DNA of 63,977 nt, the filler included, from Reticulomyxa filosa (taxonomy: Eukaryota; Protista; Foraminifera), in NCBI GenBank assembly GCA_000512085.1. It is 19 parts of 19 records of this genome, joined end to end, with 100 filler letters (N's around TTAATTAATTAA, not from the genome) between each part and the next. Parts side by side here need not be neighbours in the genome. Positions count along the whole stretch, not along the records: positions 1 to 6,508 come from ASPP01028917.1; 18 more parts are not named here. One strand, 5' to 3'. Below the pieces are notes generated by a model, which was not told where the DNA came from, ran no database searches, and saw only the letters and a program-made list of their open reading frames with translations. The number at the start of each line of letters is the position of its first letter. Position 1 is the first letter of the stretch. Both the position numbers and the translations under genes were made by a program. Positions 1 through 63,977 of the stretch are shown here, in pieces.

Positions 1-553
1 AATGTACTGGCAAATTTTCCAATACTCTTTAATTCAATATTTGTTATCGCGAATTAGTAAGAAACTACTTTGACAACACTTGTACTTAAAGAATTTAGAA
101 AAAAATTATTATTCTTGCTTTGAAGCAATACACTTGAAAATAATCAGGTACCACACAAATAATTAGAAAGTTACATTCGCAAAATTGTGGTTCATTTTGA
201 AAGCTTAAATGCTCTACAAACGACAATGTAGAAAACAAGAGAATTTGAAAGGAAGCTTCAACATAAATTTATCAACTATGATTGTTGATTGTATATTTTA
301 AACACTTTATCAGTATTTTGCTTTATCTAACGTCAATCACGGAATTAAAAAGTGAAAAATGTGATTTAGAAATATTATAAACATCTTTTATCAAAATCAT
401 CTTATCAATTAAACAAAAGTAAAAAAATGGTTGATGAAAACATACATTTTGATGAAAAAAAGTTCGTGTATATAGCCACTATATTTTTTGTATGCAAATT
501 GTACAAAAAAGAGGAACAGTAAGTGAGAAAAGTTGACTAGCTCCTCCGTGGCA

Positions 554-1524
554 TCACATAAACTGTAATACCTTGCCAGCAAAATCCATGATATCAACTA
601 AATCAGGTCCTTGCATTTTGACAGCATCAGCGATTAAGTCTTGATCGCTGATTGCCCTTTCCTTTAAGCAACTGGTACAACAAATGATCTGGCCATGTTT
701 GGACAGCAAGTTTTCGATCAATTCCTGCCAAGGTTTAAAAGTGCTGGACAATTTGAATTGGTTTTTCTCACGATATGATTTGGAAGCAAGCCACACACCA
801 TTGGCCATTAACACCAGGGTTGCGGTTTTGCCTTTTGCCGCGCCAGCGTTTACCAAATTTAAGGCCAGGCCCACTTTTTCGGGATTGTCTTCTCCATATG
901 ATAAAATCACAACCTTTCAAAATGCATTTTTTTGAAATTTTTTTTTGTCACTTTATATTGCTCCGTTAAAAAAAAATTTGGACAATGTACCCAGTCATCA
1001 TCTTTTGCAAATGGTTCCTCAAATGCTGCATAGCCTTTTTTGAGCGTGTAACAATCGTAATCTGTATTACTATTGTACCAACTTGTTGCCAAATCTGCTC
1101 GTGATCCACTGGAGCATATGAAACATACTTTCTTCTTATTTTCAAACACTTTCTTTGCCTCTTCGGATTTTCGCCAACCTTAAGGGAAAAAAAAGAAAAT
1201 TTTTATATTTTCTATAATTCTTTTTTCCACACGTATACAATAAAAAAAACTTGTGCTAAGAAGCAGCCCCATCGGCACGTTGACTACGTCACCAACTAAT
1301 TTTTTGTTATTGTCGCCGAACTCTTTTTCTTCGCGTAAGTCTATGCATACAAAATCTTCACGAAATCGTTGTAATTGGCGACGGGTTATCTAAAAATAAA
1401 TGAATATTTCACATTGTTAGAGTCTGCACACGCTCAAAGGTCAACTTACGTATTTAGTTGGAGCGAGTACTGATCCTGCACCCTTTGAATTAAACGCAGC
1501 AACTTCCTTACTTCCGTCGCACAT
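554..1524 (-). CDS. Rhodanese + DsrE/F-like (sulfurtransferase) fusion protein, 4 exons, about 250 aa
   Basis: Manual splice, all GT-AG and in frame. Exon 1 (1524-1450) MCDGSKEVAAFNSKGAGSVLAPTKY. Exon 2 (from 1389) ITRRQLQRFREDFVCIDLREEKEF...VVNVPMG, the rhodanese IDxRxxxE N-terminus. Exon 3 (about 1178-991) KVCFICSSGSRA...TLKKGYAAF, the rhodanese CxxGxR active loop plus the L-x-x-G-x-x-x-aromatic motif. Exon 4 (to 554) VVILSYGEDNPEKVGLALNLVNAG...LVLMANGVWLA...IICCTSCLKERAI, a DsrE/F-like fold with its conserved Cys. Confidence 0.85.
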
Positions 1525-1817
1525 GTTTTAGAAACTCTTTTGGCAGATAAAAGAACAATTAGATTCCAGAGCAAAGGGTTTTGAAAAGAAAAAGTTTTGT
1601 TTTGTAGTTTCAACACATTGCTGGAACATATTCTCATTTCATCATTGCTGAAATACCACTAAAAGGACAAAAAATAGTCTCTGTTCTTGAAAGGTTTTAC
1701 ACCAAAACTGTTTTTGCAGCGTGTACTGATGACCTCAACAATTTCTTGACAGACCCTTGCAAAAAAAAATAAATAATAATCACATTTACTCTTCCACAGG
1801 AGTATAAAGTCTGTGAC

Positions 1818-3034
1818 ATGACCACAAATCCAATTAAGGATCAGCCTGAATTTCGTCGTGTAAAATGTCAAAGTCGAGTGCAGTTGGATGCGTATTTCTT
1901 GCGTGACGTTAGTGCAGGAATTGAGGCATTTTTAAACGCAAACTGATGAGGTGATAAAAGCAAGAGCAAAAAAAAAAAAGGGGTGGAGGGGGAAAGGGGA
2001 TGGGACGAGGGGTAGAAATATTGTGTGAACAAGAGTTTGGCGAGAAGACAAAAAAAGCGAAAAGGGTAGAAAAAAAAAAACATAGATACAACATAGAGTT
2101 GTGCGGAATAATAATGTGTTACGAAAATGTGAAGACATTACATAAAACGGCAGACATAATCGACGAAGAGCCACACTTATATGTGGACATCGAATGCGAT
2201 TGGGTGATATTGATATTGGAATGCAATCGGTTGTATTCCGGGACGGTTTGCAGAGTGTCGAAAGACATACTAACGTGTCTGTTGTGCAACACGTTTAATG
2301 TGAGCATTCCACTGAGCGCGGAGTATATGAAACAGAACAAACTCGTGTTGGAAGATAGATCCGTCATTCCCTTTTTTTTGACGTCGGTGTCGTACCAAGA
2401 TCGAATTTTAATCTTGAAAGGGTCTCTCCAAAACATCGATCCGAACACTATCTTTGTGAGTAAAGGTATCGCAAGTTTGAGTGAAGAACTCGTCCCCGAA
2501 GATAACACCACACAAAATCCAAATAATGACAATGACAATCACGACAGTGATGACAGTGACGAAGATACCGACAACGAGAAAGACAATGGTATTCCTACTA
2601 CGTCCATCACACTACTACCGACCAACAACACTTTGGATCCACAGGACATTGCAACGATCCAACGTGCGACGGATAATGACAATGTTGATACTGATGCTAA
2701 TAGCGATGCTAATGATGCCAATACCGATGCTAATGATGCTGATGCTAATACTAATACTAATATTAATGCTAATGCTAATGCTAATACTAATGCTAACACC
2801 GATGCTAATGATAGCGATGATAGTGATGATAGCGACGACGATAGTGACAGTGATGACAGTGATGAGGATAAAAAAGAATCAGAAGTCAAAGTCGGTAATA
2901 CTCCCTCCAACACACAACACAACGCACCAGAAAAAACAGGGAAAAGGAAAAATAGCTTTGAGGAACAAAATCAAACTGATGATATCGTCAAAGTCACCGT
3001 TGAACCACCCCCCAAAAAACGTCGAAAGAATTAA
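1818..3034 (+). CDS. RPA43: RNA polymerase I subunit RPA43 (Rpb7-like) with acidic low-complexity tail; one frameshift near 1931-1937
   Basis: Exon 1 MTTNPIKDQPEFRRVKCQSRVQLDAYFLRDVSAGIEAFL[fs]KRKLMR splices (GT near 1951, AG near 2085) to YNIELCGIIMCYENVK..ADIIDEEPHLYVDIECDWVIL..GTV..TCLLCNTFNVSIP, which matches the A43 pattern. D/N-rich tail ends in NLS-like PPPKKRRK. Confidence 0.75.
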
Positions 3035-3334
3035 TCTTTTTTCCTATTCCACTCTCCCCCTTTTGTGACTAACTTTGTTGTTAATGCTAGTTTGACTTAA
3101 TTTGTACCTTTTTGTTGTTTTATTTTTCTTTTTAAGTGACACTTCTCTCATTGTTTTATGACAGTGTTCTTTGCTTCATACATCATTCCACAATCTTAAA
3201 CTTTTCTTCCAAAGAACTCTGCAATAGGCTTTGTTGTTAAATTATCCTTGAATTTTAGTTTTTTTTTTTAAGAAAACCCCAGCAAAATGAGAGCTTCAGA
3301 AAACTCTCCATTTTTATATTTTTATGCCGTACCA

Positions 3335-4006
3335 ATGCGTAAGTTTTCAGTTGTTGTTGCAGCTTGTCTCCCCCAATTGGGGGATTGCGATGAGAGGTAG
3401 GTTACCATGGAGGTTATCAGAAGATATACAGTACTTTAAGAAACTGACGAGAGATTGTTCGAACAAAGAACAAAAGCAAAACGCTGTTATTATGGGACGA
3501 AAAACCTGGGAATCAATCCCGCTTAAATTTAGGCCGTTGGATGAACGTTTGAATATTGTTCTGACGCGTTCTAGATCGCAAAGCACTCTTTCGTTGAAGT
3601 TGTAATTGTGTGATATACATATATTTTCATAATTAAGAAACAAATGAAGATAAAAAAAATAAATAAATAAGTGCTGAAAAAGTATTGGTTTTCAAGTCGT
3701 TAAATGAAGCACTGGATAAAATATATTGTTCTCCTTACCAAGAGAGAATAGAAAATATTTTTGTAATTGGTGGTAGTGAACTTTATGATGAGTGCTTCAT
3801 TCACGACCAGCTACAGTTTGTTTACTTAACAAAAATTTTCAAAGACTTTGAGTGTGACGCATATTAAACTACTTCAAGGCAAATAAAAACTGGACCGAAC
3901 AATGGGATGAATTGAAATTATCACCCATTCTCAAAGCCGAAGAAAAATTTGATGGCATTAGTGAGCTATATTACAATTCGTTCGATTGCAAAGAATTCGG
4001 CATTGA
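3335..4006 (+). CDS. DHFR: Dihydrofolate reductase, monofunctional; 2 exons, 2-3 single-base frameshifts (sequencing error or pseudogene)
   Basis: MRKFSVVVAAC..GIAMRGRLPWRLSEDIQYFKKLT, NAVIMGRKTWESIPLKFRPLDERLNIVLTR, IFVIGGSELY, VYLTKIFKDFECDAY. Frame breaks near 3370-3383, 3865 and probably 3974. Confidence 0.9.
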
Positions 4007-4661
4007 TTCTAATCATTTCTTACCTACAAGTACTTTTTTCTGTTCAATAAAATGAAATTTGAATTACTTTTGCGAACATTATTCTCTAAAAGTCATTTAA
4101 AATACAGATTGCAAAAAAAAAATAAAAGCTTGACAACATTAGCTATTGTTGTCAATTTCCTCACGTTTTCTTATTGAAAGTTCAACACAAAAATGCACTC
4201 TTTTGAGCAAAGCTTCTGCGAAAACAAAAATGAATTAAAAAACCAATCAAAAGATAAGAGGGAAAACAAATGAACAGTTTTAAGTAAAAATGCTCCAATG
4301 TTTCATTACTTTGCGAAAAATATTTAATATCAAAATTCGTACCAATAACAAAAAAATTTTATGTAATACTACTATCCAGATTGCAAATACAAATTTAAAC
4401 GTTTAAAAGAGACGTGTAAGATCAACTTTCGTACTAAAAAAACGACACGCCTGAGAAAGAAAAAAAAAATCCTTATAAACAAACATGGCACAAAAAGAAC
4501 AAAAGGAAAACGAAAATGATAAGCATGCCAATACATTGGTTGAACAATTGAGGAGTGATTTGCTAAAAATTCGAGGCAAAGGAGGTGCGGTATCTTGCTG
4601 TTTTTTTTTTCCGCAGTAACGGCATGTACTAAAGAAAAACAAAAATTTTTTGAATGTTCAA

Positions 4662-5273
4662 ATGGCGAATGCAGACGAGCGCAAGCGAGTGATTTTGTTA
4701 GGAGTTGACGCATCAGAATACAGTGTAAAAGCTGTAGAGTGGGCAAGCAAAAATATATTTCAACAAAACGATGTTTTAGTTATAATGACAGTTTGGGAAG
4801 AGCTCATTGACTTGTCCGCAGTAACGAATACCAGCATTGATGCCATTGGTAATTTTTAATTGTTATTTACAAAACAAACAAAAAAACAAGAACCTCCGAG
4901 TTCTTTCTTGCCGATGACGAATGCCATGTTTTGTGTGGGTCCCTTTTTTTTAAAAAAAGGTATGATAATAGCAGAACCAGAAGAAATTCAAAAATACAAC
5001 GAAGAGCATTTAAACAACGCAAAGAAACTGTTGATTTCGCTGTACAACGCATATTTGGGTAAAATGAAAGTACTGCCTTTGCTTGTTTCTTCGGCCAATC
5101 AAGGGAAATCGTACATTGGCAAGTTAATATGTGGAGCAGCGAAAGCCTTGGAAGTCGATTTGATCATAATGGGGTCACGAGGCTTGGGGAAAGTCAAAGA
5201 GTTTTTTGTGGGAAGTGTTTCCAAAAATGTTGTTGAGAATGCTCACTGTCCTGTTTTGGTTGTCAAATCATAA
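4662..5273 (+). CDS. Universal stress protein (UspA family), 2 exons
   Basis: ILLGVDASEYSVKAVEWA at the N-terminus; DLIIMGSRGLGKVKEFFVGSVSKNVVENAHCPVLVVK carries the ATP-binding USP motif. Confidence 0.93.
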
Positions 5274-5679
5274 TTCGCAAAGAATATAATTGATAAAATT
5301 GGTAAATACACAACACGAGCCGGAAAAAGCGTCTTGTGAAGACCTCCTTTTTTTTTTTGGCTCGTTGATTTTTATTCAGAAATTTCATTGCTCAACACCC
5401 AATAAACTTGAATGCTAATCAAACAACATACTATTTTCCCCTTGGTGTACAACAACAAGATCGGAAAAATTACTGACAATAAACTATTAACTTTGGAGAT
5501 AACAGATTTTTATATGAAAAGTCAAATTTTTGAAAGTATTCAAGCGTACATTTTTAGTGAACATTGAAAACTATCTAACAAATTTGACAACTAATGAACG
5601 TTTAAAAAGTAAAATTAAGCTGTGGTTTTGTGTATCCCTTTTTTTAAATGAATTTTTAGTATTTTAGTGGAGAATACAA

Positions 5680-6464
5680 ATGACCACTGATATACCCACG
5701 AGCCAAATCGAGGTAAAGATGCCACAAAATCGGACTTCTGCTGCCAGGGCTTCAGCAGTGACGGCAGGTTCGGACTTGCCAGACTTGTTTCCGCCAGAAA
5801 TAACACTGAAAGATAGCACCAAAAGAGCAAGACGCGTATCTTTGCCTGCTCAGGCTGGAAAAATGTATCTAAATTGAAATTTTTGTTGTATGCAATTAGC
5901 ATTATTTGTCGTTTGTACGTGAATGAATGAATTTCGTATCATAAGACATGTCGGGGCGTGGGGATGCAAAAAAAAACAGAGACCTTGGAGCAAGTGAGGA
6001 ATTCAGTGAAATCAGTTCCGGAGACCGATTGAAAATAGCACGTCGCATCGAAGATACTTTAGTGCAAGAGTATCACGCACATGATAATGAAACAGCGTTA
6101 TAAAAAAAAGGGGGTTTGTTATAAAAAAAAAAATAAAAAAGGGAACAAGTAAAAGAAAAAATTGGTGCGATATTGAAGATAGGTTTGAGCTTGGTGATAT
6201 TCTTGATTATTTAAACAGTGGAATGGATGTCGTGGTTGAGGACGATTTTTCGCTGTGCTTTCAGCGAAAAGAGTTGAGACCATGGAATTGGAATTTTTAT
6301 TTGTTCATTTTTTGGTGCATTGGAGTAGTGATCCGCTACGGTATTTTGCTCCCAGTTCGAGCAGTGATCATGGTAACGGGGATTTTGTTCGAGTGTTTTC
6401 TGCTTTGGCTGTTTCAGTACATATTTAAAAACAAAAATGAAAAAATCAAAGAAGCATGGGAAGT
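5680..6464 (+). CDS. GPAT9: Glycerol-3-phosphate acyltransferase GPAT9/GPAT3-4-like, 5' part (cut by contig end)
   Basis: VVEDDFSLCFQ..RPWNWNFYLFIFWCIGVVIRYGILLPVR closely resembles the plant GPAT9 segment DDSFTRCF..PWNWNIYLFPL..GVVVRYCILFPLR. Confidence 0.85.
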
Positions 6465-6468
6465 TATG

Positions 6469-6508
<40 letters not shown>

Positions 6509-6608
6509 NNNNNNNNNNNNNNNNNNNNNNNNNNNNNNNNNNNNNNNNNNNNTTAATTAATTAANNNNNNNNNNNNNNNNNNNNNNNNNNNNNNNNNNNN
6601 NNNNNNNN
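6509..6608. other. Artificial contig spacer (first of 18)
   Basis: N44-TTAATTAATTAA-N44, with stops in all six frames. Others start at 9917, 18252, 22846, 25015, 26155, 30797, 31946, 36757, 39715, 42273, 43821, 45381, 47195, 49117, 55250, 57590 and 59002. Confidence 0.99.
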
Positions 6609-6649
<41 letters not shown>

Positions 6650-6651
<2 letters not shown>

Positions 6652-6847
6652 CGACAGTAAAAATATACACAAAACATGGGGTGATTCTCAGGCTTTGCGG
6701 GGCTGGAAGAACTATGTCTTCACCATCTCCACCATGCTCGCAACGATACCTCCATGGGCGCGTTGATAGTCGAGAAGCTGTCACTCCCACCATACCCGCT
6801 GTACAATATTGAATAAATCTGCACATATACACTGTGTTCCTGAACAT
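6650..6847 (-). CDS. First exon of a probably mitochondrion-targeted protein (possibly IscA2-like); truncated
   Basis: MFRNTVYMCRFIQYCTAGMVGVTASRLSTRPWRYR has presequence-like composition, followed by ..PQSLRITP. Too short for a firm call. Confidence 0.3.
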
Positions 6848-7041
6848 ACTCGCACTATTTACGCTGTGGCGAGCGTTTTTTTGAAAAAAGGAGAATTCTT
6901 TTTTTGTGCACAACTTCTTCAAAGGTAAAATGACCAGTTCTTTCATTCCTCAGCTATTGACTGCATAAAGAAAGACTCTTTTTTTTTGATTTGCTTCAAG
7001 GCCTGGACGGGAAGTAGAGAAAAAAAAATTTTAAAAAAATC

Positions 7042-7879
7042 ATGGCTGAAGAGAAAACAGTAAATATTCCTTCTTCAACACATGTTTCAGAATCAAGTAT
7101 TTTAAATGCCAGCATTGAGATAGTTTGGGCTTATATTGAGGACTGCTCATTTTCTTTTTCCGGCCTTGTAAAGAGCGTGTCAAAGGACGTCAGCGGTGAC
7201 CCATGTAATTGTTTTTGAATTGTTTGTGTTCAAATTTGCAACCAAAATTATCTTTGCTGTTGATGATATTTGCATGCAGGGCTACGCGTAATTAAATACA
7301 AAGATGGTAATTTTGATATTTCCTTTCTTAACTGGGTCCCAACAATGTGAATAATCATTGTTACATTTACAAATAAAACAAAACTGATTAAAAAAACAAA
7401 CAAAAAACCAACAAACGATTATCCAGGCACTCGTCAAACTATTCGAGTGGTTGAATTCTCTGAATTGAACCATTTTGTTTCGTATATGCTGCTTAGCAGT
7501 GAACCTAGGTTTGTGCTCTTTGCTCATCAAACGTATCACCTCTTTCGAAGCATGCAACCAAAAAAAAAAAGTAAGCACTTTTGTTTTCATTTGTTTAATG
7601 TATAGTGTTGAATATACGAGCGTTGTTCATACCATCAAATTACTTCCGGTTTCTATACCAGTTGGAGCTAAGTTAAGTAAACGTACAGAAATTTCAGGTT
7701 CTTGAAAAAAAAAAAATCAAATATTCTTGCATAGAAATCAAACTTTTATCGAATGGGAGTCAGAATTCACGAATGATGCTAAGATTGATGTAATCGAAGA
7801 TAGTCGCTTCAAAAAGAGAGAAGCCTTTGCTGAACTCGCCAAGGTGTTGGGTAATATAAAAGTTCAACATACCAAGTAG
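7042..7879 (+). CDS. Bet v1/SRPBCC (polyketide cyclase-like) protein, multi-exon; absent from the ORF track
   Basis: ESSILNASIEIVWAYIEDCSF..; QTIRVVEFSELNHFVSYMLLSSEP; VVHTIKLLPV; QTFIEWESEFTNDAKIDVIEDSRFKKREAFAELAKVL. Confidence 0.75.
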
Positions 7880-8325
7880 AGAAAGAATAAAAAAAGGAGG
7901 GAAAAACATTCTGTTATGATTAGGTTTGTTTGGACTCCCCCCAAATTGGAGTAAAAGAAAATAATGATTTTTGTTTTTATTTTTATTTTTTTTTGTTTGG
8001 CGAGGTGCAATTTTCTAAGGAGATCGATCGGATCTCTGAAAAATTTTGTATTGAAAAAGGAGGTAAAGGAAAAACTTGTCTTTTGAAGGATAATATCAAA
8101 CTTAAGGACCACACTTACCACATCCATTAACACAACGGAATAAAGTAAATCACTACATTAGACAAATCACAATAAACACTCCGGAAGTTTGGCAAATAAC
8201 ACGCAATGGACGAATGTGATTTTTTGTTTGGTTGAGTGAATCAAAAACAAATCAACCAAACAAAACAAAAACGAAAACAAGCAGACAGACCAAAAAAAAA
8301 AAAAGCAACAGTCCAATATTTTCAA

Positions 8326-9916
8326 TCACTTTGAGCCCCTCCATACCCCTAAGCAATACAAGAAATAAGTAATTGCAGGGACCACAAATAAAACAACGAT
8401 CATTGTAGGTCCCCACGGATCATAAAAATGTGAAGTGAAATTCTTAGCTGCTAACATTTTCAACCGAAGATAATACATCTGTGTCACGCCACACAAGAGG
8501 AAAAAAAAAAAAGTGTAAATAGTTGAAAATAAAAATAAAAAAAAGAGAGGCACACTCAACGTAGTAGGCTCGAAGCAACACTCCCAAAGAAAAGGAGGTG
8601 AGAAGTATTCCAGTGATGGGCTCATGTTGAAAGCTCAACAAGGCTAATCCAACGAACAAAGCCAAGAAGCACATTCTGACCCATTTCAACAACGTTCGCT
8701 CATTGGATAGATATTCTCTGGGCTCAATTTTTTCAGGTACGACGACCTTCTTCTTTGGGACAATGGTCTCTTCCTCGTTAACTTGTTCTTTTCCACGCAT
8801 TTCCATGCCAAACCAATCCTTGCTTTTGGACGCTAATTCGATTTCCAACATAGTTTTGACGGCTGCGATCCAAGAAGGAACGCGCTTGATTGTATGCAAA
8901 TTCATCACCGCTGCGCCAGTGCAAAATTTGGAAAACTTTTCCACTTCGATTATCAAGCCTGCCTGTTGCATTTCTAGCACCCACTCAGGCATCGTCAATT
9001 CTTTTACTCGTCTTCGGACTCAAATCTGGCATATCCAATAATTCATATTCATTCACAATATTATTTTTTTGTTTATTTATTTATTTTTTATCTTTATCCT
9101 TTAAATCTCGATGCACATGCATATATTACACTAAAAAAAAAAAAAAAAAAAAAAAATATATGTATATACACATATGTGAACAATCAGTCACGACTTTCTT
9201 TTTGTTTGTTCAAAATGCTAGTTTATTTGTTTGTTTGATTGAACTCAACGCTAATTTGACTTCGAGTACCGCCAATGGGAAAAGGAACACTTTGTGACTG
9301 GGCATTGGGAAAAATGGATCACAAGCCTCTTCCCATGAAAGATTTTTTACATCGGTCAATGTACTGCAATATTTTTACCATAACAAACAACAAAAAAAAA
9401 ACCTAATGAGGACCCAAAAAAAAAAAAAAAAAAGCGCAATTGGCAATTAATCAATCGAACAACAATAAAAATAAAACTCACTAAACATATCTTCGTCAAA
9501 GGATACTCGAACAGCTGCACCATTGCTCTCTTGAAAGACAGTTCGACGGTAAGTGGAGCGAATTGATTGTTTCAACTGGCTTGGCCATTTGCACATATCG
9601 CTTTTGTTTTTTAAAAATTGTGTCAAAAAAAAAAAAAAAAAAAGGGGGATGCGTTTGCGGCTTTGCGAAGTGGGTGAGAGGGTTGAGGAGGATTGCAAAT
9701 AAAATTAAACGCACTAAATAAATATAAGATATAATTGAGAGCTTGAATATATGTTTGTACGTTTACAATTGTCATTGCATTGTCCCAATGTATGCGTGTA
9801 TGTGTTGTGAGACAGGCACACATGTATACATATACATATACATGTATATGCATATATATATATATATAAATATGTGCATATACATATTGGTTTAAGTTTG
9901 AACTTAAAAATGCTCT
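8326..9916 (-). CDS. VTC4: Vacuolar transporter chaperone (VTC4-like polyphosphate polymerase) with C-terminal DUF202 TM domain; 5' truncated
   Basis: IRSTYRRTVFQ..AVRVSFDED; FPLAVLEVKL; MPEWVLEM..EVEKFSKFCTG; KIEPREYLSNERTLLKWVR followed by TM helices; HFYDPWGPT. Confidence 0.88.
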
Positions 9917-10317
9917 NNNNNNNNNNNNNNNNNNNNNNNNNNNNNNNNNNNNNNNNNNNNTTAATTAATTAANNNNNNNNNNNNNNNNNNNNNNNNNNNN
10001 NNNNNNNNNNNNNNNNCTTGAATTTTCTTGAATTTTCTTGACTTTTTTTTTGCAATAAAAGTCACTTTTTTGATATTTTAATTTTAAGCATTTTACACGT
10101 TAAATTTTTCAATTATGTCATTTTACACGCACTTCGTAACCGATATTAGAATGAACAGTAGTTATTAAGAATTTTAAGATAGTTGTAAGAAGTAAAAATT
10201 ATGAAAATAGTGTTTGTTCTTTGATACAACCTTCGGCAAGATCCCCAATGCAAAAATATTATTGATTCTGAAAATTTTGCACTGATTTTTTAAATTTAAC
10301 CCCAAATTTTTTTTTTA

Positions 10318-10896
10318 CTAGTCGTATCGGTGCTGATTTTTTTGTTTTCTATACTTTTCAAGTCGTTTTTTATTCTTTATCTGTTCTTTATATTCTGTGG
10401 GTACATCTGTTGTAATTCGTTTCCTTTCACCAAAACAACACTTATCAATCATTTCCTGGAATTTTGCAATAACTTCAAGACGATTTTCATGTTGTGTTCG
10501 ATGAGTGTCTGACAAAATTACAAATTCATTATTTTTATTTATTCGATTTTTGTAATGAAGTAACAACCTGCTTTGGATTGTCGCAGGTAGCCAATTTTTG
10601 GTCTGATCGCTGTCCAATTCACAACGAAGCTCTACTTTTGTGTGTACTTTATTGACATTTTGTCCTCCGGGTCCTCCACTGGTTCCATAGGAAAATTTCA
10701 AATGATCAATAGGCACAACTATCTCAAATTCCTTTTGTACCTCTTCACGTGGATGCTCTTTTCGCCATTTTTCAATTATTTGCTCTTTGCTTAACTTTGT
10801 TTTGTTAGTGCTAAAGTAAAGTTTGTTGTTAAGCATTACTACATAATCAAATCGTTTGTGTAATCTACACAGCTTTCCGAGCTGAACAATGGACAT
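10318..10896 (-). CDS. ICT1: ICT1/ArfB-type mitochondrial peptidyl-tRNA hydrolase (codon-independent release factor)
   Basis: SGGPGGQNVNKVHTKVELR (GGQ motif), NRINKNNEFVILSDTHRTQHENR, basic C-terminal tail, presequence-like N-terminus; intronless. Confidence 0.92.
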   Translation of the reverse strand: MSIVQLGKLCRLHKRFDYVVMLNNKLYFSTNKTKLSKEQIIEKWRKEHPREEVQKEFEIVVPIDHLKFSYGTSGGPGGQNVNKVHTKVELRCELDSDQTKNWLPATIQSRLLLHYKNRINKNNEFVILSDTHRTQHENRLEVIAKFQEMIDKCCFGERKRITTDVPTEYKEQIKNKKRLEKYRKQKNQHRYD

Positions 10897-12008
10897 GATG
10901 TGTTACTATTATCACAATCTTCGTGATATAGATCAAGAGAAATATTCATTGACATCAAAAAGCAGTAACAAAAAAACACTTGAAAAAAACTGAAGAAACG
11001 TTTATTTTTCGCAAATAAGAAACCAACATTCTGTAGATACCTCAAAATTTTAAACTAGTCCTTTATGTCCTTCTAGTGATTAACTGTTTGCCTATTTTTG
11101 AAAGTTATTAATTTTTAAAAACGACAACATACTTTCATGAATTCGGGAAGTTAAACCATCAACTTTTTAAAAAGTTGATTTGACAACACTTTAAAAAACT
11201 CGTACGAACGTTTGGCAGGTTTTTTTTGTTCTTAGAAACCGTTTTTTTATTGTTCAGTTTTTTAAAGTCTCGTTGTAAATTGATATTGATGAATTGCTTC
11301 GTATTGATACCAACATTTTTTAGGTATTTTTTCTTTTTTTTGTTGTGGTCTTGAAAATGATGGGCAATATCCTTAGAACTAAACTTACCAACTAGGTTGG
11401 TGTGATGAACGTGCGTTTTGCACATAAACTGACAATTCGAGACCTTTTCTGTTTCTTATTGACAAACTGTTCAAACGTCGTTTTGTTTGAAAAATGAAAT
11501 AGGTATAAATGAGAGCAAATAGAATAATGCAATAAATAATTTGTGAAGCCGAAAATGCGTCAAAGCGGCAAAAAATTTTGTGCAAAAATTGTTTTGATTT
11601 GTCATAAATCGGTGAATATTTGTAAAACAAATTGTTGAAAGGTTTTGGGATTACAAATTTTTTATTTTGTGAAGTAAAAAATTTAAAATTAGTAAACATT
11701 CACAAACAAATCTTTGAAAACTTCTCCCAAAACCGAGAAAGCTCATTTTTAAGAGCAGTCGGGTTATTCGCAAGAGAAAGGAGCGGTTTGAGTTGCTAAG
11801 TTTAAAATTTTCGCTAAAAATAATACTAAACTGTTACGACAAAATGGAATTATCCTTTAAGCAATTATATTTTGTACTTTGCTTTCATCGGCCAATTTCC
11901 AAATTTCCGCGATACAATATCTGGAATCGACAAAGAAAAGTGCAGCACCAAGTAAAAGGGTTTAACGTTCAGCTTTTCTTAGTGTTAGGAAGAAAATAGA
12001 TAGTCGAA

Positions 12009-13297
12009 ATGAGCGAAGTCGAAGAAGACGTAGGAAGCGATGTCTCAGATTTAGAAAAAGATAACAACAATAAAGGAAATATAAACTTGGAAGATTTGCA
12101 AAAACAACGCCTGCACTTGGAAGAACAACTGAAGCAACAAGTACAACGCATGACTCCCGCAAAAGAATTAAACAAAGCCAATGTGAATAAAAATATGTTG
12201 TCAGTGCCAACCAAAAAGAACAAAAAAGGAAAAGACATAGAGTCGGCAAGTGACTTGAGTAGTGCAGAGGAAAGCGAGGAGTTGAACACAGACGATAGCG
12301 CAGATGCAACAAACGAAGAAGAAAGTGAAAACGACGTAAATTTGGAAAGTGTAACGCGAGAACGTCGTCAAAGTAACTTGGTGCGAATAAATACGCAGAC
12401 CAAATGGAGTGAAGATCAAATGGATGCACTAAAAGGTGAACTACTTGATCAGATATCTCAAATGGCAACGCAAGTATGACGTTTGTTTTTCTCCCCTCAA
12501 AAAATTAGAGTTTTTTTGGATCAATGGAAAGCAAAGGGAAAACAAAATAATAAAAGAATACACAAAGGGATACCAATTTCAACGCCTATTCCAACTATCA
12601 CACGAACCATTACCACCCGCAACACACGAATGGGCAGTTGAACAACAATTTGGAGCAATTGAATGGCACCACTTCGACACAAGCAAAAGTTGAAGTTAAT
12701 GTGCACAACATTGCATCCCAATGCAATTTTTTTAAATGTCATTTGAATTCTTCCAAGAAAGGGGACTCCAAAAGGGTTTTTTCAAGGGAAAGGGATAATA
12801 CGTGATTGAAAGAGAGTCTTAAGGTATTCATCGGATCAATCCGTTTTGCGTGATTGACTCCAAAAATTGTTTATTTCTTACTTTTCTTGTTTTTTCCTGC
12901 TTTGATGTTCAAAAAACCGAATAAACAAAAAAAGGAACGAAACTCCGCACCACATTACGTAACAACAAGCAAACAAGGAGATTCCTGGCCAGCGTTACAG
13001 ATGAGCGAAAGGGAGAGGGAGATGCTCGCTCAAATCGAATATTTGAAATTACAAAATGCCCAATTGCAAGCCCAAAATAGCAAAGACACTGAAATTGGAA
13101 AAGTGAATGACACTGCGCCAGCACAAACATCTTCCAACACAGCCGAACAACAATCCGTTGAGGCCTACAATGTGAACAATACCAAGCAAGCCCATCGTCC
13201 GTATCTAACTCAAAGCGAAATCAAAGAGCCACTACTTGAGTCAAGCGAAAGTCACTCAAAAACTAATCGCAATACTTGCTGTTGCGCGGTATTGTGA
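12009..13297 (+). CDS. Hypothetical multi-exon coiled-coil protein with C-terminal CCCAVL CaaX box
   Basis: Consecutive ORF blocks 12009-12475, about 12565-12690, about 12760-12820 and about 12935-13297, separated by intron-like sequence; ends TCCCAVL*. Confidence 0.6.
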
Positions 13298-14010
13298 TAT
13301 TCAAATCTTTTTGTTTCTTTTATCTATATTATCTAATTTTTGTTTGCTTTATTGTCTTTTGTTGTCTGAGTCTTGGTTAGATTATGATTCCACGCTTGTA
13401 GTGTGTGATCAAGTCTACTTGGTTTTTAGTTTTTCATGGCCACTATCCATTTCCAATTATTAAAAAGAAATTTAATTTTTGGGAGAAGCAACAAAGAGTT
13501 TTGTTGTGTGGTTCAAAAATAAATGTTATCTTGTGAAAAATGCACAATATTCAACATTTCATACAATGTTTGCATTTTTTCTTCAATCTATAATCTGCTA
13601 AGAACAACTCCTCTTGAGATAATTTTGCCTTTTTGCATCTTTTGGAGTTACTACATAACAATTTGAAGACTAAATTACGACCAAAGTTGAGCACTTGTTA
13701 TATTAACACATGTCGGCAGTGTAAGTTTTTTTGGTTTTCGGTAATATTGGCATATTGAATAGAAAACAGTCTTTGTATAGCTTACTTTTAAGTGGAGAAA
13801 TAGCTCATTCATTAAATTATAAATTTATCAATAGCCATCTTGAGCCAGTAATACGGGGATAAAACACTGCCAAGCCAAGATCTGGAAAAAGTTAAGGGTT
13901 AGTGTTATCTATTAGTGAAAATTTCGGTGTCTGCTCGGATTAATGTTTAACTGCACTTCACGAATAGCTTGGTGTTCTTTTGAAAAGTTAAAAAAACTTG
14001 ACAACAAGGT

Positions 14011-16212
14011 ATGTCGTCACAATTAATGATGAAACTCTTTTTTCATTTATTCAGTTTAATCACCGTGACATTATCAAGTGTCGAGGTTGCTGTGGATTGG
14101 AATGAAGTGATTGCGACAAGCAAGACAATAACGACTTTGCAAGTAGGAGAGTGTTTTGTCTTCTTGTTTCAAGTAATTGCAAAGCGACAAGCAATATGGA
14201 TGCACACAGGCCGTAGTGAACCCTTTGTTGACAAGAGAGTCTTTGATACACGACCAAGTCTTTGAAAGTTTGGGTGCTTTGCAAGCGTCTTTTGTTCGTT
14301 TTGTCCCATGGTTTCCTTACCCAAGATTAGGAGTAGCCCAACTCACCCCACCAAGCGGGAGTTTTTATTGCAGTTTTGATGACCTTACAAAATAGATTTT
14401 TTGAGCGCTACAAAAAGCAAACACAACCCAACGTAACGTAAGGGATTGCAATACTGTATGCACATCAGATCACTTAAATGGTGACAGCAATGACAACAAC
14501 TGGAACGTATCACTGCAATGTCCAAACGAGAACGAGGTGATTTTCGTGATTGATTTTGCCAGCTGGGGCACTCCGCAAGGTTACTGTGGGAACTGGAGCA
14601 TCGGACAATGCCATGCGAGCAACTCCATGGCCGTGGCGAAGCAGTACTGCCAAAATGCAAACGCGTGCACGATTCCGGTGAACGTAGCCACATTTGGCTA
14701 TGATCCCTGTTTTGGAACTGTGAAGTCATTTGCCATTCAAGTGAGATGCAACACGACCTCATTATACAGTAACTGGGACTTTACTCTGTTGGACCCGATC
14801 ATGGAAGACGTGATGGCAGCCGTCAATCCGACGAACGCGAAGCTGCAAAACAAAAGCGTAATCAATTTCAGCACAATCCCCAATTGGAAGTTCGCCAATG
14901 TGACGATGAGCGAAATGTACGTCTCGTACACGGACAACCCATACGACTGTTCTTGGAACTACAACTTGGGTAATGCTCCGCAATTAACACAAGACCAACT
15001 CGACAGCATTGGCGATTACTACGGCCGTTTGGTCAGTTGGTACACCCAAGGGGGGTTTTATGACGAATACGATCAGTGGCATGCGTCCAACCACTTTTTC
15101 AATATCGACGTTTGGGAAGTTTGGTCAAATACGTTTTTGTTGTGTAGCAACGCACATGTGTATACGTCTACGTATACTGTCTGTATGTAAGGTATTGAAT
15201 GAACCGGAGTCGGAGCACTCAAACACTCCAGAGTCCTACACAAAGCAATATGACGCAATTGTGCAAGGCATACGCAAGTTTGCAGATCCCAACAAAGAAA
15301 TGCAATTTATGGGATTGGCGTTGGCATATCACAATGAATGGAATTGGTATTCTTATTTTTTGAACAAATCCAATCACAATCCACAAGATACCCCAATCGA
15401 TTACATATCATTTCATTTCTACGCGTCGTGCAACAGTCGAACCGACCCTGAAGACTACGAACAATTTTTCCCCGCCGTAGATACATTTGTGCAAGAAGTA
15501 CAGCAAATTATTCAGATCAGAGATGAATTGTCTCCGTCCACCAAACTGGACATTGACGAAATTGGTGTGTTTTTTGTTTGTTTGTTTGGAGAGGAAGGAC
15601 GAAAGAAAAGGTAAACGGAAAAAATTGAAAAAATATTTGTGTGGTGACTTAGGTGTTATCCTACCTGGAGACAACGCCAATACTCCAAATCCTCCCGACA
15701 TATATTGGAATGCCGCTGGGGGAATGTATGCGTATTTGTTTGGACAATTGAGCAGATTTGGAGTCGATGTTATGGGCCAGTCTCAATTAATGGGATTTCC
15801 ACCCTTGAATCAAACTGAGTTCCCAGCTTCACCGGGCGGCATTCCACCGCAGTATGCGTCTGTTACAGAGCTAAGTTGGACTACTGGGATTGGAAATGCT
15901 CGTTATTGGATTCTGAAAATGTTAATCGATCATTTTCACACGGGTGATCATTTATTGCTTACAAATACCTCCGATTCAAAAACTTTATTTGCTCAAGCTT
16001 TTATTGATAATGCTTACAATGCTTCCACCAAACGAATTTTATTTGTAAATAAACTAAATCAAAATATTGACATCCTTATCGACAGTCCGCTACAAGCTGC
16101 GACCTTGTACTACATTGACGAATCCACGGGATTTGGTCCTGCACAAACAGAAACCATCAGTGGTACTACATTCCAATTAGACAGATATGGAGTAGGTGTT
16201 TTGTATTTTTGA
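14011..16212 (+). CDS. Secreted clan GH-A glycoside hydrolase (GH39-like) with internal SUEL/Gal-binding lectin domain
   Basis: Signal peptide; TTLQVVVNPLL..VRFVPWFPYPRLGVA; WDFTLLDPI; YYGRLVSWYTQGGF; WEVLNEP acid/base motif (about 15198-15206); DYISFHFYA; LDIDEIG nucleophile candidate. Lectin IDFASWGTPQGYCG..CHASNS..YCQNANACTIPV..FGYDPCFGTVKSFAIQVRC at about 14480-14750. Confidence 0.8.
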
Positions 16213-17559
16213 GGGAAAGTAACATTAAAGGTTGCATGTTTAAACTTGTTTGTAAATTCATATTTTCATTGTTAGCTTAAATCAACTTGTGAAATTGACC
16301 GTATTCAAAAAAGTGGTGCTTTTAATGCAATTTTCTGTTAGGCAAAATTGAACAAACAGATTCGACTGAGCAAAGCATCGACAAATAAAAAAGTGACATG
16401 TGCAAAGAGTAAAACTCAAAAAGCATTTTTCTTAAACTTCCTTTTTTACATTGCTTAAACCACTTTTTAAATAGTCAAAAAATTATAATATTCGGATATT
16501 TTTTTGAGAGTCAAGTTTTTTTAAAGATTATGCTATTTAAAAAGAAATATCCAGCGCAAAAAAGAACAATTGCACAAAATATCATAGTGTCTTGATAGTG
16601 TTCATACAACATATCTTCCACAACGTGTTATCTAGTTTTATCAGAAAACTAAAACTGGAAACAAAACCATTTTATGATTACATTAAAACGATGTACTATC
16701 ATACAAATCAATCGAATACAAAAAGGAAGTTCTATTACAAATTTTCAAATTATTCTCCAACAGCAATCAGGAAATATACATTGTACATGTTACCATAACA
16801 ACAAATCACGTACTTGTAATTGAAAAGAATATTGAACAAATCTGTTTTAACTTGTTGTTAATACAATAGATTTCATCAATGTCCAAATAATTAATCATAC
16901 GATACTCACCGTCCTCTTTGAAAGTACACTTTTTTTTTGAAAGTATCCTACACGAAGTAGCATTTCTTTAAATTACTTCGCATTACAAAATTTTGAGAAA
17001 CGCGCACTTCAGATTGTTTATGAACCAAAGAGAAAATAGAAAATATATTGAAGCTTAGGCCAAAACTAATAGAGATAAGTCTAAACGAAAAAAAAGACAC
17101 AAAATTTTTGACCAATCGAATGTCAAGTGATACATGTCGAAATGATTCAGATTGTAGAAAGAATGCTTTCAAGAAACTTTCACTTCAAGAGATGCTTGAT
17201 TTGTTAAATTAAAGAGCAACCAAAAGTAAATGGCATTGCATGAAAAGTTTTGAGTCAATTAGGACCACACTCTGACTAATATATATGTGAGAGTTTACTC
17301 CATCCTTTGCCTGTCAAGGCAACACACCACAAATTCATCTAGTTCTTCTATTTTTCCAGTATCTGACAGGTTCCAAAGGGGATGATGAACTTTTCTCTAT
17401 TTGCTTATACTTTGAAGATGATGTGTGATAGTTAGAAGTTCCATTTCTATTAACATTTTCGGATAAATAACCAACGTGTTCTGATGTAGTGTAGAAATTT
17501 TTTGGTCTGGTTAATGCACTGTATTGTCCGGAATTGTTTTTCTTCTTTCCGAAATGTTT

Positions 17560-18251
17560 TTTCTTTAACTTTGATACGTGTCGCTTTTACAGATAAACTT
17601 TCTAATCTAATTTTTAGTTTGATATGTCACAATTTTTCAATTATATCGTATGGTCCAACAAATTTTAGCTTTAATTTTGCTATGTTCTATGTATATTGAT
17701 CTCCAACGTATAACAGCACTTTATTTCCAACTTCTAATGAGTGTAAGTGTATGATTTTGTTTTCAAAATGTATACGTTTTTTATCATATACAGATTCTTG
17801 CATACTACTTTCCAAAGACTTACTTGAAAGAGCAAATTTCATGACTTTTGTCATTGACTTCGTCACATATTCGTAATTTAATGTTTGCAGATATTGTAAA
17901 TTTTGTTACGTATACTGATTCGCTAGGACTTGTTTTTGTCATATTATTTAATGTAATGTTTTTATACCACGATTGTTGCATCGTATAACATTATCATCAA
18001 AATTTCTGATATTAAACTAGTGATCTTTAATCGAAATTGCAATGTATTATCAGATAAAACAGTTTCAGTCACACATTGTCTATATACACAAACGACAAAG
18101 CAACTTCTTTCGCTAATTGAATTTTTAATGGAATTGTTGTAGAATATATTACTGAATATAGATTTATGCCAATTAAGCTGACAATTGTCAAATTTTTTGC
18201 TATGAACTCTATTGGAACTACAATTCTATCTTGGATTTGGAGTAATGCTGC
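17560..18251 (-). mobile_element. Degenerate Ty3/gypsy-like LTR retrotransposon pol remnant (RNase H, integrase core, GPY/F)
   Basis: Minus-strand fragments in gypsy order: AALLQIQDRIVVPIEFIAK[fs]KFDNCQLNWH (RNase H); PLKIQLAKEVALSF..ETVLSDNTLQF (integrase core); YDKKR..LEVGNKVLLYVG..AKLKLKFVGPYDIIEKL (GPY/F motif). Contains stops, frameshifts and large deletions. Confidence 0.75.
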
Positions 18252-18351
18252 NNNNNNNNNNNNNNNNNNNNNNNNNNNNNNNNNNNNNNNNNNNNTTAAT
18301 TAATTAANNNNNNNNNNNNNNNNNNNNNNNNNNNNNNNNNNNNNNNNNNNN

Positions 18352-19455
18352 TTTTTTTTTTTTTTTCTTGCGTTTTGTATTGCGCTTCTTTTTTTTCTTC
18401 TTCTTCTTCTTTTTCTTCTTCTCCTTCGTGTTGTCTTCCCTGTCTTTGCTTTTTTTATTGTTTTCATCCTTCATATTCGAATTCAATGCCCCATGGCCAT
18501 TGTTGTCCCTTTTCGTCTGCTTTTGCCGTTTCTTTTTTCCTCGTTCTTTTTGGTTGTCGTTCATCGGCATCACCTCACTTTCTTCCGTTTTGTCACCCTG
18601 TTAAAACATAATATTTGTATTTATAACCAATTTCATATTAAAAAAAATGAATATATATATACATATATATATATATATATTTATTTATATATATATATAT
18701 GTATATGTATAGGTATGTATATAAATGTACATGAATATGTATGCGTTAAAAGGGATTATACAACGTATACACAAACTACTGAGTTGAATTGCTTACATTT
18801 CTATTCGCGTTGCTAGAGACGCTGGTTTCATTTGATTTGCTCACGTTTTTTTGTGACGGTACTTGGGGCAACTGTCGCAATTTTCGCGCTTTTTCGGCTT
18901 TGTTGGACAACTCGGTTATGGTTCGATTAAATGACTGTCGAGCTAATACTCGATGGGGATCACCTTCGTCTTTTAGATCGCCATTCGATCCATTCGACCG
19001 ATTTGGGATTGGCGTTAATATTATTCCATAGTCTTGTTCGTCTTTTTTTCCAGAAACATTCCCACTTTTTATGTTGTTTCTTATTCCTATGCTTGTCAGC
19101 ATCATGCCATCTCCAAGTGGCGTGTGCTCACCTGATAATGGGCAAACACACAATTTTAATCACGTTCTTTTTTTTTTTTTCCTCCTTATCTCTTTTTTTT
19201 TTTTTTTTTTTTTTTCCTACTTCCCCAATTTCCTAAGCTGATGTCGGGTCATGTACCCTTGATCCCCCTTGCTAACATATTCTTAATGAGCGCTTAAAAA
19301 GAGGGGAGGAACGGGAAAAAACAACAGCAAAACCAAAAGTAATGCCACTCACCATCTTCTCTGATAGTCCGAAGGCTCACCAAACTATTTGAAGGATCCA
19401 AATTGCTGACTATTTTCAAAACATCTTCTGGCTTACCACCCTGAGACATTATCAT
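18352..19455 (-). CDS. Hypothetical multi-exon protein, 3' truncated
   Basis: Exon MIMSQGGKPEDVLKIVSNLDPSNSLVSLRTIREDG with a GTGAGT donor; further ORF blocks at 18776-19153 and 18352-18600. No recognisable domain. Confidence 0.45.
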
Positions 19456-19697
19456 AGGCTATGCCTATTTTTACAAGATTTATTTTACAAAAAAAAAAAT
19501 CCTATTCTTGCTAGTAAAAAAACTTAGTATTGTTTGAGTTCACTTGAAATTAAAAATTGTGCTTGAAATTCTTACATTTTCTCAAGAAGGGACTTGCATC
19601 CGTCATTGCTCAGCAAATAGGAACATGATTTTTTTTTTAGCGTAACTGAAAAGTTCACTTATTATTATTCTTCTTTTTTTTAATAAAGAATCTTCAA

Positions 19698-20478
19698 ATG
19701 CAAAAAAATACCCTCCTGAAAGTGATTCTTTTGGGAGATAGCGGTGTCGGAAAGACAGCAATGATAAACGCGTTTGTAGGAAATGCGTTTGAGTACACAC
19801 ACAAGCCGACGATAGGGTGTGATTTTATGAGTTACACAGTGCCGACGGACGCGATTCCCAACAAAAAAGATGGGGACCCAGATAGGAACATAAACGTGCA
19901 AATGTGGGACACAGCAGGACAAGAGCGGTATTTGGCATTGGGGAAAACATTTTTCCGAGGCGCCGATGCATGTGTGCTCGTGTTTGATTGCACGAATGAA
20001 AACTCATTTCGCGACATACTGATTTGGAGAAAGCATTTCATTGAGAATGTGAGTCCATTTGATGAAAAGACATTTCCATTTCTATTGTGCGCGAATAAGT
20101 GTGACTTGTTGCCACAAAATGAAAAACAAGGTGGGAGCGAAGATAGCAGCGAAAAGAATAAAAACCATAAAAAAAATAAGAAATCAGCACAAACGCTGGG
20201 ATTGGAAGCAGCAAACGCAAGTGATGAAGATGCCATCAGTGTTGGTGACGTGAGTGACGTCAGTGCATACGATGACGAAGAGAGCATCCATGGCATTGAT
20301 GGAATCAAATTGCCGAGATCGAGTGCAAAGCCTTTTGGTGACCCTGTTGATATGGATACTGCAAAGGCTTTAGCTGAGGAATATGGTTTGTTTGTTATAT
20401 ATGTATATATGTATATATATGTATATATATATGTATATGTGTGTGTATGGTGTGTGAGTTTGTGTATGCATGTATAAA

Positions 20479-20511
<33 letters not shown>

Positions 20512-21230
20512 CCCCCCCCCCCTTTCTCTCCCTCCTTCCCCTTTTTTGAACTTTTAAATTTAAAAGCTCAAAAACACACATATACAATAGTGATAATTAT
20601 AATATACGATTGTATCTTTTTACAGGTATGCTGTTTTATGAAACAAGTGCCCTCGATGGCACCAACATAGAAATGGCATTTCTGGAGTTAATATTCAAAG
20701 CATGTGGAATAAACAGCGCTCTCTCTGAAGAGCATCCATTCATCATCACGGATGTATTGAGCAATACGAGTGGCGGCAATAACAGCAATGGCACAAACAT
20801 AGCGATTCCCACGGCCGTCGTCGCCAATGGAAATCTCAGTCACAGCAGAAACAACACAAGCAACTCCAATGTACACAAGAGAAACAATTCCAACCAGCCA
20901 GCTTCAAAAAAAAACTCTGGCATTGCTGATGTCAACAACGCCGGCGACAACAGCAACAATAACAACAGCAACAGCAACAGCAACGATCAGAGCCAAGACA
21001 ATTCCAATAATCTTTTGAATCAACATATTCAGAGTTCTAGCAAACATAGTGGAAAAGGCCTCAATTTACAAGATATTATGAAAAGGAACGATGATGTCGA
21101 TGATGAAGTGCATGAAAAACACAGTGATAGCGAAGCCAAAGACGATCAGCAAACTCATCAAAAAAGTAAATCTTCTGCTGAGCAAAAAATTAGGAAAAAA
21201 AATAGAAACAAGATGCCTATAATTGTGGAT
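19698..21230 (+). CDS. Rab7-like small GTPase with long insertion and Asn-rich C-terminal extension
   Basis: LLKVILLGDSGVGKT, PTIGCDF, WDTAGQER, FFRGADACVLVFD, FPFLLCANKCDL, and FYETSA after an intron at about 20386-20625. Last exon not resolved. Confidence 0.9.
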
Positions 21231-21998
21231 GTTTTATATTGTAAAAAAAAAAAAAAAACCAACTTTGTTCACTTGCTTGTTTGTTTGTGTGTTTTTGTTT
21301 ATTACATAAAAAGAAAAGATGCTTGTTCGTTGTCATTTTTCTTTTCTTTTTTTTTTTGACCAAGATTTTTCCCCCTCCGTATAAAAGAGATCTTTTCTCA
21401 CTAAACAGAGCACACCGATCATCTTTTAAGTACATTTTAAAAAATTTGATTGTTTTGTTCTTTGTTCGAAAATGTGCTCTCCACTTTTGTAATTTCAAAT
21501 AAATATTGTTTTGTACCTCAAATGTGTCGCTCTTTGTGTTTGAGAAGATTCTCATCGGTGGTTTATTTTTTTTTTTTATATTTTCTCTTGATTTTTTGTT
21601 GTCTGTTGTTTCCCTCCTTCAAAAAATACTCAACTTTTCAAAACCATGCAAACTGGTTGTGTTGTCCATATTCAAATGATGAAAAAAGACTTATCCAAAT
21701 TGTGGGCACTGTAAAACAAGTACGTAACAGCCAACATTTAATTTTAGACTGTTTTTATAACATACAAATACTTTCAATCGAAAAACTTATTATTTATAAT
21801 GCCGTCAATAAAAATATGACAAAAAATTGATTTTTCACGGAAATTTCGATGCACTTATTTTAGAAATATTAATACGAAAAATTTGTTATTGAGTGTTCAA
21901 ACACTATTGTTTCGAATAGTATTTCTTCTTTCCTCAATCTACTTTTTGGGAATTGATGGGTCAAAAAAAAAAAAAAATGATCATTTCATAAAATAAAA

Positions 21999-22725
21999 AT
22001 GCGAGCATCAACACCTCCAAGCAAGATAAACAACCATTTAAAATTTACAAAAGATGCCTTGTTCCAACAAAAACTCCTGCATGACTATGATATCAAACAA
22101 AACGAAGAAGAAATCTATCAGCTGCTGGTACGAAGAGCAGAAATATTCACAAACAACACACACAAAAAAAAAAAAAATCAATCAAAATATAGAGATGGGT
22201 TGATGGAATGGGGTGGGGGGACAGTATCACGTGTATCCTTATGTAATAGCAGCAAACACAAACAAAGATGTGTCATCAAAAGCTTGCAGTGATATAATGT
22301 TATTAAACCATGAGAGAAATGAATTGAAGAGAGTACTAAGTGCAATGGGACCAAGTGAAGTGGAGTACGAAGACAAGAGCACTAGCTATGGAAATACACC
22401 CATGGTAAACAGAGATCACATATTACTGTATGGATTGGCACGGGCAAGAATTGAATCATTAGAAAGCGCGTTACAGCATAAGAATGACAGTATATCGAAA
22501 TATCGCGAACAACTAAAACAATATGCAAAAGAGTTGGGAGATACTTATCAAATGTTGCTTTCCTCGCATATGTCTATTCGTGATGAGCAAGAAAAGCAAG
22601 ACCATTCCACAGCCGTGGGTTCCTCACTTCCACAAGCACAGCAACAAGAGCAACAACAAGAGGAAAAGTATCCAAAAGAAACTCCTGATCGTCACATTGA
22701 TCCACCCCTTGATTTTAGTCAAAGG
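21999..22725 (+). CDS. Hypothetical coiled-coil protein, 3' truncated
   Basis: ORF blocks 21999-22130 and 22200-22725 with heptad-like RARIESLESALQHKNDSISKYREQLKQYAKEL. Confidence 0.5.
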
Positions 22726-23914
22726 TTTTTTATTTATATATACATATACATATACATGTATATATATATATATGTATATAAAGTTCAATTTCTCCTCCCC
22801 CTTTTTTTTTTGTTTTTTTTTTTATAAAAAAAAAAAAAAAAAAAANNNNNNNNNNNNNNNNNNNNNNNNNNNNNNNNNNNNNNNNNNNNTTAATTAATTA
22901 ANNNNNNNNNNNNNNNNNNNNNNNNNNNNNNNNNNNNNNNNNNNNTTTTTTTCTATTTGGGAGCATTTGATATTGCCACAACTTAATTTCTCATCAATTT
23001 CCGTACTTGGTGAGTTCGAAAATTGAATAAGGACCAATGAACTCAACACTCGGCCATTTTAACAAAAATAAACGCAGATAGATATGTCATTATACGTCCC
23101 TACTTGTGATCGGTGCACAGGTCCTATAATTTGCACCTTGGTGGCTTTAGTAGTGTAGGCCTACAACACAAAAGTGACGTTTGGATTGCTCAATAACGTT
23201 TTCTACAACTAATCATTAGTTTGGAGTGATAAATATAGATCCTTTTTTTGCTGCAACTAAAAACGTTGTTTTGAGCTTCTAGATCAAACATGTATATTAA
23301 GACGAGAAACAGAAATCAGTTTATCGAAATTATCAGCACCTTGTCTGGATACGATACTCATACAATTCTACTGGCTCAACAAGTTTTAAAGAGACTCTGA
23401 AACACCCTTCTCTCTAAAACTTCACTTACTTCTCTAACTAGCTTTTTCTTGTTTCATTTTTATTTTGCCTTACTTAATTATTTCCTTTCTGTTGGAATTC
23501 TGCTTAAAAAATATATTATTTGTGTTACACTTTTAGTAATTGATCTAGTAATTTTTTGTACTGTATTTGAATGGTTCAACAATTGTCTGCATGTTGCTTT
23601 TTTTTTACTGAAAGAGTGTAAAAAATCGTGGTGAGAAATAAGCAATCGTTGCATCGCTTCCTTATGTCGGAGCAAAACAAACAATTCAAATGGAGGGAGA
23701 AAAACTCTTCACTCAAAAAATTTTTGCACTCAAAGCATTATCTAAGAAAAAACAAAGTGACAAAAATTTAAACTTGAAAAACCAGAAGCAAGCGATATTA
23801 ATCAATCAGTTTTATATTGTTTTTTTTTTAAGTCACGCTTAATAATTTGAAGGAAATTGGAGTTGAGAGTTAAAAAAGAACAATATTGACGAATGAATGT
23901 GAACATAGGGCCTA

Positions 23915-24982
23915 ATGGCAGAAGAGATTACTGATAAAGTTTTTTTTTTTTTTTGTTGCTCATGTGTCATTGTCAAGAAAAAACAAAACAAAACATGTGG
24001 AGTAATAAATTTTGATTGAACGAAATGACGAAAGGAAAAAGAAAGTGATGAAGAGACATTGAACGAAGTAGTGAAAGCAATGGAAGGAGAAGGACGTCAA
24101 CCGACAATTCAAAAGAGCGAACATTCCACAGAAGAAATAAATGAAAGAAGACAGCCGGAGCAATTGGAAAAATCAAAGCTCTTGCAAACTGTTGGTCGTG
24201 AACTAAACAGTCGGTCCTCGTTGTCCGAATTAGAACATGCAGGCATTATTTTCATCACAATTATCCCTTTATCTCTTTCTTTCTCTCTCTCTCTCTGTCT
24301 CTCTCCTTTCTTCACATTCAAATGCAAAACTATTCAAATGAAAAAATTGAGAGGGTCTCGAAGGGAGGGACGGAAGAACAAGAAATGCATTATTATTATT
24401 ATTATTATTATTGGTTTTTGTTTTTGGGAGGGTGTAGGCATATTGAAATCATCACTCCAAGTGACAAAGGAACAATTGCAAAAGTCTCAAGCCAAAGACG
24501 CAGTAAAATATGGACTGGACGTTCGACCACCTCCAATAGAATTGGAACAAGCCGGTATTTGTTTGTTCTCTTTTTGGTTTTGAGCAAACCAAGGTATTTA
24601 TAAAAGATTATTCCTTTTTTTTTTACAAAGAAATGTGCAACTATACCTACTTACAACGTATATACATATATACACATATATGTATATGTATGTGAATACA
24701 TTAATAACAATATTAAAAAAAAAAAAAAAAAAATGAAAATGGCAGGAATAATGAAGTCGCAACTCCAATTGAACAGCGAGCAATTGCAAAGATCAATTGT
24801 GCGAGACACATTGAAACATGAAATGGAGGATCGTGCCACTTCAAGCGAACAGATGGAAAGAGACGGCATTTACAAAACGCCGATGCAAGCGGCCAGAGAA
24901 CAGTTGGAAAAATCGCAATATAGGGATGCGATCAAACGCGACTTGCGAAGGAGGTCTTCTAAATCGGGTTTGACTCAAGCAG
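23915..24982 (+). CDS. RPEL-repeat (G-actin-binding) protein, at least 4 repeats, 3' truncated
   Basis: ELNSRSSLSELEHAGIL, GLDVRPPPIELEQAGIM, EMEDRATSSEQMERDGIY and DLRRRSSKSGLTQAG fit LxxRPxxxELxxxGIL; spacers are similar to each other (xEQLxKS). Confidence 0.8.
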
Positions 24983-25257
24983 GTAAGGTACTTTTTTTTT
25001 GCATGTTATTTATANNNNNNNNNNNNNNNNNNNNNNNNNNNNNNNNNNNNNNNNNNNNTTAATTAATTAANNNNNNNNNNNNNNNNNNNNNNNNNNNNNN
25101 NNNNNNNNNNNNNNGCGTTCAGTTTTCTTTGCAACCTACTGTACAAGCAGTATCCAATGCAAAAAGTGATTTAACAAAATTGTAATTTTCATTAAAAACA
25201 ATCTTATCACAAAAAAAATCAGTTCTTATGTTTTTGAATTAACTTCATTTGCTTGGA

Positions 25258-26154
25258 TTAAACACTGTCTCCAATGGATCTGTGAGAAAAGAACACTTCT
25301 TTAAAATAAAGTAATTTAAAGGTCTTTGTGAAAAAAAAAAGAGCTAACAATGAAAAGCTATTACAGGAGTTTCTGAATAACGTGCGTAAATAAAATCCAA
25401 TCACCACTTTCATACGATTCCACCTTGCAATTTCAAACAAGCAAAAGAAAGGGGGGTGGTATTAATATAACGAAAGAGCGAAAGAGAGAAAATATAGCAA
25501 AAAATGAACAAACAAAAGAGGTCAATGAAACTACCATTTCTCCAAGTTTATGTGAGTTCAGCGCCAAATCAACACATTGCCTGCGTTTAATCCTTGCTTT
25601 TTGAATGCTGACAAACTTGTCTTTGTCAATCGTGATGGCCTTTGTTTCCTTCCATTTGTTGACTTTGGCCTCACTAAAGTGTTCCCCAAACACATTGGCA
25701 GGTTCAATGCAATACAATCCTAGCATCCCTAATTCCAAGCAAATCTCTGTCTTGAACCTTTATTTCCATAAAAAAATAAAAAAATAAAAAAAAATTAAAA
25801 AGATATATAAATATATATATATATATATATATGCATATATAATAAAAACTTTGTGGCGTAGGTAGTAGTGGCATGAAAGGGACTGAAGAAAAAGAGCGGA
25901 GCAACATCGCAATGCAAGAAGATATTGATGCTATGATAGAGTTGACGTTGCAGACATAATAACAAGAAACTCCAATTGACAACGACTTTTTGGAACTTTG
26001 TGAGATCGTCATATCGATTGCAACGACCTTCGACATGTGAGTCGTCATTGCGATAAAGCAGCCATTCGTCATATCTCATTACGTGTTCACGGATAAAGTA
26101 TTCCAAATACTCCAACGCGATTTCTTTTTCAAACGTCGCTTTCTCGATGTTCAT
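25258..26154 (-). CDS. Hypothetical protein, C-terminal exons
   Basis: ORF blocks 26154-25860, 25760-25535 and 25440-25258 separated by intron-like (TA)n sequence; no recognisable domain. Confidence 0.4.
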
Positions 26155-26342
26155 NNNNNNNNNNNNNNNNNNNNNNNNNNNNNNNNNNNNNNNNNNNNTT
26201 AATTAATTAANNNNNNNNNNNNNNNNNNNNNNNNNNNNNNNNNNNNNNNNNNNNTTTTTTTGGAAAAAGGGGGGAGGGGGGAAAAAAAAATATATATATA
26301 TATGTTATTTTTTATTTTTTTTTTATATAAAAAAAATAAAAA

Positions 26343-26881
26343 CCTTGTGATAGGTTTAGAGATTGATAGCGTTGATGCACTTGCTCCTTTGTCAATCGAG
26401 GACAGAATATGTCATGGGATGATAATATGTATACTTGTCCTATTGCATAGTTAATTGCGACGATACCAACTAATAATGTCATCACAACGGCTAATACTCG
26501 GATGCAATAAAATAACGAAACTAACACATTGTAATGAATGTCGGACCCTCTTTTTTCTTGTTCTTCCGTTTCTTCAGACAACGTGTCTGTCTTTTTGTTG
26601 CTCTTTTCACGCCACTTGAACGCCTTCTCTGCTATAACTGTTTTCATTAGTGTCTTTCTTCGAGCAAGTGGGTCTGGTGCCTCTGGCTCTTTTCTTTTTT
26701 CTTTTGACGCTGTTGTTATGGCATGCAACATATTCTCTTCATTTGTTGATAGTTTTGAATTGTCTGCAATTGGCACAAGTTCTGTTGTTTCTGGTATTGT
26801 TTCATTTGTTCCTCCATCCTTTTCCTCCATCCAGCCTTCCTTTTTTTTTTTAGGAATTGTAGGTTTATTTTTTTTCGTCAT
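26343..26881 (-). CDS. Hypothetical membrane protein, N-terminal exon (truncated)
   Basis: Charged N-terminus followed by hydrophobic VLVSLFYCIRVLAVVMTLLVGIVAINYAIG. Confidence 0.55.
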
Positions 26882-27299
26882 TCAGTCTTCCAGTAACAAA
26901 ATTATTGAAGCAACACAAATACTATCAAGAACAATAAACACAAATTTGTTTTGTTTTTCGATCTTTAGATTTGATAAACAATGCAGCCGTGACTGATTAA
27001 TTTAGATGATTTGGGCACGTGTTGGTCTTGATGAATATGGGAAATAATTAAAAGAACAAACGAGTCAAAAAAAAAAAGAAAATAAAAGACAATTCCTTCC
27101 TGTGTGGCAGTGTACTAAGTAAGGCTAAAAAAAAAAATGACGTGTACTCAAAACAACATCAAATGCAAGAAACAAGAGCCAGATATAGAAAGAACAGTAA
27201 TTTGGACACACTCGTTGAATCAAGGCATAGTTAACAAAAAAAAAACAAGAAAGTTACAACATATGATATGAAAAAATCAGTAGGTTCGTACGAAAAGTG

Positions 27300-28220
27300 G
27301 AAACTGTCACATATCTAATAGCATTTGACAGGGAGACTTGAAAAGTGGTGTTGCATTGAGACAACTAGGATTCATATCCATCCAAATAACAAGGAAATCA
27401 TCATTAAAAATAGTGCAAAGGTCAAAGCTTGAGAAAAAAATAGGTTTTGGTCATCTTCTATGCGCATTGTCATTCAAAGGACAATTAAGTGTTTGTATTG
27501 ATCATAAAGGAGAGGAACAACATGAAGTTTTGACATACGTGTCCATTGTCTGAAGTCAAACTGGAACGTGTTGCCATTTTCAAAGACGTTGTTACCAAAC
27601 TGAATTTTTTTTTTCGGATGAAGGGGAAAAAAAATAAAATTTTTTTGATGTTGCTTCTCCCCCTTTTTCTGTGAACGTATGAATTGAAAGAAGAAGAAGA
27701 AGAAGAAAAAAAAAACTACCGTAAACATATTGAAAGGTGTGAAAAATTGAAATCCGAAATTATTGAAAGGATCAAATGGCATTCTGTTTGAGTTGCTTGC
27801 TTCTTGCCGACGTCCTCTTGGTCTTTGAGACCCTTGTGAATTACCATCTGCGGAACGTGTTGACTTATCCTTTGGAGGCAAATTTTTTGCGTGATTGGAC
27901 TTATTCTTGCCTTTGCCGTAAATAGGTGTTATCGTGTCGTGGGAAATGCCGCCTTGACACACTGGACAGGTTTGGGAACGATCCAACCACTTTTCTAAAC
28001 ACTGCCAACAATATAAGTGCCCACAACACGTCACCACTGGGTCACTGCACACGTCAAAACAAATGTTGCAATCAAATCCCTGAGAATTGTTGTTGTTGCC
28101 ACTCTGTGCGTCTTCATTTTTTATTTCATCTTTATCTTCACGGGGCAATTTATTCAAATCAACTGATTCAGTTTTACCACAGGGAAATACATTGGAATAT
28201 GTTGATACGTATGTTGACAT
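27300..28220 (-). CDS. RNF5/RNF185/RMA1-like RING E3 ubiquitin ligase
   Basis: FDCNICFDVCSDPVVTCCGHLYCWQCLEKWL..CPVCQGGI..ITPIYGKG; RPRGRR; hydrophobic last exon near 27380-27470. The 3' end is approximate. Confidence 0.88.
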
Positions 28221-28672
28221 GATGTTATATGAAGAGAATATATTCGAGGCTTTTGGGACCCTTTGGGACTGGGTTAACACGGCCCCTTAGTCTATTATTT
28301 GGAAATAAGAAGACAATTATGGCTTAATCAATTACAATAACATAACGCGTTTTTGTAACTATTATCAAAAAGTCAATCGTAACCAACATATCCATCTGTG
28401 CTTAGATCTATCAAGATTTTGTTTAGTCTCTGCTAACATTTTTTAGTTATTCTTGGAGGGATTTTGTTGTTTTACAAAACAATAATGCAGTATTTAGTAA
28501 TAATATTGAAAAATTGGGCTGTTATTTTAGGTAACTGAAAAATGAAAAATTAGACTAGTCGATCAATATTATTGGATTGGAAAAAAGAGAAAAATGGAAT
28601 GTTGAAGAAAAGAAAATAATGGATTAATATTAAGAATACTGACACGAATAAGTGAATGAAAAAAAAAGAGAA

Positions 28673-29783
28673 TTAATGAGAATCTTTTTGCCCAGAGACA
28701 CTGAAAGATTGCAAAATATTACATCGAGATTGAAACCAGGAAGAGTTGTCATATGACAGTGTTTTCTTTTTCTCTTTTATCAGTTTTTGAAGACGAGCCA
28801 ACTCACTAGTGACAAAGTCTTTTCCCTGTGTTACAATATTTGTCATTACTTTCAGGTAATAATTGGCAGATTTGATTTGAGTCTTATTTGTCAACGATGG
28901 CAATAAGTGGTTTGCCTTTTCAATGACCTTAGTGCGAGTAGCGTCGTCTTTACTACGCATGAACTCGTCAGCCAAGAGATCAAACTCTTCAAGACACCCT
29001 TCCAATCCAGTCCACAAGCCATGTGATCTCAAAAAAAGATCCAACGTGTGTACTTTGACTTCTGTTTCATTAAAGATTATCGGTTGTAAAGATGGTTGGC
29101 CAGCCTATTCAATATACATGTTATGTACCGACTATTATTATTGTTATTCTCCTTTCTTATACCCCTTACTTCCTTTCGAATTGTGAAAAAACTTTGAAAT
29201 ATAAGCTTGTAGCAATTGATTTTGTTTTAAGTGAAGGTAATCACTTTGAACAATCGAAATTGCGGGAAGGTCTCTGGAAGAATGGAAAATCGTTCAATCA
29301 ATTCTTCATTTTCTTTTTCTCCATACTCACTCACTCCAACTTCGCCCAAAAATATCTTTGATGACAGCGAAATTTGGTTTGCAAGTGCTTTCCACTACAA
29401 TTGATCGCAGTCCAGAAGTAGGAAAAGATATTTTTTTTTTTGTTCATTTATTTCGTTTGCTTTTTTTTTATTTTAATGGAAATGAAAGAAACAATAGGTA
29501 AGAACAAGCTTCAAAGAGCTAAACTTCATTTTGACCCTGACCAAAAGAATATTTCTATTCATTCACAACAAAATATAATCAAAATCCTTTTCAAAAAAAT
29601 TGTATGGGCCAATCTTCAATGAAAAATAACTTTGTCAAACTTTACGAACACGTTCCTGTGGCCGTCAACAATCTTATCAAACGTGATTAAATCCAAAGAC
29701 AGGACACCAGGTGTTGAACCCAAAACCTTTGCCAGGGACAAGAGGAAGAAAATAAGTGTAATCTGATTATACTTCATGTTCAT
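28673..29783 (-). CDS. ERP29: Endoplasmic reticulum protein ERp29
   Basis: Signal peptide, then GVLSLDLITFDKIV..VFVKFD; EVGVSEYGEKENEELIERF..FPQFRLF; C-terminal domain GCLEEFDLLADEF..ANYYLKVM..FVTSELARLQKL..RCNILQSF. Confidence 0.88.
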
Positions 29784-30019
29784 AGTTTTTGTTTGAAGAC
29801 TGCTTTGAACCTGATGTTGATGATCGCCCCGGCTTGAAAATACACAGTTTACTCTCTTTTTTTGCTCCTACCGCTGTCGTTTGAATTGTTCACTATCAAT
29901 TCAAAGTAAAGGAGACAAGGGTATCCATATGAAAGGACAAACCACCCGCAAAAAGCTAAAGTTCTCTTTTGAATAATTATTGTGTATATGATTATATAAA
30001 AGGAAACATAGAAAAGATC

Positions 30020-30796
30020 ATGTCATTCAAACAGAGTGACATTCGCTCTTGGTTCCCTCCTAGTAAGAAAAGGCGTGTGATAGATCCGACTCACTCACAG
30101 CCGTCACTAGCAGACACAGCTACTGTAGCGACAACCGAAGAGAAGACTCCCCAACTACCATCAGACAAAACGGTGACAAATGGCTATGGTCGACATTATC
30201 TGCCCCACAAGCAAGCCTTTCGCTGGAGTAAAATAGTGAAGGCATTATCTGACAAAATACACGATCACAAGAAATTGATTGTCGTGTTATATGACTTTAC
30301 TCCAGGTAATTACAAAGAAAAAAAATCATTATTTTTTTTACTAGTTTGATGTCGATCAACAACAAAACTGCAATTTAAAGACTTTTTTTTTTTTTTTTTA
30401 TTTTTTTTAAAGACTATTTGACCAACACATTTATACATTCATAAAAACATAAAAAAAAAAAAAAAGATCGCAAGAAATTATGCGTGAAGGGATTAAGTGA
30501 TTTTCTCACCAAGGTGTTGAAACCAACCGAACAGCGATCATTTTACGACTTTATCTTGCCTTTTATGCAACGAATTGCCCTTGCTTTGCCTGCTGTTATT
30601 CAAATCTGTTTATTTCGTCTGTAGTTTGAAACAATACAAAATTGATGCAACCAATCAAAAAAATTATCATACGAACACAAAAAAAAAAAAAAAAAAAAAA
30701 AAGTTGTTCCCGAATGGTTCCATCGAAACCTTACCAATAAATTGCGAAGCGTCAATCGAACTAACAGCAGACCAAGTGTGCTGTCTGTTGGCAATG
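30020..30796 (+). CDS. PARG: Poly(ADP-ribose) glycohydrolase (PARG), 5' part
   Basis: RWSKIVKAL..I; GLSDFL..EQRSFYDFILPFMQRIALALP; IETLP..SIELTADQVCCLLA match the PARG helical accessory region. The catalytic GGG-x-QEE motif lies beyond the contig end. Confidence 0.75.
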
Positions 30797-31184
30797 NNNN
30801 NNNNNNNNNNNNNNNNNNNNNNNNNNNNNNNNNNNNNNNNTTAATTAATTAANNNNNNNNNNNNNNNNNNNNNNNNNNNNNNNNNNNNNNNNNNNNAATT
30901 GGTTAGATAATGTATATTTTTATGATAATGAAATGGCGGAATTTCCAAAGGCCTTACAATGGAGACATTGCTCAAGTGCGTATGCTTATGTATTTGAAAT
31001 TATACATAAAAAAATCAAATTGTGTAGCTAACTTAACTAATGTTTGTAAAATTTTTCAAAGTTAATTTTAGATATCTTTGTGCAAAACATTTTTGCACTT
31101 GACGAAGTTTCACATAATAGCTGAAAAAAAAGCGCATAAAAATGAACAATAATAAACATTTGAAACTATTCAATATTTGATATA

Positions 31185-31727
31185 CAGTATAATGCAAAGT
31201 AAAGTTGATACATAAAACTGCACTTTATAGAGATGATTGACTTTCTTCATGAAAAACAACGTCCAGACCTAATTTTTTAAAAAATATCTACAAATTGTGT
31301 AGTTTTTAAATATTATTTTGGTTTTTTATTATATCTTTCATAACTATTTCGACATTTCGCCATTTATTTTTTTTTAGCTCAGTATAGTTTGATATTGTAT
31401 TTTTTAATCTTTTTTATTTTTTTGAAAATGATTACTCATTTAGCACTTTCTGAAAATGCTTTAAAAAAAGTTGGCAAATTTCATGCTTACGACACAGTCA
31501 CTATTTTCAACTTTTTCTCGAAAATTTTCAAAAATAAAATATTCAAATTTTTTAAACGATTAGTAAATATGTAATAAAAAACTAAATTCAAAATTATATT
31601 TAAAAACTACATGATTAGTAAATATTTTCAATAAAAAAATTAGGTCTGGATGTTGTTTTTTCATAAAGAAAATCAATCATCTTTATAAGGTGCCGTTTTA
31701 GGTGTCGACTTTACTCTGCATTCGCTG
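31185..31727. mobile_element. MITE / non-autonomous Tc1-mariner-like element with about 140-bp imperfect terminal inverted repeats and TA flanks
   Basis: Left end TA|CAGTATAATGCAAAGTAAAGTTGATACATAAAACTGCACTTTATAGAGATGATTGA..CCAGACCTAATTTTTT. Right end reverse complement TA|CAGCGAATGCAGAGTAAAGTCGACACCTAAAACGGCACCTTATAAAGATGATTGA..CCAGACCTAATTTTTT. No coding capacity. Confidence 0.8.
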
Positions 31728-32249
31728 TATGTTTCACGTATCATCACTATAAACATTGAAAATATTTATAAAGTAGCAATATATTTGCAATTTTTTTGTA
31801 AACTGCTTTATTTTCTAAAGAATGTTTATTATTTTTTTTATTGTTCGACTTTCTTTTTTAACATCAGATAATAAAAATTACTTTTCGATTATTGTCGACA
31901 CCTTTCAAATTTGTATTCATTTTTTTTTATAAACTCTAAATTCTTNNNNNNNNNNNNNNNNNNNNNNNNNNNNNNNNNNNNNNNNNNNNTTAATTAATTA
32001 ANNNNNNNNNNNNNNNNNNNNNNNNNNNNNNNNNNNNNNNNNNNNTGCGTATCATTTGCACTTTTATTAAAATTAAGAAATTTTCAAATTTTGTTTACAT
32101 TTTAGAAATCTCCAAGTCGAGTAGATACTTTTAAAAAAATTATGCTTGTATCATTCGTAGTATTTGAGAAAATTATATTCTTTTATTCCAGTTTATTCAC
32201 TTTGTATGACGAATGATTCAAATTTTACTACTGCCAACTTTTTATTAGT

Positions 32250-33010
32250 GATATATCCTTAAGATAAATGTCACAACATTAATCATTTTTTTCTTTTTTA
32301 ATTGTATAAATTTGAAATAATTTATTCCATATTCACTATTATCTCATTTAATCACATATAATTCATTCTATTTAATTGAATATCACAAAACAAATTGTAT
32401 TATCACTTGATCCAGAACATATCACATTTGAGTTATAAGCAATATTATTCTTTATTACAAATTGTGAATATTCAATAGCCCAAAGAATTTTTTTGTCATA
32501 TGACCCAAAACACAAACATCTACCACCATTAAATGATGAAAATTCAATACCACAAACGCCATTAGTGTCCATTTAATATTTGTAATTGTTTATTATGTTT
32601 GGAATCCCAAAACGAATTGTTTTATCCAATGATGAAGAGCAAGTGATATTTTGACGATTATTATAATAATATGGTGAAAATTTTACATAACTTACATAAT
32701 GTAAATGTTCATTTAGTGATTGAATTTGTTTGTTATTATCAATATCACATACACGAACTGTATTCTCAGCTTATCCAGAATAAATGAATTGGCCTTCGTC
32801 AAATGTTGAACAATCAATACTGGTTATAATACTTGTGTGTTCAGTGAATGCTTTGAGTAATTTAGATGACGAATGAAGGAATCTAATACGAAAATATGAA
32901 TGGTCAGTGATTATAGAAAAATATTTGAATTTTTTGTTTTGCGTTGAAAAAAACCTAAAGAACATAAAAAATTTAATAGTAAGTTTATCAAAATCATTAT
33001 TTGTCAAACA
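32250..33010 (-). pseudogene. Degenerate WD40-repeat gene of the lineage-expanded family
   Basis: SSKLLKAFTEHTSIITSIDCSTFDEGQFIYSG, GIEFSSFNGGRCLCFGSYDK and NVICSGSSDNTICF, broken by many stops and frameshifts. Confidence 0.85.
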
Positions 33011-33354
33011 GGCTGCATATTACAGAACCAGATGAATGTAGATTTAAATGAATTTTTTGATATTTTCAACAAACGAATGTGTGTTTTGTGCCATCCATAA
33101 TGCAGGCATATCAAAATTAGGTGTAGAAAATGTGTCAAACGTCAAATTGAATAGGACTGTACTATTGTTTTGTTATGACATATAATTATGTAATTGTGTG
33201 ATAAATCAACACTGTAATCTTATCATAAGAAAATCTAATTTTTGTTTTTATAATCGAATCATACACTTTTTTTACTTTTAAAAGGACAACTTTTTTTCTT
33301 GTATCCCACCTTTTAAAAAATCTAAACTACTCATAGTTCATCAACATTAACAAC

Positions 33355-34579
33355 ATGAGCAACCTAATCTTTCAAACTTTGAAGGAGCTGCCCATTCCAC
33401 TTTTTCAATCTCAATGTTTGCTACACAAACACGAACTCCTCATTTGTGGAGGCTGGAACGAAAAAGCTTGTTATTCTTATCACACAATCAAAAACGAATA
33501 CAAGTTTATCTGTGAGTATCCAAGTCATGTTAAAGTAGAAGGACATTGTGTAGTGAAACTAGTACATAATAACCACAAAGACAACAATCAAATCACTTTA
33601 TTGTCTTTTGGATCTAATTGGGATGGAGAAAATAAACATACATTGGCGATGAAATATGTAAGTGTTTGGAGTAATATATCAAACAAATCAAATGAGTTCA
33701 ATAATTACAATCAATGGATCCCTTTCACAGACAATCACAATCATCCAATCATCATCGGAAAATATAATGGTCATTATCATGGAGCACGTGCAGTGATTGG
33801 TGGAAGCAATAATCATTTGTTATTTATCACTTATCTTGAAAATAATATTAGTGTGTTTGATTTAAACACATTTCAATTTATTAAACATGATATTTTACCA
33901 ACTATTGATTATATTAATTATCATTGCTTTGTATCAAATTCAGAAAATGGACAAGTACAAGAAATAGTGAAAACAAATGAAGAAAAAAATAAACATATTT
34001 ATCAAATGCTGTTGTTTTGTTTCGAGACAGGATTATCAATTGAATATGATGAAGATAACAACACTTTTCAATTTAATGAATTACCTGTTTGTAACGATAT
34101 TGAATCATTCTTTCGATATGCATATGTATGTGTAAATGACAAAATCTTTTTCTTTGGCGGGATTGGTAATTTCGTTTATTCAAAATCAGTTCACGTGTAT
34201 TCAATTCGAGAAAGTAAATGGATAACATTTCAAAACACTTTACCCAGTCCATTGTTTGGTTGTGTTGCAATATTTAGTGAAGAAGATAATGATATACACA
34301 TCATTGGAGGAAGAGATGATAAAGAAACAACAGTATTAACTCACATGAAGACTAAAGTGCGTATATGGGATCATTCACAACTGGTGATTATCTGTTTATT
34401 TATTTGTTTTGATTAAATATAAATAAATTTTGATTGCATGAAACTGATTGACAATAAATAATAAACAGTCAAAAAATGAAATAAAACTTATTGTTCAATA
34501 TTGGACCCGAACTTTACAAATAAAATTTGGATGGATTAGTTATTTTGATAAAATTATTATGAAATACAAGATGAAATAA
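33355..34579 (+). CDS. Kelch-type beta-propeller protein of the lineage-expanded family, 2 exons
   Basis: FQTLKELPIPLFQSQCLLHKHELLICGG, IFFFGG, WITFQNTLPSPL..CVA..IHIIGG; last exon 34469-34579 SKNEIKLIVQYWTRTLQIKFGWISYFDKIIMKY. Confidence 0.85.
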
Positions 34580-34988
34580 ATTTTGAAAAATCGCAGTTAA
34601 AGTACAGTATGTCGTAAAAAAATATTTATTTTTCATTGAGAAAATCGATTCTCTTCATAGATTTGCCATTTATGTTGCCAGTTTTTTTTGCAACATACTG
34701 TAATAAATTATTCAAAATATTTTTCAAGATTCAAATTAGAATAGAATCTTGTGCGTTGCACATTAACGAAAACTCACAAAAGCTGGAAGTAATTGTCTTT
34801 TTTTTTTCACTTATGTTATTGAGTAGCACTTTTATTCTGATTTCCAGTGATAGAAAAAAAAGATCAAAAATAAAAAACCCCAAAAACTAGTGTTTAACAA
34901 TTTTCTATAAATAGCCTTATCCAATCAAAAAAAAAAAAAAAAAAGGAAGATAAAGATATTTTCTTAAATTTAGATAGAGAAGAGATAT

Positions 34989-36720
34989 CTATTTGAGCAC
35001 GAATTTTTTCAGTTGTAAAACCCAATCAACACACTCTTCAAATGAATCACATTTGAACAAATATCTTGTGGGATTTCCTGTCAAAGACCAATAGCTAGTG
35101 TTTGGGACTATAACTTCAAACGTAAACATTGTTTTGTGACTGCTTTCATCTTTTTCATTTCCACGTCTACACTCGACAAAGGGATTGACACCATGGGTTT
35201 CAAGTCCTGAATGAAGAGAGAAGGGGGGGGGGGGGGGGGTAAAAGAAAAAAAAAAAAAAAAGCAAAACCAACTTACATATAATGACATAGACATATAAAT
35301 ATCGAGCAATGAAATACCTGTTTTGTTTGAAACAAGTGAAAGAACCCAAATTTGGTAATAATAGCAAAGAGAGGTTTCCAATTGGCAGCAATAATGCGGC
35401 CCGGCCGATACAGCATCCCCCATCGGACAACGTCTTTGAAGATCATATTGGAAATTTCCAGAGTTTTCTTGGAAAACTGATGAGTGCCAATATCAAAGAT
35501 ATTTTTGACATTGGGTAGAGGATGATCAGTGTTGTCTCTGTCGCGAATAGGATTGGAATCACCCAACAAAGTGGTAGTGGTAGCAGTAGTGGTAGTGGTA
35601 GTGTGTTTGTGTTTGTGTTTGTAGTAATAGTATTAGCAGTATCAATACGTTTTGCATTTTTCTCCAAATCGGCAATGAGAAACTCTCCATGATGAATAAA
35701 CTCATTGACATCGCGTTCGCGATCGATTGCTTTGATATATTCCAACGACGCCTCCAACATTTTGACACAATTGACAGCCTTGGACTTTTCCGCCGAGAAA
35801 TAGTCCAGCAAAGTGGTCTTCATGTTTTCGACACGTCGATCGTCGGTCAACACAAGCTCACGAAATAAGCGTGCCATTTCTTCATTGTATTTGTTCTGAT
35901 AATGCGCATATTCTTTTTGTGCATGGTCAAACTCTTTCCCAAACAAAAAAGGGTCTGTCATCGCCATCTCGCCTTTGTTCTGTTGTTCCAATGTGTCTTG
36001 CAACGACCTTTCGTACACTTGCCAACTCGTCTCGTAATTATCGCGACTCTGCTGCAAGTCGCTTGTCACGCGACCGCCGACCGACTTAAAGTATTGCAAT
36101 TGGCTTTTCAAATTGCTGCTAAACTTACTCATGCTTTCCACTGCAGGTTGGAACACCCGTTTGTATACGTCCTCGTATTGCTTGTATCGATTTGTTTGCA
36201 AGCTCTCAATTGCAACTGCAGCTTCCCGTACTGTTCTAAAAAATACAAGAAATTTTTAGAAATTTCTGGGTATTATATATATACATATATATATACCCCG
36301 TTTCTGATGCTGCAAACGACTTGATTTGATGCAATCCTTCTTCATACCCTTTCTGCAGCTTGACAATCGTGGCCATGTACTTTTGCAATTCTGCCGACGT
36401 TTGATACATACTTTCAACCCGTTTTTCCATTAGCTGATATTTCGTTTCTCGCTTTCGCCATTCGACGTGATCCTGTTCATGCAGCCGGGTTGTCATCTGT
36501 CTTTGCTGAGTCAGCAAATTCATTCGGTCGCCCTGCAGCTCCAGCCATTGTCGTCGTATGCTTTCCACTTGTGCCGCCGCTGCTGCTGCTACTTCTGCTG
36601 CTGCTGCTTTCTCTTTCTCGTCATGCTCTTCCTCTCTGTCCTTGCTCTTCATTTGTTTCTCGTCCTTTTTATCTTTCTCTTCTGATGTCACCACTTTCAT
36701 TTCTTTGTCAACTAATGTCC
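34989..36720 (-). CDS. BAR/F-BAR coiled-coil + C-terminal PH domain protein (5' truncated)
   Basis: Long helical region (YMATIVKLQKGYEEGL.., YNEEMARLFREL..DDRRVENMKTTLLDY) followed by a PH domain VVRWGMLYRPGRIIAANWKPLFAIITKFGFFHLF..YLFKCDSFEECVDWVLQL. Confidence 0.75.
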
Positions 36721-36724
36721 AATC

Positions 36725-36755
<31 letters not shown>

Positions 36756-37748
36756 TNNNNNNNNNNNNNNNNNNNNNNNNNNNNNNNNNNNNNNNNNNNN
36801 TTAATTAATTAANNNNNNNNNNNNNNNNNNNNNNNNNNNNNNNNNNNNNNNNNNNNACCTCTCCCTGCCCATTGGCGTCTGCCTGGATTAACAGCGATCT
36901 ATAATAAGAGTTTTTTTCCAGACGTTGACAATATCATTTTCTTTTTTTTGCTTTGACATGTCTTTTTTTATCTTCTTGTCGGTATTGGCCCTTCGTTTTG
37001 TCATTGTGTTATTTTAAAGTCTGTAGAGTTAGTGATATGACCTTCAACAAATCAAGACAAATAACATACCTACTTTTGTTCGACATTGCACTTGGTCATT
37101 TTAGTTTTCTTTGAAAAGTCTTTTTAATAAAAAAGAATGCTTGCTAAAAGCACCAGTGTTGTAAAAGACTACATTCTACTTCAGGTATGCAAGCACGAAA
37201 TAGACAGCTCTTTGTTGTTTGTTACTAAAACACAAACATTACAAAAACAAAAATAAAAAAAATTGAACTACATCCCCCCATCTAACGTTTTTTACAAAAA
37301 AAAAAGTGGTTAATTTTTTGAAAACAGGCTCAAAAAAAATAAAAAATGACCCACAAATAGGAAAAATGATCCAAATCGAAAAAAAGCAAGAACGTCTCGT
37401 ATTAATAAATAATATCATTTTTCATTTTTTTATGACAAAAAAATTGATGTGCTATTTGACCAGTACATAATTAAACGATGACTATCATTTTCTTTTACTT
37501 TCAAAATTTTTATTTTCAATACAAATTAACAAATTTGTTGTCATTAACAACGGTAAAAAGTACTAAACAAAACTAAATACAAGCAATTTTTTAAGCAGCC
37601 TTGCAAACAGGGCTGTTATCATAACAAACAAAACCACAATTATCAATCCAAATGAACGATACGTACTTTTTTAAACCGAACAATCTAAGTATGTAAAGCA
37701 CAGCACGTAAAAAAAAAGAACTTCGGATAATCATTGTAAAATAAAAAA

Positions 37749-38987
37749 ATGCCAGACAAAGTCCATAGCCAACAAGTGATGTCCAAACTAGCTACTCTAA
37801 CAGAGCTTCTAGAGCAAGATGACGATGATGAGAGCCTAGGAGATGTGAGAGACGAAGATTACGAGCCTGAAACGTCAGAAGAGAACGAAGAGCACGTATT
37901 TGATGAAGTGGAAAAGATAAAAAAAGAAGTGGTAGGCGTGAAAAAAGAAAGAACAAAGACAAGCAAAAAACGCAATAATGGGAAGGATAAAATGTTGGAG
38001 ATGATAGATCGTGTAATGTTGGAGAAGCAATCGAGTTCAACGCACACAAACAAGCCATTGACAAGAGCAGAGCACTTGCTTGAAATGCAATATAAAATAA
38101 TCGACGAACAAATTCAAAGGATGTGCGACAGAGCATCAGAGATCCGTAAAGAAAGGATGATAAAATCAAAGGCAACAGCAAAAGTAATGAGAGAAAGTGA
38201 AGAGCAAGTCAGTGAGCAAACAAAAATAAAAAAACACAAAGAAATGGACATGCTTATCAGTGATGAAATGTTATCTCAAAAAGATTGCATCGATGTCATG
38301 GCTGACAATTCCATTTTAAATAAAAAACAAAGTGAAATGCTTCAAACCAAATTGAAACGTGAATTAATACATAAGCATGACAATTCATCAATGTCAATGC
38401 CAACATCGATATCGACAATGACACATAAAACAAGCAATACACAAGGCACAAAAACAATAGGCGAAAAGCGCAAGCACGTGTGGGCGGTGAACTCATATCA
38501 AAAGGTGTGCAAACGTGCGCGATTGACGAATACTAATCAAATGAGCAATGACAGTTTGGTTGGTGGACTGAACGATGATTTGATGAATCAGGATCAATTG
38601 ATGCCTGCTGCAATCGAAAACAGAAGACACGACGAGGCTATACCTAATATCAAAGGAAACAAAGACGACGATCCCAATCTCTTTGATGTTCAAATCTCAG
38701 ATGATGAATCAAATCGTGAAAGTTGCCATATTTATGTGGGCGGATTGCATCCCGATATCACTGAAGACGACCTCCGCAAATTCTTTGCACACTGCGGCAC
38801 ACTCAAATCAGTGCGCATTGATTGGAGGAGAAAAGGCTATGGATTTATCACTTTTGGCAACCATAGTGATGCTCGCAATGCCATAATTGATATGAACGCC
38901 AGAATTCTTCGTGGACAGCCTATCAAAGTTAAATGGGCCAGGTCTAGGCATCAAGCTAATGCCGCCCCTCCTTCAGATAAATCTTAA
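37749..38987 (+). CDS. RNA-binding protein with a single C-terminal RRM
   Basis: Intronless 412-aa ORF; RNP2 IYVGGL, RNP1 KGYGFITF, LRGQPIKVKWA. Confidence 0.88.
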   Translation: MPDKVHSQQVMSKLATLTELLEQDDDDESLGDVRDEDYEPETSEENEEHVFDEVEKIKKEVVGVKKERTKTSKKRNNGKDKMLEMIDRVMLEKQSSSTHTNKPLTRAEHLLEMQYKIIDEQIQRMCDRASEIRKERMIKSKATAKVMRESEEQVSEQTKIKKHKEMDMLISDEMLSQKDCIDVMADNSILNKKQSEMLQTKLKRELIHKHDNSSMSMPTSISTMTHKTSNTQGTKTIGEKRKHVWAVNSYQKVCKRARLTNTNQMSNDSLVGGLNDDLMNQDQLMPAAIENRRHDEAIPNIKGNKDDDPNLFDVQISDDESNRESCHIYVGGLHPDITEDDLRKFFAHCGTLKSVRIDWRRKGYGFITFGNHSDARNAIIDMNARILRGQPIKVKWARSRHQANAAPPSDKS

Positions 38988-39814
38988 TTTTTTTTTTGTT
39001 TTGCATTGTCTTATTTTAAACTTCTTTTTAGCATTCGTAATCAATTTTTCTTTCCGGTTATATACTTTAACTTTATTCGCATACATTCTTTTGAAATGTC
39101 TTTTTTTGATCAAAGAAAAATCGGTATTACACAAGAGTTTTTCGTTCTTGATTTCTCCCTCCAACATTATCAATTTCATAAAAAACTGATTTTCAATCGA
39201 TTAGAAGCAATATCATGTCACTTGCACTCTTATCCGGAACATGTTGCAATCTCTTCCTGGACTTAGTTCAATCTCTCGTAACTTCTCCAAGACGGCAAGC
39301 TCTAAGATGTACAACATGTATTAAATATGGAATCTCTAAATGATCTTCAATTTACATCCAAGAAAGTTACGCGCTCAAATACATTCAATAATTGCGCATA
39401 ATAAAATTTTATGTGGTAATAAATACACAAGATGTTGTATTTCGATTAGATGATAAATGAAAAAAAAACTAAATGTAATTGGAAGAGCAATTATGAAATG
39501 TTACTGATAAAAAGAATGACATACAACTTGCATCAGCTACAATACGTTGATATTTTATTATATTAGATATAGTTTTTGGACTACGTTACAATACATCAAG
39601 CAGTTTGCACGTTCGGACACAATTAAACTTGTATCGTCTTCTTTTTCATAACTTCACGACATATCTGTAGTTGCTGATTATTTATATCGAAGGAAATATT
39701 ATATCTATCTATCTNNNNNNNNNNNNNNNNNNNNNNNNNNNNNNNNNNNNNNNNNNNNTTAATTAATTAANNNNNNNNNNNNNNNNNNNNNNNNNNNNNN
39801 NNNNNNNNNNNNNN

Positions 39815-40403
39815 TTCACTGGATATCTTTTACTCCCACACAATGTTGTATGCTCCAAAATATGAGCAACTCCTGTACTGTCTTGTGGAATCGTTCGCAG
39901 TGCGATTGCAAACGCATTGTTTGTGTCACTCGTGTCCAAGTGGATATAACGAGTTCCAAGTTTTTCATGACGAAACTTTTTTTTTTTTTTTTTTTTTTTT
40001 AGTATACATATACATATTTTTTAAAATAAGTTTATAACCAGAAATTTCCTTCCATTTCTTGACCTCTCAAATGTAAGCTGACCTGATAAACGGTGCATTC
40101 GTAACCTGGCAATGGGGTTATCGCCTCAACTACAAATCCTCCTTCAGTTTTCGATCCAACCTTATATTGCAGTAACAAGTCTTTTCGATCTTTCCCACGA
40201 ACAGACAATACCCTCTTTTGCTCAGTACAAACGGTTTGGACTTTGCTGTCTTGCCCCACAAAACGTTGGTGAGAGTGTACAACTCGGGTCTTTGTGGAAA
40301 AAGGCTTTAGCAAACACTTTCGTGAGGTCAAACATAAAAATCTTTTTCCCAAAAGTTGTTGATATCCATTATCTAAAAAAAGTCTATTGAATACTCTCAT
40401 CAA
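39815..40403 (-). CDS. PITRM1: Mitochondrial presequence protease (M16C, PreP/Cym1), 5' part
   Basis: Presequence, [11 protein letters not shown]; exon 39815-39970 [47 protein letters not shown] carries the HxxEH zinc motif. Confidence 0.93.
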
Positions 40404-40857
40404 CGACTCGCCTTTGTTGGGAGCTCTTTTTTTTGTTGTTTTTTATTTGTTTAAGAAATATTGCTTCCACCTAGAAGTAAGGTGCTTACACTTAAACGTG
40501 CAAAAATGATGCACAAACAAACAAGTTTCATCCTGTTACAAATGACTCATTTGAAAAATAATTAATAACTTGACATTTACTTATGCGTTATTCCACTGTT
40601 TTGGGCAACAGAAATACTTTCGTTTGCTGCTATTTATTAATTATTAATTTTAAACAAGTTGGAAGTTTTAAAATTGATTACTATTAGAATGAGAAAAAGT
40701 TGCAGTGTAAGCAAAAATGGATAACACTCGAACGCTACATCTAGAAAGAGTTTTGAAGCACTTCTTTTCTTTTTTTTTTTTTTTGCTGTTGCTTTTAACA
40801 TTTTTTTTGTGTCCCTCTTTGATCACCAAAGTTTTTCCTGAATCCAAACCAATTCAG

Positions 40858-41607
40858 ATGGATTTTTCAGATTGGCCATTAATTTCAGGCATGTGTCCCT
40901 CAGAGCTTGGCATGGATGATCAATACACAGCCCGTAACAGCTGCCTGGCATTACCAGACAGTGGGTTTAACCTTGGAATGAACAGCGGAGAAAAGGTGTT
41001 TGTGAACGACCCTGTACATATAGATCACAAGATGAAAACGGATTGGGTTCCAAGCATGACGTCTTCGCGTCTTGCACATGTTCACGCCCATGCCCTGCAC
41101 CAATATCAGTATCCATGCCAGTGCCAGTGTCAGTGTCAGTGTCACTGTCTAAATACAAAGATGAGTTGCAATGACAACAGCAACAGCAACAGCAACAACA
41201 ACAATAACGACAACAATAACAACAGCAATTACGAAAATGCAAAGATGGCAAATGTATGGATGAATGGCTATGAGAACATGAAGACGAATGAATTGCTTCG
41301 ATGTTTGGAATGGAGGAAAACAGATCCACTAATGAACATAAACATGGCACCAGAGATCCGTGGGATAAATTCAAGCTGCACAAGACATGGCAGTCATAAT
41401 GTCAGCTTTGTGGACACAAATATGGGTATGAATATAAATTTGAATAGTCAATTTTCACAAGCCCTTATGGCCAATACCAACAATCCATATTTTTTCAATC
41501 CCTTTGGAATGGCACCGTTATCTCCGTCCGAACAACATTCCACTACGCCAATTAGCAGCAACAGCAACAGTAACAATAGCAGCAATGATAACAACAATAA
41601 CAATAAC

Positions 41608-41662
<55 letters not shown>

Positions 41663-42272
41663 GTGACAATAGCTATAGCAATAGCAATCATGCCAATAAC
41701 ATGAGTAATTGGAACATGTTCGAAAATTGCCAATCTTATCTGCAAGCATTTGTGTCACCAGTACGCAATCTCGATCTGCCATTGTTCAATACCACTCAGC
41801 CCAAGCTCGACTTCGATCCATGCATCCCTCAGCAGCAATTCACTGCATATAATACTCACTTTCCCGAAAATGATGACCGTTCTATGTACCCCTGTTCCTT
41901 TGCTTCTGTCAATGACAATGTTTTGTTGTACAAATCAATTAACTTAAAAAACCAAAAAAAAAACATATTCTTTTTGTTATTGTTATAACATGCATATTGA
42001 ATATGAGGCATGACTGCATTAAGATTTAAACACGCAGAGACCGGAATGTCTTGTGTGTGTGTGTGTTGAATGGGGGGAAGATAGGTGAAGACATGTCATT
42101 GGCAAATGGAAAGTGCAAGTAAGGAGCATTCATCACAGAAGGAAAAGGAAATCAAAGAAAATGAAACCAAGCGCAAACGAGGAAGACCAAAGAGTATGAA
42201 TCTTTGTAAAGTTCCTGTTCAAAGATCAAAAGACAGGTCACTAAAAAAAAAAAAAAATCCTTTCCACAATGC
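40858..42272 (+). CDS. Asn-rich low-complexity protein with an AT-hook (putative transcription regulator), truncated
   Basis: Long ORF with poly-N and (CQ)n tracts; downstream exon KRKRGRPKS at about 42169-42195. Start is uncertain. Confidence 0.55.
41590..41662 (+). repeat. (AAC/AAT)n trinucleotide microsatellite encoding poly-Asn
   Basis: Directly visible. Confidence 0.95.
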
Positions 42273-42372
42273 NNNNNNNNNNNNNNNNNNNNNNNNNNNN
42301 NNNNNNNNNNNNNNNNTTAATTAATTAANNNNNNNNNNNNNNNNNNNNNNNNNNNNNNNNNNNNNNNNNNNN

Positions 42373-42594
42373 AATGTGATATGTTCTGGATCAAATGATA
42401 ATACAATTCGATTTTGGGATATTCGATCAAGTAAAAATGAATTGCATATGATCAAAGGAGATGGGAATGAAGATTATGGAATATTATATCTTATATTTAT
42501 TGAATTGAAAAAGAAAGCTAATTCAAAGAATATCACATATGATTTGAAATTGTGTTATGGTTCAGTCAGCGGTCCCATTCGTATTTGGGGATAA
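42373..42594 (+). CDS. C-terminal fragment of a lineage-family WD40 protein
   Basis: ICSGSNDNTIRFWDIRS..LCYGSVSGPIRIWG*. Confidence 0.85.
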   Translation, partial: NVICSGSNDNTIRFWDIRSSKNELHMIKGDGNEDYGILYLIFIELKKKANSKNITYDLKLCYGSVSGPIRIWG

Positions 42595-42899
42595 TTTATT
42601 GTTTTGTCGAATAAGAAATGAAAGTGTCTTTTCTTTGAAAATATTGATTGAAAGAAAGTAATGTGATGTTAGACTTGTTTGATTTGATTGAATGCAAGCA
42701 TTGAAAGAAGTTTTCCATTTTACTTTGCTGTTTAAAAAAATTTAGAAAGCTGCGTTCAATATCTTTTAAAAAATTGAAAAGCATAATTAATGAAAATTGT
42801 ATCCAAATAGTAAAATAAATTGCAAGATTTTTAAGTATTGTGTTTTCTTCAATACTAATTTTTTAGATTGTTTTGTATGTATCGAACACGCAAAACAGG

Positions 42900-43700
42900 A
42901 TAAAGTTAAAAAGACAACAAGGTGCATTATCAAAACAGTATTTTCTTTTGCAATCCAAACCCAACATGTATGTCCTTTGAACACTTGAATTTTTTGATCA
43001 GATCGAATATCTACAAACAAAGACTGAAATCATATAAACCATATAATATTGTATTTTAATTCATTTGGGCCATATTTTACACCCAAAATGAATGATTTTA
43101 TCGTGTGGTGAATAGCAAGTAATATTTTGAGGATGATCAGTAATGATATGGTGCAAATTTGTTGTTATCAATATCCCATACACGAACTGTATTAATTTCA
43201 ATACTTGTATCTTCAGTGAATGCTTTAAGTAATTTAGAAGACGAATGAAAGGGATTGAATAGTCTGTGTCAAACAGTGACTATAGAAAAACATTTGAATT
43301 TCCGTACTTAGAAAAGCAAAAAGTGAACTTGAAGAAAATATTCAAGTGTTTAGACGTCAAAGTTCAAGAATAATAAAAATTTTATTTGTGTGAATGTTAA
43401 TCATCTCCAAATTCGAATAGTGCAATCAGTAGAGCCTGATGCAATTGTATTTTCATTTTGAGATACTCACGGCTTGGGAATATCCTTCCAATATTTGTGT
43501 TCTCTTCACTGATTCTACTTTCCATAATCGAATTGTATTATCCAATGAACAAGAAATAATAAATTTACCATCACACAATTAGAATATCTTTTGAATTATT
43601 TCCACAAATTAGTTGTTTTATCACTTGATGATGATACAACAGTTTTACCATTTGATGAAAATTGTGTACTCAACACATCTTTTGAATTGTTTTATTCATC
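42900..43700 (-). pseudogene. Two adjacent degenerate WD40 gene remnants
   Basis: 43700-43400: STQFSSNGKTVVSSSSDK, DGKFIISCSLDNTIRLWKVES, TIASGSTDCTIRIWR*. 43290-42940: PFHSSSKLLKAFTED, TVRVWDIDNNK, DIRSDQKIQVFKGHTCWVW. Many frame breaks. Confidence 0.8.
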
Positions 43701-44099
43701 TTCACTATCCATGTAATTTGTTTTCATCTGCAGTAAGAAATATTTTTGATTTTGTAAACAAAATTTTACGTTCACGTTTGAATATTGCACTTGATCTTCT
43801 CATAGAAAGATGAAAATGTANNNNNNNNNNNNNNNNNNNNNNNNNNNNNNNNNNNNNNNNNNNNTTAATTAATTAANNNNNNNNNNNNNNNNNNNNNNNN
43901 NNNNNNNNNNNNNNNNNNNNATGAACAAATAAATTTATTAGAGAAATGACGAACGCGTGCGTTGTAGTGCGGTTTCCATGATTCGACGATATATTGGGTT
44001 TTCAGCAGCAACAATTCGACCATGAGATTGCCAGTTTTATTTTCATTTACTGCAGCCATCGATATTGCTACTGCTGACGTTGCTGTTACTATTGATATT

Positions 44100-45060
44100 T
44101 CGCTGGGGACTTGCTGCAGCACCAATAACAATGTATACAGCAAAGACGTGTCCATTTGAATTCCAAAACTTCGTTGATATACCTTGGAATATCTATTACA
44201 ATATTTTAAGCAACACATGTCACATAAATATAAACAAATAATTAATATACGTATAAAGATATTGTGTTGCTATTAGTTATTAAATACGTACACATATATA
44301 AAAAAAAAACTTTTTCCAAACACGATTAAACGACATGTAACAGGAACTTGGAATAGGTGCACATAAATGACCAACCAAGATCATGTAGAAAGGAAGGTTC
44401 CACTGCTAACATTAAATATGTCCACATATCTACTCAGCAGGGCCCGCCATCAACACAATGTAAACAGCAAAACGTGTCCATTTGTATTCCAACACTTTAT
44501 TAGCATCTTTAAATGTCTAATCAAAAATTTCGAGCAACACATATCACATACACATAAATAAATAGTCAATGTACGTATAAAGATGTTGCTGTTATTTATT
44601 GAATATGTACATATATGAAAAAAAATGTATATGTATAAAACTTTTTTGAGCAATGGACCGAAGCACGATTATATCGTCAGGTAGCTGGAAAGGGACAGGC
44701 GCACAAACGATCGACCAAATAACAGCAACGGGGTCTTGCGAATGCGCACTTCTATTTCAATGACCATTGTTCCCGTCAATTATTTCGTTCTTTTAGGACG
44801 GCTGACGGACTCGGGAGAAATTGGTATAATTGAAAAGCTCGTCCCCTAGAGCTACCATTTTGTTGAGTGGCGATCTTGTCAATGGTACAACATCCACTTT
44901 TCGAATCCTAGTGCTTCGACTTTTGGTAACCAAACAACTCATGCTATCCACAGCAACTACGTTTTTGAGATGAGAGAGTGGAAGAGAGGGCTCGACTGCT
45001 GATATAAATGTTGTCCACACGTACATCCAGCAGGGGCCCAGCACCACCAACACATTACCA
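44100..45060 (-). repeat. Diverged tandem duplication (about 330-bp unit plus a third partial copy), probable pseudogene fragments
   Basis: 44110-44385 resembles 44435-44730 (ACAATGTA.ACAGCAAA.ACGTGTCCATTTG.ATTCCAA; ACACAT.TCACATA..ACGTATAAAGAT). 44395-44460 resembles 44990-45057. Confidence 0.65.
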
Positions 45061-45480
45061 ATACCCAAAATTTTTTTTTCTTGACTTGATAAAGAATGGA
45101 GCGAATTTTGAATCGTTGATCAAATTAACGACTGGCACGACGTTTTTATTGTTTGTAACAAATGACAATAGCATTAACTCCAGCGAACTCTGGATCAAAT
45201 CATGAAATACAGCAACGGCACCCAAATATTGGCGCACAAAACCCAGACCAATGATGTAAACAATTGACAATGAGTAAAAGAGAGAACGGACTGCATTTCA
45301 TCGTTGTCGTCATTGGACTGAGCTTGACATTAACATCCGTGCAGCAACTTCCATTGGTAGAGGAGCGGAGGGGCGCACTANNNNNNNNNNNNNNNNNNNN
45401 NNNNNNNNNNNNNNNNNNNNNNNNTTAATTAATTAANNNNNNNNNNNNNNNNNNNNNNNNNNNNNNNNNNNNNNNNNNNN

Positions 45481-45515
<35 letters not shown>

Positions 45516-46594
45516 TTTTTTTGTCGAGGGGAAAACAACTTTCACAGCAGCAAGGGGAACATGCAATTTCGAACATTTGTGCAGTGTTGTGCAATCGTTT
45601 CCCCAACAAATATCTGATTTCTGTTAATTGTTATTGTTATTGTCATTGTCATTGTCATTGTTGATGTGCTTAGTAACGCTTCTTTGTAATGGATGAAAGA
45701 ATAGACACAATAGAAACATTCGGAAATTGATTGGTTCTAAATTCAATATACCTCAATGTTACAAGCAATTGTATCGGTTGATCGCTGTACATTTATTATA
45801 TTGTTTACACTGTTTTCACTCGATACGTACACTGTTTTGGATTTTACTATAACTGAATAGTAAACGAAAGGGGTACTTTCAAAATCAAAGTCCTGCATAG
45901 GAAATTGCTCTTTGAAGCGTTCTTTCCAGAGTTTATTCACTTCATGAGTTTTCAAAACACATAGATTCGGCAAATTTATTGACGAATTTAAGAATATGCA
46001 AACAAGTTGAAATCTCAATTGATTTTGAGTGGTTAGTGATGACATTTTTTTTTTTATGTATTGGTCCCATTTTTTCTCGACTAAAAAAAAACATTTTGAA
46101 AAACATAAGTAGATAAAGAATTAATAAGAAGTCATTCTTCAAAATCAGGAAATAAACAAAATACAGTAATTTTTAAAAATAACAAATCCATTATACCTTT
46201 TTATAAACACAACCAATTTTCTCCATGAAAAACAAACATTAAATACGATTTTTTTTCCTTAATTAATTAGTTTTTGCGTGTATTTTTTTTAGAAGCTGTA
46301 ACGCTTAAATCACATGTTTATCAAAAATCTGACATTTTGTCATCAATACAGTAGCTGACAGAATAGACGTAAATGTTAAATGATTATTTTCTCCATAAAA
46401 ATAAACGCATTAAAATTGTTTAAATATTTCCACTTAGGATGATCGAAGGAAAATTAAAATTGCGCATGATCAATATAAATAAAATTTCAATTTTTGCTCG
46501 CCCTGAAAGGTTTTTTTAAACTTTTGGAAACTTTGAATATACTTAAAAGACTCTATAAAATATTGCATATTTATATTTATATAACTCGTTTCAG

Positions 46595-47150
46595 ATGGAG
46601 CCAATAACGCCAAAAGGACTAAGTATTTTTGTCACGGGAAGTACTGGTAAAACGGGTAAACATATCGTGCAGCAACTGCTTGAACGGGAAGATGTGTGTC
46701 AGATATATGTATGCGTCCGCAGCCCGGAAAAATTTGGGAAACTATTTCCAAACCTACGCAGCGACCCTGCCTGGTACTGACAAGCATAGATCTGAGCAAG
46801 GAATCGACCTATCCAACGTCATTTAAAAAGATTGACGCCGTAATCTTGGCGCACAAAGCCAGAGAGTTTGTTAGCCCACTGCGTCTGTTGAGGATAATAT
46901 GTGGACAATTTTGGGACCAACACCCGTACTTTGTGGAATACCAATGTTTGAAAAGCTTTATAAAAATCGCGGAAATGTCCAACCCCAGTGTCAAGTTTGT
47001 GGTTTGTTCGCCGAGAGGAGTACTCCACCCGTGGTGGTTCATGTCGTTGTTAACAAACTTTATGTATTGTGGGATGCTCAAGTATAAGCATTTGGGAATT
47101 CAATATTTGCGAGACTCTAAACTGAATTACACTATTATAATGCCGTCAGG
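46595..47150 (+). CDS. Atypical SDR / NAD(P)H-binding Rossmann protein (NmrA/TIC62-like), frameshift near 46770, truncated
   Basis: IFVTGSTGKTGKHIVQQLL..VCVRSPEK; IDAVIL; YKHLGIQYLRDSKLNYTIIMP. Confidence 0.8.
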
Positions 47151-47474
47151 TTTTAAAAAAAAAAAAAAAAAAAAAAATTGTTTTTTTTTTTTTTNNNNNN
47201 NNNNNNNNNNNNNNNNNNNNNNNNNNNNNNNNNNNNNNTTAATTAATTAANNNNNNNNNNNNNNNNNNNNNNNNNNNNNNNNNNNNNNNNNNNNTTTTTA
47301 AAAAAAAAGGATACGTTAATTGCATGTGCAAAAGAAGGAGAGGATGAACGTGCATGTACACACAACGTGCGAACATGCGCATGTAAATGTCCCCCCTCCT
47401 CCCCACGCAATTACGCAAGATATCCTCCTCGTTTTTTTTTTTTTTTTTTTTAAGTCAAAGCAAGTTACATATAC

Positions 47475-47506
<32 letters not shown>

Positions 47507-47518
47507 GTATATGTAACT

Positions 47519-48495
47519 TGGTCTTTGAAATGAATGCCTCCCATACACAATAAAGTCCTCAATTCAGGCCAACCGTCATTTTTCAAAAATTGTGTGATGT
47601 GAATAATGTTATCATAAGTCTGCTGCGCCAACTCGCGCGAAGGACAAATGATTAATCCAATGGGCCCTTCGCCGCGTACCAAAGGCATCTTCAGCTCTTC
47701 TTCCAGACTGAACATGATCATCGGCAGCGCAAAGACCAAAGTCTTGCCACTGCCCGTGTACGCAATGCCAATGCAATCGCGTCCGCCCAGACAAATGGGC
47801 AGTGCTTGCATTTGAATAGGCGTCGGACGGACAATCTTCTTCGCCGCCAACGCCTGCAAAATAGCTTGCGGAAATCGCATGTGCTTGAACTTGCGAATGG
47901 GCGGAGGGATCGGCGGCTCCCCGTGAATCTCAATGTTGAACTTGGTTCGGATTTTGTCGTGAATGCTCGTGTATCGTTGGCGATATTTCTTCGGTGGATT
48001 CCAACTCGTTTCCATCGCGTTCGCGTATCGAATCCCTTTCGAATACTCTTCATACGTTACAAATTCTTTTTGTGTTCTATCTATGCCCGTTAGTAAATCT
48101 TTTTCTTCTGTTGCGACATCCCGGAAGCTTGGATCCTCTCCTGGTATTTCACACCAACGTCATTTCATATAAATACATATACATATACATATATATATAT
48201 GTATATGTATATGTATATGTATTTATATGTATTTTTTTATATACATTTATATAAGTTTATGTTTATGTTTATGTTTGTACTCACCCTTTTCTACTAGCTG
48301 CTGATGCTTATCCACTAACAATCTCAGGTCTCGATTCCCCATCAACTCTTTTTGTCTTCGCTCTTTCTCTTTCTGCTGCTGGATTTGTTGCTCGCTATGG
48401 ATCGACCGCAGTCGTGACAACAATTCTTTCTCTTTTTCTGTTTGTTTTTGCCGAATTGGCACATATAAATCCACTCCATCTTTTTCTGAGGACAT
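47519..48495 (-). CDS. DDX41: DEAD-box RNA helicase DDX41/Abstrakt, 5' part
   Basis: LYVPIRQ; TSWNPP; PPPIRKFKHMRFP; PTPIQMQALP..GRDCIGIAYTGSGKTLVFALP..EGPIGLIICPSRELAQQT..LCMGG. Confidence 0.95.
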
Positions 48496-49040
48496 GATTA
48501 TAATTGATGGTGAATTTGAGTGCTTAATCAATTATTGAACGCAAAAAAAAATGTGAGCCCCTTCGAGAGGTCACGTTTTTTTAAACTAAAAAAAAAGGAT
48601 TAAATCATAGAATCTAATGCAGTGTCCACTTCGAAATAAAATTTGAAAAAAAACAATTACAAACGATGCGTATCAATTACTCTACGTTTTTGTATCTAAT
48701 TTTAATTTTGGACAACTAAATGTAAAGCCTTATTCGTTGTTCGGATCAACAGTTTAACTAACTTGTTTTTTTTTTTTTTGCAATAAAATAAATTTAAAAA
48801 ACAGCAATAAATATATTTGAAGGTGATATTGAAATAAGTGGTTGTTTTATGTTCGAAAACTAGAGAAAAACCCAATCAAAAACAACTGCCTTTGATTGTT
48901 TGGGTTTGCTTTTTTTTCAAATCGGATGTGCATACACATGCGTAAAAAACAAAACAAGATAACATATGACAACAATTTTTTTTTCCTCTTAACAAAAACC
49001 AAAATGGTTCTCCAGGAGGATAGAGAGAAAGAGAAAGAAG

Positions 49041-49074
<34 letters not shown>

Positions 49075-49647
49075 GAAAACTGAAACCAAAAGTAACAATG
49101 ATAATAGTAATGATATNNNNNNNNNNNNNNNNNNNNNNNNNNNNNNNNNNNNNNNNNNNNTTAATTAATTAANNNNNNNNNNNNNNNNNNNNNNNNNNNN
49201 NNNNNNNNNNNNNNNNCAACAGGATTCCATTTTTTGCAATTTGCAGTGTTTTCAACTTCATGTTCAAGCGGATGAACAATAAGTCTCCTTCGCTTAGACT
49301 GCGGTCTAAGCGAAGGAGACGTTTGTTCATCCTATTTATATTTTTGTCTTGCAAATTATTGATCAGCCGAACATTAATAATAAAAAAGTATAGTTTATCT
49401 TCTCAACACTCCAAAAAATGCATCATTTTTTATTTTTTCATTAAATTGAAGTCTATCTTTTGATTACAAACATTTTTGTTCGCTGCATGAAAAAAATCGC
49501 TTGTAAAACTTGAAGTACTCTTTGAATGTTTAAGTAAAATTTGTTTATTATTCTGATACAAAATGTGAATTTTGCCAACGTTTTTGACTTTCAAAAAAAT
49601 TGATTTTTATTTAAAAAAAAAAGCTAAGTAAAGAATTCGGTGTCATA

Positions 49648-52600
49648 ATGACAGCAATTGGAGATGAAGAGCGTACATATGAAATAGTGTTACGATGGAT
49701 TAATCTGTTTGCTCTAACGTCAACACCAATTCAAGAGCCACAAGAGCTTTCCGACGGAGTTGTGGTCTATCAGCTGATGGAAATTTTCTCACCAAAGTAC
49801 TTTCCTTCAAACGCCATTAACTTATCTCCGCACAGTAGTTCTGCAAAGATATGCAACATGAAATGTCTCAAGTCGTGCTTTGAGCAGTTCTTTGCAGATA
49901 CGTTGAAAGAAAAGTTATCACTTCAAGAAACGATCCAACCGGCAGCTCTGGCCTTTGGCAAACAACCCAAAGGTTTTTTTTTGTTTTTTTGTTTTGTTTT
50001 ATTTATTGTAAGTAAGCAAACAAACAAACTCAAAAAAAAAAAAAAAACAAAAAAAAATTGTTTTGTTTTGTTTTGCAACAGATTTTATATCGCTGATTGA
50101 ATTGCTGTTATTAGCAGCAATAAAGTCCGAAAAAAAAGAAAAAGCAATTAGCAATATGTTACAATTGGACCCCGTCGATCAAAAATTTTTGATGCATGTG
50201 CTGGACGATTTGTTGCGCCAAAATGGATTTATGGAGTCAAATAATGGGAACGACAACGCGAACAGTGGGAATGGATTTGGGTATTTGGACGGCAACACGA
50301 ACGCCGCCATGACCGCTGCTATCCTGCGATGCATACTACGAGCAAAACGGAAAATATGATGACGAAGATAACTAGTGGCACTTGCGCAAAGAGTCCTCAC
50401 TGGCAGTCATTTGCGCAACTGTCAGCCAGAAAATATGACAAGTCGAGACGATTGTCGATGCAAAGTCCGTTTGGCACACGAAGCAGAAAAAAACCCGAAC
50501 CGTTGCTGACTCAACAGCAACAACAGCAACAATCTGTGTTTGACTTTGATTCGTCCAAGCACATTTCTTCCAGTGTTAATAAAACTCCATTTGCAGCAGC
50601 GTTTTCAACCAATCGCAACGAAACGACGCCTTTCACTAACAAAAACTGGAGCACATCAGGCTTTGGCGCGCTGGATGGCAACAAACGAGAATCGACGACA
50701 ACTACGTATGAACTTTTACAAGGCGACTTTGACAAACTTGAAGGCGAGTATAAACAGTTGCTTATGCAATATTCGCAACTCAAAGAAGAACACAAATGTC
50801 TTCAGGAAAAAATTCGAAATGACGTCGCTATTGATTTTCAAAAAAAAGAGGTTACTTGATTTATTATTCATATACACATACAAATATATATGTATATATG
50901 TATACATACGTATACGATGGACACAGGGTGCAAGGAGTAAGTATAAGTGCAATACATAACTATGTTTGATGAGAATAGAAAGAATATCAAGCCAAAATGG
51001 CAATGTTGGAAGATAATATTCAACACTTACAAGACACAAGCCAAGAGCATTTGAAAGAAGCGAAGCATTACGAAGAATTGGCCAAGGACTTGCAAGTGGA
51101 CAATGAAAAGTTGAATGAGGAATTGACACAATTGGCGACACTACACGAAACTCAAGTTCGACAATACCATGAAGAGATCGACGCCGCCAAGCAAGAGGTT
51201 AATCGATTGAAAAGTTGCGAATCGCAATGGAAACAATATCAGCATGGCATTGATATTTCCAATGACCAAATCAAAGATCTGGAAAAAGTCAAAGCCAAAA
51301 ACAATGACCTTTTAAACCAAATTACCGATTTGAAATTTCAACTGTTGCAAATTCCACAATTGAAAGTTAACTCTCTCTCTCTCTGATATGTATATATAAT
51401 GTAATGTATGTTGTATACGTTACATTCAACATGACTTATGTTTGACGTGAATGGAATAAAGGAACAAGTGGAAAAGTATAAGCAACAAATGATGGAATAT
51501 AAAGTACGCTCGACAAGTAAGCATGCGATAGACGCGAACGGTGTCAATGTCAATGCTGATGTAAACGACAGAGTGACACATTTGGAAAAAGAGCTCCTCA
51601 ATGCGACACAAGAGAAAGAAGAAATGGCATTGAAATTGCGCGAGTGTCGTAATGACATGTCCGCGTTGCGATCACAGATCATTGAATTAAAAAATTACCA
51701 ACGCAATTTTGATAGGTTTGGGTGTTCTCTATATACTATGTAGTATATTTATTTATATACTCATTTTTTGCACAGATATAAAAAAGATATTGGCGTTGGC
51801 GAAAACGAGAATGGGCGATTAAAACAAGCAATAGAAGAGCTGGAAGTGCAGCAATGCATAGCAAATGATGCACAAAGCAAATATCGCGAGGCGGTGAGAG
51901 AAGTATCGGAATTGAAAGAACAAATCAAAAAGTTGGAGTGGGGCGCACAAGGAGGACAAGTGCAAGGACGTGGGTCACCACCGCAGTCAAAAGCGGAGTG
52001 GAATAAAAAAATATCGGAACTGAACGACTTGCAAATGCAAATGCTACAAAGAAATCAATTTGTTGAAAAATTAAAGAAACAAATGGAGGAATTGAAGCAA
52101 GAAAACATGTTGTTGCAAGAAAAAGATCGTAATATGAATATGAAATGTCAAGACTTGCAGAAACAAGTTGATGCTATTACGCAATATTCTTCCGAACAAA
52201 AGAAAAGACTCAAAGAATATCACGCTGCACTTGAGCAATTGCATCATCAAAAAATTTATGGGGGAAATAATGATTGTCAAGCTCATAAGGAAACTATTGA
52301 AAATTTAAAAGTACAAATCCAACAAGTTTTGCAAAAAAAAACCCTCTTTTCCTTTTCGTTTTTGTTAATCTCTTCTTTTTTGAATACAATTGACGATAGT
52401 TGAAAGAAGAGAAAAAAATGAATTTCGAAAGTCATCGACATGAATTGTTAAGTGTGAGTAATGCATTTCATTGCTTGGCTTTACAAAGAACTTTGGAGGC
52501 GCATAACCTCACTTGGTTTTCACAACAAAACAATAACATCGATAATGACGCCGAAATGCTAAATGGTGTGCCGACCAAAGGAAAAGAAAACACGAATGAA

Positions 52601-52651
52601 TTCAATCAATCCAAGTCGAGATTGGAACAAATACACAAAATCATAAGTTAA
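49648..52651 (+). CDS. HOOK: Hook-family microtubule/dynein adaptor (Hook domain + long coiled coil)
   Basis: LRWINLF..ELSDGVVVYQLMEIFSPKYF..NMKCL; LIELLLLAAIKSEKKEKAISNMLQLDPVDQKFLMHVL; coiled-coil exons; C-terminal ELLSVSNAFHCLA. Probable frameshift near 50320. Confidence 0.82.
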
Positions 52652-53086
52652 CAGAAAGAACATTCGTTCAACCAAAAGTAAATAATATTGTATACTTTCT
52701 GGTTGTTTTGTTTGTATGTATAAAGTTTTAATTTAAAAATTCAATATTTTAATCAACGAATCTAGCCATTCCAACCAGTAGACGTCAGCAGTTTTTATTT
52801 TTCGAGCAAAAATCACAATTAGTTAAAAAATAAAGATACTTAGATTTTTGATAGTAAAAAAATGAAATTGACATTTATGTTGTAATCAAATTGAAATAAC
52901 TGTAGGCAAAAGAAATAATATTTTCACCGATCACTGCACAAGAACCGTGTTGTTGGAACAACATGGCCACAATGAATTCAACATCTCCAATGGTAAAAGA
53001 AAATTGGAATTTCCAAAGTACACTCAAATCTTATACCAAAAGGGGAAAAAAAAAATTCCATTCCTTAATGTCATTGTTTGAATCAA

Positions 53087-55249
53087 TTAACTTTTCTTTG
53101 TTCGCAATGCCTCTGCCATGACACCAGCAACAAACGTCAAACACATTTTTGGTCTAACCTCAACAATATCTTCAGGCAACAAGAATATGATTGCTCCCAA
53201 TTTTCTGGCAATGCTAATAGCGTAGCGAGCGTTGAGCATTTTGTCCTCATCCGTCATTCCTTCGGTGACCAAGCCCCAGTCAACAATTTTGGGTTCAACT
53301 GCAGCCAACAAATCAATGAAGAAAACACCGCTGGAAATGCTAGGATCTTGGAAGGATTTAATGCTTGATTTTTTGCCTGATTTGGAAACTGTTTCATTGC
53401 CCCAGCTCAATATATCCTCATCTGTGACTTGTTTGCCACCGCGAGCCAAGTTAGCCAAGAATTTCAACATGTGATATCTCATCAATTGCCAAGTGAATCC
53501 AAGCAACAACTTCTTGTTTCCATCGACAATATCACTACCACCGGTTGTAACTAAACTCAATTTCAATTGTTTGCCCAACACTACCGCATAGTTGCAATTG
53601 CCCAATTTTTTGAATTTGTTGTTTGGCTTCATTTCAACTTTTTTCCAAAGGACGGTTCCAGGTTCGATTTTATCGATCACTTTCAACAGCGTTAAGCCAT
53701 CTTTGCAATCTTCGAAAAGATTGTTGATGTACAAATCACCAATTCCCAAAGTGTTTATCCACATGCGGAAAGCTCGCTCTTCACGAGAATCACCAGCATC
53801 ATCGTCCATCAATCCTGCCAATTCCTTTTGTTCTTCCTCTTTCAAAGGTTCCAAAGCAGGGGCAGTGTTGAACAATTGGGCCGTGAAAGCTAAGTTCAAT
53901 TTCTCGTTGCCATCGACAATATCTTTCGCTTTGATAAACACGTTTGCGCCTTTTTTTTGTTTTTATTTTTGTTTGTGGGAGTTAGTTTATAATTACTGCT
54001 CAGCGGCTTGACAGAAAAAAACTCACCAATGGCTGAGGCGTTATCTAAAACTTTTTGAGCTCGTTTGTTGGTATCTCCCCAGTTCAATGGATCCGCATCA
54101 CATTTGCCACCACTGATGGATTTCAACAACACTGTGTATACTTTGGCGTCTTTGATATCGGTTCCAAAATTGTTGATGCGTTTAGGATAGTTTTCTTTGG
54201 CTAAGTGATAGTTGACCCATCGCTTCAAGATCTCCTCAGGAGGCAATGCCAACAAGTCGTTCATTTCCTCACCGTCTTGTAACAATCGGATCAACTCAGG
54301 GTGGGCTTTCAAGTTGATGCTTCCCAACAACTGCATTTTCACTGCTTGCCACATGAAACCTAAGACCAACGTAGGGTTCTTTTCGGCATCACGTAATTCT
54401 TCTGCACTTTGGTTTTGAACACGAAGGCCTTTTTTTTGTTTTGTCCATACCATAGGTAAAACACAACTTTATTCCAATAAAAATGTTGAACTTCACCCTC
54501 CTCTCCTGTTTTTTCTCTAGCAAAAAAATATATTGCGACTAATTAAATCCCAGTACACACTCACACTCAAATATACGTACCGATCGACTTGGCAGCAGAT
54601 AAGTTCAAGTTTTGATTTTCAATGATTTTGAATTGATTCAAACCGCCGCCCTTTTTGTAGTTGACTGCTCTCCAGTCAATGGTTTCTGGTTCGATCACAT
54701 TGATAAACTTGGCAATCATCACCCCGTCTTTCACTTTCGTGAACAAGTCGTTCGTGTCTGGGTTGATTGGCATCAAATAGTCCAAGTCGGAATCATCACC
54801 TAAGCAATAGTTCAAGTGGTTCGCAAATGCACTGATTTCCTCTTTCGCGTACGAGTGTAATCCTCCTGACTTGCTCTCAATGGCAATCAATTCCATTTGT
54901 TTGTTTACCAGCTGTGTTTTGTTTTATTTGACATCACCACATTGTTTCATTTATTCTTTTTGTTTGTGCTCCTCCTTCAATGCAAATATTACACTCAATC
55001 TTTTTCTCGCAAGCACTTAAAAACAACATTAAGACAAAAGAGGAAGAAACGAAAAAAAAAAAAAATCAATTTCCCTTTTTCAATTTTCATGTTATTTATC
55101 TTAAAATAGATAACAAATTTGCGAAAAAAAATCGTGTATATTTTTCTACGTAGTATACGTGTTATTCCCTTTTTGAATTTTGAATACCCAGTACAATGAA
55201 AAGAGCAAACAAACACAACAACTTAACTTTGCCAAATCCACTGGCATCA
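53087..55249 (-). CDS. Fimbrin/plastin (four CH domains), 5' end truncated
   Basis: HSYAKEEISAFANHLN, KDGVMIAKFINVIEPETID, LPPEEILKRWVNYHL, DIVDGNEKLNLAFTAQLFN, REERAFRMWINTLG, NARYAISIARKLGAIIFLLPEDIVEVRPKM. Confidence 0.97.
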
Positions 55250-55349
55250 NNNNNNNNNNNNNNNNNNNNNNNNNNNNNNNNNNNNNNNNNNNNTTAATTA
55301 ATTAANNNNNNNNNNNNNNNNNNNNNNNNNNNNNNNNNNNNNNNNNNNN

Positions 55350-56364
55350 AGCAGCAACACCGGCAGCAGCGGCAATAATGCTCCCAACGATAGCGTGATC
55401 CACTACCACAATCACAGCAGCAGTCATTCCAATCTATTTGCAAGCGCGTCGCTATTCAATATCGACTCTGCAAATGATGTCGCCAATTTGATCGGCCCAA
55501 TGGAAAAGCGCTTTCATAAAAAAATCGTCTACAAGCCTCTGCCCTTGACTCTGTTGCAAGAACTCAGACAACTGCATTTCGAAAACTTGAGCTCCGAAAT
55601 TTCGCCCTATTTCGTGTTGCCGACCGATGATAAACCAACCGACATGCCGTCGTTTGAATTGACACTCCAATACGCGTTTCCAACTCAAAGCGAAGCGGCG
55701 AACGGCGCGAGCACACAAACCGCAGTGACGGCGTCATTGAGTGCCGAGCAGAAAAAGAAAGAGAAAAGCAAGACTCAGTGTATCAATGAACAGTACGACA
55801 AGCTATTGCAAGACATAATGGCGTCGTGCAATGTCTCGATCGACCGCATTAAAACATGGAAAGACAAAATCCACATCTCTTCGCCATATGTTTATATGTA
55901 TATGCATATATTTTATTTTATTTTCATACAATTAATTATATAAACATACACGTTATATACAACAAATGTTATATATATTGCATATAACATATATGTACAT
56001 AAAATTAAAATTGGACAACATAGAGACTTTATCCAGGCTTTGACAATTGCTGAAAAGTGGGATTGAGCCCAATGATGTGATGCTGCGATATATGTCGTTG
56101 ATTCCGACTCATTGCAGCACGGAGCGTGAAATGGTAATGTTGGACCGACGGATGGTCCGACCCGACATAATTCCTCGTTGAGTTATTTGGAGGGGATAAT
56201 AACAGCAAGCGCTTGACGTCTGCACGTTGAGTACCACAAATTCAAGCACCACTACAACGACCAAAGGCTGGTCTCCTCGAAGTGAATTTGGCTCATATGA
56301 CCAAGACTCGATTGAAGCCTATCCGTATACCCATCCTTAAATTGCGCGCCCGGGCCTTTATTTG
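55350..56364 (+). CDS. C-terminal part of an unidentified protein (frameshifted last exon)
   Basis: ORF 55350-55890 with higher GC, plus a second exon at about 56025-56364; no domain recognised. Confidence 0.45.
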
Positions 56365-57139
56365 ACTACTATTTGACGGATCTGCCCAAACTCATTTTGT
56401 TCATTTTACAGTGCAAACGCCAGTTGAGTGAAGAGGAAATCATTGCACTATTTCATCGATGCTTTGAACAAATAATCCTTTTGTTGTTGATTATTAATTA
56501 TTTAGGAGACAATATGACGGAGCATACCAGAAAAAATGATTTAAAATTATATACATCAAAGCAAGTCTTTATCCCATTCTATTAACATGTTATTGTATAC
56601 TCTTCAAAATAGTTATCTACCATTTTATCTTCCGCAGAAACATTAAGTGATTTATTTTTGCTTATTTATTCTGTCATTTGATTTATTTGTGGTATATCTC
56701 CTAATTGTAGAAATATTAATCTTTGTTTTCATTCGGCACATTGAATTGAATTATTTAAATAAATGAATTCGAAATGCTCATTATCAAAAAAGCGTAATGC
56801 ACAATATCATTTTTAGTGGAGTTTTTTTGCATATCCAATTTTGGTTTAAGAGATACTATAATTTTTTTGGAGTAAGAATAAACGTGATTCTATTTTCGTA
56901 ATTGGCAACCCTTTGATACATATTACTGAAAACTTGAAGAAGTGATGTTTTTGTATTTCTTTATACAGTATATAATGTTTCAGTTCCATTTGTTTTAAGA
57001 AGTGGAATTTGTTTCTAAAGCATAAATCATCTCTCCTTTAGCTAGAAAAAAATTTAAGAGAATGCTTGAAAACAAGTCAAAAATATATATAGAAACCTTA
57101 TAGATAACAAAAATAGTAATTTGAAATTATCACATTCAA

Positions 57140-57589
57140 TACCAATTGGATGTGTAGTATTGATTGTTCAACATCAGATGATAAGCAATTCATTTGTTCT
57201 GGATCAGATGATAGCACAGTTCGTGTATGGAATGTTGATAATAATAAACAAATTCAATCATTTAACGGGCATTCATTTCCTGTGTATTGTGGAAAATTTT
57301 CACCATTTCATTACCATAACGATTGTCAAAATGTCATTTGTTCTTCATCATATGACAAAACAATTCGTTTTTGGGATTTCAAACATAATCAACAATTACA
57401 AATATTCAATGGACACACTGCATTAGTTGGTGGCATTAAATTTTCATCATTTAATGGCAGTAGATATTTGTGTTCTGGATCTGGTGACAAAACTATTCGT
57501 TTATGGGATGTTGAAACATCAAAATCATTACATATTTTTAATGGACATAAAAGTACTGTTTGGTCTGTTGATATTTCACCATTACAAAG
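57140..57589 (+). CDS. Lineage-family WD40-repeat protein fragment (5' end degenerate, 3' truncated)
   Basis: FICSGSDDSTVRVWNV, ICSSSYDKTIRFWDF, LCSGSGDKTIRLWDVETSK, FNGHKSTVWSVDISP. Confidence 0.88.
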
Positions 57590-57734
57590 NNNNNNNNNNN
57601 NNNNNNNNNNNNNNNNNNNNNNNNNNNNNNNNNTTAATTAATTAANNNNNNNNNNNNNNNNNNNNNNNNNNNNNNNNNNNNNNNNNNNNTTTTTTTTTTT
57701 TTGGAAAAAAATAGAAATTTCCAAAAATATAGAA

Positions 57735-58300
57735 ACTTGGCTTAAAACACAGGTTTGCAATCGCCTAAGTCCTGCACAATCCCATTGTCTCAAAAAAAAC
57801 ATGATGAAGTCATCCATGGAAATTGCTTCCTCTTCGTCCTCGTCTTCTTCGTCTTCTTTTTTGTCACCTTTACACAATCGTATGTACTTAAATAACACTT
57901 TTAATTCCTCTGCTGTCAGTTCCACGTTCATATTCGACATCCTTGGACAAATTCTCTTACTTCCACATCTTCATTTCCTTTTGCTACATACTTTTGAAAT
58001 ATCGTTGCGATTCGTAACTTTGATGTTTGAACGTGTTTTTTTTTCATTACGATATATCAATTGTTGCTGTTCTTGTTTTTACTCGAATTGTTTTTTCTTT
58101 TTCGCTCTCCCCTCTCTTCTCCTTCCCTTCCCTTTTCTTTTCTTCATTGTTTTTATATTTTATGTATGTATTCACAAACGTCCTACTTTTTGATCCACCA
58201 ATGTCATTATCTCCGCATGGGCATCACAGTCCAGCATTTCTGCCACATCCGGAGTTTCTTCGGTCTGCTTTACGTGTGTGTTCGTTTTGTTCAACTTGAA
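57735..58300 (-). CDS. EF-hand-like protein fragment
   Basis: ELTAEELKVLFKYI..(acidic loop)..AISMDDFIMFF. Confidence 0.55.
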
Positions 58301-59101
58301 TTGTGCGTCTTTCATCAATCAAACAAAAACACACTTCACATACAATAATTGAAAAGCGAGTTGAGGCCTGCATTTGAGAGATTTTATTATTTCAAAAGTA
58401 GTTACATCCAAATTTGATATATTTGAGTTATACCCTTGAAGGGTCGTGCAGAAAAGGCCTTCAGCTCTGCCGTGGGCTATCGTGCAGTGTTTGAGTTGAC
58501 AGTTTTTTTTTGAAGTGATATGCACATGCTGTTTTGTTTATTATCGAATGTAAGATCTTGCAAGTGGATGTTTTTGATTTATCAACAAAATTGGCTTATT
58601 TCTTGTTTTGGAGCAAGAAATTCAACTCTTGAACGAGAAAAAACTGTTTTCTTTTCAAAAGTAACTTGGATTTGACCAGGAAGTTTAGGACTAGTCCAAA
58701 AATTCAAAAATCCCCTCCTTCCAAAAAAAATCTCATTAATAATATTATATTTTCTGCGCAGCTCCAAACGAGGCTGTCCACGGGATGCTTCCAAACTTGC
58801 CAAATGAGGATGTTTCCACCATAGACAAATCATTGGATGAGAGGGTTCAACAAAGCAAAGTGACGTTAACAACAACGTGATTGTTCCAAGTGGTATAGAC
58901 GACTTTAGAAGGTGAGAAAGCGTTAGATAGATTGTGTGCTTAAACTCAAAAAAAAAACAATACATACAAATAAAAGTATACGTATTGTTTGAAGTTACAA
59001 ANNNNNNNNNNNNNNNNNNNNNNNNNNNNNNNNNNNNNNNNNNNNTTAATTAATTAANNNNNNNNNNNNNNNNNNNNNNNNNNNNNNNNNNNNNNNNNNN
59101 N

Positions 59102-59550
59102 ATTGTTGCAGGCATTGTCGCAGGCATTGTCGCAGGCGTTGTCGCAACAGTCGATTCTGGCTTTGCGGGCTTAACATTCGTTTCTTGTTGGACCGCCATA
59201 CCAACTAAACCATAACTCACTACTTCCTCGCTTCTCTTATTTTCGCTAACTTTATTCTCGCTTGCTTTAATCTCGCTTACTTTATTCTCATTCCCCCTGC
59301 TTTCACTTTCCTTATTCACACGTTCGGGTTCGGTCCTTTCAGATACTTGGCGTTTCTCGTTTGTCGTACCTTCTTGTACTTTTTCCACTGCTGGCTTATT
59401 TATTACCTCTGTGTGCTCGTTCTCTTTTGTCGTTTTCTCTGGGCTCAGTGTTGATTCTTTCTCCGCATTGTCTCGGGGAACTGTATTTCGATTTGCGGCA
59501 GAGCCATTCACAACGTTTTGATTACTGCTCGAGCCACACACACCTCCCAT
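59102..59550 (-). CDS. Predicted N-myristoylated/palmitoylated low-complexity protein, truncated
   Basis: MGGVCGSS start; E/K/S-rich; 12-bp repeats encoding PATM at 59102-59145. Confidence 0.6.
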
Positions 59551-60078
59551 GGATATGAAAAATTGATCAAGGTAATTTAGGTACAATTATTCGAACACAA
59601 AAAAAAACCAAAATGTTGCAAATTCAAGTAAACACAAAAAACTCTTGTCGCCAGAAAAACGACCATTTTTCTATTTCTTATTCATTTTCTCACTATCACG
59701 CTTCAACAAGAGTCAAATTCTACTTTTTGGTCAGTCAAACCGCGGTCTCTCAATATATTTTCTGTTTTATTATGTTTGACTCTTAGCAATTAGCGAAGAA
59801 AAATTAAAACTGGAAACTTTACTGTTTGACAAAATGGGAACTTGTCTAAATTTAGTCGAAAGTTTAGCTTACAATATAAAGGCAGTAATAGAATCAGATA
59901 AACAGGAGAGATAAAGAAAGAGAGCATATGAAAAATTGAATTTTAATTATTAAATTTTTAACCTTTTTATTTGTTTATGAAGAAAATAAACAAAAAAATC
60001 GCTCAAAAATACTGACTTTGAGTGATTCTTAAGACTGATTGTGAAAAAATACGCAATTTTATAACAACAAATTTTCAT

Positions 60079-62973
60079 TTACTGCATGACTTGCTGTACC
60101 GTACCTTCTTTGTCCTTTTTGTATTGTAGTACCTTGGTATCGCACTCTTCCCAGGCATAATCAGGCAAAGAATCAAAATCTTGTAGACTAATCTGGCTGT
60201 TATTGCCATTGGCGCTACTATCAATGATAATACGTTGTCGCTTGGGTTCAGGCATTTCACACCCGTTGCTCAACTTGCGTTTACGATTATTGGTGCTCTC
60301 ATTTTCCGCGCTCTTTGGTAAGTTGGGTTCTATATTTTTTGTCCCCAGCGCTTCATTTGCCGGTCTTGTGATTTGTTGCATTCCTTCCTGATCAAGACCT
60401 TTCCTTGCACTTTGAAAACCACTTGTTGGCATTGGTTTTGTGGAGGAAGAGTGACAAGGATCCCATTCACTTTCTTTTTTGTCCACATTTTCTGGTTGCA
60501 TTGTGCTTGTTTGCGAAACAAGTGTATTTGTTTGCAGTGATTTTTCTGTTTCGTTTGTGACTTGTGTATCCTTGTAGTCAGTTCCATTGAAGGTTTGCGA
60601 CAATTCATCGATCGGATAGCTCTCGAAATCGGCTTTTGTAGCCTCCATTTCGTCACTATTTTCCATTTCTATTTTGTTTGCAAAAGATCACAATGTTCAT
60701 TTTTCTCTGTGGATCATACTTTTGCAAATGGCAATCAACAGATGTATGTAAAAACAGTGCTATAACCTTGCAAAAACCTCTCGAATTGCTCTAATTTGGA
60801 AGAGGTGCTGGCACTACAGGACTTGTCCGTAGTCGTATTGGCACTACAGGACTTATCCGTAATCGTATTGGCATTATGAGGTCCATTGTCGGAGTGATCA
60901 TCCAATAGGCCTTTTGTTTTGTTTTTTTTGATTTGAATATTTTTGAAAAGTGCAAGCATTTTTACTCTCCATTTGATTAACTGCTGAACGCTCTTCTTGC
61001 AGAAGACAATAAAGAAGTGCCTTTTGGTGGTCTACTGGATTCATTGCCACACGCACTCTCTCCAAGCTTTCTTGGGGCGTGAAACGGTTTGTCTATCTGA
61101 CGACTGAGACCTTTAGACCGATTTGGCTGCGCTTCGAAGCCACAAAACGGATCATTTGCTTCATTCGTGTTGTCTGTTATAAAATGTCCACAAAAATCTC
61201 GCATTATAATACATGTATATTATATAAAGAGAGAGAGAGAGAGACAAACGCAACGTTTCAAAAGCGAATTGAGTGCTGCAAACTTTGAGTTATTTGCACT
61301 CGATGCAACAACAGAAGCTATTGGATCACTTTTGAGCTTGTTTGTGTCGCTATGGTGTAAAGCTCTCTCACTGGGCCAGTCTTCATTGTGCACAGTACAA
61401 GGCCAGAGAAACACAGTCAAACAAAGAGAAATCGTGTTCACTTTGTAGAGGAGAAAGAGAACGGAAAAGGATTATATTTCGCTCCAAGTGACAAACCTTG
61501 TGTTTCATTCGAGAAGCTCTCTTGCTGTTGTGTCACAGAATGCTTTTCCAGACTTGGAGAATTGGACTTGTCATTAGTACCTCGACTGGAAGGGATCGAT
61601 GGTTGAGTGCTACTTGGCGTTGCCAACGGTCTGGGTTTTTTGAATCCCCTTATTTTTTGTTTGATGCATCATTGTCCACGTCAGCGTGTGTTTTTTTGCG
61701 GGGATGCATTTTGACTCTCCCGCTTTGGGCGGTTTGTCACTTTCCTTTTCTTCCACTATCGTCTTTTTGCTGTTGGTATCCACCGTCGCAGGACTTGGCT
61801 TTGCAGTTCACAAACATAGCAACGAAATAAAAACTGTTAATTTTTTTGCAAAAAAAAAAAAAAAGCACCTGTGTACTGAGTTCAGTGTGCGTATCTGCAG
61901 CAGATGTCAGTAATTCAGAATGGCTTGGGGTCGTAGACACCAAAGGAACACTTGAATCACCTGTACACCCATCTAAATCTTTGTTATCTGTAGATGGGCT
62001 TGTATCGTTCTTTTTTTCCTCGGTGGTATTGTTGTCAGTTACTTCATTGAATGACACGTCATTCAATGGAGGCTTGTGCTCTGCATCGTTAGCTATTGGG
62101 ACGTCTTCTTTTGTTTCCTGTTGATTTGCTGGTTGTTCTAAAGTCTCAGCTCGCTCCTCCAATGCACTTGGTGCGGCGTGTATTGTCACCGTTCTGCTGT
62201 CGTTTGGCTCTTTGTTCTGTCAAAATATCATGTTTGCAGTCGTGTCATGGAAGAGCACTTGCTTTGTATACACACAATCAAACCAATCAAACAAACCTCA
62301 ACAGATTCCACACTCTGGATCAAATCGACAGATATCGTGCATTCTGGAATTGGGTTGTCGTTGCTCTCTTCGCTGCAAATTCTTGTTATTAGTTCTTCTT
62401 GTTGCTCTTGCTTTTGACATTGATTTTGCTCTTGAGTGCTTTTTGTTTCCACACTTGCCAACATATTGGAATCGGTTTCATTGCTTTGCTCGGGATTTAG
62501 ATGTAAGACTAATTCTTGGGGAATGTCGCTGGATTCCTCAATCTTGCAACATGGCAGTCCTGACCGAGTCACACCCAATCAAAAACTGTGTTTTATTTCT
62601 AAATTAGTACTCTTAATCAAAATTGATTGGTTGCAAAAAAAAAAAAAGTATTAACTTTCGTTTTACAATTAAGTGTTACTCCAAAAAAAAAAAAAAAATT
62701 CACGTAACAAGCAACGACATAATACACACCTTCAGATCCATTGCATGTGGCTGAGTTGCTTTTATTGTCGTCCACGCTACAATTTCCTTCGTCTGCTTTT
62801 GCTGAACTCATATTTGACTGGTCGTCATCTACAATTGACATCGATTCTCCGCGCTTGAGCTGCATACATTCTATTACTTCGCTTTGATATTGATTTGTTT
62901 GGTTTGTACTTGTGAGTTCTTCTCCAATGATTGAAGCCGTCACTTCCACCTTGCTTCCTTCTTCTGTTGACAT
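60079..62973 (-). CDS. Large multi-exon, intrinsically disordered S/T/E/N-rich hypothetical protein
   Basis: Chain of minus-strand ORF blocks with similar composition separated by short introns; NLS-like RKRK..PKRQR near the C-terminus; 33-bp tandem duplication at about 60805-60873. Confidence 0.55.
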
Positions 62974-63977
62974 GTGAGTGTACCAAAGGAGAGAATTATT
63001 CAAATATCAAACAAGTTAACAAGAGATCTCTTGTGCAAAAGAAAACTCTCTGATTTACAATCGCAAAAGTTGTAACCGTGAAACTAAAGTCAAAATTTTT
63101 CCCTTTTTAAACACTTTCTTTTGTCCTACTCTTTTCACAAAAAGACCTAACATTTAAAAAATGAAACACTTGTCTTTATGAAAAATTTGTGTATGTGTGG
63201 CTTTGTTTTTTTTTTGAAGGTCAGTAAATTAATATACTGATTCAAATCTTAAAAAGCTTGTCAAAGCGCAATAGTTCCAACAAAATGAAACTTTTCAAGA
63301 AGCAATCTTATCCTTAAATTTGCATAAAATACGATTTTTCATGATTAACTTAAAACAAAGGAGGGAATACGTCCTAGATTTTCCGTTCAAAAAAAAAAAC
63401 ACGCTAAGATAGCTCTATTATCAATAGAGGCATTTTTTGGGGAATAAAAGGGCAATTGATAGCCTCGAATTAGAAAAGAAAAGGATTGTTATTCTCCTAG
63501 AACAAATTTATTTTGCAAGAGAGAAAAAACTTCACCCGTGCTTGTTATATACCTTTACGGCCTTAACAAAAGCAAACAAAGGAACAGAACCAATGACAAC
63601 AGATCCAGCACAAAGAATTCGAAGCAGGTGATGGTATTTTTTCAAGCTGATTTTTTTAAAAGTAATTTTTCCAATTGGGCAAAGGCAAAACAAGACCAGA
63701 GAGCAAGAAAAAGAAATAGAGGGGGGGAGGAAGAGTTTTTGATTGACACGCCCCCCTTTTTTTTTTCATATTGATTTTTTTTATTTTTTTTTAGGACATT
63801 ATCCTCACGCACGAATTTAGAAAAAGATATGGAATTGTTGCGTCGTTACTCAAGTCGATATTTGCCACAAACGAATAGCTCATATCGACCCGGACAGTTT
63901 TCAGTTTTGTGTGTGTGTGTGTGCAACGCATGATGCATTTTCGATTTGAACGAATGCAAAAAAAAAAAAAAAAAACG

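Follow-up and report, generated by a model that had tools for sequence, protein, structure and literature searches.

Gene structure and surroundings

The window analysed here is a stretch of 63,977 nucleotides, filler included, joined from 19 parts of the Reticulomyxa filosa genome (GCA_000512085.1). Its first part (ASPP01028917.1, positions 1 to 6,508) carries a spliced gene on the minus strand. The features are listed in Table 1. The coding sequence, of 253 codons and a TGA stop, corresponds exactly to the span 554-1524. An earlier note, made from the DNA sequence without database searches, had described this span as three GT-AG introns that join a rhodanese domain, in frame, to a DsrE-like domain.

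Table 1. Coordinates of the rhodanese-DsrE gene, its parts and its intron-split neighbours.
Feature	Position	Strand	Length	Details
Coding sequence	1524..554	minus	762 nt spliced	ATG 1524-1522, TGA 556-554; four exons
Exon 1	1524..1450	minus	75 nt	start codon 1524-1522; Cys2 codon 1521-1519; 25-residue tail
Intron 1	1449..1390	minus	60 nt	GTAAGT...TTTTAG; three in-frame stops
Exon 2	1389..1251	minus	139 nt	N-terminal half of rhodanese; ends in phase 1
Intron 2	1250..1179	minus	72 nt	GTTTTT...CTTAAG; GC 0.19; one in-frame stop
Exon 3	1178..991	minus	188 nt	C-terminal half of rhodanese, including the active-site loop
Active-site loop CSSGSR	1116..1099	minus		in exon 3
Intron 3	990..914	minus	77 nt	GTACAT...TGAAAG; between the two domains; retention shifts the frame
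Exon 4	913..554	minus	360 nt	whole DsrE-family domain and stop (556..554); C-terminal LQFM
Cys cluster CCTSC	682..668	minus		C78 682-680; C79 679-677; C82 670-668
DHFR gene	3288..3867			intron-split
Usp-family gene	4650..5273			intron-split

The introns are AT-richer than the exons, with GC contents of 0.19-0.33 and 0.39-0.45 respectively, and each blocks read-through. Introns 1 and 2 contain stops in frame. If intron 3 is retained, the rhodanese frame is shifted and then reaches a stop. The start codon has A-rich surroundings and a stop lies two codons 5' of it. The frame of exon 4 is shut by a stop two codons before the first residue and has no in-frame ATG before residue 36. Hence, exon 4 is not a gene of its own.

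The window's exons were searched one at a time; the joined protein was not used as a query. In BLASTP comparisons with the homologue P0002, exon 2 aligned with residues 27-72 (E 5e-11, 48% identity) and exon 3 with residues 75-127. The two residues left between these alignments are residue 73 and the one whose codon intron 2 interrupts. The exon 4 alignment starts at residue 142, straight after the DDDW/DDDF end of exon 3. The matches therefore abut residue to residue on P0002, which begins with the same MCDGS as exon 1, and the homologues derive from transcripts. Using P0002 in tblastn searches, we also located introns in two related genomic contigs. The TARA scaffold L005 has introns at the positions of window introns 1 and 2, and contig L006 has an intron at the position of intron 1. 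At the rhodanese/DsrE junction both contigs have continuous coding DNA and no intron. Among the Trinity and MMETSP transcript assemblies there are family members with the entire fusion. The three in-frame GT-AG introns are thus borne out by the abutting exon matches, by the related contigs and by the stops and frameshift that the introns would introduce. Judged from sequence, the nuclear gene at this locus is intact, has four exons and encodes a real eukaryotic rhodanese-DsrE fusion. Since no obvious targeting peptide is present, the predicted product, of about 253 residues, is probably cytosolic.

The nearby DHFR and Usp-family genes are eukaryotic and split by introns, and the GC content of the rhodanese-DsrE gene equals that of its neighbours. 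Hence, contamination or recent foreign insertion is not supported. The eukaryotic setting described in the earlier note stands on these genes and on the matching GC content, but RPA43 and GPAT9, which it had named as the neighbours, were not confirmed by Pfam. Rfam and tRNA scans detected no RNA genes in the piece.

The two domains and their cysteines

Searched apart, exon 3 aligned with positions 53-100 of the Pfam Rhodanese profile (PF00581; E 0.0017), scoring 19.2 bits against a cut-off of 22.2. Exons 1 and 2 gave no Pfam match when searched singly, and a sequence search of the PDB with exon 3 returned noise only. Whole homologues pass the PF00581 cut-off of 22.2, with scores of 27.4 bits for P0001, 36.1 for P0005 and 43.6 for P0015. 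The six-residue loop CSSGSR fits the pattern C-X4-R, with Cys first and Arg last. The Cys is kept in 18 of the 19 full-length family members, P0031 having Ser, and the Arg is kept in all 19. A rhodanese fold was recovered by Foldseek in the P0002 model, which is that of a homologue and not of the window's own protein. The matches were 3GK5 (TM 0.74), TSTD1 (TM 0.71) and PDO-rhodanese fusions. On these comparisons, exons 2 and 3 can be read as one single-domain rhodanese in which the CSSGSR loop is intact. The claim of an intact active-site Cys was therefore upheld, both by the loop itself and by the homologues.

For exon 4, a search with a DsrE profile had been suggested in the earlier note as a check. 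The exon matched Pfam DsrE (PF02635) over positions 5-116 of 116, which is the whole model, with E 2.9e-13 and 50.4 bits (cut-off 22.7). An AF2 model of the exon, based on an alignment of 41 relatives, had a pLDDT of 97.7. Foldseek aligned this model with 3MC3 (DsrE3A; TM 0.84), 2hy5_A (DsrE; TM 0.77), 1JX7 (YchN; TM 0.75) and 2d1p_A (TusD; TM 0.73). The best 14 PDB matches were all DsrE-family or related chains, save one designed cage. A sequence-only search of the PDB with exon 4 found nothing. With a profile of the DsrE domain, 3MC3 was the best match (E 4.5e-10) and YchN scored E 3.5e-9. More specific models did not fit. There was no match to the TusD equivalog model, and the TusC model scored 14.7 bits against a cut-off of 94. 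The YedF model, TIGR03527, was unmatched by the window's exons, P0001, P0002, P0005 and P0016.

Residue C79 aligns with the active Cys of 3MC3, which is the Cys of its VCVQS stretch and marks the canonical DsrE/TusD active-site position. For DsrE proteins, the established active site is the Cys that comes first in the DsrE3A motif (PMC4175335). In the exon 4 model, C79 is the end of the strand formed by residues 75-79, and C82 lies within the next helix, at its start. All 19 fusions have this C-x-x-C pair. Across 41 sequences, bacterial ones included, C82 never varies and C79 is conserved in at least 90%. Conversely, C78 varies within the family, being C, A, L, G or M. The DsrE-like domain, the letters CCTSC and a Cys at the TusD/DsrE position were thus all present as originally described, but the conserved unit is C-x-x-C (C79 and C82) and not the whole cluster. 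The Cys-X7-Cys motif of DsrE3A is absent, Ala standing eight positions on from C79, and the linkage of DsrE3A to hdr/lipoamide genes has no counterpart in a eukaryotic genome.

A eukaryotic family of rhodanese-DsrE fusions

Exon 4 was searched against 1.84 billion cluster representatives and 90 proteins were found. Around 20 of these have lengths of 247-306 residues and match DsrE in their C-terminal half, and nine of the ten members scanned first with Pfam had both Rhodanese and DsrE. In all, some 20 divergent clusters carry the fusion. The named hosts are protists of at least nine genera (Rhizaria, Amoebozoa, Holozoa and Euglenozoa), and the fusion is also present in uncultured marine eukaryotes. 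Four genera are foraminiferal (Rosalina sp., Bolivina argentea, Nonionella stella and Globobulimina turgida). The Archamoebae are represented by Mastigamoeba balamuthi, the Holozoa by Creolimax fragrantissima, Corallochytrium limacisporum and Choanoeca flexa, and the diplonemids by Lacrimia lanifica. On metagenome contigs the fusion has eukaryotic neighbours, among them RNA polymerase II Rpb2, protein kinases, EF-hand proteins, Golgin and Kelch. The architecture had been put forward as undescribed in eukaryotes. It is present in these genera and metagenome contigs, but the literature searched holds no characterisation, and no account, of a eukaryotic rhodanese-DsrE protein. Two recent papers on foraminiferal metabolism name rhodanese and never DsrE. 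In databases, members bear automatic names such as 'tRNA 2-thiouridine synthesizing protein D', 'rhodanese-related sulfurtransferase/predicted peroxiredoxin', 'molybdenum cofactor sulfurase-like' and, for atlas clusters, 'putative peroxiredoxin'.

Family members are colinear. Their shared plan is a Met-Cys start, a tail of 25-35 residues, a rhodanese domain, a DsrE domain with C-x-x-C and an LQF-type C-terminus, and the window's gene conforms. The Met-Cys start itself was found in 17 of the 19 full-length members. The AF2 model of full-length P0002 (pLDDT 85.9, pTM 0.78) matched both the DsrE and the rhodanese folds, and a Foldseek search with it found no solved PDB chain covering both domains. 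The first 18 residues of this model have low pLDDT; hence, the tail bearing Cys2 is probably flexible. Twenty-two alignment columns are conserved in 17 or more of the 19 fusions; the window retains 20 of them, including eight of the nine invariant columns and both cysteines of the C-x-x-C pair. It deviates in having Thr where the PFKP motif of the other fusions has an invariant Pro, and Asp for a mostly conserved Arg.

In a maximum-likelihood tree of DsrE domains, one branch (support 87/75) has 21 fusion proteins on one side and 20 single-domain sequences on the other, and the window clusters with the foraminiferal sequences (100/93). The gene thus appears to sit in a foraminiferal subclade of a conserved, patchily distributed eukaryotic family, as judged from one short domain tree and shared intron positions. 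All three single-domain relatives with contigs examined lie in a bacterial gene context.

Two other accounts of the locus have to be weighed against this one. That the region is not one gene, but a pair of neighbouring genes, a pseudogene or contaminating bacterial DNA, is extremely improbable. A mechanical list of ORFs does break the region up. However, exon 4 lacks a start codon that could be used and its frame is shut just upstream, and relatives code the junction without interruption. The transcript assemblies hold the full fusion, the introns have eukaryotic GT-AG ends, and all exons are open, with conserved columns kept at the level given above. A recent horizontal gain from bacteria by Reticulomyxa, of an architecture otherwise unknown in eukaryotes, is also very improbable. 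It would accord with the overwhelmingly prokaryotic distribution of DsrE-family proteins, with the bacterial-type contigs of the nearest single-domain relatives and with the lack of a description of the fusion in the literature searched. Conversely, the fusion occurs with both its Met-Cys start and its LQF-type C-terminus across the named protist genera, and no bacterial rhodanese-DsrE fusion is among the 90 matches. GC content, as noted, does not set the gene apart from its neighbours. Because the eukaryotic fusions form one group, and because two intron positions are common to the window and L005, the fusion would not have been gained by Reticulomyxa alone; it is presumably old within eukaryotes or has spread among them. 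The recent horizontal acquisition proposed in the earlier note is therefore not supported.

A putative persulfide relay

With moderate confidence, we regard a single-chain persulfide relay as the most likely function of the protein. The rhodanese Cys would accept sulfane sulfur as a persulfide. The donor could be the persulfide of a cysteine desulfurase or a low-molecular-weight compound (thiosulfate, polysulfide or GSSH). The sulfur would then be handed to Cys79 of the DsrE domain, either inside one chain or inside a DsrE-type trimer. Cys82, which is invariant and lies three residues further on at the helix start, may assist or resolve. The conserved Cys2 of the tail may be an extra station or a regulatory site. 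The final acceptor might serve, for example, cofactor or tRNA thiolation, or persulfide detoxification.

Several observations bear on this scheme. In Mastigamoeba, P0081 combines the rhodanese-DsrE module with a cysteine desulfurase domain of the SufS/CsdA type (class V aminotransferase), in what is an unvalidated gene prediction. This fusion suggests a cysteine desulfurase as the sulfur donor. In the bacterial relatives P0010 and P0012, DsrE is fused to TusA, and TusA occurs on either side of DsrE among bacterial relatives. Sulfur exchange between the rhodanese-like protein Rhd442 and DsrE3C has been described (PMC11094781). In the same work, the second Cys of the DsrE3C CC pair binds sulfur and DsrE3 proteins are trimers (PMC11094781). 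Passage of sulfane sulfur from the rhodanese Cys to the DsrE Cys, which had been proposed in the earlier note, is thus a reasonable function given the conservation of the cysteines and the fusions to TusA and desulfurase. Counted against the relay are the Ser that replaces the rhodanese Cys in P0031, the position of C-x-x-C at a helix start, which also fits redox chemistry, the bacterial relative beside selD-selB-selA and the window's Thr for Pro. A choanoflagellate and a diplonemid show that the family is also found in aerobic plankton. Hence, a role restricted to detoxification of sediment sulfide is less likely, and general sulfur delivery likelier.

The bacterial gene contexts raise the idea that selenium is trafficked instead. 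On this view, the protein could be the eukaryotic equivalent of bacterial YedF and deliver selenium to selenophosphate synthetase in the form of a perselenide or selenotrisulfide. On several contigs the bacterial relative P0024 is within 5 kb of selD, selB and selA, and P0004 stands after an Rdx (SelW-like) gene. YedF has CGXC in its DsrE-like domain and a statistical link to SelD (PMC5322559). The TusA/DsrE fusions of bacteria would also fit, as would the SufS-type domain of the Mastigamoeba fusion, which is of a class that also holds selenocysteine lyases. We nevertheless consider selenium trafficking unlikely. The P0024 neighbourhood is not repeated at P0108, P0025 or P0045, which belong to the same bacterial subclade, and the eukaryotic copies examined have no selenium gene nearby. 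In addition, TIGR03527 is matched neither by the window nor by eukaryotic members, and the match of two bacterial members is weak and spans about 30 residues. Less probable still is a thiol-disulfide or persulfide reductase. In that case, the C-x-x-C would alternate between its dithiol and disulfide states, for instance on persulfides or polysulfides, while the rhodanese domain would merely bind the substrate. The motif is invariant and sits where a strand ends and a helix starts, P0031 keeps it without a rhodanese Cys, and source annotations and atlas clusters include the word peroxiredoxin. Against this, C79 is placed where DsrE proteins canonically bind sulfur, 18-19 of 19 members retain the rhodanese Cys and Arg, and the partners found in fusions, TusA and cysteine desulfurase, are sulfur-transfer partners and not reductases.

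The Met-Cys start, on its disordered tail of about 25 residues, could add a further layer to the persulfide relay. It might be (a) an oxygen- or NO-sensitive N-terminal Cys degron of the PCO/ADO type, or (b) a swinging arm that forms a third station. We offer these as tentative readings, and unlikely ones. If the degron reading were true, the relay protein would build up only in hypoxic conditions or with sulfide present, in keeping with the oxygen-free life of foraminifera and Mastigamoeba. If the swinging-arm reading were true, persulfide would be carried out of the rhodanese-DsrE core to client proteins. Under either reading, eukaryotes would have a sulfur-trafficking system that has gone unrecognised and that includes its own arm for control or delivery.

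To our knowledge, DsrE-type sulfur carriers have been studied in prokaryotes only, in dissimilatory sulfur oxidation and in tRNA thiolation via TusBCD. The family described here is a conserved eukaryotic lineage of such carriers, always fused to rhodanese and with four conserved cysteines. Its hosts include foraminifera from sediments that are anoxic and sulfidic, and an amoeba that lives anaerobically. It points to a eukaryotic route for handling sulfur, and possibly selenium, that is absent from present pathway maps. The family includes genetically tractable hosts, Creolimax and Corallochytrium, so its function is testable, and the desulfurase fusion of Mastigamoeba provides a concrete hypothesis for the sulfur donor.

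Comparison with known systems

The Reticulomyxa gene is best regarded as one more member of an existing, uncharacterised family, and the family as a probable variant of the sulfur-relay kind. Among the closest known parallels are DsrE3A of Sulfolobales (3MC3) and DsrE3C of Hyphomicrobium denitrificans, which resemble exon 4 in fold (TM 0.84 for 3MC3) and in the position of the active-site Cys. DsrE3C shares its CC pair with the window and with several members, and it exchanges sulfur with a rhodanese-like protein. However, both belong to prokaryotic dissimilatory sulfur oxidation, where they are separate proteins with links to sHdr, TusA and lipoate-binding proteins. Moreover, DsrE3A has Cys-X7-Cys, whereas the eukaryotic family has C-x-x-C, a rhodanese fusion and no operon.

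Escherichia coli YchN (1JX7; TM 0.75, E 3.5e-9) is like the family in its C-x-[ST]-C arrangement (CKTC) and is of similar length. Conversely, it is a bacterial, single-domain protein with neither rhodanese nor Met-Cys tail, and as a DsrE-family protein of unknown function it is no mechanistic guide. YedF (TIGR03527) is also a two-domain, sulfurtransferase-like fusion with C-x-x-C in its DsrE-like domain (PMC5322559). Its N-terminal domain is TusA-like, whereas that of the window is a rhodanese, and its model is unmatched. No eukaryotic homologues of YedF were detected (PMC5322559).

The TusBCD and DsrEFH heterohexamers (2D1P, 2HY5) have in common with the family the DsrE fold (TM 0.73-0.77) and the logic of a Cys-persulfide relay, but they need three paralogous subunits, and the window's exons miss the TusD and TusC models. 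Other rhodanese fusions of sulfur metabolism, found as Foldseek matches, are the PDO-rhodanese 5VE3, the CoADR-RHD 3ICT and MOCS3. These likewise fuse a single-domain rhodanese to a persulfide-handling partner; in the protist family, that partner is a DsrE-type carrier.

Cysteines of the Rhd-DsrE family

In nearly all family members the protein begins with Met-Cys, and small residues come next (MCSTSK or MCDGS; alignments A2 and A3). In the predicted structure, the Met-Cys sits on a tail of ~25 residues that is modelled as disordered. The cysteine of this start could serve as an N-terminal degron or, alternatively, as the cysteine of a swinging arm. In P0031, a homologous fusion protein from a JGI metagenome, the rhodanese active-site cysteine is replaced by serine (the loop reads SSSGGR). 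Despite this change, the C-x-x-C is retained. Hence, not every member needs the rhodanese cysteine.

Coordinates of features in the window and in related sequences
Feature	Location	Strand	Remark
Met-Cys start	window 1519-1524		family alignment A2/A3
344-residue ORF	window 2000-3034	+	long Asn/Asp/Ala/Thr/Ser low-complexity tract; basic C-terminus
DHFR gene, apparent 1-nt frame change	window 3340-3400	+	inside CCCCC...GGGGG runs
'GPAT9' ORF	window 6223 onward		truncated by edge of piece
In-frame stops	L006:4540-4600		precisely across C-x-x-C region
P0024 locus	L007:1-5372		selD, selB, selA, dtd upstream of P0024
SufS/CsdA-type cysteine desulfurase domain	P0081 residues 599-1015		predicted gene model

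Genes flanking the fusion

The earlier note named RPA43 and GPAT9 as neighbours of the fusion gene. Pfam finds no domain in the 344-residue ORF, so the RPA43 label is unconfirmed. Similarly, the ORF called GPAT9 has no significant Pfam match. In the DHFR gene, the first frame encodes the conserved N-terminal strand up to LPQLG and the next frame resumes with IAMRGRLPW. The change could stem from a sequencing error in the homopolymers, from a very short intron or from a genuine frameshift.

In L005 (a TARA scaffold) and L006, both of them related genomic contigs, genes for a Kelch-repeat protein and for Golgin_A5 come after the Rhd-DsrE gene; this local synteny was not seen in the window. The L006 copy, which is interrupted by in-frame stops, has Ile rather than Met as its first codon, and the coverage of the contig is 0.73. 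This copy may be a pseudogene, may contain a further intron or may reflect an assembly error.

Partners in Mastigamoeba and in bacteria

In P0081, a 1025-residue predicted protein of Mastigamoeba balamuthi, the Rhd-DsrE module is joined to a cysteine desulfurase domain. The intervening ~340 residues matched no family.

The closest bacterial relative is the single-domain protein P0004, encoded on contig L004 after a gene for Rdx (SelW-like). The P0004 gene has a 4-nt overlap with a gene for a 258-residue protein, which has only weak matches to membrane proteins. For P0024, another bacterial single-domain relative, the genes upstream on L007, L009 and L010 are selD, selB, selA and dtd.
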